NCBI RefSeq assembly: GCF_021604585.1
Contig: NZ_BQJG01000003.1
Source of the DNA: Hyphococcus sp.
Lineage (GTDB): Bacteria > Pseudomonadota > Alphaproteobacteria > Caulobacterales > Parvularculaceae
DNA length: 64,000 nucleotides
Reading direction: 5' to 3' (one strand)
Shown here: positions 1 through 64,000 of the stretch, piece after piece
Numbering within the stretch: position 1 is the first letter of the stretch
Layout: the number at the start of each line of letters is the position of its first letter
Translations under genes and position numbers: made by a program
The notes under the pieces: generated by a model
The model's input: the letters and a program-made list of their open reading frames with translations, nothing else
Databases searched by the model: none
Told to the model about the DNA's origin: nothing

Positions 1-1443
1 ACCGCGCCGGTGATCTTGCCCAGCGCCCGGGCCGCAAGGCGGGCGTCCTCGGCGGCCAGTTCTGGGGCGCGGGCAATCAGGCTTTCCGCCCGGGAAAGCG
101 CCGCGAGGGCTTCCTCCACCGCTTGAACATGGCGGATGCGGGTGAGGGCGGGGCCGTCCGCGAAGTCGCCGCCCGCCGCTTTCGCGGTCAGCGCCTCAAC
201 CAGTTTGGCCATACCGGCGCCGGTTTTCGCCGAAAGGGCGAGCTCCGTGAACCCGGACTGCTCCATTTTGGGAACACCGCCCAAGTCGGCCTTGTTCCAC
301 ACGATGATGTCGCCGGGTTTCAGCAGGTCAGACCCCTCACCCGAATTTCCAAGAGGAAATTCGACCTCTCCCAAGGGAGAGGTAGGGCGTTGCGCATGAG
401 GCAAGCTTACCTTTCCCTCGCGAGAGGTAATGGGTTGCGCTTGCGGCAGGTCTACCTCTCCCTTGGGAGAGGTCGAAGGCGCGCCAGCGCCTTCGGGTGA
501 GGGGGCTGCGCCAGTCCACTCGGTCGTCAGATCCATAACCAGCACGCGAATGTCAGCCTCTTCGGCGCGTTTTCTCGCCCGTTTCATGCCCTCCGCCTCA
601 ATGGCGTCGCCTGTAGCCTCGCGCAAGCCCGCCGTATCGGCAATGGCCGCGACCACGCCGCCGAGATCGAGGCGGGTTTCGACAATATCGCGGGTCGTCC
701 CGGCGGTCTCCGAGACGATGGCGACATCCGACCCGGCGAGCGCGTTCACCAGCGACGACTTGCCGGCGTTGGGCGCGCCGATCACGGCAATCGAGACGCC
801 TTCGCGAATTCTCCGTGCACTGACCGATTGGTTAAGGAACGTGATTAACGACTCCTGAAGCGCGTCGATGGCCGGTCCGGCGGAGGCGGCGACCGCGGCC
901 GGCACATCGCCTTCATCAGGGAAATCGATGTCGGCTTCGAGCGGCGCCATGACGGCCAGAATCTGCGCCCGCCAGCCTTCGGCCAGCGCCGACAGCCGCC
1001 CGTCAAGCTGACCCAAAGCCTGCTTTTTCTGCAGGATCGTTTCGGCATCGATAAGATCGGCGAGCGCCTCCGCCTGGGCCAAATCCAGCTTGCCGTTTTT
1101 GAGCGCCCGCAAGGTGAATTCGCCCGCCTCGGCCGGCCGGGCGCCGAGCCTCGCCAGCGCGTCATAGAGCGCCGTTTCGACCGCGCGCGAGCCGTGAAGA
1201 TGAAATTCGGCGACGTCTTCGCCAGTGTAGCTTTTCGGGCCTTCAAAAAGTATGGCCAGGCCTTTGTCGATGATTTGGCCGTCCTCCGGGTCGCGCAGCA
1301 CTCCCATTTCGGCTGCGCGATACTTAATCTGTTTACCAACCAATTCTTTGAAAATGCGAAAAGCATCCGGTCCAGACAGACGAAACACCGCGACTCCGGC
1401 TTTCCCGGCGCCGGAAGCCCGGGCGAAAATCGTGTCGGTCATT
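1..1443 (-). CDS. mnmE: tRNA modification GTPase MnmE (3' end runs off window start)
   Basis: Absent from the ORF track because it reaches the window edge. Hand translation of the minus strand from ATG (revcomp 1441-1443) gives MTDTIFARASGAGKAGVAVFRLSGPDAF. G1 is GAPNAGKSS, G3 is DTAGLRE, G4 is NKADL. The C-terminal LAARALGKITGAV continues past position 1. Confidence 0.93.
333..504. repeat. Nested palindromic / 3 x ~45-bp tandem repeat lying in-frame inside mnmE
   Basis: A 13-bp inverted repeat, cccctcacccgaa (333-345) and ttcgggtgagggg (492-504), brackets three hairpin units. The units are at 364-383, 407-430 and 454-473. Segment 361-384 is the exact reverse complement of 453-476. Confidence 0.85.
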
Positions 1444-1678
1444 ACGGCTTCTTCTTCGCACCCATGCCCATCATGTTCTGGAACTGCTCCATACCCTTGG
1501 TAGAGGTCGCCATCCATTGCGCCATGAAGCGTTCCGGATCGGCCAGGGTGTCCATATTGTCCTTGGCGCGCTTCATCATCTCCGAGACGATCATGTCGTT
1601 CATGGGCTCAATATCGGGTTGGCCGAAAAAGGCCCGCGCTTCGGCCGGGGTGCAATCGATGTTGATGGTCAGTTTCAT
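1442..1678 (-). CDS. Small conserved hypothetical protein (78 aa, possibly DUF6489-like)
   Basis: ORF-track protein MKLTINIDCTPAEARAFFGQPDIEPMNDM. Its stop overlaps the mnmE start codon, suggesting translational coupling. Confidence 0.6.
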   Translation of the reverse strand: MKLTINIDCTPAEARAFFGQPDIEPMNDMIVSEMMKRAKDNMDTLADPERFMAQWMATSTKGMEQFQNMMGMGAKKKP

Positions 1679-1748
1679 GGGCGGGGCCTCCTCAATAGCG
1701 CTTGGGCAGGCTCTAGCGCATATAGAGGCGGCGGGACAGGGCTATCCC

Positions 1749-3275
1749 TTATACCTCGACAGGCGGAACGGGCTGCGGCGGCGCGCTGGGGTCAAGCTCG
1801 GGGACGTCGATGACGCCGCGCCCGACATGGCTGCGGCCGCGGCCGTAAAGGAAATAGACGGCCAGCCCGATCACCGCCCAGATGGCGAACAACATCAATG
1901 TGTAATGCGATAGGCTGAAAAACAGATAGACGCAGCCAATAATTGCAACCGGCGCGATTACATAAACCGCTGGCGTCCGGAAAGGCCGCGCCCTGGCCGG
2001 GTCTGTGCGCCGCAACACCATGACCGCAACCGACACCATGGCGAAGGCGAAAAGGGTTCCCGAGTTGGAAATGTCCGCAAGCGCCCCCACCGGAAAGAAC
2101 GCCGCGAACACCGCCACGAACACGCCGGTCACGATGGTGATCACATGCGGTGTGTGAAAACGCGGATGAATTTTGGAGAATACGCCCGGCAACAGGCCGT
2201 CGCGGCTCATCACAAAGAAAATCCGGGTCTGGCCGAACATCATCATCAAGATCACCGAAGGCAGGGCGATGCCGGCGGCGAGCCCCACCAGATTGCCGAT
2301 CTGCGGCCAGCCGATTTCGCGCAAGGTCCAGGCGATCGCCTCTCGCGAACACACCACCGCTTCATTGGCGATACCATTGCAGGCAACCGTCAGCGCGGCG
2401 CTGCCCGGCGCGAGACCCGATCCATCCGCCGCCAGCATGGGCTGCGCGCCGACCGTGCCGGTGACGCCGGCCGCCACCAGAATATAGAACACCGTACAAA
2501 TCGTCAGTGAACCAATCAATCCGATGGGCATGTTGCGCTGGGGGTTGCGCGTTTCCTCGGCGGCGGTGGAGACTGCGTCAAAGCCCACATAGGCGAAGAA
2601 AATCGACGCGGCGGCGGCGGAAATGCCGCCAATCCCGAGCGGTGCGAATGGCTCGAAATTCTCGGCGTTCATCACCGGCAGAGCAAGAACAATGAACACC
2701 GTCAACGCCGTGATTTTAACGCATACGAGCACTGCGTTAACTCGCGCGCTTTCGGTGGTGCCGATCACCAACAGCCACGTCACCGCCAGCGCAATGAACG
2801 CTGCCGGCACGTTAACGATCCCACCGCCGCTGGGGCCGGCGATAAAGGCGAGCGGCAGATCGATTCCGAGAACGTTATGCAGAATGCCGACCACATAACC
2901 GGACCAGCCTACCGAAACAGCGCCAGCCGCCACCGCATATTCCAGCACCAGCGCCCAGCCCACCATCCAGGCGAGCACCTCGCCCATAACCGCATATGTA
3001 TAAGTGTAAGCCGAGCCCGACACCGGAACCATAGAAGCGAGTTCGGCGTAGCAAAGCGCCGCCACGGCGCAGACGGACGCCGCGATGATGAAGGAGATCA
3101 TCATTCCCGGCCCGGCCTTTTGCGCGGCTTCGGCGGTGAGAACGAAAATGCCGGTGCCGATAATAGCGCCGACGCCAAGCATGGTCAGTTGAAATGCGCC
3201 AAGCGAGCGCGGCAGCGCGTGTTTCTCGGCGGTCGCGAGAATCGCATCGAGCGATTTCACCCGGTCAAACAACAT
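1749..3275 (-). CDS. APC-family amino acid permease
   Basis: About 12 TM segments and the motif LTMLGVGAIIGTGIFVLT. Start trimmed to the internal MLFDRVKSL (cat at 3273-3275), because the upstream extension is not protein-like. Confidence 0.85.
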   Translation of the reverse strand: MLFDRVKSLDAILATAEKHALPRSLGAFQLTMLGVGAIIGTGIFVLTAEAAQKAGPGMMISFIIAASVCAVAALCYAELASMVPVSGSAYTYTYAVMGEVLAWMVGWALVLEYAVAAGAVSVGWSGYVVGILHNVLGIDLPLAFIAGPSGGGIVNVPAAFIALAVTWLLVIGTTESARVNAVLVCVKITALTVFIVLALPVMNAENFEPFAPLGIGGISAAAASIFFAYVGFDAVSTAAEETRNPQRNMPIGLIGSLTICTVFYILVAAGVTGTVGAQPMLAADGSGLAPGSAALTVACNGIANEAVVCSREAIAWTLREIGWPQIGNLVGLAAGIALPSVILMMMFGQTRIFFVMSRDGLLPGVFSKIHPRFHTPHVITIVTGVFVAVFAAFFPVGALADISNSGTLFAFAMVSVAVMVLRRTDPARARPFRTPAVYVIAPVAIIGCVYLFFSLSHYTLMLFAIWAVIGLAVYFLYGRGRSHVGRGVIDVPELDPSAPPQPVPPVEV

Positions 3276-3478
3276 GTGAGGAGGATCTTTCGCGGCAATT
3301 GCGAGCGCGGACGCTACGCCGAATTCAAAAACACGCAAGCAGTATCTTGCGCAGGCCACAGAGATACAGTGGCGGCCCTCCCGCGCTCGTGACTTGCCGA
3401 GCCTCGCGCCTTGCCTATCTCCCGTCAATCATTGACGTTGCAAAAGCGCTGTTTCCTTAGGCGCAATAGAGGAGAGCC

Positions 3479-3856
3479 ATGATGCCCCGCGACGCTGTTC
3501 TGATCGACAATCCGGCCCTTAAAGACTTGCCCTTTTCGCCCGCCGTACGTGCTGGCGAGCTCACTTACCTCAGCGGTCAGGTCGGGCTCGATCCCGCCAC
3601 CGGCAAGCTCGCCGAGGGCGCGGGCGCGCAAACGGCGCAAGCCCTCGACAATGTCGCTGCTGTCGCCAAAGCGGCGGGCAAGTCGCTCGATGATGTGGTG
3701 AAAGCCAATGTCTTTATTGTCGACATGGCCGACTACGCCGCCGTGAACGAGGCCTACGCGAAAGGTTTTGCAAAACCCTTCCCGGCGCGCACCTGCGTTG
3801 CTGTCGCGGCGCTGCCGCTTGGCGCCCGGGTCGAAATCGAAGTCATCCTGCGCTAG
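3479..3856 (+). CDS. ridA: RidA/YjgF family reactive-intermediate deaminase
   Basis: 125 aa with FSPAVRAGELTYLSGQVGLDPATGKL and a C-terminal ARVEIEVI signature. Confidence 0.85.
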   Translation: MMPRDAVLIDNPALKDLPFSPAVRAGELTYLSGQVGLDPATGKLAEGAGAQTAQALDNVAAVAKAAGKSLDDVVKANVFIVDMADYAAVNEAYAKGFAKPFPARTCVAVAALPLGARVEIEVILR

Positions 3857-3883
3857 ACCTCATCCTTCACCCGGAGCATTTTC

Positions 3884-4852
3884 ATGACCAAGGCTGTCTA
3901 TCTTGAAGCGCATGGCGGGCCGGAAGGCTTCGCGTTGCGCGACTTCGATCCGCCCCCGCCCGATGCCGGCCAGCTGCGCGTCCGCCACACCGCCATCGGC
4001 CTCAATTTCATCGATATTTACAAGCGCACCGGGCTTTATCCGGCTTCACTGCCGGCGATCTTAGGCTCGGAAGCGGCAGGCGTCGTCGAGGCCACAGGCG
4101 GCGGCGTTGAAGGTTTCAAACCCGGCGACCGCATCGCCCATATTGGCGGCAGCGCCTATGCGGAGATCGCCAATGTCCCGGCGGTGCTGGCGGCGAAAAT
4201 TCCCGATAGCGTTTCCGACGAGTTCGCTGCGGCGGTGTTCTTAAAAGGCCTCACCGTCGACATGCTGGTCAATCAGGTTTTCGCGCTCAAACCCGGCGAT
4301 TCCTGTCTGGTTCATGCGGCGGCTGGCGGCGTCGGCACGCTCCTTTGTCAGTGGGCGAACCATTTGGGCGCGCGGGTCATCGCCGTCGTCGGCTCTCAAG
4401 AAAAGGAGACGGGCGCCCGCGCCAACGGCGCTCATGAGGTAATCATCCGTACACAAACGGATAGCATTGCCGCCGAACTGCGCCGCTTGACGAAAAATGA
4501 AGGCGTCGCGGTGGTCTATGACAGCGTCGGAGAAGCAACCTTCACCGCGTCGCTCGACTCGCTCGCCATGCGCGGCCATATGGTGACCTTCGGCAACGCC
4601 TCCGGGCCGGTCCCGCCGGTGGCCCCGCTGGAGCTTTCCCGGCGCGGCTCACTGACGCTCACCCGCCCGACGCTTTTCCACTACGCCACCCCGGAGCGGA
4701 TGCCGGATATGGCGGCGCGGCTGTTCAAGATGGTGGCGGAAGGCGCGGTGCTTCCAAAAATCGGCGGACGCTTTACCCTTGCTGAAATCGCCGAGGCTCA
4801 CCGATTGCTGGAAAGCGGCCAAAGCCAGGGCGCGATCGTTCTTAACCCCTAG
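3884..4852 (+). CDS. NADPH:quinone oxidoreductase (zinc-type ADH/MDR superfamily)
   Basis: 322 aa with a GSEAAGVV motif and the nucleotide-binding stretch AAAGGVGTLLCQWA. Confidence 0.85.
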   Translation: MTKAVYLEAHGGPEGFALRDFDPPPPDAGQLRVRHTAIGLNFIDIYKRTGLYPASLPAILGSEAAGVVEATGGGVEGFKPGDRIAHIGGSAYAEIANVPAVLAAKIPDSVSDEFAAAVFLKGLTVDMLVNQVFALKPGDSCLVHAAAGGVGTLLCQWANHLGARVIAVVGSQEKETGARANGAHEVIIRTQTDSIAAELRRLTKNEGVAVVYDSVGEATFTASLDSLAMRGHMVTFGNASGPVPPVAPLELSRRGSLTLTRPTLFHYATPERMPDMAARLFKMVAEGAVLPKIGGRFTLAEIAEAHRLLESGQSQGAIVLNP

Positions 4853-4869
4853 AGTAAAAGTAATTTCAA

Positions 4870-5841
4870 ATGATTAGATGGTTAACACTTGCCGGACTGA
4901 TGGCGCTGGCGGGGTGCGGAGAGAGCGTAACCGTTGAGGGCGCAGACCGGACGTCGCGCTCTTCCAGCGGCTGGTCCATCGATGTGGACGAGGCCTTTGG
5001 CGGCGATCTCAATCAGTTTTTCGAGTGCCTTGAATTGTCCGATGCCGCGCTGGTCTCGGCCCATCGCGGCGGGCCCTATCCGGGTTTTCCCGAAAATGCT
5101 GTGGAGACCATGGATGCGCTGCTCGCCAGAATTCCGGCGATGATGGAAATCGACGTGGCGACATCCGCTGACGGGGTTCTCTTCCTCAATCATGACGACA
5201 CGCTTGATCGAACCACGACTGGCGAGGGCGACGCCAGCGCCCGCAGCTGGAACGAGATCAAACGCTTAAAGCTCGAGGATGATGACGGAACGCGCACTGG
5301 TTTTGCGCCGTCTCGTTTTGCCGATGTTCTCGCATGGGCCAAGGGGCGCACCATCCTGCAAATCGATTTCAAACAATCGACGCGCTATGAAGACGTTGCA
5401 GCGGAAATCAAACAACAGCGCGCCGAAGACCGGGTCATCCTCATCGCCTATTCCATGGCGTCTGCGCAAAAACTCCACCGCCTGATGCCGGACGCGATGA
5501 TCTCACTGTCGCTCGACACCCAGTCGGAACTCAACCGCGCTGTCGCCGCCGGCATTCCCGACGACCGCATACTGGGCTTTACCGGCATCGAAGATCCCCG
5601 CCCGCGTCTGTTCTCCATCCTCAACAGCCGCGACGTTGAAGTCATTTTCGGCACGCTGGGCGGACGCGATTCCATCGACAATGACATCGCCCGTTCCGGC
5701 TATGAGGCGCTCTATGCCGAGATCGCCGCGCAAGGCGCGGACATCATCGCCACCGACCGGCCGATCGAGGCTTATGCAGCGCTCGAAGACGCCGGCCGCA
5801 CGGTCGAAGCTGGCGAATGCGGGGTCAGTTTTTCCAGCTAA
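4870..5841 (+). CDS. Glycerophosphodiester phosphodiesterase family lipoprotein
   Basis: Lipobox LAGC, plus VSAHRGG, ENAVETM and NHDDTLDRTT GDPD motifs. Confidence 0.8.
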   Translation: MIRWLTLAGLMALAGCGESVTVEGADRTSRSSSGWSIDVDEAFGGDLNQFFECLELSDAALVSAHRGGPYPGFPENAVETMDALLARIPAMMEIDVATSADGVLFLNHDDTLDRTTTGEGDASARSWNEIKRLKLEDDDGTRTGFAPSRFADVLAWAKGRTILQIDFKQSTRYEDVAAEIKQQRAEDRVILIAYSMASAQKLHRLMPDAMISLSLDTQSELNRAVAAGIPDDRILGFTGIEDPRPRLFSILNSRDVEVIFGTLGGRDSIDNDIARSGYEALYAEIAAQGADIIATDRPIEAYAALEDAGRTVEAGECGVSFSS

Positions 5842-5862
5842 ACCGTCCGGCGGCGCACGGTA

Positions 5863-5911
5863 TTGACAGGTCACCATCTTTATATAACAACTACGTTATA
5901 TAAAGATGGTG
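5863..5911 (+). promoter_or_regulatory. Candidate promoter (-35 TTGACA) overlapped by a perfect 17-6-17 palindromic operator upstream of the ArsR-family gene
   Basis: TTGACA at 5863-5868. The arm caccatctttatataac (5872-5888) is separated by aactac from gttatataaagatggtg (5895-5911), and the arms are exact reverse complements. The element ends 4 nt before the ATG at 5916. Confidence 0.6.
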
Positions 5912-5915
5912 CTAT

Positions 5916-6272
5916 ATGCAGATCGCAACAGACCCGCTTTCCGTTAAATTCGCGGCCCTTGCCGACCCCACCCGGCGCGCGATCCTCGCCCGGTTGTCGA
6001 CCGGCGAAGCGACGGTGATGGAGCTGGCCGAACCCTTCGCCATTTCCCAGCCGGCCGTGACCCGTCACCTCAAAGTCCTCGAAGGGGCCGGTCTGATTTC
6101 GCGGTCGCGCGACGCGCAGCGCCGTCCGGCGAAACTGGAAGCAGGCGCGCTCAAAGGCGTTGACGACTGGCTCGAAGTTTATCGCCGCATGTGGGAGGGC
6201 CGTCTCGACCGGCTGGCGGACTATCTGCACGCGGTTAATGCGCCGCCACGCAAAAAGAACCGAAAGTCATGA
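5916..6272 (+). CDS. ArsR/SmtB family transcriptional regulator
   Basis: 118 aa with FAALADPTRRAILARL and the wHTH stretch ELAEPFAISQPAVTRHLKVL. Confidence 0.88.
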   Translation: MQIATDPLSVKFAALADPTRRAILARLSTGEATVMELAEPFAISQPAVTRHLKVLEGAGLISRSRDAQRRPAKLEAGALKGVDDWLEVYRRMWEGRLDRLADYLHAVNAPPRKKNRKS

Positions 6273-6754
6273 GCCGGACAATCACTATCACTCCATCCGG
6301 TGAACGCCGGATCGTCACGACACGGACTTTTGACGCGCCCAAGCAGCAGGTCTTCGACGCGTTCACCCGGCCAAAAATGCTGAAATGCTGGATGTTCGGG
6401 CCGGACGGCTGGTCGCTGCCGCATTGCGAAGTCGACCTAAAGCCCGGCGGGCGCTGGCGCTATCTTTGGCGTCATGACGATGGGCGCGAAATGGCCGCCA
6501 GCGGCGAATATCTTGAAATCTCGCCGCCAGACAAACTGGTGCATACGGAGCGTTTCGATGAGGACTGGACCGGCGGCGAGACAATCGTCACCACCCGCTT
6601 CACCGAGAAATCCGGCCGCACCACGGTGACGCTGTCGATCGAATATGCGGCTGGCGAGACGCGCGACCGCGTCCTCAAATCCCCGATGGCGGCCGGCATG
6701 GAGGCGGGCTACGCCCGGCTCGACCGGATTTTGTTACAGCAACACGAGGCTTGA
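6269..6754 (+). CDS. SRPBCC (Aha1/ activator of Hsp90 ATPase-like) domain protein
   Basis: 161 aa with a 4-nt overlap on the arsR-like gene. ArsR + SRPBCC is a typical pairing. Confidence 0.75.
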   Translation: MSRTITITPSGERRIVTTRTFDAPKQQVFDAFTRPKMLKCWMFGPDGWSLPHCEVDLKPGGRWRYLWRHDDGREMAASGEYLEISPPDKLVHTERFDEDWTGGETIVTTRFTEKSGRTTVTLSIEYAAGETRDRVLKSPMAAGMEAGYARLDRILLQQHEA

Positions 6755-6757
6755 ACC

Positions 6758-7126
6758 ATGTTCGAAAAAGTCGCTTTCACCATGTACCCCGCAACCGACA
6801 TTCCGCGGGCCAGAAAATTCTACGAAGAAACGCTCGGTCTCAAAGTCGGCAAGCATGGCGATCATGGACCCATATCCTGGGTGGAATACGACCTCCCCCG
6901 GGGCGGCTGTTTCGCCATCACCAATGCGACCGAGGACGCGCCAAGCGCCGCCGCCGGCGGCGCCATCGCTTTTGAGGTCGCAGATCTCGACGCGCTGATC
7001 GGCAATCTCAAATCCAAGGGCGTCGAGTTCAAATCCGACATCATCCACGGCCCGGCGTGCAGAATGGCGGTGTGTCTCGACACCGAAGGCAATTCGATTG
7101 TGATGCACCAGCTCAACGAGAAATAA
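6758..7126 (+). CDS. VOC (glyoxalase/bleomycin-resistance) family protein
   Basis: 122 aa, starting 4 nt after the previous stop, with an ARKFYEETLGL-type N-terminus. Confidence 0.75.
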   Translation: MFEKVAFTMYPATDIPRARKFYEETLGLKVGKHGDHGPISWVEYDLPRGGCFAITNATEDAPSAAAGGAIAFEVADLDALIGNLKSKGVEFKSDIIHGPACRMAVCLDTEGNSIVMHQLNEK

Positions 7127-7171
7127 CTCCGACGCGCGCAGTCTGTTTCCAACCCTAACCAGAGACCCTTC

Positions 7172-7882
7172 ATGCGAAAATCAAATGTAATCGGCCTCCT
7201 GTCGGCCGTCGCGCTGCTCGTCTCCTGCGGGCCCGGCGCACAGTCAAGCGCAAAGCCGCAAGCCGCCCGCACGGAAACGCCAGCCTCCTCGGCGCCTGTT
7301 GAAGACCTCACCCCGCCGGCCGGGCTCTACAAGCTCGACCGCTATCATTCGAGCATCGTTTTTCGCGCCGATCATCTCGGGTTCTCGTTCTATGCCGGCT
7401 CCTTCGCCACCTTCGACGCGGCGCTTAACCTGGACCCGGCTAATCTGGACGCAACCGAAATCAGCGCCTCTATCGACGTTACGTCGCTGCGCATCCCGAC
7501 TCCGCCGGAAGGCTTCTTCGAGACGCTGATGGGCGAGAAATGGTTCAACGCCGACGCGTATCCGGAAATCAGGTTTCACTCGACCGCCGTCACCCAGACC
7601 AGCCCGAAGTCGGCGCGGGTGGACGGCGTGCTGACAATGCTTGGGGCGACAGCGCCGGTCTCCTTCGATGTGGAGTATCGCGGCGGCTATGCGGGCTATC
7701 CTCAGCTCGATCCGAATGCGCGGATCGGCTTCACCGCCAGCGGCTTCCTTAATCGCAGCGATTTCGGACTTACCGAAGGCATCCCGCCGGAAGGCTCCAA
7801 TATGGGCGTTTTCGACACGGTCACTTTCCAGATCGACGCCGAATTCAACGGCCCGCCGCTACCGGAGCCCGCCGCCGAATAG
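7172..7882 (+). CDS. YceI family lipoprotein
   Basis: Lipobox LVSC plus YKLDRYHSSIVFRADHLGFSFYAGSF, typical of YceI. Confidence 0.8.
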   Translation: MRKSNVIGLLSAVALLVSCGPGAQSSAKPQAARTETPASSAPVEDLTPPAGLYKLDRYHSSIVFRADHLGFSFYAGSFATFDAALNLDPANLDATEISASIDVTSLRIPTPPEGFFETLMGEKWFNADAYPEIRFHSTAVTQTSPKSARVDGVLTMLGATAPVSFDVEYRGGYAGYPQLDPNARIGFTASGFLNRSDFGLTEGIPPEGSNMGVFDTVTFQIDAEFNGPPLPEPAAE

Positions 7883-7939
7883 CTCCCCACTGGCGCCGGG
7901 CTTGGCGGCGGGCGGGAAGCGCGCCTAAACTCGCTACCC

Positions 7940-8377
7940 ATGAAACCCGGTCCAAAATTTGGCCTAAAACGCACTATCGCCCTTTACGCGCTTGGTCTGG
8001 CGCTCGCCGCCATGGCGCTCGCCTGGCTTGAATATAAATATGTGACCCGGGTCTTTACTGGCGAAATCTATGTGGTTCTCATCGCCCTCGGTTTCACCTC
8101 CCTGGGTGTCTGGGCCGGCCGGCGCCTCACCCGCAAAACCCAAGCAGCGCCATTTGAGCTTAATCATGCGGCGCTGGCCTCGCTCGGCGTTACGGATCGC
8201 GAGCATGAGATGCTGCTGGCGCTGGCCGATGGCCTCACCAACAAAGAAATCGCCCGCCGTTTCGACGTTTCGCCGAATACGGTGAAGACGCATGTGTCGA
8301 GCCTTTATGAAAAGCTCGAGGTTCAGAGGCGAACCCAGGCTGTGCAAAAGGCGAAAGACCTAGCGCTCATCCCGTAG
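7940..8377 (+). CDS. Membrane-anchored LuxR/FixJ-type HTH regulator (no receiver domain)
   Basis: Two N-terminal TM helices. The C-terminal region has LTDREHEMLLALADGLTNKEIARRFDVSPNTVKTHVSSLYEKL. Confidence 0.75.
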   Translation: MKPGPKFGLKRTIALYALGLALAAMALAWLEYKYVTRVFTGEIYVVLIALGFTSLGVWAGRRLTRKTQAAPFELNHAALASLGVTDREHEMLLALADGLTNKEIARRFDVSPNTVKTHVSSLYEKLEVQRRTQAVQKAKDLALIP

Positions 8378-8483
8378 GCCATACCCTGCCCAACGTCTTG
8401 TTTTTGCTGAAATCACCCATTCGGGCGATGGATTTCCCGCGCGTTTCGCGGAACTGTGGAGGCCAGACAGGGAGACATCGCCC

Positions 8484-8855
8484 ATGGGAAATCCAGTCAT
8501 CCGTTTCGACATTGGCTGCCGCGACCGCAAAGCGACCACCGCCTTTTATGAAAAGGTGTTCGGATGGTCAGGGCGCGAGGCGGGCTTCAATACGGAGATC
8601 GACACGGGCGGCGGCAAGGGCATCGACGGCGCCGTCACCGCGCTCGGCCATGAGCCGCATAATTACGTCATGATCTATATGGAGGTCGCCGACATCGACG
8701 CGGCCTGTACGGCGATCAAGGACGCAGGCGGCAAGATCACCATCGGCCCGGTTGAGATTCCTGAAGATAACGGGCCGGGGGATGGAGGAAAGTTCGCCTG
8801 GTTCAATGATCCGGAAGGCAACCTGCTCGGCATTTTCGAGCCGCCAGCGCAATAA
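8484..8855 (+). CDS. VOC (glyoxalase) family protein
   Basis: 123 aa with FYEKVFGW and a C-terminal FNDPEGNLLGIF. Confidence 0.75.
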   Translation: MGNPVIRFDIGCRDRKATTAFYEKVFGWSGREAGFNTEIDTGGGKGIDGAVTALGHEPHNYVMIYMEVADIDAACTAIKDAGGKITIGPVEIPEDNGPGDGGKFAWFNDPEGNLLGIFEPPAQ

Positions 8856-8869
8856 AGAGGGACAACAAA

Positions 8870-9400
8870 ATGCTCAAAATCGCGGCCATTTATGGGGCCA
8901 TCGCCGGCTCGATCACCATCGCCGTCATGTGCGTGGGCTTCGTTCTCGACAGCAAAGGGCTCCATGGCGCCAGCAGCGCCGTCTTCGGCTATGCGGTGAT
9001 GATTGTCGCGCTGACGATGATTTTCATCGGGATCAAACGCTATCGCGATCAGTCCCTCGGCGGAGTCATCAAGTTTGCGCCCGCCTTCGGTCTCGGCCTC
9101 GCCATCGCCGCCATTGCAGCTGTCTTTTACTCGACAGGCTGGGAGATTTATCTCGCCGCGACCGATTACGCCTTCGCAGAAAACTACGCCAATGCGGTGA
9201 TTGCGAAAAAGGAAGCGGCGGGCCTTGCCGGCGCAGAGCTGGACAAAGTACGCGAAGCCATGGCGAGTTTCGTCGATAGCTATAAAAATCCGTTCTACCG
9301 CTTCCCCATGACCACGGTGGAAATCTTCCCGGTGGGGTTCCTTGTGGCGCTGGCATCGGCTGCGCTGTTGCGCAACCCAAAGGTCTTTCCAGCGCGCTAA
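8870..9400 (+). CDS. Multi-TM membrane protein (DUF4199-like)
   Basis: 176 aa with 4 predicted TM helices. The family call is from memory only. Confidence 0.55.
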   Translation: MLKIAAIYGAIAGSITIAVMCVGFVLDSKGLHGASSAVFGYAVMIVALTMIFIGIKRYRDQSLGGVIKFAPAFGLGLAIAAIAAVFYSTGWEIYLAATDYAFAENYANAVIAKKEAAGLAGAELDKVREAMASFVDSYKNPFYRFPMTTVEIFPVGFLVALASAALLRNPKVFPAR

Positions 9401-9873
9401 CGCATTGAATCCAATAGCATTCTCAAGGGCGTCAACTGGCTCAACAAGCCCGCCCAATCAGCGTCAGGAAGCTCGGCTTTGAGCTTGGCGAGGCCGGGCG
9501 CCACCGCATGCACGGCGGCGTCGCGAATGGCGCGGCCCGATGGCGTCACCTTCACACGCTTGATGCGGCGGTCATCCGCATCCGGAATAAATTCGATATA
9601 GGATTTGGCTTCGAGCTTTTTCACGGTGGACGACATGGTTGGCTGCGCCACTTGCATCGCCGAAGCAATCTCACCGATGGTCTGCAGCGCGTCGAGCCGC
9701 AACAGGTGATTGATCACGGCAAACTGGGCAAGGGTGAGGTCGCCGGGCATCACCCGCTCAAATTCGCGGTCCGCCAGATTGGCGATGATCGAAATTTCCG
9801 TAAAGACTTTGAAAATTGCAGGATCGCCGGGAAGGCCGAGCCCCGACGGTGTCGATTTTTTATTCATCAGCAA
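9397..9873 (-). CDS. MarR family transcriptional regulator
   Basis: 158 aa with LTLAQFAVINHL and a winged-HTH DDRRIKRVKVTPSG stretch. Confidence 0.85.
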   Translation of the reverse strand: MLMNKKSTPSGLGLPGDPAIFKVFTEISIIANLADREFERVMPGDLTLAQFAVINHLLRLDALQTIGEIASAMQVAQPTMSSTVKKLEAKSYIEFIPDADDRRIKRVKVTPSGRAIRDAAVHAVAPGLAKLKAELPDADWAGLLSQLTPLRMLLDSMR

Positions 9874-11032
9874 GAATCAACCGGGTTTCAAGCGGCCAGC
9901 GCGGCGCCGGCGGCGGCGTCTTGGCATAGCCGAAGCGGAACAGCCCTTGCAACCGCCCGTCAAGCGGCGCACGCGGCGTGCAAATGCCGGTAAAGTCATG
10001 TATTTCCTCGAATAATTCCGTCATTTCCGGATATTCTTGCAACGCCTGACTGAAAGGTTGCATGGCGAGACCCGTGGATGTCGCCGCCAGTTGCAGGCGC
10101 ACCCAGCCGGCGCCCGCCCGCAATTGATCCGTACGCGAATTGCCTGACGTGGCGAGCCAGCCAAACGCCATCGCGCTGTCGATATTACTGTTGTAAAATT
10201 TGCGCGTCTCCGCATAGGCCGTCGATGAGGGATCATCCATTTTCTCCTGTGTCAAAAGTCCGGCGGCCCCCATGGCCTCCATCACCGGACCTGACAGGGA
10301 GATGCCGTCAGGCGCTGCATTGATCTGAACCTCGCCGATGCGCGTCAGCATGGAAGATTCATGCAAGGCTTCCGGCGTTTCCATCTCCACCGCCCAGGCC
10401 TTGCGGCAAATGTCTTTAAGGGCGGCGAGATTCGTCCCGTCATTCACCCATTCAAATTCGCCGTCGCCGGGCCGCAAAAACTCATCCAGCGCGTTGAGCG
10501 TTTCAGCGCTGACGTCGCGCGTCTGATCAAAAGGGGCGCGCGCTGTGCGGCGTGCGGCAATGGCTGCAAATAAAGGGTCTTTGGCTGTCGCGGCGGCTTC
10601 GACAAACCGCACAGAAGCAACCGGCCTCGCATCGAGGCGCGGCTGCGGCTCTCCTTCTGGAAACGCCGCGATCTCAAGCGCAAATCCTTGCTCCGCAGCA
10701 GCAATCCGCATCAGCTCCACAAAAGCGCCGAGACCAATGCAGATCTGACGGTCGGGCGGATCGGTCACCGGCAGGCGCCGGTCGAGATCGCAAAACAAGG
10801 TCAGCGAATGAGCGTCATCGAGCCGGACCAGCCAGGGCTGGCGGTTATGCGGGTTCGGCGCCAGCACCGCCCAGGAAAGCGCATCAAGACGCGGATCACC
10901 GAAACCCGTTCCCGCCGCTTTCCAGGGCGCCCGCGCCGCCGACAAATCTGAATGCAGCAATTTCGCCACGCCGGCGCCAACCAGCGCGAGCCCTGCGCCG
11001 CCGGTCGCCAATATGACCCGCCGTGAAACCAT
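9860..11032 (-). CDS. Tat-signal nitroreductase-like (Acg family) FMN oxidoreductase
   Basis: N-terminal SRRVILATGGAGLALVGAG Tat-like signal. Overlaps marR by 14 nt, suggesting an operon. Confidence 0.7.
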   Translation of the reverse strand: MVSRRVILATGGAGLALVGAGVAKLLHSDLSAARAPWKAAGTGFGDPRLDALSWAVLAPNPHNRQPWLVRLDDAHSLTLFCDLDRRLPVTDPPDRQICIGLGAFVELMRIAAAEQGFALEIAAFPEGEPQPRLDARPVASVRFVEAAATAKDPLFAAIAARRTARAPFDQTRDVSAETLNALDEFLRPGDGEFEWVNDGTNLAALKDICRKAWAVEMETPEALHESSMLTRIGEVQINAAPDGISLSGPVMEAMGAAGLLTQEKMDDPSSTAYAETRKFYNSNIDSAMAFGWLATSGNSRTDQLRAGAGWVRLQLAATSTGLAMQPFSQALQEYPEMTELFEEIHDFTGICTPRAPLDGRLQGLFRFGYAKTPPPAPRWPLETRLILADE

Positions 11033-11067
11033 AATCGCTCTCCCGGCAGAGCATATAGCCGCCTATT

Positions 11068-11083
11068 ATATAGATGTCTATAT
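11068..11083. promoter_or_regulatory. 16-bp palindrome in the AT-rich acg-marR upstream region (candidate MarR operator)
   Basis: atataga-tg-tctatat, located 36 nt upstream of the acg start codon. Confidence 0.3.
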
Positions 11084-11232
11084 TTTCTTTAAGCAGAAAC
11101 TTATCAAAGCCGCTGCTCTCATCCCAACTAAATGGCGGATTTATACAATCCAGCGGCGCCGGAGAGGCGCAAATAAGTTTCATTGCAGCCTTGCCTTAGC
11201 AAACTCGCAAGCCATCTTTCGGGGGAGAGATG

Positions 11233-11265
11233 AACGCCGCCAGGCTCAAGCCCGGCGGCGTTTTT
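11233..11265. terminator. GC-rich hairpin 17 nt downstream of the GST stop
   Basis: aacgccgcc (11233-11241) pairs with ggcggcgtt (11254-11262). The T-run lies on the + strand side. Confidence 0.5.
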
Positions 11266-11279
11266 CATTTCTATACGGA

Positions 11280-11897
11280 TTAAGGCTTCAACGCCGTTGC
11301 GCGCTTCCACGCCTCTCTTGACGTCAGCCGCTCAAAATAGGCGGCGGTGCGCGGGCCCATCAACTCGCCATTACGCATTAGCTGAGTCAGGAAGAGAATG
11401 TAGCCAATGGAAATATCCGCCAGCGAGAATTCGCCCAGCAAATAATCCCGCCCCTCAAGCCCCGCCTCAAGAAAATCGAGGCAGTTCTTCATCTCGCCCA
11501 CCGCCCAGAGCCGCATGGATTCGATCCGGTGCTCCTTTGGCAGCAGCATCGTATGGCCCAAAAGCTGGCCCACATAGCCGCCCATGCCGGCCTCGCCAAA
11601 CTCCATCCATTGCAGATAATCGCCATAGTCCGTATCCTGAGCATTCCGGGAGAGCTTTCCGTTGGCGTATTTGTTGGCCAGATATTCAATGATCGCAACG
11701 GATTCGATCATCCGTTTGTCGCCATCGAAAAAGACCGGGGTTTTGCCGAGCGGATTGAGAGCGCGGTATTCAGGCTCTTTCAATTTCGCGCGGTCAAACA
11801 CCCGCGTTTCGATGTCCGCATCAATTCCCAACTCATCAAGCGCCCAGACAATGCGCAAGCTGCGGGTCATTGGAAAGTGGATGAGTTTGAGAGTCAT
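11280..11897 (-). CDS. Glutathione S-transferase
   Basis: MTLKLIHFPMTRSLRIVWALDELG is a GST N-terminus. Start trimmed to the internal ATG (cat 11895-11897). Confidence 0.85.
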   Translation of the reverse strand: MTLKLIHFPMTRSLRIVWALDELGIDADIETRVFDRAKLKEPEYRALNPLGKTPVFFDGDKRMIESVAIIEYLANKYANGKLSRNAQDTDYGDYLQWMEFGEAGMGGYVGQLLGHTMLLPKEHRIESMRLWAVGEMKNCLDFLEAGLEGRDYLLGEFSLADISIGYILFLTQLMRNGELMGPRTAAYFERLTSREAWKRATALKP

Positions 11898-12073
11898 ATG
11901 CGGGCCCTGTTTTTCAGTTTCATTTGCAATTAACAGCGCGCCAGCCGATAAACGCAACGCTGTTGCGCAGTCAAACATGCGCAGCTTGCGACATGCCGCC
12001 GCTGCGGCGTTCGCGACCCTTATGCCGGGCCGGTAGCGTACCTAATTTGCAGTAAAACAAAGAGGGGCGGCTC

Positions 12074-13510
12074 ATGGAACTCGACGCGCTTATTCTATCC
12101 CGGTTGCAGTTCGCGTTCGTCATTGCATTTCACATCATGTTTCCGGCTTTCACCATCGGCCTCGCGGCGTTTCTCGCCGTCTGCGAAGGCTTGTGGCTGA
12201 AAACCCGAAACGACGTCTTCCTCAAACTCTATTTGCACTGGGTCAAAATTTTCGCGCTGGCGTTTGCCATGGGCGTCGTCACCGGCGTCGTCATGAGCTA
12301 CCAGTTCGGCTCCAACTGGTCGGTCTTTTCCGACAAGACCGGCAATGTTTTAGGCCCCTTGCTCGGTTATGAGGTGCTGACCGCCTTCTTTCTCGAGGCG
12401 ACGTTTTTGGGCGTCATGCTGTTTGGCTGGAAGCGGGTCGGGAGGAGGCTGCATTTCATCGCGACGCTAGCGGTCGCCATTGGCACCATGATTTCCGCCT
12501 TCTGGATTCTCTCCGCCAATAGCTGGATGCAAACCCCGCAAGGTTTCGCCATCGACGCAGACGGCAGGTTTTATGCGACCGACTGGATGGAGGTGATTTT
12601 CAACCCCTCCTTCCCGTCGCGCTATGTTCACATGATGCTGGCGGCCTACATCACCACCGCCGCTGTCGTGATGGCCGCCGGCGCGGCGCAGGTGTTGCGC
12701 GGCCGGATCAGTGAGCCAACTCGCTGGCAAATGCGCATGGCGGCGGGAACGCTTGCCGTCCTCATGCCCCTGCAAATCTGGGCCGGGCATTGGTCTGGTG
12801 AGGTCGCCCATCACTATCAGCCAGCGAAAGTCGCCGCCATGGAAGGCTGGTGGGAGACCAGAGAGGGGCAACCGACAATTCTGTTTGCGCTTCCCGATCA
12901 GGAGAACAAACGCAATATCGCCGAGATCGGCATTCCAGGATTGGGCGATGTGGTGGTCGGCGGCGAAAAACCGTTGAAAGGCCTCGACGCCTTTCCCGAC
13001 AGCGAGCATCCGCCGGTCTTTATTGTTTTCTGGGCGTTCCGGATCATGGTCGGCGCCGGGCTCGGCCTCCTCGCCATCGGCCTGTGGGGGCTTTATTTGT
13101 GGCGCGCGAAAAAACTGACCAAGCCGGGGTTGTTTCACTGGGTCGCCATTCCCGGCGGCGCGCTCGGTTTCATCGCGGTCATCTCCGGCTGGGTCGTCGC
13201 CGAAGTCGGCCGCCAGCCTTACACCGTATATGGAGCGCTTCGCACAGCCGACAGCGTTTCGCCGGTTCCCGCCGGGCAGGTCGCGTTTTCGCTGCTGGTG
13301 TTTATGAGCGTCTATGCGATCATCTTCACCGCTGGCGTCGTTTACATGTCGCGGATCGCAACGCGCGGGTTTGACGATCAGCCTGCATCGCCGCCCGAGG
13401 ACGAAAAACGCGCGCCGGGCTCCGCGCTGGGCGCCGTCCACGAAATGGCGGAAACGCCGGAAGACCGTCAGAAAGGCGGCGATTCCGGTCCTTCGCCGGA
13501 AACCGCATAA
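12074..13510 (+). CDS. cydA: Cytochrome bd-type ubiquinol oxidase subunit I (short Q-loop, CioA-like)
   Basis: 478 aa with LSRLQFAFVIAFHIMFPAFTIGLA and a GWWETREGQP-type motif. Confidence 0.92.
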   Translation: MELDALILSRLQFAFVIAFHIMFPAFTIGLAAFLAVCEGLWLKTRNDVFLKLYLHWVKIFALAFAMGVVTGVVMSYQFGSNWSVFSDKTGNVLGPLLGYEVLTAFFLEATFLGVMLFGWKRVGRRLHFIATLAVAIGTMISAFWILSANSWMQTPQGFAIDADGRFYATDWMEVIFNPSFPSRYVHMMLAAYITTAAVVMAAGAAQVLRGRISEPTRWQMRMAAGTLAVLMPLQIWAGHWSGEVAHHYQPAKVAAMEGWWETREGQPTILFALPDQENKRNIAEIGIPGLGDVVVGGEKPLKGLDAFPDSEHPPVFIVFWAFRIMVGAGLGLLAIGLWGLYLWRAKKLTKPGLFHWVAIPGGALGFIAVISGWVVAEVGRQPYTVYGALRTADSVSPVPAGQVAFSLLVFMSVYAIIFTAGVVYMSRIATRGFDDQPASPPEDEKRAPGSALGAVHEMAETPEDRQKGGDSGPSPETA

Positions 13511-13522
13511 GGGAGGAATAAC

Positions 13523-14560
13523 ATGGACTTACCTCTGATTTGGGCGGTTTTGATCGCGGCCGCGGTGATGCTGTATGTGTTGCTCGACGGCTTCGATCTC
13601 GGCATCGGCATTCTGACCGGGTTCGCCGACGACGAAGACGAGCGCTCGATGATGACCGCCTCGATCGAGCCTGTATGGGACGGCAACGAAACCTGGCTGG
13701 TCCTCGGCGGCGGCGGTTTGTTCGCGGCCTTTCCGCTCGCCTATTCAATTTTGATTCCGGCTTTTTATCTTCCCGTCCTGATCATGCTCGCCGCGCTCAT
13801 CTTTCGCGGCGTTGCGTTTGAATTTCGCCACAAGGCGGTTCGTCAGCCTACGAAGCGTTTCTGGAATGGGGCCTTCTTTGGCGGCTCGCTCATTGCCGCC
13901 CTGTCGCAAGGCATTATCCTCGGCGCCTTCGTGCAAGGGGTGGAGGTTGACGGACGCGCCTATGCAGGCGGCGGGTTTGACTGGCTGACGCCGTTCTCCC
14001 TGCTCACCGGTTTTGCGGTGGTGATCGGCTATGTGCTGCTCGGGTCTTGCTGGTTGATCTTGAAAACCGAAGGACCGCTACACGATGGCGCGCAGAAATG
14101 GGCGCGTCGATCGCTGATCGGCGTGGCGCTGGCCATGGCCGCTGTCAGCCTGGCGACGCTTTCCATTGACCCGCGCGTCACTGCGCGCTGGGGCGTTTCC
14201 ATGGCGCATATCGATTTTTCAAAGTTCGCCGCTGTCGCGCCAATCCCGCTGATTGGCGGGGTTCTGATCGCGGCCCTGTGGCGCGACTTGAATTTGAAAG
14301 CCTCTCCTGCGCCCGATTGGCGGCCCATCTTGCTGGCCGCCGGGGTTTTCCTCACGGGCTATCTTGGTCTCGCCGTATCGCTTTTTCCCTACAATGTGCC
14401 CTTCGCAAAAACCCTTTGGGAGACGGCGGCGCACGACAATGCGCTGGGGTTTTTGCTGGTTGGCGGCGGTGTAATGCTCCCCGTCATCCTCGGCTACACG
14501 GTCTATGTGTATCACCTCTTCTGGGGCAAGGTGAAAGCGGGCGAGGGATATCATGGCTGA
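13523..14560 (+). CDS. cydB: Cytochrome bd-type ubiquinol oxidase subunit II
   Basis: 345 aa with LDGFDLGIGIL and WDGNETWLVLGGG. Confidence 0.92.
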   Translation: MDLPLIWAVLIAAAVMLYVLLDGFDLGIGILTGFADDEDERSMMTASIEPVWDGNETWLVLGGGGLFAAFPLAYSILIPAFYLPVLIMLAALIFRGVAFEFRHKAVRQPTKRFWNGAFFGGSLIAALSQGIILGAFVQGVEVDGRAYAGGGFDWLTPFSLLTGFAVVIGYVLLGSCWLILKTEGPLHDGAQKWARRSLIGVALAMAAVSLATLSIDPRVTARWGVSMAHIDFSKFAAVAPIPLIGGVLIAALWRDLNLKASPAPDWRPILLAAGVFLTGYLGLAVSLFPYNVPFAKTLWETAAHDNALGFLLVGGGVMLPVILGYTVYVYHLFWGKVKAGEGYHG

Positions 14561-14711
14561 GCGGTTTGAACCAGTTGCTCCGCCCACGGACCATGAAAAA
14601 CCGGGCCCGCTCGGCGTCCGGTTGTTCTGGTTCGCGCTATTCGCTCTCGGCGGACTACTTGCCGTCGCTGCCGCCGCTTATTTTCTCCGCGCATTGTTGC
14701 TGATCGGCTAG
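14553..14711 (+). CDS. 52-aa single-TM protein overlapping the cydB stop (CydX/DUF2474-like oxidase accessory peptide)
   Basis: Not in the ORF track because it is under 60 aa. Hand translation gives MAERFEPVAPPTDHEKPGPLGVRLFWFALFALGGLLAVAAAAYFLRALLLIG, with TAG at 14709-14711. The ATG at 14553 overlaps the cydB stop in ATGGCTGA. Confidence 0.6.
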   Translation: MAERFEPVAPPTDHEKPGPLGVRLFWFALFALGGLLAVAAAAYFLRALLLIG

Positions 14712-14808
14712 TCTTGCGATGAAGCGAGCCAACGCAGCGTCAAACCGTTCAGCGCTGGCCGCGTAACGCGGTTACCATGACGCCTGCAGGCAAAAAGGGG
14801 CGATCGCA

Positions 14809-15300
14809 ATGGCCAGGCTTAAAATCAACGGCAAGGCTTTCACCTTTAACGGCGACGAGACCATGCCGCTCTTGTGGTATCTGCGCGATTTCGCCGGCTT
14901 CAAAGGCGCCAAATTCGGCTGCGGCGCCGCGCTTTGCGGGGCCTGCACGGTGCATGTGAATGGCGCGGCGGTGCGCTCTTGCGTCATGCCGGTTGGCTCG
15001 CTCGACGGCGCCGAGATCACCACCATTGAAGGGCTGAGCGACGGCGAAACCCTTCATCCGGTGCAGCAGGCGTGGATCGATGAAGACGTCGCCCAATGCG
15101 GCTATTGCCAGGCCGGTCAGATCATGGCGGTGGTTGAACTCCTGTCGCGCATGCCGAACCCAAGCGACGAAGATATTGACGCCAACCTCACCAATATCTG
15201 CCGCTGCGGCACCTATTACCGGTTGCGAAAGGCGGTGCATCGCGCAGCAGCGGCCATGCGCGAGAATGGCGCCGCTCGTCAGACCGGAGGCGCAGCATGA
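14809..15300 (+). CDS. (2Fe-2S)-binding small subunit of a molybdenum hydroxylase (IorA/aldehyde oxidoreductase type)
   Basis: [16 protein letters not shown] and [10 protein letters not shown] cluster motifs. Confidence 0.9.
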
Positions 15301-17567
15301 ACGCACCCTTCAGCACAACCCGCAGAGACCTTTTCCGTTACGGCGCCGCCGCTGGCGCGCTCATCGTCGCCGCGCCGCTCGCCGCCTGTTCGAGGCCACG
15401 CGACGAAGCCGCCGCGGAACCCGCCGGGCCTTTTGCCGGAACCACCGGGCCCTTCATCATCATCCGTCCCGACAATTCCGTGACCATCGCCTTCCCCAAC
15501 CCCGAAATGGGTCAGGGCGTCGACACATCCTTGCCAATGCTGGTCGCCGAAGAACTCGATGTGGATTTTGACAAGGTCGATACAGTGCAGATGCCGCTGG
15601 AGCTCGCGGCCAATCCCGAAGGCGGCTTTCAATGGAAATATATCGGCCAGGGCTCAGGCGGCTCGACATCCGTCTCCGAAACCTTTGAGCCCTTGCGCCA
15701 GGCCGGCGCGCTCGCGCGCCATCTCCTTGTCGCCACCGCCGCTGCGCGCTGGAACGTTCCCGCCAGCGAACTTTCGACCGCCAAGGGCGTCGTCACTCAC
15801 GCCGCATCGGGTCAAAGCGCGACTTATGGCGAACTGGCCGAAGCCGCCGCCGACATCGCCCCGCCGGAAACCCCGCCGCCGTTGAAAGACGCAAAGGATT
15901 TCACTCTTATCGGCGCGCCGCAAAAGATGAAAAACGCCCGCGCCATCGTCACCGGCAAGGCGGTCTACGGCATCGATGCGGAACTGCCGAACATGCTGCA
16001 CGCCGTGATGGCGCGCTGCCCCTATTTCGACGGCACAGCGCGGTCAGTGGACGACAGCGCGGCCCGCGCAATCCCCGGCGTCGTCGATGTCATCAAAGTG
16101 CGGCGCCCGCCGCTGGACGGGCCTTACGACGTACAGGCTGAAGGTTACGCCGTGGTGGCCGAAAATCTCTGGGCGGCGATGAAAGGCCGAGACGCGCTCA
16201 ATATCGACTGGGACCATGGTCCGTATGCCGATGAAAGCTCGGAAAGCTTCCGCGCCCATTGCGCCGAGTTGCTAACCGGAACCGGTCAGATCGTGCGCGA
16301 GGACGGCGATCTCGACGCAGCGATCGCAACCGCCGACACGGTGATTGAGGCGACTTACTGGGAGCCCTATGTCAGTCACGCGCCGCTCGAGCCGCAAAAC
16401 TGCCTCGCCGATGTGCGCGAGGACGGCGTCGATATATACGCCCCGACACAAATGCCGAGCGGCGCCAATCGCATGGTGGCCGGCGTTCTGGGCCGCGAAG
16501 ACCGGCTCAATATCAAGGTCCAGCCGACAAGGCTTGGCGGCGGTTTCGGGCGGCGGTTGAGCAATGATTATGTCGGCGAGGCGGCGCTGATCAGCCAGGC
16601 GGCCGGGCGTCCCGTAAAGCTCGTCTGGACCCGCGATGATGACCTGCAGCACGATTTCTACCGCCCATCGGGCATGCATCATTTAAAGGCCGCCTTTGAC
16701 GCTGACGGCAATCTCACTGGCTGGACTCATCGGCTTGCCAGCGCGTCAAAATATTACCGCCGCCCCAATCTTCCGGAAACGGATTATTGGCAGGCCGAGC
16801 TCTATCCGGACGACTTCCCGTCGCGGCTGGTCGACAATTACCGGGTGGAATATTTCTCAGCGAAATCCGGCGCCCCACGCGGTTCCTGGCGTGCGCCGGC
16901 GCACACGGCAAATGCGTTTGTGGTGCAGAGTTTTCTCGACGAGATCGCACATCAACGCGGCGAAGATCCGCTGGCTTTGCGCCTGCGTCTTCTCGGCGAA
17001 CCGCAAGAGCTGACCTACGACCAGCATGGCGGACCGGTGTTCAATCCCGGCCGACTCGCTGGCGTATTGCGCCTCGCCGCGGAAAAGGGCGGCTACGGAG
17101 AAACATTGCCGTCAGGCGACGGCATTCGCCGCGGCCGCGGCATCGCCGGCCACTTTACGTTTGGCGGCTACTGCGCGCAGGTTGTCGATGTCGCTGTGGA
17201 CGATCAGGGAGGGTTGCGTGTTGAACGCGTTGTCGGCGCCATCGATATCGGCACGGTGGTCAACCCCAACGGCGTCGCCGCGCAAATGGAGTCCGGCATC
17301 AATGACGGGCTTTCGACGGCGCTGCGCCTTGCGATCAATGTCGAGGGCGGGCGCGTTGTGAACGCCAATTTCGATACTTACCAGCTGATGAAAATCACCG
17401 ACGCCCCGCCAGTGGTCGAGACGCATATCATCGACAATGGCGAGCCGCCCGCCGGGATGGGCGAAATGAGCCTGCCGCCGCTGGCGCCGACGCTCGCCAA
17501 TGCGATTTTCAACGCCACCGGCCAGCGCATTCGCGACCTGCCAATTGCCGGTCAATTGCGCATCTGA
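15297..17567 (+). CDS. Molybdopterin-binding large subunit (IorB / xanthine dehydrogenase family), Tat signal
   Basis: 756 aa with [20 protein letters not shown] and a 4-nt overlap on the small subunit. Confidence 0.9.
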
Positions 17568-17657
17568 TGGTTCTTTTTGTGCGATCGCCGATACTCCTTG
17601 CTTTCAAACAAAACGCACACCTTTAGAATACGCCCCGCAACATTTGGGGAGAGTGCG

Positions 17658-18653
17658 ATGTCAAAACCGTTGATTGCGTGGGACAGCGCCGGTGCGCCGA
17701 CGATTGTCCGCGCAGAAATGAATGCGTTGCGTCAAAGTCTCGATGCGGCGATCCCGCCAAAACGCGACGTCAACCGGAATCTGTTGGTTGGCACCTGGAA
17801 TATCAAGTCATTTTCCTCGCTATCAGAAAAATGGCTCGCTGAGGACAATGACAGCCCTAAACGCGATTGGCGTGCGCTGTGGGCGATCACAGAGATCATT
17901 TCCCGCTTCGACGTCATCGCCGTTCAGGAAATCATGGGCGACCTTCTCGCCCTGCGCACGATGATCAAGACCCTTGGGAAGGACTGGGCGTTCCTCATCA
18001 CCGACGTGTCGCGCGGCGACGCCGGCCATAATGAACGCATGGGATTCATCTTTGATAAGCGACGCGTCGAGCTTTCGGGCCTCGCAGGCGAGCTTGTCAT
18101 TCCTCATGACTGGGAGACTGTCATTCCCTCGGGCGCTCTGCAACGCCAATTCGCGCGCACGCCCTATGCGGTCAGCTTCCGCGCGGGCAAGGAAACCTTT
18201 ATCCTCGTCACGCTGCATATCGAATATGGTGGAAGCAGCGCAGGGCGCATTCCGGAGCTGACGGGCATCGCGGAGTGGATGAACGACTGGGCTCGTCAGA
18301 CCAATTCCTACGGACAGAACTTCATGGTCCTGGGCGATTTCAATATCGACCGCTACGATGACGATTTGTGGAATGCGTTCACCTCAACCGGCCTCACGGT
18401 TCCGCAACAACTAAACGCCGTGCGCCGGTCGATTTTCGCCGACGCCAACGATCCTATGCGTGAGAAATTTTACGACCAAATCGCCTGGTTCACTTCCGGC
18501 GGCCGCCGCCAGCTCAACATGGAATTTCTTGGCGGCGGCGGATTTGATTTCGTGCCGCTGCTCTACACCGATCTCAACATGCCCCGAAGCTCGATGCAGT
18601 ACAGAATGTCAGACCACTATCCGCTCTGGACGGAGTTCCGCTGTCAGGACTGA
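17658..18653 (+). CDS. Endonuclease/exonuclease/phosphatase (DNase-I-like, EEP) family protein, no signal peptide
   Basis: LLVGTWNIKSF, DVIAVQEI, LGDFN and SDHYPLW match EEP catalytic motifs. Start set at MSKPLIAW, preceded by ggggagag. By eye its GC is lower than that of its neighbours. Confidence 0.8.
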   Translation: MSKPLIAWDSAGAPTIVRAEMNALRQSLDAAIPPKRDVNRNLLVGTWNIKSFSSLSEKWLAEDNDSPKRDWRALWAITEIISRFDVIAVQEIMGDLLALRTMIKTLGKDWAFLITDVSRGDAGHNERMGFIFDKRRVELSGLAGELVIPHDWETVIPSGALQRQFARTPYAVSFRAGKETFILVTLHIEYGGSSAGRIPELTGIAEWMNDWARQTNSYGQNFMVLGDFNIDRYDDDLWNAFTSTGLTVPQQLNAVRRSIFADANDPMREKFYDQIAWFTSGGRRQLNMEFLGGGGFDFVPLLYTDLNMPRSSMQYRMSDHYPLWTEFRCQD

Positions 18654-18664
18654 CGCCGCAACCT

Positions 18665-19948
18665 TTACGTATTCATCGAGTCGAAGAAATCGCGGTTCGA
18701 CTTGGTTTGCTTGAGCTTATCGATAAGGAATTCAATCGCATCCGACGTGCCCATCGGCGCCAGAATCCGGCGCAGGACGAAGATTTTCTGCATGTCGCCT
18801 TTCGGCGTGATGAGGTCTTCTTTCCGGGTGCCTGACTTGGCGATGTCGATGGCCGGATAGGTGCGCTTGTCGGCGACTTTACGGTCGAGAATAAGCTCGG
18901 AGTTACCTGTGCCTTTGAATTCTTCAAAGATGACTTCGTCCATTTTCGAGCCGGTCTCGATCAGCGCGGTGGCGATAATCGTCAGCGAGCCGCCTTCTTC
19001 GATATTGCGCGCCGCGCCGAAGAAACGCTTCGGGCGCTGCAGCGCATTGGCGTCGACGCCGCCGGTCAACACTTTGCCCGAGGACGGAACGACAGTGTTG
19101 TAGGCGCGGCCGAGACGCGTGATCGAGTCCAGCAAAATCACCACATCGCGGCCATGCTCAACCAGGCGCTTGGCTTTTTCGATGACCATTTCCGCAACCG
19201 CCACGTGCCGGGTCGCCGGCTCGTCAAAGGTTGAGGAGACAACCTCGCCCTTCACCGAGCGCTGCATGTCGGTCACTTCTTCCGGGCGTTCATCAATCAG
19301 CAAGACGATCAGATAGGCTTCCGGGTGATTGGTGGCGATGGCGTGGGCGATGTTCTGCAGGATGACCGTTTTACCGGTGCGCGGCGGCGCGGTGATCAGC
19401 CCGCGCTGACCTTTGCCGAGCGGCGCCACAAGATCGATGACGCGCGCGGTCAGATCTTTGGTCTTCTCGCCTTCGACTTCCATCTTCAGACGCTCTTCAG
19501 GGTAAAGCGGCGTAAGGTTGTCGAAGTGAACCTTGTGGCGGGTCTTTTCCGGATCTTCAAAATTGATCGTGTGGACCTTGAGCAGCGCAAAATAGCGCTC
19601 GCCGTCTTTCGGGCTGCGGATTTCGCCCTTCACCGTGTCGCCCGTGCGCAAGGCGAAGCGGCGAATCTGGTTTGGCGAAACATAGATGTCGTCGGGCCCT
19701 GCGAGATAGTTCGCATCGGGCGAGCGCAGAAAGCCGAAGCCGTCCGACAAAACTTCAAGAACGCCGCCGCCATGGATTTCAACTTCGAGATCGGCAAGCT
19801 CTTTCAGGATCGAAAACAGCATGTCCTGCTTGCGCATGGTCGAAGCGTTTTCGACCTCCAGCTCTTCGGCGAAAGCGAGAAGTTCGGCGGGGGTTTTTTC
19901 TTTGAGCTCATCGAGCGTCATGGTTTTAGGCAGCATGGGTAGCCTCAA
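18665..19948 (-). CDS. rho: Transcription termination factor Rho
   Basis: 427 aa with [22 protein letters not shown] and the RNA-binding stretch GFGFLR. The true start may be M5 or M10 of the ORF. Confidence 0.95.
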
Positions 19949-20177
19949 TCAGGGAAATGGCCTCGCGGACGGACGCCGCGGAGGAGGGGAAGGTCAACGA
20001 TGGAATTACGGGGCGCTGGGCGGCCAAGGCCGGGCGGCGCTCAAAAGGAAAGTTGGGCTAGATATAATCCCGCCTGGCGGTTCGTCAATGCCGCTCAAAC
20101 CGCGCAGCCCGGCATTTAGCCCCTCTTTACCGGTTTGCGGTCTAATCGCGGGCGCAAAACCCCCGGGAGCATGATCC

Positions 20178-20705
20178 TTGACCCGCAAACTGTTCCGCTT
20201 TGGCGCAATCGCCCTGATCATCGCCGCCGCCGCCGGATGTGGCGAAAGCGGGCCGAAGCGCACCTTGCTCGACGCGGCAGGCCTTTATTCAGAGAACAAG
20301 GCAACCTTCCAAACCATTCGAGCGGCCTATCCGGGTCCGTTTGAAGATTTCGCGCGCATCCCGGCCCGCGACCCGGCTGATGATGATGGTCTCGACCGCG
20401 AGTTCCTGAAGATCTTGCGCGAGCAATTTCCAGTGGAGCGCATCGACTTTTTCCCGATCGGAACGACCGGCGATGAAATCGATGTGGTGATCGACCGCTA
20501 TCAAGACGGCGATCATTGGGTGACCGTCAGTCTGGTTTATTTCAGCACTCCGCTGACTCTCTCCAAGCGGGATCCGAAAGTCAGGCTGTTCAAATCCTGC
20601 GATCAAAATGCGGTGGATTGGCTCAACGGCAAATCAGAAGCCGGTGCGCTGATCGCCTTCTGCCAGCTCGATGCATCCTGGTACGCCTATCAGAAAGTGG
20701 AATAG
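20178..20705 (+). CDS. Hypothetical lipoprotein
   Basis: Lipobox AAAGC after a hydrophobic N-terminus. No recognisable domain. Confidence 0.6.
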   Translation: MTRKLFRFGAIALIIAAAAGCGESGPKRTLLDAAGLYSENKATFQTIRAAYPGPFEDFARIPARDPADDDGLDREFLKILREQFPVERIDFFPIGTTGDEIDVVIDRYQDGDHWVTVSLVYFSTPLTLSKRDPKVRLFKSCDQNAVDWLNGKSEAGALIAFCQLDASWYAYQKVE

Positions 20706-20713
20706 CGGCGGGG

Positions 20714-21205
20714 TTATTCCGGATGGTCGAACCACGCCTCCATCATCGGCGCGATTTCATCAGAGTAGAACAAGACTTCCGGCGGCTCTTCGCGCCAGGC
20801 CGCATCGGCCTCAGAAAACGCGATGAACATCTGCGTGTCATGCGATGGCGCACCATAGTGTTCTTTCAGCGCTGCAACGACTTTCGCCTTGTCTTCAGCC
20901 TCAACCATCACCCAAACCATTTGCAGCCTGTCGTCGCCGATGACGAACTCTGTCCAGCGTGGCGCGCCCATAAAATCGAGCCCGTTGCAATCGATCTGAA
21001 CCTGTTTGGCCGGTTTGTTGGGCAGGAACGGCGGGTCGATCGGCCGGTTGACGAAACCCTCGGCGCATTTGCCCTCAAGCGCCGCCTCAATCTCTGCAGC
21101 GCTTGCGCCCCATTTGATCACGCCGGGTTTGAGCTCTTCTGCGGTTGCTGACGTAAAGCATGACGCGCTCATCAGCGCAGACAATGCAGCAAGTTTCATT
21201 TTCAT
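20714..21205 (-). CDS. Hypothetical secreted protein
   Basis: Signal peptide MKMKLAALSALMSASCFTSATA. Start trimmed to the ATG that follows gggag. Confidence 0.55.
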   Translation of the reverse strand: MKMKLAALSALMSASCFTSATAEELKPGVIKWGASAAEIEAALEGKCAEGFVNRPIDPPFLPNKPAKQVQIDCNGLDFMGAPRWTEFVIGDDRLQMVWVMVEAEDKAKVVAALKEHYGAPSHDTQMFIAFSEADAAWREEPPEVLFYSDEIAPMMEAWFDHPE

Positions 21206-21318
21206 AGTTTTCGCGCTCCCTGAAATCATCGGCTACGGGGTTACACCCGCCAATGTGGCGTGAAAACATCGCCTTCGCTGACGAGAGGTCTCGCTGCGAT
21301 GAACGGACCCAAACCCGG

Positions 21319-21999
21319 TTAAAACGCCGCCGCGCCGATCGGCTCGACAAGTTCGGGGCCAGTGTTTTTCACCGATCCCACAGCCTTGCCCACCGGGTAG
21401 GCGGTCAACACATCATCAGCGCAGGGCCGCAACAGCGCCCGGGCTTCCTCGCCCCACAGCGTTGGGCCTATCCATAAACCCACATCACGCGGGTCTAAAA
21501 TGACCGGCATTCGTGGATGCAGTTCGCTCATGGCTTTGTTGGCGGGACAAGTGATAATGGTGAAACTGCGCATGCCGTCCGGGTCGATCTTGGCGTTGTG
21601 CGCCCATAGACCGGCGATCAGCATGGGTTTTCCATCGCGGCGGCGAATATAAAACGGTTGCTTGGCGCCTTTCGGGCCGCGCCATTCGTAAAACCCGTTG
21701 AACGGAATTACGCAACGCTTCTTGTTGAGTGATCCTTTCCAGGTCGCTTTTTCTTCTATTGTTTCGCACATGGCGTTGATCGTCGCGTATTTCGGCGGCT
21801 CGCTCGCCCAGGCCGGAATCAACCCCCAGCGCATCCGCTGTACCGCGCGTTGGCCGTCTCGCAGACCGCACACCAAAACGTCATGGGTCGGCGCAGCGTT
21901 GTAATTGGGGCGCATATTGTCTGGCGGCTCGACGCCATCAATTTCCAGCGCCGCGCAAATCTCGCTCCAAGTCAAAGATTGATTAGCCCGGCCGCACAT
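21319..21999 (-). CDS. SOS response-associated peptidase (SRAP/YedK) abasic-site processing protein
   Basis: N-terminal MCGR with the catalytic Cys2, plus FNGFYEW and the typical 226-aa length. Confidence 0.88.
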   Translation of the reverse strand: MCGRANQSLTWSEICAALEIDGVEPPDNMRPNYNAAPTHDVLVCGLRDGQRAVQRMRWGLIPAWASEPPKYATINAMCETIEEKATWKGSLNKKRCVIPFNGFYEWRGPKGAKQPFYIRRRDGKPMLIAGLWAHNAKIDPDGMRSFTIITCPANKAMSELHPRMPVILDPRDVGLWIGPTLWGEEARALLRPCADDVLTAYPVGKAVGSVKNTGPELVEPIGAAAF

Positions 22000-22035
22000 A
22001 ATTTCTCTTCTTTCATCTAGTTTGGGCGGCAGGGG

Positions 22036-22065
22036 CCGGCGCCCACCCGGAAGGGCGGGCGCCGG
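22036..22065 (-). terminator. GC-rich hairpin downstream of the Cys-rich peptide gene
   Basis: ccggcgcccaccc, a ggaa loop, then gggcgggcgccgg, with one mismatch. No clear U-tract. Confidence 0.45.
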
Positions 22066-22072
22066 TTAGTGT

Positions 22073-22225
22073 TTACGGACAGCAGTCCGAAGAACCGCCG
22101 CAACAGGCTGCAACAAAGTCACAGCATGCAGCAAACGCTGAAGCGACGGCCTCCGGTGCGGCGGCGTAAGCCGACGTTCCCGCAAGAGCCGTGACCGCAA
22201 CAAAGATCAAAGCAATATTCTTCAT
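22073..22225 (-). CDS. 50-aa Sec-signal precursor of a 29-aa peptide with three CC doublets
   Basis: MKNIALIFVAVTALAGTSAYA / AAPEAVASAFAACCDFVAACCGGSSDCCP. The ATG at 22225 is preceded by ggaga 6 nt upstream, so the longer ORF-track start at 22261 is unlikely. Confidence 0.6.
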   Translation of the reverse strand: MKNIALIFVAVTALAGTSAYAAAPEAVASAFAACCDFVAACCGGSSDCCP

Positions 22226-22257
22226 GGTTATCTCCATAATGATTGAAAAATAAGGTT

Positions 22258-22593
22258 TCAAACAGATCGGAGCTTTCGTGGAGGCGGATCAGGAGGGGCA
22301 GGCGCCAGCGCGGCAGGCCTTTGCGCCCGACTTGGCTGAACGATTGTATAATTGAGCGATGCAACCATGATTGGATTGGGCGACGGCATCACGCCAATGC
22401 AAATCTGAGCGCACAGCACGATGTAAGAGCAGTCTCCATTGACCTCGATCTTGCCGGGCTGGCAGTGCTCTGCGGCGCTGGAATGACTTATCATTCCCTT
22501 GCTCTCGCCAGCCGCTTTCACCGCCGTTAATGCAAACGGCCAGGCCAGCATAACCAGCGCGGCGAAAATCGCTGCATAGCGTCCAAGCGTCAT
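22258..22593 (-). CDS. Small membrane/periplasmic Cys-containing protein (DUF2946-like by eye)
   Basis: N-terminal TM or signal AAIFAALVMLAWPFALTAV, then HC..DCSYIVLCAQIC and a Pro-rich APAPPDPPPR tail. No clear SD sequence. Confidence 0.45.
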   Translation of the reverse strand: MTLGRYAAIFAALVMLAWPFALTAVKAAGESKGMISHSSAAEHCQPGKIEVNGDCSYIVLCAQICIGVMPSPNPIMVASLNYTIVQPSRAQRPAALAPAPPDPPPRKLRSV

Positions 22594-22646
22594 GGGCGAA
22601 TGTTATCAAACAGACTTCGCCGCCGCCAGACACGCCTGTGTGAAGT

Positions 22647-23096
22647 CTAAAACGGCTTCACGATCACCATGATGACGATGACGATCAAAGCAAGGAACGG
22701 AACCTCGTTCATCAGGCGCCAGAATTTTTCGCTGCGCGGTCGTTCGCCCTTTTCAAACTTCCGGCGGGATGAGGCGTAAAATCCATGCACGGCAGATATC
22801 CCCACCACCAGCGCCAGTTTCACATGAAACCATCCAGCCGAAAGGATTGCCGGGTTGGCGATCAGCATTAAAATCCCCAGCACCCAGACAAGGATCATCG
22901 ACGGATTGATGATCCCTTTGAGAAGTCTGCGCTGCATCTGGATGAAATAGCGCTCGGCTTCGCCGCCTTTTTCCGACTGGTGCTGGTAAACGAAAAGCCG
23001 CGGCAGATACATCATGCCAGCCATCCAGGCGATGACGAAGATGAGATGCGCGGATTTGATCCACAGATAGATGCCGCTCAAGAATTCCACCATCAA
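22647..23096 (-). CDS. hemJ: Protoporphyrinogen IX oxidase HemJ
   Basis: 149 aa with 4 TM helices and KSAHLIFVIAWMAGMMYLPRLFVY. Has a 4-nt overlap with hemE. Confidence 0.88.
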   Translation of the reverse strand: MMVEFLSGIYLWIKSAHLIFVIAWMAGMMYLPRLFVYQHQSEKGGEAERYFIQMQRRLLKGIINPSMILVWVLGILMLIANPAILSAGWFHVKLALVVGISAVHGFYASSRRKFEKGERPRSEKFWRLMNEVPFLALIVIVIMVIVKPF

Positions 23097-24127
23097 TCGT
23101 TCCTTCTGACAAACTCGACCAGCGCCGCGACATTTTCCGGCGGCGTTTGCGGCGTGAAACCATGTCCGAGATTGAAGATATAAGGCACGTCGTGAAAAAG
23201 CTTCAGATAGATATCCGCAGCTTTGGTCATCGCATCGCCGCCGGTAATGGTGAGCAACGGATCAAGCCCGCCCTGGACCACCACGCGTTCGCCCAGAGCC
23301 GTGCGCGCCCAAGAGGGGTCCATAGCGTAATCGATCCCAAAACCGTCGCAGGCAGACAGCATGGCGTATTCAGACGCCTTCTCGCCGGCGCCTTTCGGAA
23401 AGAGGATCACCGGCACACCGGGCCGGGCTTTTTTCACGGCTTGGGAAATTTTATCGAGCGGCCGGACAGACACTGCGTCGAGGACAGGCCACGGCAACCC
23501 GCCCGCCCATGTGTCGAATAACTGCACCGCGTCCGCACCTGCGTCGATTTGGGCGATGAGATAGTCAATCGTTTTATCGACAAGAATATCGATCAGCCCG
23601 TCAATCAGCGCGCGTTCTTCATAAAACCGCTGGCGCAAGACCGCCGGGTCTTTCATCGGGCCGCCAGCCAGCATGTATGTCGCCACTGTCCAAGGCGCGC
23701 CGGCAAAACCAATCAATGCTTTATCCGGGGACAATCCGGCGCGCGTTTTTCGCACCGTTTCAAACACCGGCTCGAGCATATCCAAGATGTTTCTGTCACG
23801 AAATCGATCAAGGTCTTTCAGGCTTACGACCGGCTCAAGCTTCGGCCCTTCATTCTCAACAAAGCTCAATTGCTGACCCAGCGCATGCGGGATCAAAAGG
23901 ATGTCCGCGAACAAGATCGCCGCATCCAGATCGAACCGGCGGATTGGCTGCAGCGTCACCTCACTCGCCAGCGCCGGATTAAAACACAAATCCAGAAATG
24001 ATCCCGCTTGCGCTCGCAGCTCTCTGTATTCTGGAAGATAACGGCCAGCCTGGCGCATGAACCAGATTGGCGGTGATGCGAAAACCTCGCCTTCAAAGCT
24101 TCGCAAGAATTTAGAGTTCGTTGTCAT
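23093..24127 (-). CDS. hemE: Uroporphyrinogen decarboxylase
   Basis: PPIWFMRQAGRYLPEYRELR signature, 344 aa. Confidence 0.95.
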   Translation of the reverse strand: MTTNSKFLRSFEGEVFASPPIWFMRQAGRYLPEYRELRAQAGSFLDLCFNPALASEVTLQPIRRFDLDAAILFADILLIPHALGQQLSFVENEGPKLEPVVSLKDLDRFRDRNILDMLEPVFETVRKTRAGLSPDKALIGFAGAPWTVATYMLAGGPMKDPAVLRQRFYEERALIDGLIDILVDKTIDYLIAQIDAGADAVQLFDTWAGGLPWPVLDAVSVRPLDKISQAVKKARPGVPVILFPKGAGEKASEYAMLSACDGFGIDYAMDPSWARTALGERVVVQGGLDPLLTITGGDAMTKAADIYLKLFHDVPYIFNLGHGFTPQTPPENVAALVEFVRRND

Positions 24128-24515
24128 CAGATGCGAAGCTTCCTTCTTAACCTTCTATAAAGGATTCTTAATAAAGGATTAATATAAAGAGTCAGGCGGG
24201 AAACCGGGGAAAAATGCAAAGCGCGCGTATCTCCCGTAGGTTTGCTGTAAAGACTCACAGATTTATCAACGGGGAGTAGTGGCTTGAGGGGATGTTGGAA
24301 AGCGAGCTAATCGACGCATCTTCAATGGAAAATTTTGAAGACGCTGCTGGGGAAGCTGGATTCATCCCATGGATTTTGAGAATGCCAACAGAAAAGTATG
24401 ACCAGTATGACTTTGCCCGTAAGGCTGGGCGCCGAGCTGGTATGACTCGGGAGTTTTACCAGCCCCGAAAAAGGCGCTCGCGATTTACGCGAACTTTCCC
24501 CTATACTTCCCCATT
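24128..24515. other. Probable chromosomal replication origin (hemE-linked, Caulobacter Cori-type oriC)
   Basis: A 388-bp non-coding gap between divergent hemE and the kinase/pyrophosphorylase-maf-aroE-coaE cluster. It has an AT-rich tract at 24140-24200, a TTAA-N7-TTAA site and five GANTC sites. It also has degenerate DnaA-box-like 9-mers, for example TTATCAACG at 24263-24271. Confidence 0.7.
24168..24182. promoter_or_regulatory. CtrA-box consensus TTAA-N7-TTAA
   Basis: ttaataaaggattaa is an exact match. A near-match TTAA-N7-TAAA lies at 24147-24161. Confidence 0.5.
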
Positions 24516-25397
24516 ATGGGTGAGGCGCAATTGAATACTCCGGAGAAAAAAAGATCCGCGCGCAAACGGGCGCCGCTGGCGACGTATTTTCACGTGCACC
24601 TAGTGTCTGACTCCACCGGCGAGACTCTCAATGCGATGCTCAAAGCGACAGCCTCCCAATTCGCTGCCGCAAAGCCGCTTGAACATATTTATGCGCTGAT
24701 CCGCTCGCGCGCACAGATGGAAAAAACCCTCGCAGAGATCGAAGCCTCGCCCGGCCTAGTGCTCTATACGGTCCTGAACCCGGAGCTTCGCCGCCTACTC
24801 GAAATTCGCTGCAGTGAATTGCAAACACCTGCCATTTCCGTCCTTGATCCCCTGCTGCACGCCTTCACCGATTATCTCGGGCTTGAGCAGACGTTGAAAG
24901 CCGGCGCGCAACACGAGCTGAATGACGCCTATTTCCGCCGGATCGCCGCCCTCGATTACACGCTTTCCCACGATGACGGGCAAATGGTCTGGGATCTGGA
25001 ACCCGCAGACGTGGTCGTGGTCGGTGTGTCACGAACCTCGAAAACCCCAACCTGCATGTATCTCGCTAATCGCGGGATCAAGGCGGCGAACATTCCCCTC
25101 GTGCCGACCGCAGACCCGCCGCAGGAATTGTTCGCATTGCGAAAACCCATGGTGGTCGGCTTGGTGGCGAGTCCGGAACGCCTGTCGCAAATACGCCAGA
25201 GCCGGCTTGGAAATATGAATGCGGAAGGCGCGGCGGAAGAGTATTCCGATCTCGATCTCATCCGTCAGGAAGTGTTGAACGCAAAGCGGTTATTCGCCAG
25301 AAACCGCTGGCCGGTGATCGATGTGACCCGTAGGTCGGTGGAGGAAACCGCCGCGGCCATCCTCACAAAACTTTCCGCCCGTCAGAACCAGGCCTAG
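24516..25397 (+). CDS. Kinase/pyrophosphorylase (PpsR / PPDK regulatory protein family, DUF299)
   Basis: HVHLVSDSTGETL and the P-loop VVVVGVSRTSKTP. This is the positional equivalent of the first gene next to Cori in Caulobacter. Confidence 0.88.
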   Translation: MGEAQLNTPEKKRSARKRAPLATYFHVHLVSDSTGETLNAMLKATASQFAAAKPLEHIYALIRSRAQMEKTLAEIEASPGLVLYTVLNPELRRLLEIRCSELQTPAISVLDPLLHAFTDYLGLEQTLKAGAQHELNDAYFRRIAALDYTLSHDDGQMVWDLEPADVVVVGVSRTSKTPTCMYLANRGIKAANIPLVPTADPPQELFALRKPMVVGLVASPERLSQIRQSRLGNMNAEGAAEEYSDLDLIRQEVLNAKRLFARNRWPVIDVTRRSVEETAAAILTKLSARQNQA

Positions 25398-25406
25398 ATC
25401 CTATTC

Positions 25407-26006
25407 ATGTCGAGACCGCGCATCATCCTTGCCTCAGGCAGCGCCATCCGCCGGGATATCCTTGCGAGTGCGGGCGTGCCGTTCGAGGTGATGAAACCGG
25501 ACGTCGATGAAGATCTCATCAAGCACGAGGGCAAACGCGACGGTCTCGATCTGGAAACGCTGGCGATGCGTCTCGCCGAAGCCAAGTGCCTCCAGATCGC
25601 CGCCAGAACCGATGCGATCGTCATCGGTTCAGACCAGATCATGGAATTTGAGGGCCGCTCATACGACAAGCCAGCCTCTATGGCCGAGGCGAAAGCCCGG
25701 CTGATGGAGATTCAAGGCGCGCCGCACACGCTGATCAATGCGATTGCGGTCGCGAGGGGCGGCAAGTTCATCTGGCGCAATCTCGATCGCCCGACATTGG
25801 TGATGCGGGCCCTTTGCGAACAGGAGGTGGATGACTATCTGGCGGCGGCCGGTCCGGAAATACTCCATTCGGTCGGCGCATACATGGTTGAAAAGCTCGG
25901 GAGCCGCCTGTTCGAGTCCATCGTCGGCGATCATTTTGCGGTGCTAGGTTTGTCGCTGTTCCCGCTGTTTGATCTCTTGCGCCGCGAAGGCGCGCTGGAT
26001 TTTTGA
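25407..26006 (+). CDS. maf: Maf-like nucleoside triphosphate pyrophosphatase
   Basis: IILASGSAIRRDIL and GSDQI motifs, 199 aa. Confidence 0.9.
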   Translation: MSRPRIILASGSAIRRDILASAGVPFEVMKPDVDEDLIKHEGKRDGLDLETLAMRLAEAKCLQIAARTDAIVIGSDQIMEFEGRSYDKPASMAEAKARLMEIQGAPHTLINAIAVARGGKFIWRNLDRPTLVMRALCEQEVDDYLAAAGPEILHSVGAYMVEKLGSRLFESIVGDHFAVLGLSLFPLFDLLRREGALDF

Positions 26007-26860
26007 TGCCGAAAGACAGCACACAAAAACCAGTCCTTGCCGGCGTGATCGGCCATCCGGTTAGTCATTCCCTGTCGCCCTTGATCCATACGATTTGGGC
26101 CAAACGCGCTGAAATCGACGGTTTTTACATCCCGTTCGACGTGCCGCCAACCTATGATGATTTCGCTCGCGCCATGGACGGGTTGCGCGCCGTAGGGTTC
26201 GCGGGCGTCAACGTGACCTTGCCGCATAAAGACAATGCATTGCGCTATGCGGACACGGCCAGCGAGAACGCCTCGCGCGCCGGCGCGGCGAATATGCTGA
26301 CCTTTTCTGACCAGGGCGCGGCGGCCGGCAATTCCGATATTTCCGGTTTTGCAGATGCGGTTCGCAAGCAATCTTCCGCACCCGGAAAATCTGCGCTGGT
26401 GCTTGGAGCCGGCGGCGCCGCGCGCGGCGTTGTGCTGGCGCTGAAAAGTCTCGGCGTGCCGGAGATAATGATTTCCAACCGGACGCTGCAAAAGGCGGGA
26501 AAGCTTGCGGCTGATTTCGGATTGGTTGTTATTGACTGGCAGGAACGCACGCAGTCAATTGAAAAGATTGACATATTGGTCAACACCACCAGTCTCGGCA
26601 TGGGCGGCCAGCCCGGGCTCGACATGTCCCTTGCGGGGCTTAAGCAAAGCGCCATGGTCGCTGACATCGTCTACTCGCCGCTCCAGACGCCGTTGCTCAA
26701 AGAGGCCGCCGCCGCCAAACACAAGACGATCAACGGTCTCGCCATGCTCATGCATCAGGCGGCGCCTGGCTTCCGGCAATGGTTTGGCGGCGAGGCTGTT
26801 GTTGACGATAGTCTGCATACAGATCTTGTGAAAGAGCTGAAGAGACAAGGCCGTGCTTAG
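26003..26860 (+). CDS. aroE: Shikimate dehydrogenase
   Basis: GVIGHPVSHSLSPLIH, NVTLPHK and GAGGAARG. Confidence 0.92.
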   Translation: MMPKDSTQKPVLAGVIGHPVSHSLSPLIHTIWAKRAEIDGFYIPFDVPPTYDDFARAMDGLRAVGFAGVNVTLPHKDNALRYADTASENASRAGAANMLTFSDQGAAAGNSDISGFADAVRKQSSAPGKSALVLGAGGAARGVVLALKSLGVPEIMISNRTLQKAGKLAADFGLVVIDWQERTQSIEKIDILVNTTSLGMGGQPGLDMSLAGLKQSAMVADIVYSPLQTPLLKEAAAAKHKTINGLAMLMHQAAPGFRQWFGGEAVVDDSLHTDLVKELKRQGRA

Positions 26861-26884
26861 ACCGCCAGACGCGAGGAACCCAAA

Positions 26885-27487
26885 ATGATCAAAATCGGCC
26901 TCACCGGCTCCATCGGCATGGGCAAGTCGACGGTGCTCGCCATGTTTTCCGATCTTGGCGCAGCGGTGTGGAACGCCGATGATGCCGTGCATCGGCTCTA
27001 TTCAAAGGGCGGAACGGGCGCAAAGGCGGTCGGCTCGATGTTTCCCGATGCAATTGTAGATGGGGCGGTTGATCGCCGCGCACTGGCCGGTCTCGTGTTG
27101 GGCGATGCGCAGGCGCTGCAATCGCTGGAAGAAATCATTCATCCTTTGGTGGCGGCCGATCGCGAAGGGTTTATGGACGCGGCCGCGCATGCTGGCGCGC
27201 TTGTCGCGGTGCTCGACATTCCGCTGCTTTTCGAGAATGGCACGGAGAAATTTTTCGACGCCACCGTGGTGGTCAGTGCGCCCGCGGATATTCAGCGCGC
27301 CCGTGTCCTGGCGCGGCCCGGCATGACCACAGAAAAATTTGAAGCGATTTTGAAACTGCAAACGCCCGATGCCGACAAGCGCAAACTCGCCAATTATGTC
27401 ATCGATACAGGGGTTGCGATTGAAGAAACAAAGCGCCAGGTCGCCGCCGTTTATACCGATATTGTGAGCGCGGCGACAGGCGATTAG
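26885..27487 (+). CDS. coaE: Dephospho-CoA kinase
   Basis: IGLTGSIGMGKST P-loop, 200 aa. Confidence 0.92.
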   Translation: MIKIGLTGSIGMGKSTVLAMFSDLGAAVWNADDAVHRLYSKGGTGAKAVGSMFPDAIVDGAVDRRALAGLVLGDAQALQSLEEIIHPLVAADREGFMDAAAHAGALVAVLDIPLLFENGTEKFFDATVVVSAPADIQRARVLARPGMTTEKFEAILKLQTPDADKRKLANYVIDTGVAIEETKRQVAAVYTDIVSAATGD

Positions 27488-28341
27488 GGCAGGGACTTCA
27501 AAAACGCGTCATAGCGGCTGACCGCATCCTTGAAATATTCTTCATTGTACCAATGAATATAGTCCGGTTCTAAAAACGGGTCGTCGAACACATGATTGGC
27601 GTTCGGATAGACGACCATCTCCAGATCATCGCCCGCGCGTTCGCGCTTTTCAAAATAGCGGATGCATTGCGACGCATCGACAACCTCATCGGCGCCGGCG
27701 ACCAGCGCTAAAATTTTCGGATGTTGCGCCTCGGGAGCAAAACGCGATCGCGTGCCAACGCCGCAATAGGGATAGAACAGGATCGCCGCTTCCACGCTAG
27801 GCACGTTCATCAGTGGGCGAACAAATCCGGGTGGCGCGTTGGCGGGGAGGTCCATGGTCAGGTAATCCATCACCGTCCAGGCCCCGTGCGACCAGCCGGC
27901 GAGGACCAGCCTTGAGGCGTCAAGACGTTGATCCTGCTTGATAATTTCGAGCACCGCTGCAATATCGCCAGCCCGTTCCTGGCCCAATAAGGTCTTGCCG
28001 CCGCAGACCTTTTCAAGTCCGGCTGCGCGATCCATGCCGCGCGCGCCATTGGAATCGATGATCACCGCGGCGTAGCCAGCCTTGTTGGCGACGTCCGCCC
28101 ACTGATGTTGAAACGGTGCGCGTATGCCCGCGCAACCATGCAACTGAAGCACCACGGGAAACGGGCCCTCGCTCTCAGGAACGACGATTTCAATATGATC
28201 TTGCAACAGCGCCACATGATCTTGCAGCGTCGTTTTTTCGAGTTTGGATGCGAAATAGGCCATGGCCAAGGGTTCGCGCTTCCAGACTAAAATGCTGGCG
28301 ATCACCGCAACAACAATGAGTGCAATCCGCCAGCGCTTCAT
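27484..28341 (-). CDS. Membrane-anchored dienelactone hydrolase family protein
   Basis: N-terminal TM helix, LHGCAGI, and the nucleophile elbow GWSHG. Confidence 0.75.
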   Translation of the reverse strand: MKRWRIALIVVAVIASILVWKREPLAMAYFASKLEKTTLQDHVALLQDHIEIVVPESEGPFPVVLQLHGCAGIRAPFQHQWADVANKAGYAAVIIDSNGARGMDRAAGLEKVCGGKTLLGQERAGDIAAVLEIIKQDQRLDASRLVLAGWSHGAWTVMDYLTMDLPANAPPGFVRPLMNVPSVEAAILFYPYCGVGTRSRFAPEAQHPKILALVAGADEVVDASQCIRYFEKRERAGDDLEMVVYPNANHVFDDPFLEPDYIHWYNEEYFKDAVSRYDAFLKSLP

Positions 28342-28361
28342 CGCATCCCCCTATGCCAGCC

Positions 28362-29375
28362 TCAAAGCAGGTTGGACTCTTGCGCCAGTTTTTTCAACGA
28401 TGTTTCAGGGCGCGCGCCAAAATGGCTGATCACTTCACTGGCCGCCAGCGATCCGAGCGCGCCGGCGCGCGCAAGCTCGAAACCCTGCGCCAAGCCATAT
28501 AAAAGCCCTGCCGCGTAAGCATCGCCGGCGCCAGTCGTATCCACGAGCCTTTCCGGCGCCACGGGGTCAATTTTCACGACCTCGCCATCGCGCGGGATCA
28601 GCATGGACCCCTTTTCCGATAGGGTTACAGCAGTCAGCGGGCAAAGCTTGCGGGCCTTGTCGGCGATCTGGGCGACATCATGCGAGCCGAACAGCGCTTC
28701 CGTCTCGCGATCATTCGCCAGCAGGATATCGATATGTTGCGGGATGAAGTCCTGCAGAACATCGAACTGGCGCTCAACGCAGCTTGCATCCGACAAGGTC
28801 AGCGCGGTGCGCTTGCCTTCGCGTTTGGCGACGGCGCAAGCGCGAATGAAGGCCTTGCGCGCCACCGGCTGTTCAAACAGATAGCCCTCGAAGAAACTGA
28901 TCGCGCCCCGCGCAATCTGACTTTCATCAATATCATCCGGCGCCACCAGGCCCGCCGCGCCAAGAAACGTCGTCATCGAACGTTGCGCGTCGGGCGTCAC
29001 ATTAATCAGACAACGTCCAGTCGCCGGGCCTTCGCCGAGCGGTTTGGTGTCAAACTCAACGCCCATGGCGCGCAGATCGTGACGGAAAACTTCGCCGAAA
29101 TTATCGTCTGAGACCTTGCCGACAAAGCCGCCCTTGCCGCCCAGCGAGGCGATGCAGGCGATCGAATTCGCCGCCGAGCCGCCGGAAATTTCAACAGCCG
29201 CTCCCATGCCTGCATAAATATTGCGGGCCCGCTCCTCATCGATCAGGAGCATGCCGCCCTTGGGAATGTCGTGTGATTTCAAAAAGGCGTCGTCGGCTTT
29301 AGCGAGCACGTCAACGATGGCGTTGCCGACGCCGATGACGTCAAGGTTGCGGGCGTCGGAGGCGGGTCCGGTCAT
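28362..29375 (-). CDS. PfkB-family carbohydrate/adenosine kinase
   Basis: DVIGVGNAIVDV at the N-terminus and DTTGAGDAYAAG at the C-terminus. Confidence 0.85.
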   Translation of the reverse strand: MTGPASDARNLDVIGVGNAIVDVLAKADDAFLKSHDIPKGGMLLIDEERARNIYAGMGAAVEISGGSAANSIACIASLGGKGGFVGKVSDDNFGEVFRHDLRAMGVEFDTKPLGEGPATGRCLINVTPDAQRSMTTFLGAAGLVAPDDIDESQIARGAISFFEGYLFEQPVARKAFIRACAVAKREGKRTALTLSDASCVERQFDVLQDFIPQHIDILLANDRETEALFGSHDVAQIADKARKLCPLTAVTLSEKGSMLIPRDGEVVKIDPVAPERLVDTTGAGDAYAAGLLYGLAQGFELARAGALGSLAASEVISHFGARPETSLKKLAQESNLL

Positions 29376-29570
29376 GTAACTTCCTTATGGGCGCGTTAAT
29401 CCAGCGGCGCTTATAGGTAGGGGGGTGCAATGAGGCAAGGCGCGAGCGCTCAGGCGCGGCTCCGCGGCGCGTCTGTCACGTTTGTCATCACTGCGCGCCT
29501 TGATGCGGTCAGGGGGCCTCTTTATCGTCCGCGGCGGTTTTTGACGCGGAATTGAAAGGTCACGGATTTA

Positions 29571-29933
29571 ATGTTGCAGTTAAAGAGTCTAGCTCCCTTC
29601 GTGCTCTCAGCGTCGCTTGCCGCTTGCGCAACTGCGCCCAATACGTCCACACCGAAAGCGGCAAAACCCGCCGCCCCTGCTGCTCCGGTGTATGAGCTTG
29701 GCGACCTTCAGGGCGCCCGCGCCGGCGATGTTGACGCGCTGCTCGGCGCGCCTGCGCTGACCCGGCGCGAGGGGGATGGCGAATATCGGCGCTATGCGCT
29801 CACCACCTGCACACTTATTGTTATTCTGTATCCGGATGAAACAGGCGTCGCAAAAGTCGCCCATGTGGATGCGACGGCGACCAGCTCAAATGACGCAAAG
29901 CCGGATCTTTCCGCCTGTCTGGCGGCGGGTTAA
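29571..29933 (+). CDS. Hypothetical lipoprotein
   Basis: Lipobox LAAC. 120 aa with no recognisable domain. Confidence 0.55.
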   Translation: MLQLKSLAPFVLSASLAACATAPNTSTPKAAKPAAPAAPVYELGDLQGARAGDVDALLGAPALTRREGDGEYRRYALTTCTLIVILYPDETGVAKVAHVDATATSSNDAKPDLSACLAAG

Positions 29934-31312
29934 TCCGCCGCCTCCAGTTCAGCCGCCGTTTTTTTGGTGTCGAGCGTAAATCGCTCTTCTGAATATTTCA
30001 GGAAAAAAACCAGGATCGCCGCAGGGATTCCAACCAGCGCGGTGATGACAAAGAACCAGGCAAAGCCCGCCGCTTCCACCATGTAACCGGAAAAGCCTCC
30101 AATAAACTTGCCTGGCATGGCGTAAAATGAGCTGAACAATGCATATTGGGTCGCTGTAAAGGCGGTGTTGGTGAGGCTCGACATATAAGCGATCAGAATG
30201 GTTCCCGCCGCGCCATAGGCGATGTTGTCGACGATCACCGCGAAGGCGAGGCCGCCTGTCGTCGCGTCGGAAAGGGCAAGCCAGCTATAGATCAGGTTGG
30301 TGAGCGATTGCGCCAACACGCCGATCAACAGGCTCCATTTGAAACTAACGCGCGATACCAGAAGTCCGCCAAGAAAGACCCCGCCCAGCGTTGCGAACAA
30401 GCCGGCGCCGGATCTGATCGCGCCAATGGTGGTCTTGTCATATCCGAGATCGATATAGAGCGGGCCCGTCATGTATCCCATGAGAAAGTCAGGCACCCGG
30501 AACAGTGCGATGAAAAGCAAAATAACAAGAGCGTGCACGCCGTAACGGGTGAAGAAATCGCGAAACGGTCCGATCACGGACGTCGAAATTGTCTCTGCAA
30601 AGGGGGCGCTCGGCGGCGGCGCGTATTCGCGCACCTCAACTTTTGGCGCGAGCAAAACCGTAAGCAGACCAACGCCCATGAGCAGCGCCATAAATTGATA
30701 GGCGGCCGGCCAATTCACATTGTCAGCGACGATCAACGCGCCGGCGCCCGCGACCATAATCGCAACGCGATAACCATATTGATACATGGCCGCCATAACG
30801 CCTTGCTCTTCATCGGTGGCGGCTTCAATGCGCCACGCGTCAATGGCGATGTCCTGAGTCGCGGCCATAAACGCCATGACGACGGCAATGGCGGCGACGA
30901 TCCAAAGGTTTCCGGCCGGATCGGCCATGGACATGGCGACCAGCGTCAGCGCAACGCCGATCTGTGCAGCCGCCATCCATGCGCGGCGGCGCCCGACAAA
31001 TTTCTCGAGGATCGGAACTGGCGCGCGGTCAACCATCGGCGCCCAAAGAAACTTGAATGAAAACGCAAAACCGGTCCACGCAAACAGGCCGATCTCACCT
31101 TTTTCAACGCCCGCCTCGGCAAGCCAAAGCGAGAGGTTTTGATAGATCATGTAAAAGGGCAGCCCGGCGGAAAAACCGAGCAGCAGCATCACCAGACTGC
31201 GGGCGCGCACATAGGCGGCGAGCGATGCAAAAAATGATTTCTTGCCGCCGGAGTCTGTCGTGGGGGCGCCTGAGTTGGATGCGTTGGGCGGAACGCTTGT
31301 CTGATCTGTCAT
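29930..31312 (-). CDS. ampG: AmpG-family muropeptide MFS permease
   Basis: 460 aa, multi-TM, with LGFSAGLPF and WAPMVDR AmpG-type motifs. Confidence 0.85.
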   Translation of the reverse strand: MTDQTSVPPNASNSGAPTTDSGGKKSFFASLAAYVRARSLVMLLLGFSAGLPFYMIYQNLSLWLAEAGVEKGEIGLFAWTGFAFSFKFLWAPMVDRAPVPILEKFVGRRRAWMAAAQIGVALTLVAMSMADPAGNLWIVAAIAVVMAFMAATQDIAIDAWRIEAATDEEQGVMAAMYQYGYRVAIMVAGAGALIVADNVNWPAAYQFMALLMGVGLLTVLLAPKVEVREYAPPPSAPFAETISTSVIGPFRDFFTRYGVHALVILLFIALFRVPDFLMGYMTGPLYIDLGYDKTTIGAIRSGAGLFATLGGVFLGGLLVSRVSFKWSLLIGVLAQSLTNLIYSWLALSDATTGGLAFAVIVDNIAYGAAGTILIAYMSSLTNTAFTATQYALFSSFYAMPGKFIGGFSGYMVEAAGFAWFFVITALVGIPAAILVFFLKYSEERFTLDTKKTAAELEAAD

Positions 31313-31362
31313 GGCGCGAACGCTACTGGCGTTTTCCGGCTAAAGAAAGGCGCTCGAAGCGT

Positions 31363-33264
31363 CTACGACGCCTCGCTCCATTCGCTTTTGCACTCGCCCC
31401 ATTTGGCGAGAAGCGAAGTGAGGTCAGACGGCTCAAACGGTTTCGAGAGGAAATCATCCATTCCGGCGGCGATGCATTTTTGCCGGTCTGCGGCCATGGC
31501 GTTGGCGGTCAGCGCAATGATCGGCGCCCGGCGCATGGGCCCGTCAAGACGGCGTATGCGGCGCGTCGCTTCAAGGCCGTCCACCTCCGGCATGTGCATA
31601 TCCATCAAGATAATGTCGTATTCAGCGAGCATCACCGCGTCGACAGCCTCGGCGCCGTTTTGCGCGACTTCAACACTGTGACCGGCGCGTTTGATGATGG
31701 TTGTCGCCAGCACGGCGTTGATCTGGTTATCTTCGGCGAGCAGCACGCGATATGTTTTGTTTTGTGATGGCGCGGGAGAGGCGGTGGCGGGCGTTTGGGC
31801 CTGCGGCGCCGGGGTCTCGGTTTCGTCGTCAGTCAGCTGTTTGTGCAGCGACGACTGGCGAATGGGCTTGATGAAATAGCCATTAAATCCAGCCTCGCGC
31901 AATTCGTTGATGCGTCCGCGCGCCATAGGCGACAGCAGCACATAAGATTGCACAGCCTTGCGGGCGAGCGGTTGGGCGCTTTCGCCGGCGATGTAGATGT
32001 CGCAGAGCAACATTGCATTGGGGTGCTTGGCCATAGCGTCGAGGGCGCCGGCGGGCGTTGAAACGGACAGTACGTTTTCGGCGCCGATGGCCGCGAGTTG
32101 CAATTCAAGGCAGCGCGCCAGAACTGTAGAGCGCGTGGCGACGATGACCGGCGTTGTGAATGGCCGCGGACGCGCGGGCGCCTTCCCGTCAAATCCCAGC
32201 GACACATTGAACGTGAACGTGCTGCCTTCGCCGAGCTTGCTCTCCAGTGAAATTTCGCCGTCCATGGCGCGAACAATCTTGCGCGCAATGGCGAGGCCAA
32301 GGCCGGTGCCTTCGCGTTTGCGTTCGCCGACGGAATCGCCTTGCGAGAATTCTTCAAAAATAGATGCGAGCTTGCCTTCGGAAATGCCGACGCCCGTGTC
32401 GCGTACTGAAAACGCCACTTGGGCGGCGCCGTTTTCCGCCGAGACAAGGCGCGCTTCGATGGCGACGCCGCCGGTGTCGGTGAACTTCACGCCATTGCCC
32501 GCGAGATTGATCAACACCTGCCGCAGGCGCGCTTCATCGCCAAAGAGCTCCGCCGGGACGGCGCTATCCACATAGGCGGTGATTTCAATGCCTTTATCCG
32601 CCGCCTTTGGCGACAATAATTCCGCCACGGATTGAATCATGTTGAGCGGCGAAAACGCCGCCTGTTCGATATCGAGGCGGCCGGCCTCGATCTTTGAATA
32701 ATCGAGAAGATCGTTGATTAGCGCGAGCAAGGCGACGCCGGATTCACGCACGGATTCGGCATAGGCGCGCTGGTTTGGTTCAAGACCGGTATCCAGCAGC
32801 AGCGACGTCATGCCGAGAATGCCGTTTAACGGCGTGCGCATTTCATGGCTCATCGTCGCCAGCAATTGCAGCTTTGGATCGGTTTCGCCTTCAGCGGCCT
32901 GGGCGCGGGCCTCAGCGATCACTTCGTATACAGACGAAGAGGCCGGGCCGCCTCTTTCCACGCCGTCCGGCGCGCCCACATAAAGGCGTTCGCCGCCCGA
33001 AAGAACGGTCTCAGTCCAGTCGACGATAAAGGCGCGGCCGGCGGAATGGGCCTCTGTGCGATAGCTGGCTGGCGAGCCTGGCTCAGCGGCGCCGCCGCCC
33101 GGCGCGAAAGCGCGGCCATGCCAGCTCTGGGCGGGCGCGCCGAAAAACCCGGCGAAGCTTTGGGACACGAAGCGGATCAACCCGGCTTCATCGCAAACAA
33201 CAATCAGTTCCCTGACATTTTTGGAAAAGGCGCCTGCCTGCTGCATTGATCGAGATTTCCCCAT
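31363..33264 (-). CDS. Soluble hybrid sensor histidine kinase: PAS-like, HisKA, HATPase, degenerate REC, REC
   Basis: H-box MSHEMRTPLNGILG and a G-box GTGLGLAIA. The first receiver-like segment lacks the acidic pair (VIVATRS). The second is canonical (VLLAEDNQIN, ILMDMHMPEVDG, SKPF). Confidence 0.85.
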   Translation of the reverse strand: MGKSRSMQQAGAFSKNVRELIVVCDEAGLIRFVSQSFAGFFGAPAQSWHGRAFAPGGGAAEPGSPASYRTEAHSAGRAFIVDWTETVLSGGERLYVGAPDGVERGGPASSSVYEVIAEARAQAAEGETDPKLQLLATMSHEMRTPLNGILGMTSLLLDTGLEPNQRAYAESVRESGVALLALINDLLDYSKIEAGRLDIEQAAFSPLNMIQSVAELLSPKAADKGIEITAYVDSAVPAELFGDEARLRQVLINLAGNGVKFTDTGGVAIEARLVSAENGAAQVAFSVRDTGVGISEGKLASIFEEFSQGDSVGERKREGTGLGLAIARKIVRAMDGEISLESKLGEGSTFTFNVSLGFDGKAPARPRPFTTPVIVATRSTVLARCLELQLAAIGAENVLSVSTPAGALDAMAKHPNAMLLCDIYIAGESAQPLARKAVQSYVLLSPMARGRINELREAGFNGYFIKPIRQSSLHKQLTDDETETPAPQAQTPATASPAPSQNKTYRVLLAEDNQINAVLATTIIKRAGHSVEVAQNGAEAVDAVMLAEYDIILMDMHMPEVDGLEATRRIRRLDGPMRRAPIIALTANAMAADRQKCIAAGMDDFLSKPFEPSDLTSLLAKWGECKSEWSEAS

Positions 33265-33320
33265 TGCACAACCGGGGTCATCATGCGGGTTTGGCCTTGA
33301 AAAATGATTGACGAGCTTGG

Positions 33321-34907
33321 TTAACGGCGGCTGAAAATCGGGCCGATTTCGCTTGCGGGCTGGGGTTGGGCTGTTCCGGCGGCGCTGTTGGAGATGCTGT
33401 CGGAGGCGCGGCGGAAGCTGACCGCTTCGGCGATATGGCGGCGCTTGACGCCGCCGCCGCCATCGAGATCGGCGAGGGTGCGCGCGACCCTTATGATGCG
33501 GGTGTAAGCGCGGGCGGAAAGGCGCAGCGCTTCGGCGGCGCGGGACAAAAGGGCTGCTCCCTCTGCATCAGGCGCGGCGATTGTTGTCAAATCGGCGTCG
33601 GCCAACGCTGCATTGGGCTTGCCGTTTTTACCATTAGGGCCGCGCGCGGCTTGTGCGGTGCGAGCGGCCGCGACGCGCGCTGCGACAATGGCTGTGGTCT
33701 CCCCCGTCGCGGGCGCGGCGAGGTCGGCCGGCGTTACAGCTGGCAATTCAATCGACAGATCCATGCGATCAAGCAGCGGACCCGAAATCCGGGACTGGTA
33801 AATTTCCTCGCAATTGGGGCCTTTGCCGCATTGCCGGCCGCTGGCCCGGCCATAGCCGCAACGGCATGGGTTCATCGCGGCGACAAGTTGAAACCGGGCC
33901 GGATAGCGCACGTGAAAATTCGCCCGCGCGATCAGCACATCCCCGGTTTCCAGCGGCTGGCGCAAACTGTCGAGCACTGGTGCGGTAAATTCCGGCAGCT
34001 CATCAAGAAACAGCACGCCGTGATGGGCGAGAGAGGCTTCACCCGGCTTCGCCCTGATGCCGCCGCCGATCATCGCGGCCATGGAGGCCGAGTGGTGCGG
34101 CGCGCGAAACGGGCGCGCGCGGGTTAACCGTCCGCCTTCAAGCAGCCCGGCCAGCGACTGGACCATGGAGATTTCCAGCATTTCCGACGGAGAAAGCGGC
34201 GGCAGCAACCCCGCAAGCCGGGCCGCCAGCATGGATTTGCCGGCGCCTGGCGGGCCCACCATCAACAAATTATGGCCGCCCGCCGCGGCAACCTCGAGGG
34301 CGCGTTTGGCGGTCTCTTGACCCTTGACGTCGATCAGATCCGGTATGGCTGGCGGCGCCTCCAGCGCGCCCGGCGCCGGAGGCGATAAAACCTGCGTTCC
34401 CTTGAAGTGATTGACCAGCTGAATCAGTGATTTCGGCGCCAAAATCGTCGCGTCCCCGCCCGCCCATGCGGCCTCCGCGCCACTTGCCGCCGGACAGATC
34501 AGGCCAAGCCCCATGGCGTTGGCCGCGACCGCCGCCGGCAGCGCCCCGGCGCAAGGCGCGATGGAGCCGTCTAGGCCAAGCTCGCCCATCACAGCGAATC
34601 CGGCGGCGGCGTCATGCGGCGCCGCGCCCATTTCCATGAGCAGGCCGAGGGCGATGGCGAGATCGAAGTGACTACCCTCCTTGGGCAAATCGGCCGGGGC
34701 GAGATTAACGGTGATGCGTTTGACCGGAAGTCCCAGACCAACAGCGCAGAGAGCGGCGCGCACTCTTTCCCGCGCTTCAGAAACCGCTTTGTCCGGCAGG
34801 CCGACAATGGTGATCGGGCTGCTGCCGCCATTGGTGAGCTGGACCTGGACGGTCACCGGCCGGGCGTCGACGCCATGAAAGGCGAAGGTGGTGATTTGCG
34901 CGACCAT
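33321..34907 (-). CDS. comM: YifB/ComM family Mg-chelatase-like AAA+ ATPase
   Basis: MVAQITTFAFHGVDARPV, Walker A GPPGAGKSM and GVLFLDELPEF. Start set at the ATG that follows gggaga. Confidence 0.9.
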   Translation of the reverse strand: MVAQITTFAFHGVDARPVTVQVQLTNGGSSPITIVGLPDKAVSEARERVRAALCAVGLGLPVKRITVNLAPADLPKEGSHFDLAIALGLLMEMGAAPHDAAAGFAVMGELGLDGSIAPCAGALPAAVAANAMGLGLICPAASGAEAAWAGGDATILAPKSLIQLVNHFKGTQVLSPPAPGALEAPPAIPDLIDVKGQETAKRALEVAAAGGHNLLMVGPPGAGKSMLAARLAGLLPPLSPSEMLEISMVQSLAGLLEGGRLTRARPFRAPHHSASMAAMIGGGIRAKPGEASLAHHGVLFLDELPEFTAPVLDSLRQPLETGDVLIARANFHVRYPARFQLVAAMNPCRCGYGRASGRQCGKGPNCEEIYQSRISGPLLDRMDLSIELPAVTPADLAAPATGETTAIVAARVAAARTAQAARGPNGKNGKPNAALADADLTTIAAPDAEGAALLSRAAEALRLSARAYTRIIRVARTLADLDGGGGVKRRHIAEAVSFRRASDSISNSAAGTAQPQPASEIGPIFSRR

Positions 34908-35149
34908 CGGTTCTCCCTGCCCCCGGAACAGTTTAACTCGCAAAGAACATAACAGGAACGATTTGCTTTGGAAAGCTGCAAAAAGCCGCCGGTCGCGGCC
35001 GCTTTTTCCACAGGATTTCTTGCAAAACTTTTAGCAAACGCGGCTCGGCCCCCTATCGGCATTTGGGGCCGATTCGCCCTAGAAGGGCGGCTGGACCGTT
35101 TTGCTCTGCCTATTGGCGAACGGCTTGTTCCGATTCAGAAACGATTTCG

Positions 35150-36808
35150 ATGTCCTCAGTTTCAATCCTGCACGCGCCAAAGGACGAGGCGCTCGGCGAA
35201 AAGATCGCGGCGGCGCTGGCGAGCGCCGGGCTTCATGCGTCGCGTCCCGGTGACGGGACCGGCGGGCATGACGATGCGGCGATCATTGTCTGGACAGAGG
35301 CGGCGGCGAAGCTGGTGCAATTACACGAGCAGGCCCTGTCAGCCATGACGCGCGGCGCGTTGGTGCCGGTGGCGGTTGGCGGGGTTTTGCCGCCTGACGA
35401 ATTTGAAAGCCTGCCGCCGGTTGATCTTTCCGGATGGACCGGCTCAAGCGACGATCCGCGCTGGCGATTTGTGCTGGAGGAAATCCAGCTGACGAAACAG
35501 CGCTTGGGTCTGCGCGACGGCGTTGTCTGGAGCGCGGCGGAGAGCGAAGCCGATCCGGTTGACCTGGAAGCGGAAAACGATTTGGAGATTTCAGCGCAGC
35601 TCAAACGCGCACTGCCTCCTAATGATGCGCCGCCGGCGTTTCTGACGCCAGCGTCAACACGCCGCCGGTTCAGCGCCAAGGAAGTCGCGATTGGCGCGAC
35701 GGCGGGACTGGTCGCCCTGACGGTCGCAACCGCCTTGCTGGCGCCCATTCTGTTGCCTGCGCCCAAAGCGGTTCCGCCGCTCGCCTCAACGCAAAAAGAG
35801 CCAGCGGTGCAAATCCCCGACCCGCCGGAACAATCTGCTTCGGCGCTGGCTTCCTTGTCTGTCTCCGGGACAGAGGCAGATGTTCCGCTTACGGATGATG
35901 CGCCCGCCGCCCCTGCACTCGAGAGCGCAGCCACAAATCGGGACGCCATTAAGGATTTGATTGCGGCGGTGGATGCGGAAACCATCGAGGCGGGATCTGC
36001 GGCCGCCGCTTCGCCCGAGCCCGCCACAGCGCAAGCCGTGGTCGGCGACGCGTTCAAGGTCAATACCTTCAAGGATTGCGCGCAATGCCCGGAAATGGCG
36101 TCGCTGCCAGCGGGGTCGTTCCAGATGGGCGCAGCGCCCGGCGAGAGCGCGAAAGCGAAGTCGGAAAGTCCGCGACGCCAGGTCGCCATCGGCAAAAGTT
36201 TTGCGCTTGGCACGCGCGAGATCACCTATGCGCAGTGGGATGCGTGCGTCGCTGATGGCGGCTGCACAATGGCGCCGCCCGATCATGGCTGGGGCCGCGG
36301 CGACCGCCCCGTGGTCAGCGTTTCTTTTGACGACGCGCGTTCTTATGTGGCGTGGCTGTCGGAAAAAACCGGACAGTCCTATCGCCTGCCGAGCGAGGCT
36401 GAATGGGAATATGCGGCGCGCGCCGGGTCCGATGCGGCCTTTGCAACCGGCGCCGGGATTTCCACAGCGCAAGCCAATTATAACGGCCAGTTCCCCTATC
36501 GCGGCGCAAAAGAAATCTTCCGTCAACGGACGGTTCCGGTCGCAAGCTTTCCGGCAAATGCGTTCGGCTTGTTTGATATGAATGGAAATGCATGGGAATG
36601 GACTGCTGATTGCTGGAAAGCGAGCCATGCCGGCGCGCCGGCGGATCAATCGGCTGTTGTGGATGGCGATTGCGCCAAGCGCGTCTTGAAGGGCGGCGCG
36701 TGGAATACCGGCGCCTGGCGCTTGCGTTCCGCGCACCGAATTGGCAAAGCCAAAACGGCGCGCGAGTTCGATAATGGGTTCCGTGTGGCCAAGGATCTTG
36801 GATCATAG
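35150..36808 (+). CDS. TIR-like domain / single TM / FGE-sulfatase-like (SUMF1/EgtB/PvdO family, non-catalytic) protein, paralog 1
   Basis: The N-terminal ~115 aa (VSILHAPKDEALGEKIAAALASAGL, AAIIVWT, ALVPVAV, DLSGWTGSSDDPRWRFVL) fits the TIR_2 strand/helix pattern. The TM helix is VAIGATAGLVALTVATALLAPILL. The C-terminal domain has CAQCPEMASLPAGSFQMG, YRLPSEAEWEYAARAG, NGNAWEWT and KGGAWN. Confidence 0.75.
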   Translation: MSSVSILHAPKDEALGEKIAAALASAGLHASRPGDGTGGHDDAAIIVWTEAAAKLVQLHEQALSAMTRGALVPVAVGGVLPPDEFESLPPVDLSGWTGSSDDPRWRFVLEEIQLTKQRLGLRDGVVWSAAESEADPVDLEAENDLEISAQLKRALPPNDAPPAFLTPASTRRRFSAKEVAIGATAGLVALTVATALLAPILLPAPKAVPPLASTQKEPAVQIPDPPEQSASALASLSVSGTEADVPLTDDAPAAPALESAATNRDAIKDLIAAVDAETIEAGSAAAASPEPATAQAVVGDAFKVNTFKDCAQCPEMASLPAGSFQMGAAPGESAKAKSESPRRQVAIGKSFALGTREITYAQWDACVADGGCTMAPPDHGWGRGDRPVVSVSFDDARSYVAWLSEKTGQSYRLPSEAEWEYAARAGSDAAFATGAGISTAQANYNGQFPYRGAKEIFRQRTVPVASFPANAFGLFDMNGNAWEWTADCWKASHAGAPADQSAVVDGDCAKRVLKGGAWNTGAWRLRSAHRIGKAKTAREFDNGFRVAKDLGS

Positions 36809-36952
36809 TGTACATGCAGGCGATGTCTGGTCAGAAGACATCCAGGGTAGCGTAATCAAGTCGTGCCGGTTCGGTCGCAGAACGCCATTGCATAGCGAAG
36901 CGATGGGTTTTTGGCCTGTTGGGGAAAACGAAGAGGGGTGTCGTCAGCAAAA

Positions 36953-38887
36953 ATGACGGTGCAACAGAAAATCGATAGCGCGCGGCAATCCGAAGCGCGG
37001 GGCGTGATTCAGCTCCTCGCTGCTGGAGGCAACGCCAATTTCGCCGACAAGATCGCGGCGGCGTTGTTGCGTGCGGGCTATCGTCTCGATCCCGGCGAGT
37101 TTGATCCGCGCCGCATCGATGCTGTGGTTGTGCTGTGGACAGGCGTCGCCCTCGACAAGCCCGAGCTGATTGCGGTGGCGCGCGAGGCATGGAAAGCCGG
37201 CCGCCTGGCGCCGGTCAGTATCGGCCGGGTCGAGCCGCCGTTTGGCGCCCGTGACGCCGCGCCCATGGATCTCGCCGGCTGGCGCGGCGACGATGAAGAT
37301 CCGCGCTGGCGCTTTGTTTTGTCTGATCTGGAATCGATCAAGATTCGTCAGCGCGTGGCGGGCCCGATTGATCGTCCAACTGGTATGCCGGCCGTCGAAA
37401 CATCAGACGCCGCCGGCGATCTGAGCGCGCCGAACGCGCTCGCCAATGATGATCCGGTTCGCATCCATCATCCTGCGCGCCATCTCTGGCGCAATCATAT
37501 CCGCCCCTCGGCGGCGCCTTTTGTCGCGGGCATGGCGGTGGTTAGCGCCGCCGGACTCGCTGCGTTCTCACTTGGCGCGCGCAATGATCAAGATGTTGCG
37601 CCGCAGGCGCCGCCAATCGCAGCGCAATCCGGCCCATCGGAAACCAAGCTGGCGCAGGCGAGATTGCGCGAGGGCGCCAGCCTGAAGCCGGCAACGCCGA
37701 CCGCTGGCGAGCCAGCGCAGACAAGCGCTGACCTGGCGGCCGAACCGGGTGTTCTCGAACAGACCGGCGAAGCGCCGGGCGAGGCTGCGCTGGCCTTTGT
37801 GCGCCTGGCCGATGGCGTCGCGCCTGACGCGCCGGATGCAACGTCTGTGGAGTTGGTCAGTCCGGATGGCGAGCCCGGAACCAATAGTGATGAGGTAGAA
37901 ACCGGGATCGAACTGGAAGCGCTGCCGGAAGAATTCGCCGCGATCCTCCCGCCACGCCTCAAAGCGGATGCGCTGACATTGTCTGATACAGGGACTGCCG
38001 CCGCCCAGACGGAAGAACCAGCCATAAATAATCCGCAAACGGAGCAAATACCCGCCAGCGATCTCAATCAACAGGCGTTGAACGCGCTGACTGCAGGCGC
38101 GACGCCCTCGTCTGCGCCCGCCGCCACCGAATATCTTGGCGACTATTTCAGCGATTGCGCCATGTGCCCGGCTATGGCGGCGCTCGACGGGGGCGCCTTC
38201 ACCATGGGCGCGGCGCCGGGCGAGGCGGGGCGCGACCCTGCTGAAAGCCCGCAAAGACGGGTCACTATCGCTTATCGCTTCGCCATCGCCACGCGCGAAA
38301 CGACCTTCGATCAGTGGTCGGCTTGCGTCGCAGATGGCGGATGCCAGACTTATGCCCCTTCGGATGCTGGCTGGGGCCGCGGCGCGCATCCGGTGATCAA
38401 CGTCTCCTACGAAGATGCGAGCGCCTATGCGCGCTGGCTCTCGGCCAAGACCGGAAAATATTACCGCCTGCCGAGTGAAGCGGAATGGGAATTCGCTGCG
38501 CGCGCCGGAACCGCAACGCCGTTTGCGTTTGGGCGCGGCCTCAGTTCCGACGCCGCGAATATAAATGGCCGCGAGCCCTATAGCGCTTCGCCCGGCATCT
38601 TCCGTGCACAGACGATCGCCGTCTCCGGATTCCAGCCGAATGTTTACGGCTTGTTCGACATGCACGGCAATGTCTGGGAATGGACCTCCGATTGCTGGAG
38701 CGCCAGTCATAATGGCGGGCCTGCCACCGGCGCCGCGCGCATTGACGGCGACTGCTCGCGCCGGGTGATCAAGGGCGGCGCGTGGAATACTTCCGCCAGC
38801 GCCGCGCGCTCGGCCCACCGGCAAGCCGCGAGCCAGATGGCGCAGACCAATGACATCGGCTTCCGGGTCGTGCGGATTCTCGACTAG
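36953..38887 (+). CDS. TIR-like domain / single TM / FGE-sulfatase-like protein, paralog 2
   Basis: Same architecture as paralog 1: ADKIAAALLRAGY, AVVVLWT, DLAGWRGDDEDPRWRFVL, then a TM helix. The C-terminal domain has CAMCPAMAALDGGAFTMG, YRLPSEAEWEFAARAG, HGNVWEWT and KGGAWN. The start is uncertain (36911 or 36953). Confidence 0.72.
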   Translation: MTVQQKIDSARQSEARGVIQLLAAGGNANFADKIAAALLRAGYRLDPGEFDPRRIDAVVVLWTGVALDKPELIAVAREAWKAGRLAPVSIGRVEPPFGARDAAPMDLAGWRGDDEDPRWRFVLSDLESIKIRQRVAGPIDRPTGMPAVETSDAAGDLSAPNALANDDPVRIHHPARHLWRNHIRPSAAPFVAGMAVVSAAGLAAFSLGARNDQDVAPQAPPIAAQSGPSETKLAQARLREGASLKPATPTAGEPAQTSADLAAEPGVLEQTGEAPGEAALAFVRLADGVAPDAPDATSVELVSPDGEPGTNSDEVETGIELEALPEEFAAILPPRLKADALTLSDTGTAAAQTEEPAINNPQTEQIPASDLNQQALNALTAGATPSSAPAATEYLGDYFSDCAMCPAMAALDGGAFTMGAAPGEAGRDPAESPQRRVTIAYRFAIATRETTFDQWSACVADGGCQTYAPSDAGWGRGAHPVINVSYEDASAYARWLSAKTGKYYRLPSEAEWEFAARAGTATPFAFGRGLSSDAANINGREPYSASPGIFRAQTIAVSGFQPNVYGLFDMHGNVWEWTSDCWSASHNGGPATGAARIDGDCSRRVIKGGAWNTSASAARSAHRQAASQMAQTNDIGFRVVRILD

Positions 38888-39058
38888 AGCGCATTCCGAA
38901 AAGTGGGAACCGGTTTTCGGATCAAATGCGCGACAAAACAAAAAACTAGAGCTCTTTCTCTGACTCGTATTCAAATGGACATGCTCCAGCGCCCTAATTT
39001 CGCCTTTTCCGCCCGCAAGGCTAGGATCGGGCGAATTCGCAGGACGGGAGAGACATTC

Positions 39059-40813
39059 ATGCGGAAATGGATTTTAGCGGCGCTGCCGCTGGCGGCGCTG
39101 GCGGCGTGTGCAACGCCCCCTGAATCGGGCGCAAACCGCACGAATTCCAGCGCTAGCAAATCATCGCCCGTCGATGGGCAGTGTCCGGGCGCCGATGCCT
39201 CATCTGCTGTGGTCGTGACAGGCAGCCGCGTTTCAAGGCCGCAATTGTCGGCGCCGTCACCAGTCGCGAGAGTGGACTCTGAGCAGTTGAACTTAAAAGG
39301 CGCTGTTAAGAGCGAGCAATTCTCAAGTGCGTTGCCGCCTGCGAGCGCTTCGCCGCCGCCAGAACCGCAAATCACCGAACAATATGAAAAGACCGACCCC
39401 AACCCAGTGAAGCTGACCACCGAAGAGCCGGTCTCAACCTTCTCGTCTGACGTTGACACCACCGCCTATTCGGTAATGCGGCGCTATATCTCCTCGAACA
39501 ACCAACTGCCGCCATCCGACTCGGTGCGGGTCGAGGAATATGTCAATTATTTCGATTATCAGTATACAGAGCCAAAAAGCGCCGACGCGCCCTTTGCGCC
39601 GACGATTTGGGTGACGCCGTCTCCGTGGAACGCCGGCACGCGGCTTCTGCACATAGGCGTCAAGGGCTACGATCTTAAACCCGAAACCACGCCGGATGCG
39701 AACATCGTTCTCCTGCTTGATGTGTCGGGCTCGATGCAGGCGGAAAACAAGCTGCCTCTGGTGAAGAAGTCCGTCGAGTTGCTCGTCGATGAAATGTCGA
39801 AAGACGATCGCATCGCCATCGTCGTTTATGCTGGCGCCGCAGGTGTGGTGCTCGAACCGACGCCGGGCAACCGGAAAACCAAAATCATCGCAGCGCTAAA
39901 CTGTCTCGAAGCGGGCGGCTCCACCGCTGGCGGCGAAGGCCTCGCGCTGGCTTACAAGTTGGCCGAAGAAAACTTTGCGAAAGACAAGGTCAACCGCATC
40001 ATTCTCGCCAGCGACGGCGACTTCAATGTCGGCGTTGTCGATGCGGATTCACTGGAGGATTTCGTCGCCCGCAAGCGCAAGACCGGGATTTACCTGACCA
40101 TTCTCGGTTTTGGCGAGGGCAACTATAATGACGTTATCGCGCAAAAACTGGCGCAAGCGGGCAATGGCGCCGCCGCCTATATCGACACGCTGAACGAGGC
40201 GCGCAAAGTTTTGGTGCGCGAGTTTCGCTCGACGTTGTTTCCCATCGCCAAGGATCTGAAATTCCAGGTGGAGTTCAACCCGGCGGTGGTCGCGGAATAT
40301 CGGTTGATCGGTTATGAAACGCGCCTGCTCAACCGCGAAGACTTTAACAATGACGCCATCGATGCGGGCGATATTGGCTCCGGCCATACGGTGACAGCGC
40401 TTTATGAGCTTGCGCTTGTCGGCTCGACATCGTTGATCGATGATCTGCGTTATCAGCCACGAGAAGTGCCGACAAAAGTCTCCGATGAATGGGCGTTTGT
40501 CCGTTTACGCTATAAATTGCCCGGCGAAGAAACCAGCCGTCTTATTGAGGTGCCGTACACAGGCGTTGATCCGATACTGGAACCGAACCTGGCGAAAAGG
40601 CATGCCCCTGCGCATAAGGATGCAGATTTCGCCGCGGCTGTCGCGGCGTTTGGCCAAAAACTGCAGCGCGCCGGTTATACGGACCGCTATTCCTATGACG
40701 AGATCATCGCGCTGGCGCAGTCCGCAAAGAGCGACGACCCTTACGGCGACCGCGCCGAGTTCATCAATCTCGTCCGCGCCGCCGCCAAGATCGATGCCGA
40801 TCAAAAAGATTAG
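39059..40813 (+). CDS. von Willebrand factor type A lipoprotein (YfbK-like: vWA N-terminal module + vWA + DUF3520)
   Basis: Lipobox LAAC after [13 protein letters not shown]. The MIDAS motif is LLLDVSGSM. The C-terminal region has [19 protein letters not shown]. Start set after the gggagag SD. Confidence 0.82.
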
Positions 40814-40911
40814 GACGGCTAGAGCCTCATTTTCGCCCCATTGCCCGCCACAACTTTCAATCGGGCAATAGGGCGAATTGCATACGGGGCCAAAAGAAGG
40901 GGCGAGAGAGA

Positions 40912-41313
40912 ATGCATTTCCTGAAAATTTCAGCAGCGGCGGTCATCGCCGCAATGACGTTCAGTGTTGGCGACAATAGCGCAAACGCACAGCAACTATC
41001 GGACGCCGATTACGAACTTTGCAGCGTCTATAATGGCGACGATGATTTTGTCGGCTATGACAGCGTCTGTCTTGAGCGCACGCGCGCGCAGCTGCGGCGC
41101 TATCAGCGGCAATCGGCGAGCAGCGCTTCAAGCTCATCATACTCGGGCGCCTATTATTGCCCATATTACGCCAATGGCGGACGCGGCTATCCGGGCACGG
41201 TTTATACGGACGGGCGCCCGCCTTCGACCGATCCTTATGGGTCGTTTGATCGCTCCGTGAATGGTGTCCGCTGTATTTCCCGCCCGAATTACAACAGCGC
41301 CGGTTATTACTGA
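40912..41313 (+). CDS. Small secreted Tyr/Gly/Ser-rich protein with 4 Cys, hypothetical
   Basis: Signal peptide [26 protein letters not shown]. The mature part is rich in Y, G and S, for example [26 protein letters not shown]. Confidence 0.55.
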
Positions 41314-41390
41314 CCTGCGGAACAGAATGCGTTAGCGGCGGCGGCGCTCTCCGTTTCCGGGGCTCTTGCCGCGAGGTCTTGCCGAACTGT

Positions 41391-41433
41391 AAAAATCCCG
41401 GCCCCATGGGGACAACCCATGCCGGGATTTTTT
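41391..41433 (+). terminator. Strong rho-independent terminator (A-tract/T-tract flanked, potentially bidirectional)
   Basis: aaaaatcccggc (41391-41402) pairs with gccgggattttt (41421-41432), followed by further T residues. Confidence 0.75.
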
Positions 41434-41455
41434 GCCGCGCCAGACCCGCTGACGG

Positions 41456-41484
41456 GTTGCGGGTCCCAAACCCCCTCCTTATAT
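41456..41484 (+). promoter_or_regulatory. Candidate RpoH (sigma-32) heat-shock promoter for dnaKJ
   Basis: GTTG-N18-CTTATAT compared with the alphaproteobacterial consensus CTTG-N17/18-CYTATNT. It lies 170 nt upstream of the dnaK ATG. Confidence 0.3.
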
Positions 41485-41653
41485 CCCGCCAGAACGCGGG
41501 GCTTGGCCTGATGACGGGCCGCAGCATCGCATCTGTCAAATGTCACAATAGGGGCGTGTCCGCTTCCGGCGCTTACTCGGCGCCAATCGTCTGTTGAGGG
41601 CCAAAAGGCCGGAAATAACGGGACAAGCTCGCTGAAACGGAGAAGAGACGAAA

Positions 41654-43582
<1,929 letters not shown>

Positions 43583-43600
43583 AGGCGATTGGAATAGCCG

Positions 43601-43640
43601 ATGGGGAATAGAGAAGCAAAAACCTCTGTTCCCCATTTTG
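43601..43640 (+). terminator. Hairpin/attenuator between dnaK and dnaJ
   Basis: atggggaatagag (43601-43613) pairs with ctctgttccccat (43624-43636), followed by tttg. Confidence 0.5.
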
Positions 43641-43677
43641 CTATTGCCCGCCGCCTTGAAGGGGCGCGTGAAGTTTT

Positions 43678-44847
43678 ATGGCGCAAGCATGTTACTACGA
43701 AGTTTTAGGCATTGAACGCGGCGCTGACGGCGCAGCGATCAAATCGGCGTTCCGCAAGCGCGCCATGCAATACCATCCGGACCGCAACGCCGATAATCCG
43801 GAGGCGGAGAAAAAATTCAAAGAGCTCGGCGAAGCCTATGAAGTGCTTTCCGATGAGCAAAAACGCGCCGCCTATGACCGCTTCGGGCACGCAGCCTTCC
43901 AGAATGGCGGAGGCCCTGGCGGGATGGGCGGTTTTGGCGGCGCTCGCGGGTTTGCTGGTGGGGCGGGCGCGGCAGGATTTTCCGACATCTTCGACGAGAT
44001 TTTCGGCGAGTTCATGGGCGGCCAGCGCGGCGGACGCCGGGCCGGGCCCGGGCGCGGCGCCGATTTAAAATACAATCTCGAAATCAACCTGGGCGACGCG
44101 TTTCGCGGCAAGAAAACAGAAATCAAGGTGCCGGGTTCCGTCTCTTGCGAGACCTGTGAAGGCTCCGGCGCCAAACCAGGCTCCGGTCCGGCCCAGTGCG
44201 GCACCTGTAAGGGCGTTGGCCGCGTGCGTGTGCAGCAAGGTTTTTTCACCATCGAACGCTCCTGTCCGCATTGCAATGGCGAAGGCCGGGTGATTGCTGA
44301 TCCGTGTACGGATTGTAGTGGCCAGGGCCGGGTCCGGCGCGAGCGCACGCTTTCCGTTGATATTCCGGCCGGCATTGAGGACGGCACGCGCATTCGTCTT
44401 TCGGGCGAGGGCGAGGCCGGTCCGCGCGGCGGGCCCGAGGGTGATCTTTATATCTTCGTGCATGTCGCCGAACATGATCTGTTCGAGCGCGACGGGCCGG
44501 ATTTGTTTTCGGTGATGCCGATCCCCATGACCACGGCGGCGCTGGGTGGTGAATTTGAAACACCCACGATCGATGGCGGGCGGGTTAAAATCTCCGTCCC
44601 CGAAGGGTCGCAAACCGGCAAACGCTTCCGGGTGAAATCCAAAGGCATGTCGGTGTTGAACAAACAGGGGCGCGGCGATCTTTATGTCGAGATCCAGGTG
44701 GAAACGCCCACGGGCCTCACCGCAGAACAAAAATCCCTGCTGCGCCAGTTCTGTGAATCCGGCGGCGGCGAGGCGTCATGCCCGCAATCGCGCGGCTTCC
44801 TCGACCGCGCCAAAGCGTTCTGGGAGAACGTGACCGACGGGCGGTAG
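43678..44847 (+). CDS. dnaJ: Molecular chaperone DnaJ
   Basis: J domain [32 protein letters not shown], a G/F region and CxxCxGxG zinc fingers. Confidence 0.97.
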
Positions 44848-44851
44848 GTGA

Positions 44852-45337
44852 TCATGCGGCGCCGACGACCTTGGCCGTTAGGTCTTGGATCGTCACCAGC
44901 CCATAAAAATAGGCAAGAATAAATAGCCAGCCGACGACTAATCCGGCCGTGAAAAGAATGTAACTAGTCCAAGCAAGGAACAACGACAGCCCTTGCCCTG
45001 TCGGACTCGGATACTCCTCTATACCTTTCAGATGCAGTCTCCAGCCGTGTAGTTTTTGCCAGATGGACAAAAATCCAGATAGGACGCCTAAAAACCCGAA
45101 GGTCGACGTGCCTGCGCCAAAGAGCGGCACAATATAGATCAGAATGGCTGCAATCGCATTGCCTTCCTCTGCGCGTGATGTGAATGCGAGCGCAGCAAAT
45201 AATATACTCTGGAAGGTTAGGGTGTAAGTGACGCGATGGTCGATCAGATTATCTTCTCGCTCAATCTGTTTAACGACTCGTTCATATAGCTCGCCCCTAT
45301 CTTGCTCGTTAAGCGTGATGGCTTTGTTTTTGGCCAT
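44852..45337 (-). CDS. Orphan 161-aa membrane protein (3 predicted TM), lower GC
   Basis: MAKNKAITLNEQDRGELYERVVKQIEREDNLIDHRV followed by three hydrophobic helices. The ATG is preceded by ggggggag. Confidence 0.55.
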   Translation of the reverse strand: MAKNKAITLNEQDRGELYERVVKQIEREDNLIDHRVTYTLTFQSILFAALAFTSRAEEGNAIAAILIYIVPLFGAGTSTFGFLGVLSGFLSIWQKLHGWRLHLKGIEEYPSPTGQGLSLFLAWTSYILFTAGLVVGWLFILAYFYGLVTIQDLTAKVVGAA

Positions 45338-45556
45338 GCTCCCCCCGAATCCAGTGTTGAAACGCGCTCCGAACCCGCGCCAGCAGACAATCTGCGGTAT
45401 TGCATTATTGCGCGCAAGACCGGCGGGTAACACTTTGGCGGGCAATGCCTGTTTTAGGAGGCAGCGATGAAGAATGGCGAAGACTGCATCAGCAATGTAT
45501 AGCTTGCAGAACGGCACGGGCGAGGGCCCGACGCCAAGGAAAAGGATTTCCTAATT

Positions 45557-46528
45557 GTGACTGAACCGTTGCCATCTTTTGCGTGGTTGGTTGATGTAGG
45601 CGGCACGAGAATACGCATCGCGAAAGTAGTTGATGGCGCGATAGTCGACACTCGCAGCCATTTAACTGGTGATTATAAAGAGCTCGGCAACGCCTTGCGC
45701 GCGTGCTTTGAAAGCGGGGATCACGCCAACGCTGATATATTTATCGGTGCGGCCGGGCCGGTGCGCAACGGTGCCGTGTGGTTGACCAACAAGGATTTTG
45801 TGGTCGATTCAGCTGTGCTCGCAGAACAGTTTCCCGGTAAGAAAATCCATCTTCTGAATGACGTTGAGGCGGTTGCATATGGTGTGTTCGATCCGCCGCC
45901 AGCAGTGGCCAGGGCGTTGCGGGAGGGAGAAGCAAGTCCCGGCGCCGCCAAGCTTGCGATCGTGCCGGGAACCGGGTTGGGGGCCGCCGTAGTGCTGTCC
46001 CGTCCGGGGCCCTTCGTTCTGCCGACAGAGTTCGGACAGCTTACAGCGGCGCCGGCAAAGTCGGAGCATCTTCCTTTGTTTGATGCGCTCATCAAGCGAT
46101 ATGGACGCTTGCCTTCGGAGTTCCTGGTGTCGGGGCCAGGCCTGTTGCGGATCTACCATGCTTTGTCAGAGTTGGATGGCTTGGGGTCTTCGTCGCATGA
46201 TGCATTGACGACTTATGAACTGTTTGATCATGCGCGGCTGGGCGATGATCCTATCGCTCAACGGACCATCGATATTTTTTCCAGCCTGCTTGGTTCAACT
46301 TGCGGCGATGGTGCGCTTGCGAACAATGCCAGCGGTGGCGTCTATCTGGCCGGCTCGCTAATGAATGCGTTTAAGGATTTGATTGCTTCGGACGAATTTG
46401 TGTCCGCGTTCGAGCAAAAGGGGTTGATCTCGCACTTTGTGAAACCGATTCCTGTATACTTGCTGACCTTTGAGGAGCCTGTACTTGAAGGACTTCTTGC
46501 GTATGCAGCGCGTACGTCGGAGTTCTGA
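45557..46528 (+). CDS. glk: Glucokinase
   Basis: WLVDVGGTRIRIA with a GTG start, 323 aa, and glucokinase-family length and C-terminus. Confidence 0.8.
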   Translation: MTEPLPSFAWLVDVGGTRIRIAKVVDGAIVDTRSHLTGDYKELGNALRACFESGDHANADIFIGAAGPVRNGAVWLTNKDFVVDSAVLAEQFPGKKIHLLNDVEAVAYGVFDPPPAVARALREGEASPGAAKLAIVPGTGLGAAVVLSRPGPFVLPTEFGQLTAAPAKSEHLPLFDALIKRYGRLPSEFLVSGPGLLRIYHALSELDGLGSSSHDALTTYELFDHARLGDDPIAQRTIDIFSSLLGSTCGDGALANNASGGVYLAGSLMNAFKDLIASDEFVSAFEQKGLISHFVKPIPVYLLTFEEPVLEGLLAYAARTSEF

Positions 46529-46541
46529 AGCGGCGATTTTC

Positions 46542-47801
46542 TTATGGAGCCTCGCCCTCCACCTCCTCAAACCTGTCCGCGCTCGCCAGCTTCGGAAACA
46601 GCTTGAACCAGGACGCAGCGGCGATCAGCGACACGCAGCCGCCGAGAATGACGGCGCCGACGGGCCCTAAAAACCGCGCCGCGACGCCGCTCTCAAACTC
46701 ACCAAGCTCATTCGACGCAGCGATGAAGATGAACGAAACGGACGAAACGCGTCCGCGCATGCCGTCCGGCGTTGCGTGCTGAACAATCGACATGCGGATA
46801 AACATCGACACCATGTCAGCGGCGCCGGTGACCGCGAGCATCGCCATCGACAGCCAGAAGAGTTCTGAAAACGCAAAGCCAAGCATGGCGAGTCCATAGA
46901 TGGCGATGGCGCCAAGCAGCCACGGCCCCACCCGCCGCTCGAGCGGATTGGCCGCCAGCACAAAGGCGATGATCGCGGCGCCGAAAGCCGGCGCGGCGCG
47001 CAACAGGCCCAACCCTTCGCTGCCCACATGCAAAATATCGCGTGCAAAGACAGGCAGAAGGGCCGTCACCCCGCCAAAAAACACCACCACCAGATCGAGC
47101 GAGATCGAGCCCAAAACCAGCTTGTTGTCGCGCACATAGCGCAGCCCGTCGAAGATCATGGATAGTCCGCGCACATTGCGCACCGGCTGATGGGTGGGCG
47201 TTCGCGCAGTGGCGAAAAAGAAAACGCCAATTGCCGTGAAACCCGCCGCCGTTGCGTAAACGAGCGGCGCACCGCCGATAAATAAAAACCCGCCAATCGC
47301 CGGGCCGATCATCGCCGCGCCCTGAAATCCTAGTGAGTTCCACGCAATCGCGGCAGGGAGTTCGTTGCGCGGGATAAGCGTCGGGTAAAGCGCGTTGGAC
47401 GCCGCCGGGGTGAACGAGCTGACCGCGCCGTTCAAAAACGCCGCGCAAAAAATCGCGGGAATGGCGATATGGGCGGGCGTGAAACTTGCGGCGTATAAGC
47501 CGGCGATCACAAAGAACCGCAGCACGTTCGACCAGACCAGAATCAGTTTGCGATTAAACCGGTCCGCCGCCTGACCGCCGGGCAGGGACAAGAGCAGGAT
47601 CGGCAGGAACTGCGTCAGCCCGACAAGGCCGAGCATGAACGCGCTTTCCTCAATCGAGCGCGTCAGGCGCGAGAGATCGTAAACCTGCCAGCCAATGGCG
47701 ATCGCCACCATCTGCCGCTCGGCGCTGATCAGCTGCCGGGCGATCCAGTAATGGCGATAGGCTTGGTGACGGAAGATCGTCAGGGAGGGGACGCGGCGCA
47801 T
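46542..47801 (-). CDS. MFS transporter
   Basis: 419 aa, 12 TM helices, with GGQAADRFNRK in loop 2-3. Confidence 0.85.
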   Translation of the reverse strand: MRRVPSLTIFRHQAYRHYWIARQLISAERQMVAIAIGWQVYDLSRLTRSIEESAFMLGLVGLTQFLPILLLSLPGGQAADRFNRKLILVWSNVLRFFVIAGLYAASFTPAHIAIPAIFCAAFLNGAVSSFTPAASNALYPTLIPRNELPAAIAWNSLGFQGAAMIGPAIGGFLFIGGAPLVYATAAGFTAIGVFFFATARTPTHQPVRNVRGLSMIFDGLRYVRDNKLVLGSISLDLVVVFFGGVTALLPVFARDILHVGSEGLGLLRAAPAFGAAIIAFVLAANPLERRVGPWLLGAIAIYGLAMLGFAFSELFWLSMAMLAVTGAADMVSMFIRMSIVQHATPDGMRGRVSSVSFIFIAASNELGEFESGVAARFLGPVGAVILGGCVSLIAAASWFKLFPKLASADRFEEVEGEAP

Positions 47802-47914
47802 ATTGCGCGCAACCTAGGCCGCACCGATTTATGCGCAACTGATAAATCATCATTTCACCATGGCTTGATCTTCCCGGGCGGCGCTGCGAGGCTCCGTGCG
47901 AATTTCTGAAGGGG

Positions 47915-48616
47915 ATGGACATGTCGTTGAAAGTCATCGGCGCCGGATTGGGCCGTACGGGAACCGCATCGCTGAAAGTCGCGCTGGAAACGCTTGGTTT
48001 CGGCAAGTGTCACCACATGAGCGAAGTGTTCGGATCGCCGCAGCAGGTCGATTTGTGGACGAAAGCTGCCGACGGGGCGCCCGACTGGCCGGCGACCTTT
48101 GATGGCTATGGCGCAGCGGTGGATTTTCCGACGGCGGCCTTCTGGCGTGAATTGGCGGCGTTTTATCCGGATGCGAAAATCATCCTCTCCGTCCGCGACG
48201 CAGAAAAATGGTGGCAATCGACGCAAGAAACCATCCTCAGCCCGCTTGCGGTGAAATCGATGCCGGGCATGCCCTTTGGACCTGTGGTGAAGAATGTGGT
48301 GTGGCGGTTTTTCGACAATGAAATACACGACCATGATCACCTGACCGCCGCCTTTAATCGCCATACAGAAGAAGTGAAAAAGGCGATTCCGAAAGAGCGC
48401 CTGCTCGTGTTTGAAGCGAAAGACGGCTGGGCGCCGCTCTGTGAATTTCTGGGCAAAGATATCCCGAGCGAGGCTTATCCGCGGGTAAACTCCAAGGAAG
48501 AAATGCGGCCGATGATGGAGGCCATGGCGGCGCAGTTTGAAGCAGGCCTCAGCGCAGAAGAGCTGAACAAAATGAACCAGACGGTTCGCGACACGGTGCA
48601 TGGCCGCAAATCCTGA
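47915..48616 (+). CDS. Sulfotransferase-family (P-loop) protein
   Basis: VIGAGLGRTGTASLKVALETLGF resembles a PAPS-binding loop. 233 aa. Confidence 0.65.
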   Translation: MDMSLKVIGAGLGRTGTASLKVALETLGFGKCHHMSEVFGSPQQVDLWTKAADGAPDWPATFDGYGAAVDFPTAAFWRELAAFYPDAKIILSVRDAEKWWQSTQETILSPLAVKSMPGMPFGPVVKNVVWRFFDNEIHDHDHLTAAFNRHTEEVKKAIPKERLLVFEAKDGWAPLCEFLGKDIPSEAYPRVNSKEEMRPMMEAMAAQFEAGLSAEELNKMNQTVRDTVHGRKS

Positions 48617-48746
48617 ATGCGCGGTGATGCTGACGCATATTATCGCCGTTGCAAAATCGCGGTTTTGAAAATGGCGCGGTGTTTGGCGGCTATGGGATGG
48701 GCGACTTCAACCAGTTCCTACATCTCGATCTGCAAATGGAGATGAC

Positions 48747-49094
48747 ATGACCAAAGACATTCTATTTCTGCTGGCGCCCGGCTTTGAAGCGAATGGTCGC
48801 CGCGAGTTCTGCCCTGAATGCGCAGAAATGTGGGGTGTACTGAGTTATTTTCCAGCGATCAAGGAAGCGCTCGACATTCGTTATGAGCCGCTTTCCCATC
48901 CGCGCGCCGGGCTGACGGCGCTGCTGGGCGACGGCGAGTGGAACTGTCCGACCTTGGTGTTGACGGAAGGCGTCGACGCCGGACCGCACGCAAAGGTCAA
49001 AACCGCAAACGGCGCGCGGTTTCTCGACAACGCCCGCGACATTGCGAAATATTTCGCTCATCGCTATGGAACCCCATTCCCGCGTGGCAGCTAA
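48747..49094 (+). CDS. DUF3088-like small protein
   Basis: 115 aa with FCPECAEMWGVLSYFP. The family call is from memory. Confidence 0.5.
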   Translation: MTKDILFLLAPGFEANGRREFCPECAEMWGVLSYFPAIKEALDIRYEPLSHPRAGLTALLGDGEWNCPTLVLTEGVDAGPHAKVKTANGARFLDNARDIAKYFAHRYGTPFPRGS

Positions 49095-49117
49095 GCCGCA
49101 CCAAAGGAGCCGTTTCA

Positions 49118-49924
49118 GTGGCCAGTAAAACATCCATTCTTGTCGCCGGCGCCGGCGGGCGCATGGGCCGGGCGGTGGTCGCGGAGATCCTGAAAACCCC
49201 GGGCGCGACGCTGGCGGGCGGTTTTGAGCGTCCCGGCGGGCTGGATATTGGTAAAGACATCGGCATCCTCGCCGGCCTTGATGCGCTGGGGCTGACGGTC
49301 GAAGACGCGCCGTCAAAGGGATTGAGTCACGCGGGGGCATTGATCGATTTCACCGCGCCCAAGGCCTCGGTTGAGAACGCCCGCGCGGCCGCGGAAAAGG
49401 GCGTCGCCCATGTGATTGGCACCACCGGATTGTCGGCGTCCGAAGAGGCCGCCATTACGGAGGCCGCGAAGACCATCCCCATCGTCAAATCCGGCAATAT
49501 GAGCGTCGGCGTTAATGTGCTGATGGCGCTGGTGGAGGCGGGCGCGAAGGCGCTGTCAGATGATTACGATATCGAAATCTTCGAGGCCCACCATAGGGCA
49601 AAGGCCGACGCGCCGTCGGGCACGGCCTTGATGCTGGGCGCGGCGGCTGCGCGCGGGCGCGGGGTTGATCTCGCCGGCAAACGCGCCTCGGGCGAGCGCT
49701 CGGGGCGACGCAAAACCGGCGATATCGGCTTTTCGGTTTCCCGTGGCGGCGGCATTGTCGGCGACCATCGCGTGACTTTTGCGGGCGCGCAGGAAGTCAT
49801 CACGCTTTCTCATTCAGCCATCGACCGGGGCCTTTTCGCCAAGGGCGCCGTGGCGGCGGCGCGCTGGGCCATGGGCAAACCGCCAGGTCTTTATTCCATG
49901 CGCGACGTGCTCGGTCTCAACTAG
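49118..49924 (+). CDS. dapB: 4-hydroxy-tetrahydrodipicolinate reductase
   Basis: ILVAGAGGRMGRAV and EAHHRAKADAPSGTA. The GTG start at 49118 follows aaaggag. The longer ORF-track start overlaps the previous gene. Confidence 0.9.
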   Translation: MASKTSILVAGAGGRMGRAVVAEILKTPGATLAGGFERPGGLDIGKDIGILAGLDALGLTVEDAPSKGLSHAGALIDFTAPKASVENARAAAEKGVAHVIGTTGLSASEEAAITEAAKTIPIVKSGNMSVGVNVLMALVEAGAKALSDDYDIEIFEAHHRAKADAPSGTALMLGAAAARGRGVDLAGKRASGERSGRRKTGDIGFSVSRGGGIVGDHRVTFAGAQEVITLSHSAIDRGLFAKGAVAAARWAMGKPPGLYSMRDVLGLN

Positions 49925-50015
49925 GCGTCTTGGTTAAAGCTGCAATTCGAACAATCGCCTAGATCATACTGAAACCAAGCGCCGCCAAAGTAGGGCCTCA
50001 TTGAAGGGGCCTTGC

Positions 50016-50540
50016 ATGCGTACGGAAATTCTCGCTGCTGCTGGAATTGTCGCCGCCGCCATTGTCGGCGTGCGCGCCATAGATGCGCGCCAGGAAGCGG
50101 CAGGGGAAGCCCCGTCCGCCGCGCCGGAACTGACGCTCGCGTCTGCGCAAGCCGCACCTTCCGGCTGGGGCGATGAAGTGCGCATTAGCGCCTCGCCTGA
50201 CCGGCAATATTACGTGAATGCAGAGGTCAACCGCCGCTCGGCCCGGTTTCTGGTCGACACCGGTGCGAGCTATGTGGCCTTGCGCGATTCCGATGCGCGC
50301 AACGCCGGCATCTATACATCGTATGCGGATTATAAATATCCGGTGCACACGGCCAATGGCGAAACCAAAGCCGCTTTTGTCACCATTGAAGAAATCGAAA
50401 TCGAAGGACTTCGCCTTGAAGGCGTCAAAGCCTTCATCCTCCAGGACGAACAGCTTGCGGTGAACCTGTTGGGCATGAGCTTTCTCTCGCGTCTTGAAAG
50501 CGTCGAAGCCCGTAAAGGCGAGTTGGTGCTGCGCGGCTGA
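50016..50540 (+). CDS. Membrane-anchored retropepsin-like (TIGR02281, clan AA) aspartic protease
   Basis: An N-terminal TM helix and FLVDTGASYVAL with the catalytic DTG. Confidence 0.8.
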   Translation: MRTEILAAAGIVAAAIVGVRAIDARQEAAGEAPSAAPELTLASAQAAPSGWGDEVRISASPDRQYYVNAEVNRRSARFLVDTGASYVALRDSDARNAGIYTSYADYKYPVHTANGETKAAFVTIEEIEIEGLRLEGVKAFILQDEQLAVNLLGMSFLSRLESVEARKGELVLRG

Positions 50541-50553
50541 ACAACCCCGTTCG

Positions 50554-51510
50554 CTACACAATGCGCCAGTTAAACCCAACCAGTTTTTCACTTTCTTGCC
50601 AGAGTCGCGCGGCGACTCTTTCTTTACGCGCGCGCCCGGCAACGCTGGCGTCGCTAACGGGCCCGCGCGCTTCCATAAAGCCGGTGGGTCCGTAATAAGC
50701 GCCGGGAACCGCTTCGGTTCCGGCCGCGCACAACACCGTTGGAATTGCACCATTGTAGGAAGGCTGCGCCATGAGCGGATTGGTGAGCTTATAGAGCGCG
50801 TTCAAAAATCCCGACGGACCAGTGTCCTGCAGCGCGGTGTTTGAATAACCGGGATGACACGCCATGCATGAAACGGAACTGCTCACGGCTTTCAGTTTTC
50901 GATCAAGCTCCAGTGCAAACATCAAATTGGCGAGTTTGCTCTGGGTATAGGCTTTGGTCGGGTCATAGCCCTTGGTCAGCATCAGATCGTTGAAATTTAT
51001 TTTACCATATTTGTGCGCGATGCTGGAAACAACAACGACGCGTCCTTTCGCGGCGTTGACTAAATCAAACAACAACCCGCCCAATAAAAAATGGCCGAGA
51101 TGATTGGTGCCGAACTGCATCTCAAACCCATCGGCGGTTTGTTGTTGCGGTGTTTGCATGATGCCAGCGTTGTTGACCAACGCATCGAGCCGGTCAGTTT
51201 TGTTTCTGAGTTCATCGGCAGCCTGCCGAACGGAGGCAAGGCTCGTAAGGTCGAGGCGCACCTGATCGCACTTGCCTTTTGCAACCATGCTGATCTCGGC
51301 GAGCGCGGCTACGCCTTTGTCGGTGTTGCGGCAACCAATGATGACATCACCACCCGCCGCCGCCAGCATTTTCGCCGCCTCTAACCCGATGCCGGAATTG
51401 CCACCGGTAATGAAATAGGTCTTGCCAGCAAGGCTCGGCAACTGATCGGGCTTCCAATCAGAAAAACCGCTATTCACAATGTTTTTTTTCACAGAGGATG
51501 TTCCTTTCAC
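50554..51510 (-). CDS. SDR family oxidoreductase
   Basis: FITGGNSGIGLE and a YxxxK motif (YTQSKLAN). Confidence 0.88.
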   Translation of the reverse strand: MKGTSSVKKNIVNSGFSDWKPDQLPSLAGKTYFITGGNSGIGLEAAKMLAAAGGDVIIGCRNTDKGVAALAEISMVAKGKCDQVRLDLTSLASVRQAADELRNKTDRLDALVNNAGIMQTPQQQTADGFEMQFGTNHLGHFLLGGLLFDLVNAAKGRVVVVSSIAHKYGKINFNDLMLTKGYDPTKAYTQSKLANLMFALELDRKLKAVSSSVSCMACHPGYSNTALQDTGPSGFLNALYKLTNPLMAQPSYNGAIPTVLCAAGTEAVPGAYYGPTGFMEARGPVSDASVAGRARKERVAARLWQESEKLVGFNWRIV

Positions 51511-52757
51511 CCAAACGGCTTATCTATTGATGGCGACAGCGCTGTGAAAAGCTTCGGGCCTTGCTCAGTTATGTAGAGGCAATCTTCCAGCCGCACGCCG
51601 AACTCGCCAAAGGTGTAAATGCCTGGCTCATTGGAAAAGCACATGCCCGGCGCGAGCTTGGTTTTCTCTCCGTGCACGAAGTTAACCGGTTCGTGGCCAT
51701 CCATGCCGATGCCGTGGCCGAGGCGATGCGAAAGGCCCGGCGTTTTGTAGCCCGGCCCGTAGCCTTTGGACTCATAGAACGCGCGCACCGCGTCATCGAC
51801 AGCGCCGGCCTCAACGCCGATCTGCGCTGTTTCCATGGCCAGTTCCTGTCCGGCTTTCACCGTGTTCCAGACATCGCGTTGCTTCGCGGTGGGCTCGCCG
51901 AAAACGAACGTGCGGGAAATATCGCTTTCATAATCCAGCACCGAACAGCCGCAATCCATCAGCACAATCCCGCCCTCGGTGATTTGTTCCGGCGTGTTGG
52001 AGCCATGCGGATAGGCGCTCGCCTCATTGAGCAGGACCATGGAGAACCGAACTGCGCCGCCCAGTTCCGTTGTCGCCTTGCTCATCATAGCGGAGACATC
52101 CTGCGACGACATGCCGGCTTCGATGCGCGGATGAATATAGGCGTAGGCGGTCATGGTGATGTCGTTGGCTTTTTGCATCAGCGCGATTTCGGCGGGCGAC
52201 TTATACATCCGGCAGCCGCGTGTGATCGGCGCACCATTGACGGGCTTGAATTTCGGCGCAGCGTTGGCGACGCCGTCAACAATGAAATGGCGCACGGTTT
52301 CTTCAATCGCGAGCTTGCCTTTCTTCAGCCCGCGATCAGCAAGGATGCCGGCGACCAGCGCGAACGGGCTCTCATGTTCATTCCAGACGCGAACATCATC
52401 GCCGAAACTCATGCTTTGCCGAATGGAGGGTTCCTCAAAATACGGTGTGACGACGCCGATCTCGCCATCGGCGGGAATAACGACGGCGGTCAATCGCTCA
52501 GACCGCCACCAGCGAATGCCGGTGAAATAAACCATCGCTGACCCAGCCTCGATTAACAGCGCGGCGACCCCTTGCTGGCGCATCAGCTCTTGCGCTTTGG
52601 CGACGCGGGCCTTGCGTTCCTCGACGCTGATCGGCGCAACGTTGCCGGTCATGTCGTTTAAACCCGCAGCAGCTTTCGCGGGCGAGGCGACGCCGGCCGC
52701 CGCCAATCCTGCAAGCCCTGTCGCCTTGATCAGATCACGTTTGGTCATCGCCATCAT
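51507..52757 (-). CDS. M24 family Xaa-Pro peptidase with Tat signal
   Basis: TKRDLIKATGLAGLAAAGVA and HRLGHGIGMDGHE. Confidence 0.85.
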   Translation of the reverse strand: MMAMTKRDLIKATGLAGLAAAGVASPAKAAAGLNDMTGNVAPISVEERKARVAKAQELMRQQGVAALLIEAGSAMVYFTGIRWWRSERLTAVVIPADGEIGVVTPYFEEPSIRQSMSFGDDVRVWNEHESPFALVAGILADRGLKKGKLAIEETVRHFIVDGVANAAPKFKPVNGAPITRGCRMYKSPAEIALMQKANDITMTAYAYIHPRIEAGMSSQDVSAMMSKATTELGGAVRFSMVLLNEASAYPHGSNTPEQITEGGIVLMDCGCSVLDYESDISRTFVFGEPTAKQRDVWNTVKAGQELAMETAQIGVEAGAVDDAVRAFYESKGYGPGYKTPGLSHRLGHGIGMDGHEPVNFVHGEKTKLAPGMCFSNEPGIYTFGEFGVRLEDCLYITEQGPKLFTALSPSIDKPFG

Positions 52758-52768
52758 GCATCCCTCTT

Positions 52769-54025
52769 TTATTGTTCGCGCGCCATCAGGCTGGGCAGCG
52801 CGCCCATATCGGCGCCGGCCTGCTTCATAAAAAATCTGCGCAAAGGCGCGACAGCGTTCACCGCGCCCATGCCGACATCGCGCGCCAGGCGCAGCGGTGC
52901 AATGTCATTGGAGAACAGCCGGTTCAGCAAGTCTGTGCCGAGCGCCAGCGCGGCGGAATCGAACCGGCGCCAGCGCTGATAATTTTGCAAGACCGTAAGC
53001 GCGCCAATATCGAGACCCACATCGCGCCCCTCATCCAAAACATCGGCCAGGGCGGCGATGTCTTTAATGGCGAGATTGTATCCTTGTCCGGCGATCGGGT
53101 GGATCGCATGGGCCGCGTCGCCAATCAGCGCGAGGCGCGGCGCGATGTAAGATTGCGCCAGCGTGAAGGCCAGCGGATAGGACCAGCGCGGCCCGGCGGG
53201 CGTGATCGCGCCGAGATAATCGCCGAACCGGTTTTCAATTTCGCGGCGGAAGTCATCTTCGTTGAGCGCCATATAAGCAGGGGCCGCGTCGGCGCGCTCT
53301 GTCCATACCAGCGACGAACGATTGTTCGTCATCGGCAAAATCGCGAACGGTCCGGCAGGGAGGAAAAACTCCTGCGCCACGCCCTGATGCGGTTTTTCAT
53401 GGGCGACGGTGGCGACAATGCCGGTCTGGTTGTAGCGCCATTGATTGGTCTTGATGTTGGCTTCAGCGCGCAGCGGCGACATGCGTCCGTCTGCTGCGAC
53501 GACAAGTGATGCGGATAAGCGGCGCCCGTCAGCGAGGTCGACAATCGCTTCGCCCGGATTGAACGTGGTCTTTGTCCGCATGGCTGGGGCAAACAGGGTG
53601 ATGTCTGGCGCGCGTTCAATGGCGTCAAACAGCACCTCGCGAATGGTGCGGTTCTCAACGATCCAGCCAAGCGGTGTGTCGTCTTCCATTTCGCGGCTGT
53701 CAAAGTGCAGATTAAAGCTCGACACGGTTCCGCCGCCAAAGCGCGAGGTCGCACGGCCATCGGTGACAAGAATATCGCGGATCGGTTCAGCGCCGTTTTC
53801 GTCGGATGTGATCGCGTCCCACAGGCCGAGACGGCGAAAGACCCGCGCAGACGCGTATGAGATTGCTGTGGTCCGCCCGTCAAACGCCGCGCCCCGCAAG
53901 GTTTTGGAATCCACCGCATCGATAAGGGCGCAGGAAAAGCCGCGTGCGGCCAACGCCAAGCTCGCCAGCCCGCCAGCCGGTCCGCCGCCAATAACGATAA
54001 TGTCGAAATGTTGCGTCTCGCTCAT
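52769..54025 (-). CDS. UbiH/UbiF/VisC/COQ6 family FAD-dependent ubiquinone biosynthesis hydroxylase
   Basis: FDIIVIGGGPAGG and LIGDAAHAIHPIAGQG. Start trimmed to MSETQ. Confidence 0.88.
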   Translation of the reverse strand: MSETQHFDIIVIGGGPAGGLASLALAARGFSCALIDAVDSKTLRGAAFDGRTTAISYASARVFRRLGLWDAITSDENGAEPIRDILVTDGRATSRFGGGTVSSFNLHFDSREMEDDTPLGWIVENRTIREVLFDAIERAPDITLFAPAMRTKTTFNPGEAIVDLADGRRLSASLVVAADGRMSPLRAEANIKTNQWRYNQTGIVATVAHEKPHQGVAQEFFLPAGPFAILPMTNNRSSLVWTERADAAPAYMALNEDDFRREIENRFGDYLGAITPAGPRWSYPLAFTLAQSYIAPRLALIGDAAHAIHPIAGQGYNLAIKDIAALADVLDEGRDVGLDIGALTVLQNYQRWRRFDSAALALGTDLLNRLFSNDIAPLRLARDVGMGAVNAVAPLRRFFMKQAGADMGALPSLMAREQ

Positions 54026-54289
54026 GGGGCGAACATCGCCCTTTGCCGCTCCGGCGTCCAGCATGTGGGCGGCCCGTGCGGCGAATGGCGCAAATTGTTA
54101 ACGAAAACCGCTCGATAACCGGATGCTCCTCGCGAAAGCGGGGCCCAGGAAACTATGCGCGTTCCACAAGAACGGGTTTATAGGCGAGTGTGAAAAAGGC
54201 GTGTGCGACGGCATGCTCCGGCGTGGATTCGGAGAAAAACCTGAATCCACGCTTTCGCGGGGATAAGCGGCTTAAAAGAGGTTGATACG

Positions 54290-55570
54290 ATGAGCGTCAA
54301 AAATTCCCATGCGAGACTCATGATCCTCCTCGCCACCCTCCTGCCCGGCGCCGCTTTCGCGCAGGACATGTCCGCGCCTGCCGATGTGACGCGGTATATC
54401 CTCGACTCTACATTGCTGATGGCGGGCGGCTTTGCCGGGCTCGTCGCTATTGCGGGTCTGGCGCTGCGCGATGTGGGCCTGGCGCGGACGCAGAATGCTC
54501 CGCATGTCTGCCTACGGATGATTGGCGCGCTCGGCATTTCCGCTTTCGCCTTCTGGGCGGTGGGCTATCATCTGTTGTTCTCCGTTGAACATGGCGGCTT
54601 TCTCGGGCCGTTCCAAAGCTGGGCGCCGCTTGATGACGATCCGTCAAATGCGGGCCGGTCGTCAGGCGCGCACTGGTTTTTTCACATGAGCCTTGCGGCG
54701 CTCGGCGCGGTCATCGTGTCATCGGCCGTCTCCGAGCGGGTGCGATTGTGGCCCTTCCTGTTTTTCACCGCGATCTGGTCGGGCCTGATTTATCCGATCG
54801 CCGCATCCTGGGTCTGGGGCGGCGGCTATTTCGCCGACGAGTGGAGTTTCCGCGATTATGGCGGCGCGGCGGCGATCCATCTTTCCGCCGGCGCCGCAGC
54901 GCTCGCTGCGATTTTAGTGATCGGGCCGCGCTCCGGGCGCTTCGGTCATGGCGTATCGCGCCCGCAAGTCTCAACCGCCCTGCCGCTGTCGGCGTTCGGA
55001 TCGATGCTCAGTGCGGTGGCGCTGTTGATAATTATCATCGCACTAGGCGGCGCCATGTCTTCGGTGGAGGCGGCGGTGACGGCTGGCGCCATTCTCGCCA
55101 ACGCCATGATCGCCGCTGCGGGCGGCGCGATCGCCGCAATGTTCCTTACACAAACGGTCTACAAACGCACCGGGCTTGTTTCCGCCATGACCGGCATCAT
55201 TGCTGGCATTATCTCTATCGCAGCAGATCCCGTATCGCCGGCGCTGTGGCAGGCGGCGATGATCGGCGCTGTCGGTGGGGTGATCGTTACGGTGACGCCG
55301 CCCTTTCTCGACGGGTTGCGGCTTGATGATGCGGGTTTTGTCATTCCGGGCCATTGTTTTTGCGGCGCGTGGGGGGCGATCATCGCGTTTTGGATGACGG
55401 AGCGGATCTGGCTGCCGGGCCAGCTTTTGGGGACCGGCGCCATCGCGGCTTTTTCATTCGTGATGAGCCTTTTGATCTGGACAGCGCTGAAATATACGAT
55501 CGGCGTCCGCACCGCCCCGCTGGAGGATCCGCATCATGCGGGCCACTCAGAGCGGACCGGAATTCGTTAA
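54290..55570 (+). CDS. amt: Ammonium transporter (Amt family), no adjacent glnK
   Basis: Signal peptide, 11 TM helices, and DYGGAAAIHLSAGAAALA. Confidence 0.85.
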   Translation: MSVKNSHARLMILLATLLPGAAFAQDMSAPADVTRYILDSTLLMAGGFAGLVAIAGLALRDVGLARTQNAPHVCLRMIGALGISAFAFWAVGYHLLFSVEHGGFLGPFQSWAPLDDDPSNAGRSSGAHWFFHMSLAALGAVIVSSAVSERVRLWPFLFFTAIWSGLIYPIAASWVWGGGYFADEWSFRDYGGAAAIHLSAGAAALAAILVIGPRSGRFGHGVSRPQVSTALPLSAFGSMLSAVALLIIIIALGGAMSSVEAAVTAGAILANAMIAAAGGAIAAMFLTQTVYKRTGLVSAMTGIIAGIISIAADPVSPALWQAAMIGAVGGVIVTVTPPFLDGLRLDDAGFVIPGHCFCGAWGAIIAFWMTERIWLPGQLLGTGAIAAFSFVMSLLIWTALKYTIGVRTAPLEDPHHAGHSERTGIR

Positions 55571-55649
55571 ATCCCGTTAACCCTTTTCGATTCAAGAAGT
55601 GGCAAAGTGGGCGTTAACTTATTAAAAGCTGACTGGGTGCCTGCTGATT

Positions 55650-58049
55650 ATGCCGCCATCATCTCGTTCCTATGCTCGCAGCCGGAACCGGCGTGACCCT
55701 TTTGCCGAGCTTGCCGATCGCCTGAAGAGCTTTTCGCGAAGCATTCTGATGCGGGCGGGCGGGGCCGCCATGATTGCGCTGGCGATCTGGCTCGCCGCGT
55801 CTCTTTCGACCTTTACGATTTCCGATCCGACGCTCAACACCGCGACGCCCGCGGCGGTGCAGAATCTCGGCGGACCGCTCGGCGCCATCGTTGCGGACTT
55901 GCTGCTGCAGCTTTTGGGGGGTGCGGGCTTTTTGTTGATCGCGCCTCTGGCGATCTGGGGTGGGTTCGCCGTGGTGAACGGCGCACCTGAAGAAACCCCG
56001 GCTGATTTCTGGCGCCGGCTGATCGTGGCGCCCGCCGCCATTCTTGCGGGCGCGGCCTTTCTGGCGTCCTGGGCGCCGCCGCTGGACTGGCCATTCGTGG
56101 TCGGACCCGGCGGGCTGATCGGCGGCGTTCTTTATCATGGCGTCACAGGGCTCTTGTCTTTTATCGGCGATGATTTCGCCCGGCCGCTCGTCGCCGGCTT
56201 GTTCGCCGCTGCGACGCTTGCGGCTTATTCGGTCCTGTGCGGGCTGACGCGCGAACGTCTCGCCGATGCCTGGTGGGCGCTGGAGGATGGCGCGCTTGCG
56301 CTGCGGGACTTGGTTGAAGAGTGGCGTGAACGGCTGACCGGCGCCGAAACCGAAGATGACGAAGAAGAGTACGAAGAAGACGGCGATCTGGATGCGGAAT
56401 ATGATGAGGACGGAGAGCCCATCCTTGCGGCGCCGGCCCGCAATCGCAAACGCAAGATCGTCCGCAAGCGTAACAAAAAGAAAGAGAGCCGCCGCGAGAC
56501 CCGCGAAGCGCAGCCTTCCTTCCCGGTATTTTCAGCCGACGATTATGAACTGCCGCCGCTTGGGCTGCTGGCCAAACCCAATGGCGCGCGCCGCGCTGTG
56601 ATTTCCGACGAAGCGCTGGAACAAAATGCGCGCATGCTGGAAAATGTGCTCGCTGATTTTGGCGTGCGCGGCGAGATCGTCAATGTCCATCCCGGCCCAG
56701 TTGTGACGCTCTATGAACTTGAGCCTGCGGCGGGAACGAAATCTTCTCGCGTGATTGGCCTGTCCGACGATATCGCCCGCTCCATGAGCGCGGTTGCGGC
56801 GCGGGTTGCAGTCGTGCCGGGCCGCAACGCCATCGGCATTGAACTGCCGAACCAGGACCGGGAGATGGTGTTCCTGCGCGAATTGCTGGGCGCTGAAGAA
56901 TATGAGCGTTCCGGCGGCGACCTCACGCTGGCGCTCGGAAAATCTATTGGCGGCGATCCCGTGTTCGCCGATCTCGCGCGGATGCCGCATTTGCTGATCG
57001 CCGGCACCACCGGTTCGGGCAAGTCGGTCGGGATCAACACAATGATCCTGTCGCTGCTGTATCGGATGTCTCCCGAGCAGTGCAAACTCATCCTGATCGA
57101 TCCGAAAATGCTCGAGCTTTCAGTCTATGAAGGCATTCCTCATTTGCTTTCTCCAGTCGTTACTGATGCGCGCAAAGCGGTCGTCGCGCTCAAATGGACA
57201 GTGCGCGAGATGGAAGAACGCTACCGGAAAATGTCAAAGGTTGGCGTACGGAATATTGAAGGATTCAACCAGCGCGTCGCCGAGGCCGAAGAGAATGGTG
57301 AGATGCTGACGAGAACCGTTCACACCGGATATGACGAAGACTCCGGTGAAGCCGTCTATGAAAGCGAAGAGCTGGAATACGAGCCGATGCCGTTTATCGT
57401 TGTTGTCATCGACGAAGTCGCCGATCTGATGATGGTCGCCGGCAAGGACATTGAAGGCATGGTGCAGCGCTTGGCGCAGATGGCGCGCGCGGCCGGCATT
57501 CACCTGATCATGGCGACCCAGCGTCCTTCGGTCGATGTCATCACCGGGACGATCAAGGCGAACTTCCCGACGCGGATTTCCTTCCAGGTGACCTCGAAAA
57601 TCGACTCGCGCACGATCCTGGGCGAGCAGGGCGCTGAACAACTCCTCGGTCAGGGCGACATGTTGCACATGGCGGGCGGCGGGCGTTTGCGCCGGGTCCA
57701 CGGGGCTTTTGTTTCCGACGATGAGGTCGAAAAGATCGTTACCTTCCTGAAGAAACAGGGCGCGCCAAACTACGTGCAGGAAGTCACAGAATTGAAGGAA
57801 GAGGATGGCGGCGGGTTCGATCCATTTGAGCTCGGCGGCAATACCGGTTCGGGCGACGCGCTTTATGACCGCGCCGTCGCGGTGGTGGTGCGCGATCGCA
57901 AGGCGTCGACCTCTTACGTTCAGCGCCGCCTCCAGATCGGATATAACCGCGCCGCGACCCTGATCGAGCGGATGGAGGAGGAGGGTGTGATCTCGTCAGC
58001 CAACCATGCCGGAAAGAGAGATGTGCTGGTCGGCGATGACGCCGCCTAA
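55650..58049 (+). CDS. ftsK: DNA translocase FtsK
   Basis: N-terminal TM helices, an acidic/basic linker, and Walker A AGTTGSGKSV. The C-terminal gamma wHTH has YDRAVAVVVRDRKASTSYVQRRLQIGYNRAA. Confidence 0.95.
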   Translation: MPPSSRSYARSRNRRDPFAELADRLKSFSRSILMRAGGAAMIALAIWLAASLSTFTISDPTLNTATPAAVQNLGGPLGAIVADLLLQLLGGAGFLLIAPLAIWGGFAVVNGAPEETPADFWRRLIVAPAAILAGAAFLASWAPPLDWPFVVGPGGLIGGVLYHGVTGLLSFIGDDFARPLVAGLFAAATLAAYSVLCGLTRERLADAWWALEDGALALRDLVEEWRERLTGAETEDDEEEYEEDGDLDAEYDEDGEPILAAPARNRKRKIVRKRNKKKESRRETREAQPSFPVFSADDYELPPLGLLAKPNGARRAVISDEALEQNARMLENVLADFGVRGEIVNVHPGPVVTLYELEPAAGTKSSRVIGLSDDIARSMSAVAARVAVVPGRNAIGIELPNQDREMVFLRELLGAEEYERSGGDLTLALGKSIGGDPVFADLARMPHLLIAGTTGSGKSVGINTMILSLLYRMSPEQCKLILIDPKMLELSVYEGIPHLLSPVVTDARKAVVALKWTVREMEERYRKMSKVGVRNIEGFNQRVAEAEENGEMLTRTVHTGYDEDSGEAVYESEELEYEPMPFIVVVIDEVADLMMVAGKDIEGMVQRLAQMARAAGIHLIMATQRPSVDVITGTIKANFPTRISFQVTSKIDSRTILGEQGAEQLLGQGDMLHMAGGGRLRRVHGAFVSDDEVEKIVTFLKKQGAPNYVQEVTELKEEDGGGFDPFELGGNTGSGDALYDRAVAVVVRDRKASTSYVQRRLQIGYNRAATLIERMEEEGVISSANHAGKRDVLVGDDAA

Positions 58050-58240
58050 AGCCCATTGGTCGCTTGTTTTAAGCGTAATCAGCCAAGATAAACTGCTCCG
58101 TTCACGCCAAAATGTGCCGCCGCTACGATAAGTTGTGCGTTAACTGTTGATTTTACGGCTGAATCGCAGCCCGGCGTTGTTTTTTACAATTTGTTAGGCA
58201 TACTCTCTGGACTGGGGAGGGGATTTAACCTGGGTGGCGT

Positions 58241-59686
58241 ATGTCGAAAACTTATGAGCAACTTCCAGGCGCGGCAGGCAAGGAGCGGTTTTTCCGCCCC
58301 AGCCGCTATGACGCGGACGTTATTTTCTCCGGTCTCGCGCCTCGGGTCAGTTTTGACGACGAGATTTACGAACTGGACAATATCAGCGCTGGCGGCGCCG
58401 GATGCATCGCGCGCAAGCGCGGCGACGATTCTGATGCGCCTGCCGGTTCCGCCGGGATCTTGCGTCTGACGCAGCACGGCCGAGAATTATTTCTGGGCGC
58501 GGCGCGCAAGGTGCGCAGCCATAATGGCGCAGGCGGGATCAGCGCCGGGTTTGAGCTTCAGGAAAACCGTTTTGATCTCGACTGGCTGATCCGCGAAAAT
58601 GCGAGCATGCTGGCCCGTGAAACGCGCAACACCACCGCAGCATCGATAGAACCCAGCATCGCTTACAAAACATTTTGCGCGGATGCGGCGGCGTTTCTCG
58701 GCGGCTATTTGTTGCGCATTCAAAAATTCGTCTCGCCCATCGATGCGCGTTTCGGCGAAGACGAGCGCAATGAGATTGCGCGCGATCTGGCGGCGGCGGC
58801 GGAAACCGAATGGCTCGATCTGGTGCGCGAAGGAAACGCGCTCACTGGCGAGATCCACAGCGACAAGCAATTGCGCATCGCGTACAAATCCTACACTGAG
58901 CGAACGGTTTCGCAGATTTTGCTGAACGGTCCCGGTTGGGCGCGGTGTTACTACAAACCAGCCGGTTATCCGGGCGACTACAAAATCATGAATTACGGCT
59001 ATGAGCAAAAGCCGGAAGGCGACACGGTCGCACAGAAATTCCTTCACTTGCTTGGCATGAGCGCCTCACGCGCCATCATTACCCGCATGGAAATGATCGC
59101 CAATCTGGTCGTCGACTACGCTATGGCGCGGCGGCGCGGAGAGGGCGACGAATTCACCATCACTAGTGTGGGCAGCGGGCCTGCCCGTGAGATCGAAGAC
59201 ATTCTTGCCGGTACGCCGGAAGATGTGCGGTGGCGCCTCAACCTTGTCGATCAGGAACCAGCGGCGCTTGATTATGCGTTTGAACGCATCGCTGGCATGC
59301 CCGACCGTGACCGGTTGAACGTCGCCGGATTAAATATCTCTTTCCGCGAAATGCTTCGGCCGTCAGCAGACAACACCGCCTTCATCGGCAATGACGTGAT
59401 TTATTCATCTGGCTTCGTTGACTATCTCAATCCGCTCCTGGCGCAGCGCTTCATCAAGCGGCTTTATGATTTCGTCAAACCGGGCGGCCAGGTGATTATC
59501 GGCAATGTCAATAATCTTGAGACGGGCATGATGTGGCCGCTCGAATATATCACCGACTGGAGCCTCTACTTCCGCAACGAAGAAGAGATGAAAGCGATGG
59601 CGCACGAGATTGTCGACGCCAAGGTTTCGGTTGTTTCCGATCCTATGCAGGCGGTGTTTTTCCTCGTCGTGGAAAAACCGCTTTAA
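58241..59686 (+). CDS. PilZ-like N-terminal domain fused to a class I SAM-dependent methyltransferase (PhcB-like architecture)
   Basis: RFFRPSR followed by DNISAGG resembles the PilZ RxxxR / D-x-S-x-x-G pair, with the first motif degenerate. The C-terminal half has ITSVGSGPAREIED (SAM motif I) and VIYSSGFVDYL. Confidence 0.7.
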   Translation: MSKTYEQLPGAAGKERFFRPSRYDADVIFSGLAPRVSFDDEIYELDNISAGGAGCIARKRGDDSDAPAGSAGILRLTQHGRELFLGAARKVRSHNGAGGISAGFELQENRFDLDWLIRENASMLARETRNTTAASIEPSIAYKTFCADAAAFLGGYLLRIQKFVSPIDARFGEDERNEIARDLAAAAETEWLDLVREGNALTGEIHSDKQLRIAYKSYTERTVSQILLNGPGWARCYYKPAGYPGDYKIMNYGYEQKPEGDTVAQKFLHLLGMSASRAIITRMEMIANLVVDYAMARRRGEGDEFTITSVGSGPAREIEDILAGTPEDVRWRLNLVDQEPAALDYAFERIAGMPDRDRLNVAGLNISFREMLRPSADNTAFIGNDVIYSSGFVDYLNPLLAQRFIKRLYDFVKPGGQVIIGNVNNLETGMMWPLEYITDWSLYFRNEEEMKAMAHEIVDAKVSVVSDPMQAVFFLVVEKPL

Positions 59687-61152
59687 CCCGCTTGTTTGGT
59701 TGACTTTTCGGTTGGGGCATTGGCCGCCATAGGCGGTTCAAACCGCACGATCACCGTTGTCCCGGTGCGTCCGTCCGAGGCCAGGCGGATCGTGGCGTTT
59801 TGCCCTTCAAAAATATGCTTGGCGACTGTCAGCCCCAATCCCAGACCTTCGCGCGAGCGCACCAGGGCTGTTTCTCCTTGGGTGAACGGTTTCATCGCCT
59901 TGTCGATCTGTTCGGCGCTCATGCCGGAGCCTTCGTCGCGCACGGCGAGCTCATAGGCGCCATCGGACAATTTGCTGCCGGCTAAATAAATCACGCCGCC
60001 ATTTTCAGAAACGTTGATGGCGTTTTCGATGATGTTGTTGAGCGCGTAACATGTGTGAATGATGTCGATGTGGATCGTTGCGTCTTCGAGCCCTTCCATA
60101 TCCAGGGCGACGCCTTTTTTCTCCAGCGGCGCGCGCATTCGTTCGAGCGCTACATCGGCGAGTTCGCTGACTGCCGTGTCGCAGGTTTCATATTTAATTT
60201 TACCTGCGGTGGCGTCGACAAAGCGCAGCATCTTTTGAATGCGTGAGAGCAACACATGCGCCGAGCCGTGAATCTCGCTGAGGTGACGCACATTGTCGCC
60301 TGAATCGTTCGCCGCCTTAAAGGAATTCGAGACAACTTCCGCATAGCCGATGATCTGATGCAGCGGCGTCCTGAGTTCGTGGCTCATCATTGACAGGAAG
60401 TTGATCTTTGATTGGTCGGCGGCTGTGGCTTCGATCAGGAGTTTCTCGATGACCTCACCATCGCGCTGGCGCTGCTCATTGCGCAGCCAGATGGTGCGCG
60501 AGCGAAGCTCCTGTGTGTAGTTGGTGATGACGGCGACGAAGGCGATCGAGATCATGAAAAAGTGACCGGCGATGATGTCAACATGAGAAAACGCCGGGCG
60601 AAGATTCAGTACTGCGACATAGACCAGCGATGTAGAGATATAGGCGGCCGCGGCGACCGAGAATGGAATCCTCATGATGCAGGACGACGCGATGAAGACG
60701 ACTAGAACGCCGATGATATAGGGCGGCGCGCCCGCGGGCGGAATCACGGCGATCATGGCGATGACGGAGATGCCGGACAGCCAGATGCCGCCAGCGGAGA
60801 GCCATCCGAAATGCGGTTTCACTTTCGCGATGTATGAAAGCGGAACCATTGCGCCGATCATGGCGCCGACAATGGCGCGCATCACCAGCACGGTTTCAAG
60901 TTTTTCCGAGATGGTCAGCACATCAAGGATGGCGTAGCCGAAATAGGTGATGATCACCGACCACCACAGCAGCCGCTCATTCGGCAGCGTCGTTTCAACC
61001 AGATGATTGATGTAGCGTTTTTCTGTTTCGCGCTCTTTGAAACGCGCATTCCACCCGGACAGCCCGTCGCGTTCCAGCGATTGCTGGAAGATCTGAACCG
61101 GATTGAGCCGCTTTTGTGCGGCCGGCCGGGGTGAATCGAGAGACCGCGCCAT
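59683..61152 (-). CDS. Multi-TM sensor histidine kinase (orphan, no adjacent response regulator)
   Basis: About 6 TM helices, then H-box MSHELRTPLHQIIGY and G-box GLGLGLTVA. It converges on the methyltransferase gene, and the two stops overlap in TTAA (59683-59686). Confidence 0.85.
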   Translation of the reverse strand: MARSLDSPRPAAQKRLNPVQIFQQSLERDGLSGWNARFKERETEKRYINHLVETTLPNERLLWWSVIITYFGYAILDVLTISEKLETVLVMRAIVGAMIGAMVPLSYIAKVKPHFGWLSAGGIWLSGISVIAMIAVIPPAGAPPYIIGVLVVFIASSCIMRIPFSVAAAAYISTSLVYVAVLNLRPAFSHVDIIAGHFFMISIAFVAVITNYTQELRSRTIWLRNEQRQRDGEVIEKLLIEATAADQSKINFLSMMSHELRTPLHQIIGYAEVVSNSFKAANDSGDNVRHLSEIHGSAHVLLSRIQKMLRFVDATAGKIKYETCDTAVSELADVALERMRAPLEKKGVALDMEGLEDATIHIDIIHTCYALNNIIENAINVSENGGVIYLAGSKLSDGAYELAVRDEGSGMSAEQIDKAMKPFTQGETALVRSREGLGLGLTVAKHIFEGQNATIRLASDGRTGTTVIVRFEPPMAANAPTEKSTKQAG

Positions 61153-61288
61153 GGTTTTTCATACATCAAGAGAGTTAACGAGGTTTTGGCGGTAAGCCGA
61201 ATTCACCCGCGCGGATATTGACTTTGCGGTGAGTTCGCCGCAGCGCAAGACGCTTGCTGATTGGTAAACAAAGTCTTAAAGTTTCCCC

Positions 61289-62146
61289 ATGGCGGACACT
61301 GGAACCATTGACGTTTTTGCCCCTTCGAGGGCGCAAGTGACAACGCGCGGCGCGGCGTGGCCGACAGTTGGCGTCTTCTTACTGTGCTGGGCAGGTCTTT
61401 GCGCAACCGTAACGGCCTCGATAACCATTGGGTTTTCGTTGTGGCTGGCGTGTTTCATCAACGCCGCGCTGCTCTATGTGCTCGCTCATATCAATCACGA
61501 GGCGATCCACCGCAATATTTCCGGCGGCAATCCGCGTCTGCGCTGGCTGAATGAATTGATCGGCCAGTTTGGCAGCATCTGGTACTTTTTGCCGTTCCCG
61601 GCCTTCAAGGCGGTCCATCTGGCGCACCACGCGGCGCCCAACGATCCGGTGACGGATGGCGACATGTGGGTGGCGCGCAAGCATCCGCTGGCGGTGGTGG
61701 CGAGTTGCGTGACGATACTTGGCGGTTACGAGCTGCAGCTCTGGCGGATGGCGCGAGAAAAGAAACTCACCCGCGCCAATCTGATCTCGATTTACGGCCA
61801 GCGGCTATTGGCGACTGCGGCGGTGATCGCCGCCTTCGCGCTCGGCTATGGCAAGGAAGTGATGTTCCTCTGGGTGCTGCCGGCGCTAATCGTCATGCCG
61901 TTCCTGGCGGTGTTTTTTGCATATGTGGTCCATCGACCCCATGACGAAACCGACCCTTACCGCTCAAGCAATGTCATCCTTGCGCCAAAATGGTTGCAGC
62001 CATTTGTGACCGCGATTTTCGTTTTCCAGAATTACCATCTGGTCCACCATCTCAATCCGCGCATTCCGTTTTATCAGTATGGCGATCATTTCCGTGCTCG
62101 CCGCGCTGAGCTGGAAGCCCGAAACGCCTCCATCACCACGCTTTAG
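61289..62146 (+). CDS. Membrane fatty-acid desaturase/hydroxylase family protein
   Basis: Three His boxes: HEAIH, HLAHH and HLVHH. 285 aa. Confidence 0.8.
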   Translation: MADTGTIDVFAPSRAQVTTRGAAWPTVGVFLLCWAGLCATVTASITIGFSLWLACFINAALLYVLAHINHEAIHRNISGGNPRLRWLNELIGQFGSIWYFLPFPAFKAVHLAHHAAPNDPVTDGDMWVARKHPLAVVASCVTILGGYELQLWRMAREKKLTRANLISIYGQRLLATAAVIAAFALGYGKEVMFLWVLPALIVMPFLAVFFAYVVHRPHDETDPYRSSNVILAPKWLQPFVTAIFVFQNYHLVHHLNPRIPFYQYGDHFRARRAELEARNASITTL

Positions 62147-62257
62147 AGTTACGCGCCTTCGGCGAAGGATGACAGCGCTGTTGTAGCGTATTGAGTGCAA
62201 CCACAAGAACGGCTCACGCGCGAGCGCTGCGCGACCGTGAGCAGGAGAAGACACTTT

Positions 62258-63424
62258 GTGAAAGACATTTTGTCAATCGCGCGGCTGCCAGCGCGCGATC
62301 CGCAAGAACCTCACCGCGCAGCAACACAGCTTGAGCTTTTCTTTGACCTCATTTCCGTTGTCGCAATCGCCTCCGTTACGGCTGGTCTGCATCACGCCAT
62401 CAGCGAGGGTCACGGCCTCGAAAAGCTGCCTGTCTTTATCTTTCTGTTCTTCGCTATCTGGTGGGCGTGGATGAACTTCACCTGGTTCGCATCCGCGTTC
62501 GATAATGGCCGGCCCGTATTCCGAATGCTTGTGATGATTATCATGACAGGCGAGGTCATTTTTGCGGGCGGCGCAGCACATATATTTGAAACGCTCGATC
62601 TTGGCTGGGGCGTTGCGGGATGGACCCTTATGCGCCTCGCCATGGCGGCGCTTTGGCTGCGCGCCAGCGCGAATACTGATTACCGCGCTACGGCTTTGCG
62701 GTACGCTGCGGGGATCATCATCGGCCAGGCTTATTGGATCGGATTTTATTTTTTGGTCCCGGCTGAACCGGCGCTTTTCTTTGGCTTTGGCGTTTTTGGT
62801 TTTGTTCTGGAACTCGCTGTTCCGCCCATTGCGGAGCGCGCCGGGCGCACGCCGTTTCACCGTCATCACATGATTGAACGCTACGGCCTTCTCATGATCA
62901 TCATTCTTGGCGAGATCATCCTTGCGATCAGTATGGGGTTTGGGGGGCTTTACGATGAGCATGCAAATCTCGCGGCCATTCCAACAACATTATCGGGATT
63001 GATTATAGTCTTTGCGTTGTTCTGGATTTATTTCTGCGAAGATGAGCATCTTCCGTCCAGCGATTTCAAGACTGCATTTGTTTGGGGGTATGGACACATC
63101 TTTGTTTTCGCTGCGGTGGCGATTCTTGGCGCTGCAATTGCTGCGGAGCTCGATCTGTCGACGGACCACAGCCATGTGACGCAAGCGGTTATTTCGTGGT
63201 GGTTCGGGGCGCCGCTTGCGCTGTTCTTTTTGGCCTTGTGGCTGGTGCGAGACAGGCATTTTAAGCTCGACCGGCGTGCATGGTCGTTGCCGGCCGGTGT
63301 CGTTTTATCACTGGCGGCTGCGTCAGCAGGCCTTGCAAGCTGGGCGTTCGCAGCAATCGTGTTTCTCACTGTGCTGTGGCGGGCGCCCATGAGCGCATCG
63401 GCGCCGGCGCACAGGCCCGAATAA
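62258..63424 (+). CDS. Low-temperature-requirement protein A (LtrA) family membrane protein
   Basis: ATQLELFFDLISVVAIA is a typical LtrA N-terminus, and the protein is multi-TM. The GTG at 62258 follows aggaga. The ORF track extends the start to 62195. Confidence 0.75.
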   Translation: MKDILSIARLPARDPQEPHRAATQLELFFDLISVVAIASVTAGLHHAISEGHGLEKLPVFIFLFFAIWWAWMNFTWFASAFDNGRPVFRMLVMIIMTGEVIFAGGAAHIFETLDLGWGVAGWTLMRLAMAALWLRASANTDYRATALRYAAGIIIGQAYWIGFYFLVPAEPALFFGFGVFGFVLELAVPPIAERAGRTPFHRHHMIERYGLLMIIILGEIILAISMGFGGLYDEHANLAAIPTTLSGLIIVFALFWIYFCEDEHLPSSDFKTAFVWGYGHIFVFAAVAILGAAIAAELDLSTDHSHVTQAVISWWFGAPLALFFLALWLVRDRHFKLDRRAWSLPAGVVLSLAAASAGLASWAFAAIVFLTVLWRAPMSASAPAHRPE

Positions 63425-63481
63425 CGCAGCGCTAGCCTGGGCGCCCATCAAGAAACCGGTTGCGTGATGTTGGGAGAAAAA

Positions 63482-63556
63482 TGGAGCGGGCGATGAGATT
63501 CGAACTCACGACCCCAACCTTGGCAAGGTTGTGCTCTACCCCTGAGCTACGCCCGC
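63482..63556 (-). tRNA. tRNA-Gly (anticodon GCC), encoded CCA
   Basis: The reverse complement gcgggcgtagctcaggggtagagcacaaccttgccaaggttggggtcgtgagttcgaatctcatcgcccgctcca folds as a cloverleaf. The anticodon loop is TTGCCAA. Confidence 0.95.
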
Positions 63557-63713
63557 TCGGCGCCGCCGCCGCTCGCTTGAGCCGCAGCAGGGGCCGGTAT
63601 ATGCACGAGGGCCGGGTGCATTGCAAGCGGAAAGCGTCCGCAAAACCCAATGAATACAGGCTCAGCGGAAAGACGATTGAGAGCGAGAGATGGTGCTGGA
63701 TGAAGGATCAGAA

Positions 63714-64000
63714 TTGAGCAAAACCGGCGCCGGGAACACCGCCACAGTTACGGTCGACCGGACGGGGCTTTTCGCTTTTCTTGACAGGCTTGCTATCGCC
63801 CACCGGACGGTGGAGCACGAGGCTTTTTTCACCGTGGAGGAAAGCCGCGCCCTGAAATCCCAGTGGCCCGGCGGGCATTCCAAAAACCTCTTCCTGAAAG
63901 ACAAGAAAGGCGCGCTGTTTGTGGCCGTGGCCCTCGGGGAAACCCAGGTTAATCTGGTGGCCCTTGGCAAGGCGCTCGGGGCTAAGGGGCGGCTTTCCTT
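63714..64000 (+). CDS. Prolyl-tRNA synthetase-associated (YbaK/ProX) editing-domain protein, 3' end beyond window
   Basis: Hand translation gives LFAFLDRLAIAHRTVEHEAFFTVEESRALKSQWPGGHSKNLFLKDKKGALFVAVAL. The TTG start is tentative. Confidence 0.7.
   Translation, partial: MSKTGAGNTATVTVDRTGLFAFLDRLAIAHRTVEHEAFFTVEESRALKSQWPGGHSKNLFLKDKKGALFVAVALGETQVNLVALGKALGAKGRLS

Follow-up and report, generated by a model that had tools for sequence, protein, structure and literature searches.

A tandem pair of Parvularculaceae membrane proteins joining a degenerate TIR-fold domain to a PvdO-like domain: a candidate non-enzymatic scaffold or receptor

Two adjacent genes, p1 and p2, in a 64,000-nucleotide stretch of DNA from Hyphococcus sp. 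(the window) encode proteins that are specific to Parvularculaceae and combine a TIR-fold domain, a single transmembrane (TM) helix, a linker and a Cys-less FGE-fold domain. We tentatively favor reading each as a transmembrane scaffold or receptor that is non-enzymatic, lineage-specific and would have a housekeeping role in the envelope. The proteins are probably not NAD-burning phage-defence receptors, since the catalytic residue of the TIR domain is lost and the gene is stably inherited on the chromosome. The features of the two genes are:

35150-36808, + strand: p1 gene, 552 aa counted from the ATG (TIR-like domain, TM helix, linker, PvdO-like FGE-fold domain)
35150-35515, + strand: p1 TIR-fold domain, predicted cytoplasmic, residues 1-122, with Q61 at the catalytic-Glu column and the conserved motif at residues 90-107
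35675-35752, + strand: p1 TM helix, residues about 176-201 (Kyte-Doolittle and AlphaFold2)
35753-36049, + strand: p1 Ala/Pro/Glu-rich linker, predicted periplasmic and disordered (pLDDT below 50)
36050-36805, + strand: p1 PvdO-like FGE-fold domain, residues 301-552, with six conserved Cys including C-x-x-C-P
36953-38887, + strand: p2 gene, 644 aa, architecture as in p1
p2 residues about 17-137, + strand: TIR-like domain, with V at the catalytic-Glu column
p2 residues about 399-644, + strand: FGE fold (Pfam FGE-sulfatase), preceded by a TM helix at about 186-208

ORF inspection of the window confirmed both reading frames, and NCBI holds a protein identical to p1 (100% identity; P0261) under the name 'SUMF1/EgtB/PvdO family nonheme iron enzyme [Hyphococcus sp.]'. 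By sequence, p1 and p2 are paralogs: BLASTP gave 47% identity across 354 aa of linker and FGE domain and 38% between the N-domains, while global alignment of the final 245 aa gave 58%. The member kept throughout the family is p1, and p2 orthologs were found only within a Hyphococcus-like subset. As p2 has conserved orthologs of its own (N-domain identity 71-84%), the duplication is old and does not represent recent diversification.

Each protein has one hydrophobic segment (about 179-205 in p1, with a Kyte-Doolittle peak of 2.14 at 184-202, and about 186-208 in p2), and a hydrophobicity check found no N-terminal signal-like stretch in either. The full-length AlphaFold2 (AF2) model of p1 contains the TIR-like domain (1-122), the TM helix (176-201, pLDDT about 90), a low-confidence linker (202-300) and the FGE fold (301-552, pLDDT about 97). 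The N-terminal flank of the p1 helix is abundant in R and K, and among 111 family members K+R averages 3.4 in this flank versus 1.5 in the C-terminal one, with an excess on the N-terminal side in 89/111. Exactly six Cys are found in the outer domain of 105/111 members, compared with a mean of 0.6 in the N-domain. The positive-inside rule and the restriction of the six conserved Cys to the outer domain both point to an N-terminus inside the cell and a periplasmic C-terminal domain, as the preliminary description had predicted. Its account of two same-strand genes with one shared layout likewise agrees with the ORFs, Pfam, hydrophobicity and, for p1, AF2. The linker differs in length between p1 orthologs, whose total length ranges from 535 to 734 aa.

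The TIR homology of the N-domain is real, because 29/29 family members match Pfam TIR_2 at E<=0.1 (best E 2.1e-7), a single-sequence phmmer search with the p1 N-domain retrieves proteins with N-domains that match TIR_2 at E 1e-20 to 1e-25, and the best PDB matches of the AF2 model of the TIR-fold domain (pLDDT 91, pTM 0.83) in Foldseek are TIR domains (TIR-STING, TLR15, SPARTA, MAL/TIRAP and BtpA). Searched alone, the p1 domain matches TIR_2 at E 6.8e-4. The domain carries the invariant motif P-x-D-L-x-G-W-x-G-x3-D-P-R-W-x-F at residues 90-107, where W96 and W105 are kept in 111/111 members, D102 in 110/111, P103 in 109/111 and R104 in 108/111, and residues 92-107 are all invariant or almost so across the family. 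Both the TIR_2-like pattern initially noticed in the N-terminal ~115 residues and the shared DL.GW.G...DPRW.FV motif are therefore genuine.

The catalytic site of this fold has been lost. At the catalytic-Glu column, whose position was assigned from sequence alignment and not from superposed structure, the 111 family members have A in 41, Q in 35, E in 10 and V in 9 cases, whereas 41/51 of the closest non-FGE TIR_2 relatives have E. The W column of the W..E motif is aromatic in 0/111 family members versus 36/51 of these relatives. Additionally, alignment and the AF2 model show that the alphaB/BB-loop segment is missing from the p1 and p2 TIR domains, and the betaB-betaC segment of the p1 model has no helix. 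The Glu previously described as conserved in the helix after strand IVVWT is thus absent, as p1 has Q61 and p2 has V at the aligned column, and in view of the same losses the suggested role as an NAD+-consuming or signal-generating effector is not supported. Judged by alignment and model, the TIR domain looks like an inactive pseudoenzyme, and we infer that p1 and p2 do not cleave NAD+. As 10/111 members carry Glu, residual activity is possible in some lineages. To our knowledge, no bacterial TIR domain is known to signal without catalysis.

The genomic setting bears on the same question. The neighboring features are:

33321-34909, - strand: comM (yifB, Mg-chelatase-like AAA+), from Pfam, with the start codon read from sequence; divergent from p1
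34945-34959, - strand: GTTC-N7-GTTC, a putative LexA box (alphaproteobacterial consensus) in the comM/p1 intergenic region
39059-40813, + strand: YfbK-type vWA lipoprotein (Pfam vWF_A, VWA, YfbK_C and LPAM_1; lipobox LAAC)

Divergent comM adjoins p1 relatives in 27/27 loci holding one, every one of which comes from Parvularculaceae or a related alphaproteobacterial MAG. The four more distant members looked up (26-43% blast identity to the p1 N-domain) share this position. It is the sole neighbor conserved family-wide. Further downstream, dnaK was found in 22/23 p1 loci of the genome scan, and dnaK-dnaJ follows the p1 gene wherever the retrieved DNA reaches far enough. The fixed position beside comM may reflect plain vertical inheritance in one clade and may have little bearing on function. 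The putative LexA box is located upstream of both genes, 36 bp from the comM ATG and 190 bp from the p1 ATG, and GTTC-N7-GTTC is present in 17/28 of the comM/p1 intergenic regions compared. Caulobacter comM is reported to be SOS-regulated (PMC3323433). The vWA gene downstream of p2 encodes the YfbK-type lipoprotein, which probably starts at M53 of the ORF beginning at 38903. Its supposed conserved synteny was not borne out, as YfbK adjoins the TIR-FGE gene in just 9/24 scan loci. Downstream neighbors vary between loci, and elsewhere they include other envelope genes (Slam-like, glycosyltransferase, LemA). PADLOC gave no matches for p1, p2 or YfbK; together with the fixed comM and dnaK neighbors this speaks against the defence-system context proposed earlier, and p1 does not sit in a defence island.

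Purifying selection acts on the two domains of each paralog, with dN/dS at 0.09-0.12 for TIR and 0.08-0.10 for FGE; the p1 linker gave 0.21, and dS was near saturation in these comparisons. A search for a DGR-type repeat found none. The idea that tandem duplication diversified the sensor is therefore not supported, and these data also weigh against the explanation that p1 and p2 are envelope-spanning immune receptors, in which a periplasmic FGE-like sensor detects phage, predators or envelope damage and triggers a TIR NADase or signal effector in an abortive-infection-type response. That explanation can draw on the genuine TIR fold and homology, on the closest non-FGE relatives, which retain the catalytic Glu and match PADLOC TIR effector models, and on proposals that FGS/FGE-fold domains joined to TIR, caspase and vWA modules act as sensors in predicted conflict systems (Kaur et al., 2020, PMC7159879; Dore et al., 2024, PMC10907252). 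However, with the catalytic residues and BB-loop/alphaB gone, a clade-wide fixed position in a housekeeping neighborhood, no PADLOC match, a dN/dS of about 0.1 throughout and an old duplication, we consider it improbable.

The outer domain has the FGE-sulfatase fold expected from its sequence, with Pfam PF03781 matching p1 residues 312-548 (E 3.7e-54) and p2 residues 405-641 (E 1.8e-52). Also as described before, the FGE catalytic Cys pair is not present when p1 GGAW---NTGAWRLRSAHR is aligned to human FGE GGSYMCHRSYCYRYRCAAR, and a formylglycine-generating activity is unlikely. The domain is PvdO-like: PvdO (PDB 5HHA) is its best match both by sequence (E 2.5e-45) and by structure (Foldseek E 4e-25, TMt 0.85). 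This raises the alternative that p1 and p2 are membrane-tethered periplasmic enzymes, e.g., oxidoreductases whose substrate is a metabolite or peptide of the periplasm or envelope, with the TIR relic as an anchor or oligomerisation plug. As the closest characterised homolog, PvdO is required for dihydropyoverdine oxidation (PMC6206403); moreover, the segment KGGAWNTGGWRLR[AS]AHR, which stands in place of the FGE active site, is kept in distant p1 orthologs, the C-x-x-C-P motif is invariant, and the strong purifying selection acting on the FGE domain would suit an enzyme and a binding module equally. However, no in vitro activity has ever been shown for PvdO, which carried no detectable cofactor (PMC6206403), the domain reaches just 193 bits with the NCBIfam PvdO equivalog, whose cut-off is 500, conservation falls mostly on the generic FGE-fold core, and the immediate neighborhood of p1 and p2 holds no pyoverdine-type genes. 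Nor would a plain anchor keep its TIR domain so constrained, at about 16 near-invariant residues and a dN/dS of 0.09. A tethered enzyme thus appears unlikely, although it deserves some weight.

The outer domain could alternatively be a plain binding module, either neutralising an incoming toxin like Tsi3-type T6SS immunity proteins or serving as a structural envelope tether that, on its long Pro/Ala spacer, binds an outer-membrane or peptidoglycan component, as GldK/PorK are structural, with the TIR domain only multimerising the anchor. The domain is hit by GldK/PorK and GldJ models with E-values of 2.5e-24 or weaker, and its PDB matches include PorK chains. The long, disordered linker resembles TonB-type spacers, which span the periplasm, and both the YfbK gene, adjacent in 9 loci, and the Slam-like, glycosyltransferase and LemA genes downstream in others would suit an envelope role. 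Protein-protein binding is how FGE-like proteins that lack the catalytic Cys confer T6SS immunity (Lopez et al., 2021, bioRxiv 10.1101/2021.05.21.445229). However, no vgrG or effector gene adjoins p1 or p2, the downstream neighbors are unconserved, and immunity proteins usually travel with effectors and vary by strain, unlike the fixed, conserved gene seen here; we give such a module little credence.

In the scaffold or receptor that we tentatively favor, p1 and p2 would be bitopic inner-membrane proteins with a cytoplasmic N-terminus, in which a juxtamembrane helix, the TM helix and a long Pro/Ala-rich spacer without ordered structure connect the TIR fold to a PvdO-like periplasmic domain rich in disulfides. 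The TIR domain would descend from catalytically intact membrane-anchored TIR_2 receptors (TIR-TM-TPR, TIR-TM-FlgO, TIR-TM-CsgG) and would have turned pseudoenzyme by losing the W..E motif and alphaB/BB-loop, while its betaE/alphaE surface motif was retained and sharpened. The periplasmic domain may bind a conserved envelope ligand or partner, for which the YfbK vWA lipoprotein is one possible candidate, and binding may be coupled to cytoplasmic TIR-mediated association, either homotypic, between p1 and p2, or with another TIR protein.

Outside their own family, the nearest relatives of the p1 N-domain are membrane-anchored TIR_2 (PF13676) proteins, i.e., TIR-TM-TPR, TIR-TM-FlgO and TIR-TM-CsgG-like (e.g., P0105, P0107, P0108, P0150), for which we found no characterisation in the literature. 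Like p1 and p2, they have an N-terminal cytoplasmic TIR domain, one TM helix and then a periplasmic domain, which is variable there, and they share the D-L-x-G-W-x-G-x3-D-P-x-W segment. Unlike p1 and p2, they keep the S-x-W...E motif (E in 41/51) and a full-length betaB/BB-loop/alphaB, their TIR domains match the PADLOC effector models, and they lack the FGE-fold ectodomain.

The outer domain compares best with Pseudomonas aeruginosa PvdO, a periplasmic FGE-fold protein required for the last oxidation of the pyoverdine chromophore (PMC6206403). The likeness extends over about 246 residues, including the F-K-D-C-x-x-C-P-E-M start, and both are periplasmic and without the FGE Cys pair. However, PvdO is a soluble single-domain protein from the pvdMNO operon, whereas the p1 domain forms the C-terminal end of a TIR-TM fusion. 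Tsi3 likewise has an FGE fold, resides in the periplasm, lacks the catalytic Cys and works through binding instead of catalysis, but it is small, stands alone and is encoded beside vgrG and tse3.

The FGS modules of predicted conflict systems, which are C-type-lectin-fold sensors fused to TIR, caspase, vWA or STAND and often DGR-diversified, resemble p1 and p2 in being Cys-less and C-terminal ('FGS always C-terminal'), in having TIR among their N-terminal partners and in a vWA protein nearby. Their hosts are multicellular cyanobacteria, actinobacteria and Chromatiales, where MoxR or STAND NTPases and DGR reverse transcriptases accompany them and the FGS domain is hypervariable. In contrast, p1 and p2 are membrane-spanning, with a degenerate TIR domain, a fixed chromosomal position and no hypervariability or DGR repeat, and their locus has no MoxR, as the AAA+ neighbor is comM.

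Animal TIR receptors and adaptors (TLRs, MAL/TIRAP, MyD88) link a receptor ectodomain through one TM helix to a TIR domain in the cytoplasm, and signal by non-catalytic TIR-TIR assembly. MAL/TIRAP is among the best structural matches of the p1 TIR domain (TMq 0.62-0.64, TMt 0.66-0.69), and MAL likewise lacks helix alphaB. Compared with TLRs, p1 and p2 have the N-to-C order inverted, an FGE-fold instead of an LRR ectodomain, and no known downstream adaptor or pathway. The likeness is therefore proposed as an analogy in working principle, not as orthology.

Two adjacent genes, p1 and p2, encode proteins in which a TIR-fold domain is followed by one transmembrane (TM) helix, a linker and a Cys-less FGE-fold domain. 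The preliminary description had presented them as a tandem paralogous pair, and both open reading frames were confirmed:

35150-36808, + strand: p1, 552 aa from its ATG
36953-38887, + strand: p2, 644 aa

The paralogs share 47% identity across 354 aa of linker and FGE domain and 38% in the N-domains (BLASTP), and 58% over the last 245 aa when aligned globally. A database protein identical in sequence to p1 (P0261) carries the NCBI label 'SUMF1/EgtB/PvdO family nonheme iron enzyme [Hyphococcus sp.]'. The TIR-FGE architecture is common to at least 82 clusters at 50% identity, while p2 orthologs were found at eight loci (N-domain identity 71-84%), all of them in Hyphococcus-like genomes or related MAGs. 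In L028, a more distant relative known from a JGI metagenome, two TIR-FGE genes (1097-2527 and 2592-3872) likewise stand in tandem beside comM, so that tandem pairs occur outside the Hyphococcus clade as well. One p1 ortholog (L016, 8001-9878) combines a normal N-domain with a last 245 residues that are just 19% identical to p1 and a weak FGE tblastn match. This odd C-terminus may come from a frameshift, from misassembly of the MAG, or from replacement of this part of the protein.

The Pfam TIR_2 profile (PF13676) scores p1 at 18.7-20.6 bits (E 2.6e-3 and 6.8e-4) and p2 at 12.9 bits (E 0.16). Both are below the gathering cut-off of 28 bits, though all 29 N-domains collected from the window and 24 related genome loci match the profile at E<=0.1, the best of them at 2.1e-7. 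When p1 residues 1-135 were run by phmmer exhaustively against 1.84 billion representatives, 433 matches passed E<=1e-3; the weaker of these (E about 1e-6 to 1e-5) are proteins whose N-termini reach TIR_2 E-values of 1e-20 to 1e-25. Searching PDB sequences with a profile built from the N-domain alignment returned no TIR and only chance-level TIM and de novo designed proteins, so the fold was decided by AlphaFold2 and Foldseek. In the model of residues 1-135 (pLDDT 91, pTM 0.83), 12 of the 14 Foldseek matches to the PDB at E<=1e-3 are TIR domains (TIR-STING, TLR15, TRR-2, SPARTA, MAL). The best matches overall comprise TIR-STING, TLR15, Hydra TRR-2, SPARTA TIR-APAZ, MAL/TIRAP, BtpA/TcpB, SARM1 and AbTir, at modest similarity (E 2e-4 to 5e-3, TMq 0.5-0.66), and a few receiver (REC) domains appear among them. 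Collectively, three independent lines (Pfam, phmmer and AlphaFold2/Foldseek) agree that the N-domain is a predicted TIR domain, as had been proposed from its TIR_2-like pattern.

The default view of bacterial TIR domains is that they are NAD+-consuming immune effectors, and p1 and p2 had accordingly been pictured as an envelope-spanning immune receptor with NADase or signal-generating TIR activity and an FGE-like sensor. The structural model agrees with the TIR fold that this picture assumes, but not with the active site. The segment 'LWS..S..S.WV..EA' of the relatives aligns to 'VWTEAAAKLVQLHEQA' in p1, and the supposedly conserved Glu of the helix after the TIR strand is Q61 in p1 and V in p2. 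Among the 111 family members with an FGE domain, this column holds A in 41, Q in 35, E in only 10 and V in 9, the remainder being scattered, whereas E is present in 41 of the 51 TIR_2 relatives outside the family. The W column of the W..E motif, four positions upstream of the Glu column, is aromatic (W, F, Y) in 36 of these 51 relatives and in none of the 111 family members. E60 was considered as a shifted catalytic Glu and rejected, as column 60 is equally unconserved (A24, E23, D22). Family alignments show a shortened, variable betaB/BB-loop/alphaB stretch, and in the AlphaFold2 model no helix separates betaB (29-31) from betaC (43-48), with lower confidence in that stretch. On these alignments and the model, the TIR domains of p1 and p2 are very probably not catalytically active, and we consider the NADase immune receptor improbable.

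The conserved part of the domain lies elsewhere. P90, D92, L93, W96, G98, D102, P103, R104, W105 and F107 are near-invariant across the family, which bears out the DL.GW.G...DPRW motif first noticed in the two paralogs, and they map to strand betaE and to the first part of alphaE, a long helix that continues toward the membrane. The TIR-domain dN/dS against the closest relative (L001) is 0.09 for p1 and 0.12 for p2, values that are rough because dS is near saturation. Taken together, the loss of catalytic features, the invariant betaE/alphaE residues and the low dN/dS argue for a constrained pseudoenzyme and not a decaying relic.

Each protein has a single strongly hydrophobic segment (p1 about 179-205, p2 about 186-208) and neither has a signal-peptide-like N-terminus. 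In the AlphaFold2 model of full-length p1, the TIR domain spans 1-122 and leads into a juxtamembrane stretch of low confidence; the TM helix covers 176-201, residues 202-300 are disordered, and the FGE fold occupies 301-552 (pLDDT about 97). Lysine and arginine are more frequent on the N-terminal than on the C-terminal TM flank (mean 3.4 vs 1.5 over the 111 family members, the N flank being richer in 89), and exactly six Cys are found in the outer domain of 105 members, with an N-domain mean of 0.6. Both the charge bias and the Cys distribution fit an N-in, C-out orientation with a probably disulfide-bonded periplasmic domain. We infer from these sequence features that the cytoplasmic TIR and periplasmic FGE-like layout given in the preliminary description, with one TM helix and no signal peptide, holds.

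The C-terminal assignment likewise stands, with Pfam FGE-sulfatase (PF03781) matching at E 3.7e-54 in p1 and 1.8e-52 in p2, and FGE structures superposing on the p1 outer domain with TMt 0.63-0.73 (Foldseek). Alignment to human FGE shows Cys at neither position of the copper-binding catalytic pair (C336, C341) and a 3-residue deletion there, as expected from the earlier reading that this pair is missing. The closest solved structure is PvdO (5HHA; sequence E 2.5e-45, Foldseek E 4e-25, TMt 0.85), which shares the F-K-D-C-x-x-C-P-E-M start of the outer domain. At 193 and 185 bits, the two proteins score below the 500-bit cut-off of the NCBIfam PvdO equivalog model NF051459 (dihydropyoverdine dehydrogenase), which makes the outer domain PvdO-like and not PvdO, and no pvd-type genes were found among the neighbours of p1 and p2. 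The FGE-domain dN/dS is 0.08-0.10, and KGGAWNTGGWRLR[AS]AHR is kept across distant p1 orthologs. Separately, seven proteins of 700-950 aa (P0264, P0265, P0273, P0297, P0302, P0307 and P0325), several labelled Gammaproteobacteria or Wenzhouxiangella, gave very high bit scores with just ~44% of the query covered, a pattern suggesting that they lack a TIR and repeat closely related PvdO-like FGE domains in tandem. The source label of P0325 is 'Phage protein'.

This resemblance to PvdO is what a membrane-tethered PvdO-like enzyme, with the TIR domain merely its anchor, would share. For PvdO itself, in vitro activity has never been demonstrated (PMC6206403), and an anchor role for the TIR domain has to be set beside the invariant betaE/alphaE residues; we regard this alternative as unlikely. 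Tsi3, a Cys-less FGE-like protein, acts purely by binding (bioRxiv 10.1101/2021.05.21.445229). A role as periplasmic binder or tether, like that of Tsi3 or GldK, would match the missing Cys pair in the same way, and it has little likelihood in our assessment.

A scan of 185,579 species genomes with narrow peptide patterns yielded 24 loci, all from Parvularculaceae (Hyphococcus, Marinicaulis, Parvularcula) or related alphaproteobacterial MAGs. The p1 ortholog adjoins a divergently transcribed comM in all 23 scan loci that hold p1, and 22 of these loci have dnaK downstream. All four of the more distant members that were checked individually, which share 26-43% blast identity with the p1 N-domain, are beside comM too. 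Around p1 and p2 lie comM, a hybrid histidine kinase, an AmpG-like MFS transporter and dnaK-dnaJ, together with a vWA gene downstream of p2:

38903-40813 (open reading frame; probable true start 39059): YfbK-type vWA lipoprotein with vWF_A, VWA and YfbK_C domains and a lipoprotein signal

The listed start of this frame is 52 codons too early. The gene order is p1-p2-yfbK in the window and L001, and p1 ... yfbK-p2-dnaK in five loci (L003, L004, L021-L023). A YfbK-type gene adjoins a TIR-FGE gene in just 9 of the 24 loci, and the conserved vWA synteny that had been put forward for checking was not recovered. A conserved operon partner downstream of p1 was also rejected, since the downstream genes differ between clades. 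The p1-to-dnaK interval holds differing, mostly envelope-related cargo (L008-L020, L025, L027), such as a 500-aa membrane protein conserved in the Marinicaulis clade, a Slam-like protein with TPR and beta-barrel parts in L015, LemA/DUF2207 in L025, and a cluster of GT2, methyltransferase and LPG-synthase genes in L027.

The window also encodes a 133-aa predicted secreted protein (40912-41313) that is Tyr/Ser/Gly-rich, has a signal-like N-terminus and matches no Pfam family. It is 59-76% identical to proteins in L001, L003 and L004, where it is likewise found within the comM-dnaK interval. comM is an insertion hot spot in other bacteria. Here it is intact in the window and split by an insertion of ~3.9-4.2 kb in L001 (3147-7031) and L017 (2659-6893), the L001 insert carrying an IS1595-family transposase and a MazF/PemK-like toxin.

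The intergenic region between comM and p1 contains GAAC-ATAACAG-GAAC at 34945-34959, which reads GTTC-N7-GTTC on the comM strand, fits the alphaproteobacterial LexA-box consensus and lies 36 bp upstream of the comM ATG (34909). The pattern is present in 17 of the 28 orthologous intergenic regions compared, and comM is reported to be SOS-regulated in Caulobacter (PMC3323433). No CtrA or sigma-32 consensus was found upstream of p1, the LexA-type box near comM being the sole recovery, and a promoter/terminator scan gave counts at shuffle level.

The defence context attributed to the pair was not supported. Searches of p1, p2 and the YfbK-type protein against PADLOC-DB v2 gave no match at E<=0.01, and there are no defence-island neighbours, so membership in a defence system was rejected; p1 occupies a fixed site among comM and dnaK-dnaJ. 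A MoxR-vWA ternary conflict system (Kaur et al. 2020) was rejected as well, given that the AAA+ neighbour is ComM/YifB (Mg_chelatase E 5.7e-91 vs bpMoxR E 0.012) and is transcribed divergently; the vWA protein has no effector domains and is missing from most loci. Diversification of the sensor, which had been read from the tandem duplication, finds no counterpart in the low FGE dN/dS, and the outer domain is not hypervariable. That domain was also rejected as a DGR-diversified C-type-lectin/FGS target, as 33000-42000 contains no template/variable repeat pair and its repeats are solely paralogous p1/p2 segments of ~70% identity. The fixed comM site, the lack of PADLOC matches and DGR repeats, and the absence of hypervariability mark p1 as a clade-specific gene that stays at a single place on the chromosome and not as a mobile defence module. 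Thus, the preliminary description was accurate as an observation and in its architecture and TIR fold, whereas its NADase effector, defence context and sensor diversification, and the vWA synteny it proposed to check, were not supported.

Outside the family, the N-domain is closest to TIR_2 proteins that are anchored in the membrane and have TPR, FlgO-like or CsgG-like domains in the periplasm; GGDEF-EAL, caspase and NACHT fusions are found as well. These non-FGE relatives bear a looser form of the DL.GW.G...DP.W segment, and PADLOC TIR effector models match the TIR domains of all eight tested. The simplest history, judged from these sequence relationships, would be that a TIR-TM-X receptor gained a PvdO-like ectodomain in an ancestor of the Parvularculaceae and then lost TIR catalysis. 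Six of the relatives (P0105, P0107, P0108, P0114, P0115 and P0150) represent a sizeable class that combines an apparently catalytically intact, membrane-anchored TIR_2 domain with periplasmic TPR, FlgO-like or CsgG-like domains. As far as we found, this class is uncharacterised; it suits the idea of an inverted Toll-like receptor better than p1 and p2 do, and may deserve its own study.

The best-supported model, which we hold tentatively, is that p1 and p2 are non-enzymatic transmembrane scaffolds or receptors. The PvdO-like domain, on its long flexible spacer, would bind a conserved periplasmic or envelope ligand or partner. The TM and alphaE helices would couple this binding to protein-protein association that the TIR domain mediates in the cytoplasm. 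A more specific proposal is that they are non-catalytic counterparts of Toll-like receptors, in which ectodomain engagement clusters the pseudo-TIR, whose betaE/alphaE ('EE') surface then nucleates or activates a separate, intact TIR protein. A potential partner for such a relay exists, since Parvularculaceae encode an intact TIR with a DL..W.GD..DP.W segment and W..E (P0167), but we consider the relay itself very improbable. If true, bacteria would gain their first described receptor-to-adaptor TIR relay, and its gene would be a fixed core gene of a marine alphaproteobacterial family.

The main value of the pair is as a clear-cut case of a bacterial TIR that is conserved although very probably without catalysis. 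A whole clade keeps the TIR fold under strong purifying selection long after loss of the catalytic Glu, at a fixed site and outside any defence island. If the TIR domain is a scaffold, non-enzymatic TIR function extends beyond animals. Cultured Hyphococcus strains make this a tractable case, also for the periplasmic targets of the widespread Cys-less PvdO-like FGE-fold domains. The case calls for caution in annotation, as the NCBI label denotes a nonheme iron enzyme and automated defence-gene predictors could mislabel the proteins as TIR effectors.

The literature searched gave no account of a membrane-spanning TIR and FGE-fold protein, nor of a pseudo-TIR at a fixed chromosomal locus. In agreement with the preliminary description, predicted conflict systems have been catalogued in which an FGS/FGE-fold domain is fused to TIR, caspase, vWA or STAND modules, with FGS at the C-terminus and regarded as a binder (PMC7159879; PMC10907252). 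These FGS conflict systems are tied to MoxR or STAND proteins, are often diversified by DGRs and come from multicellular bacteria, and p1 and p2 share none of these traits.
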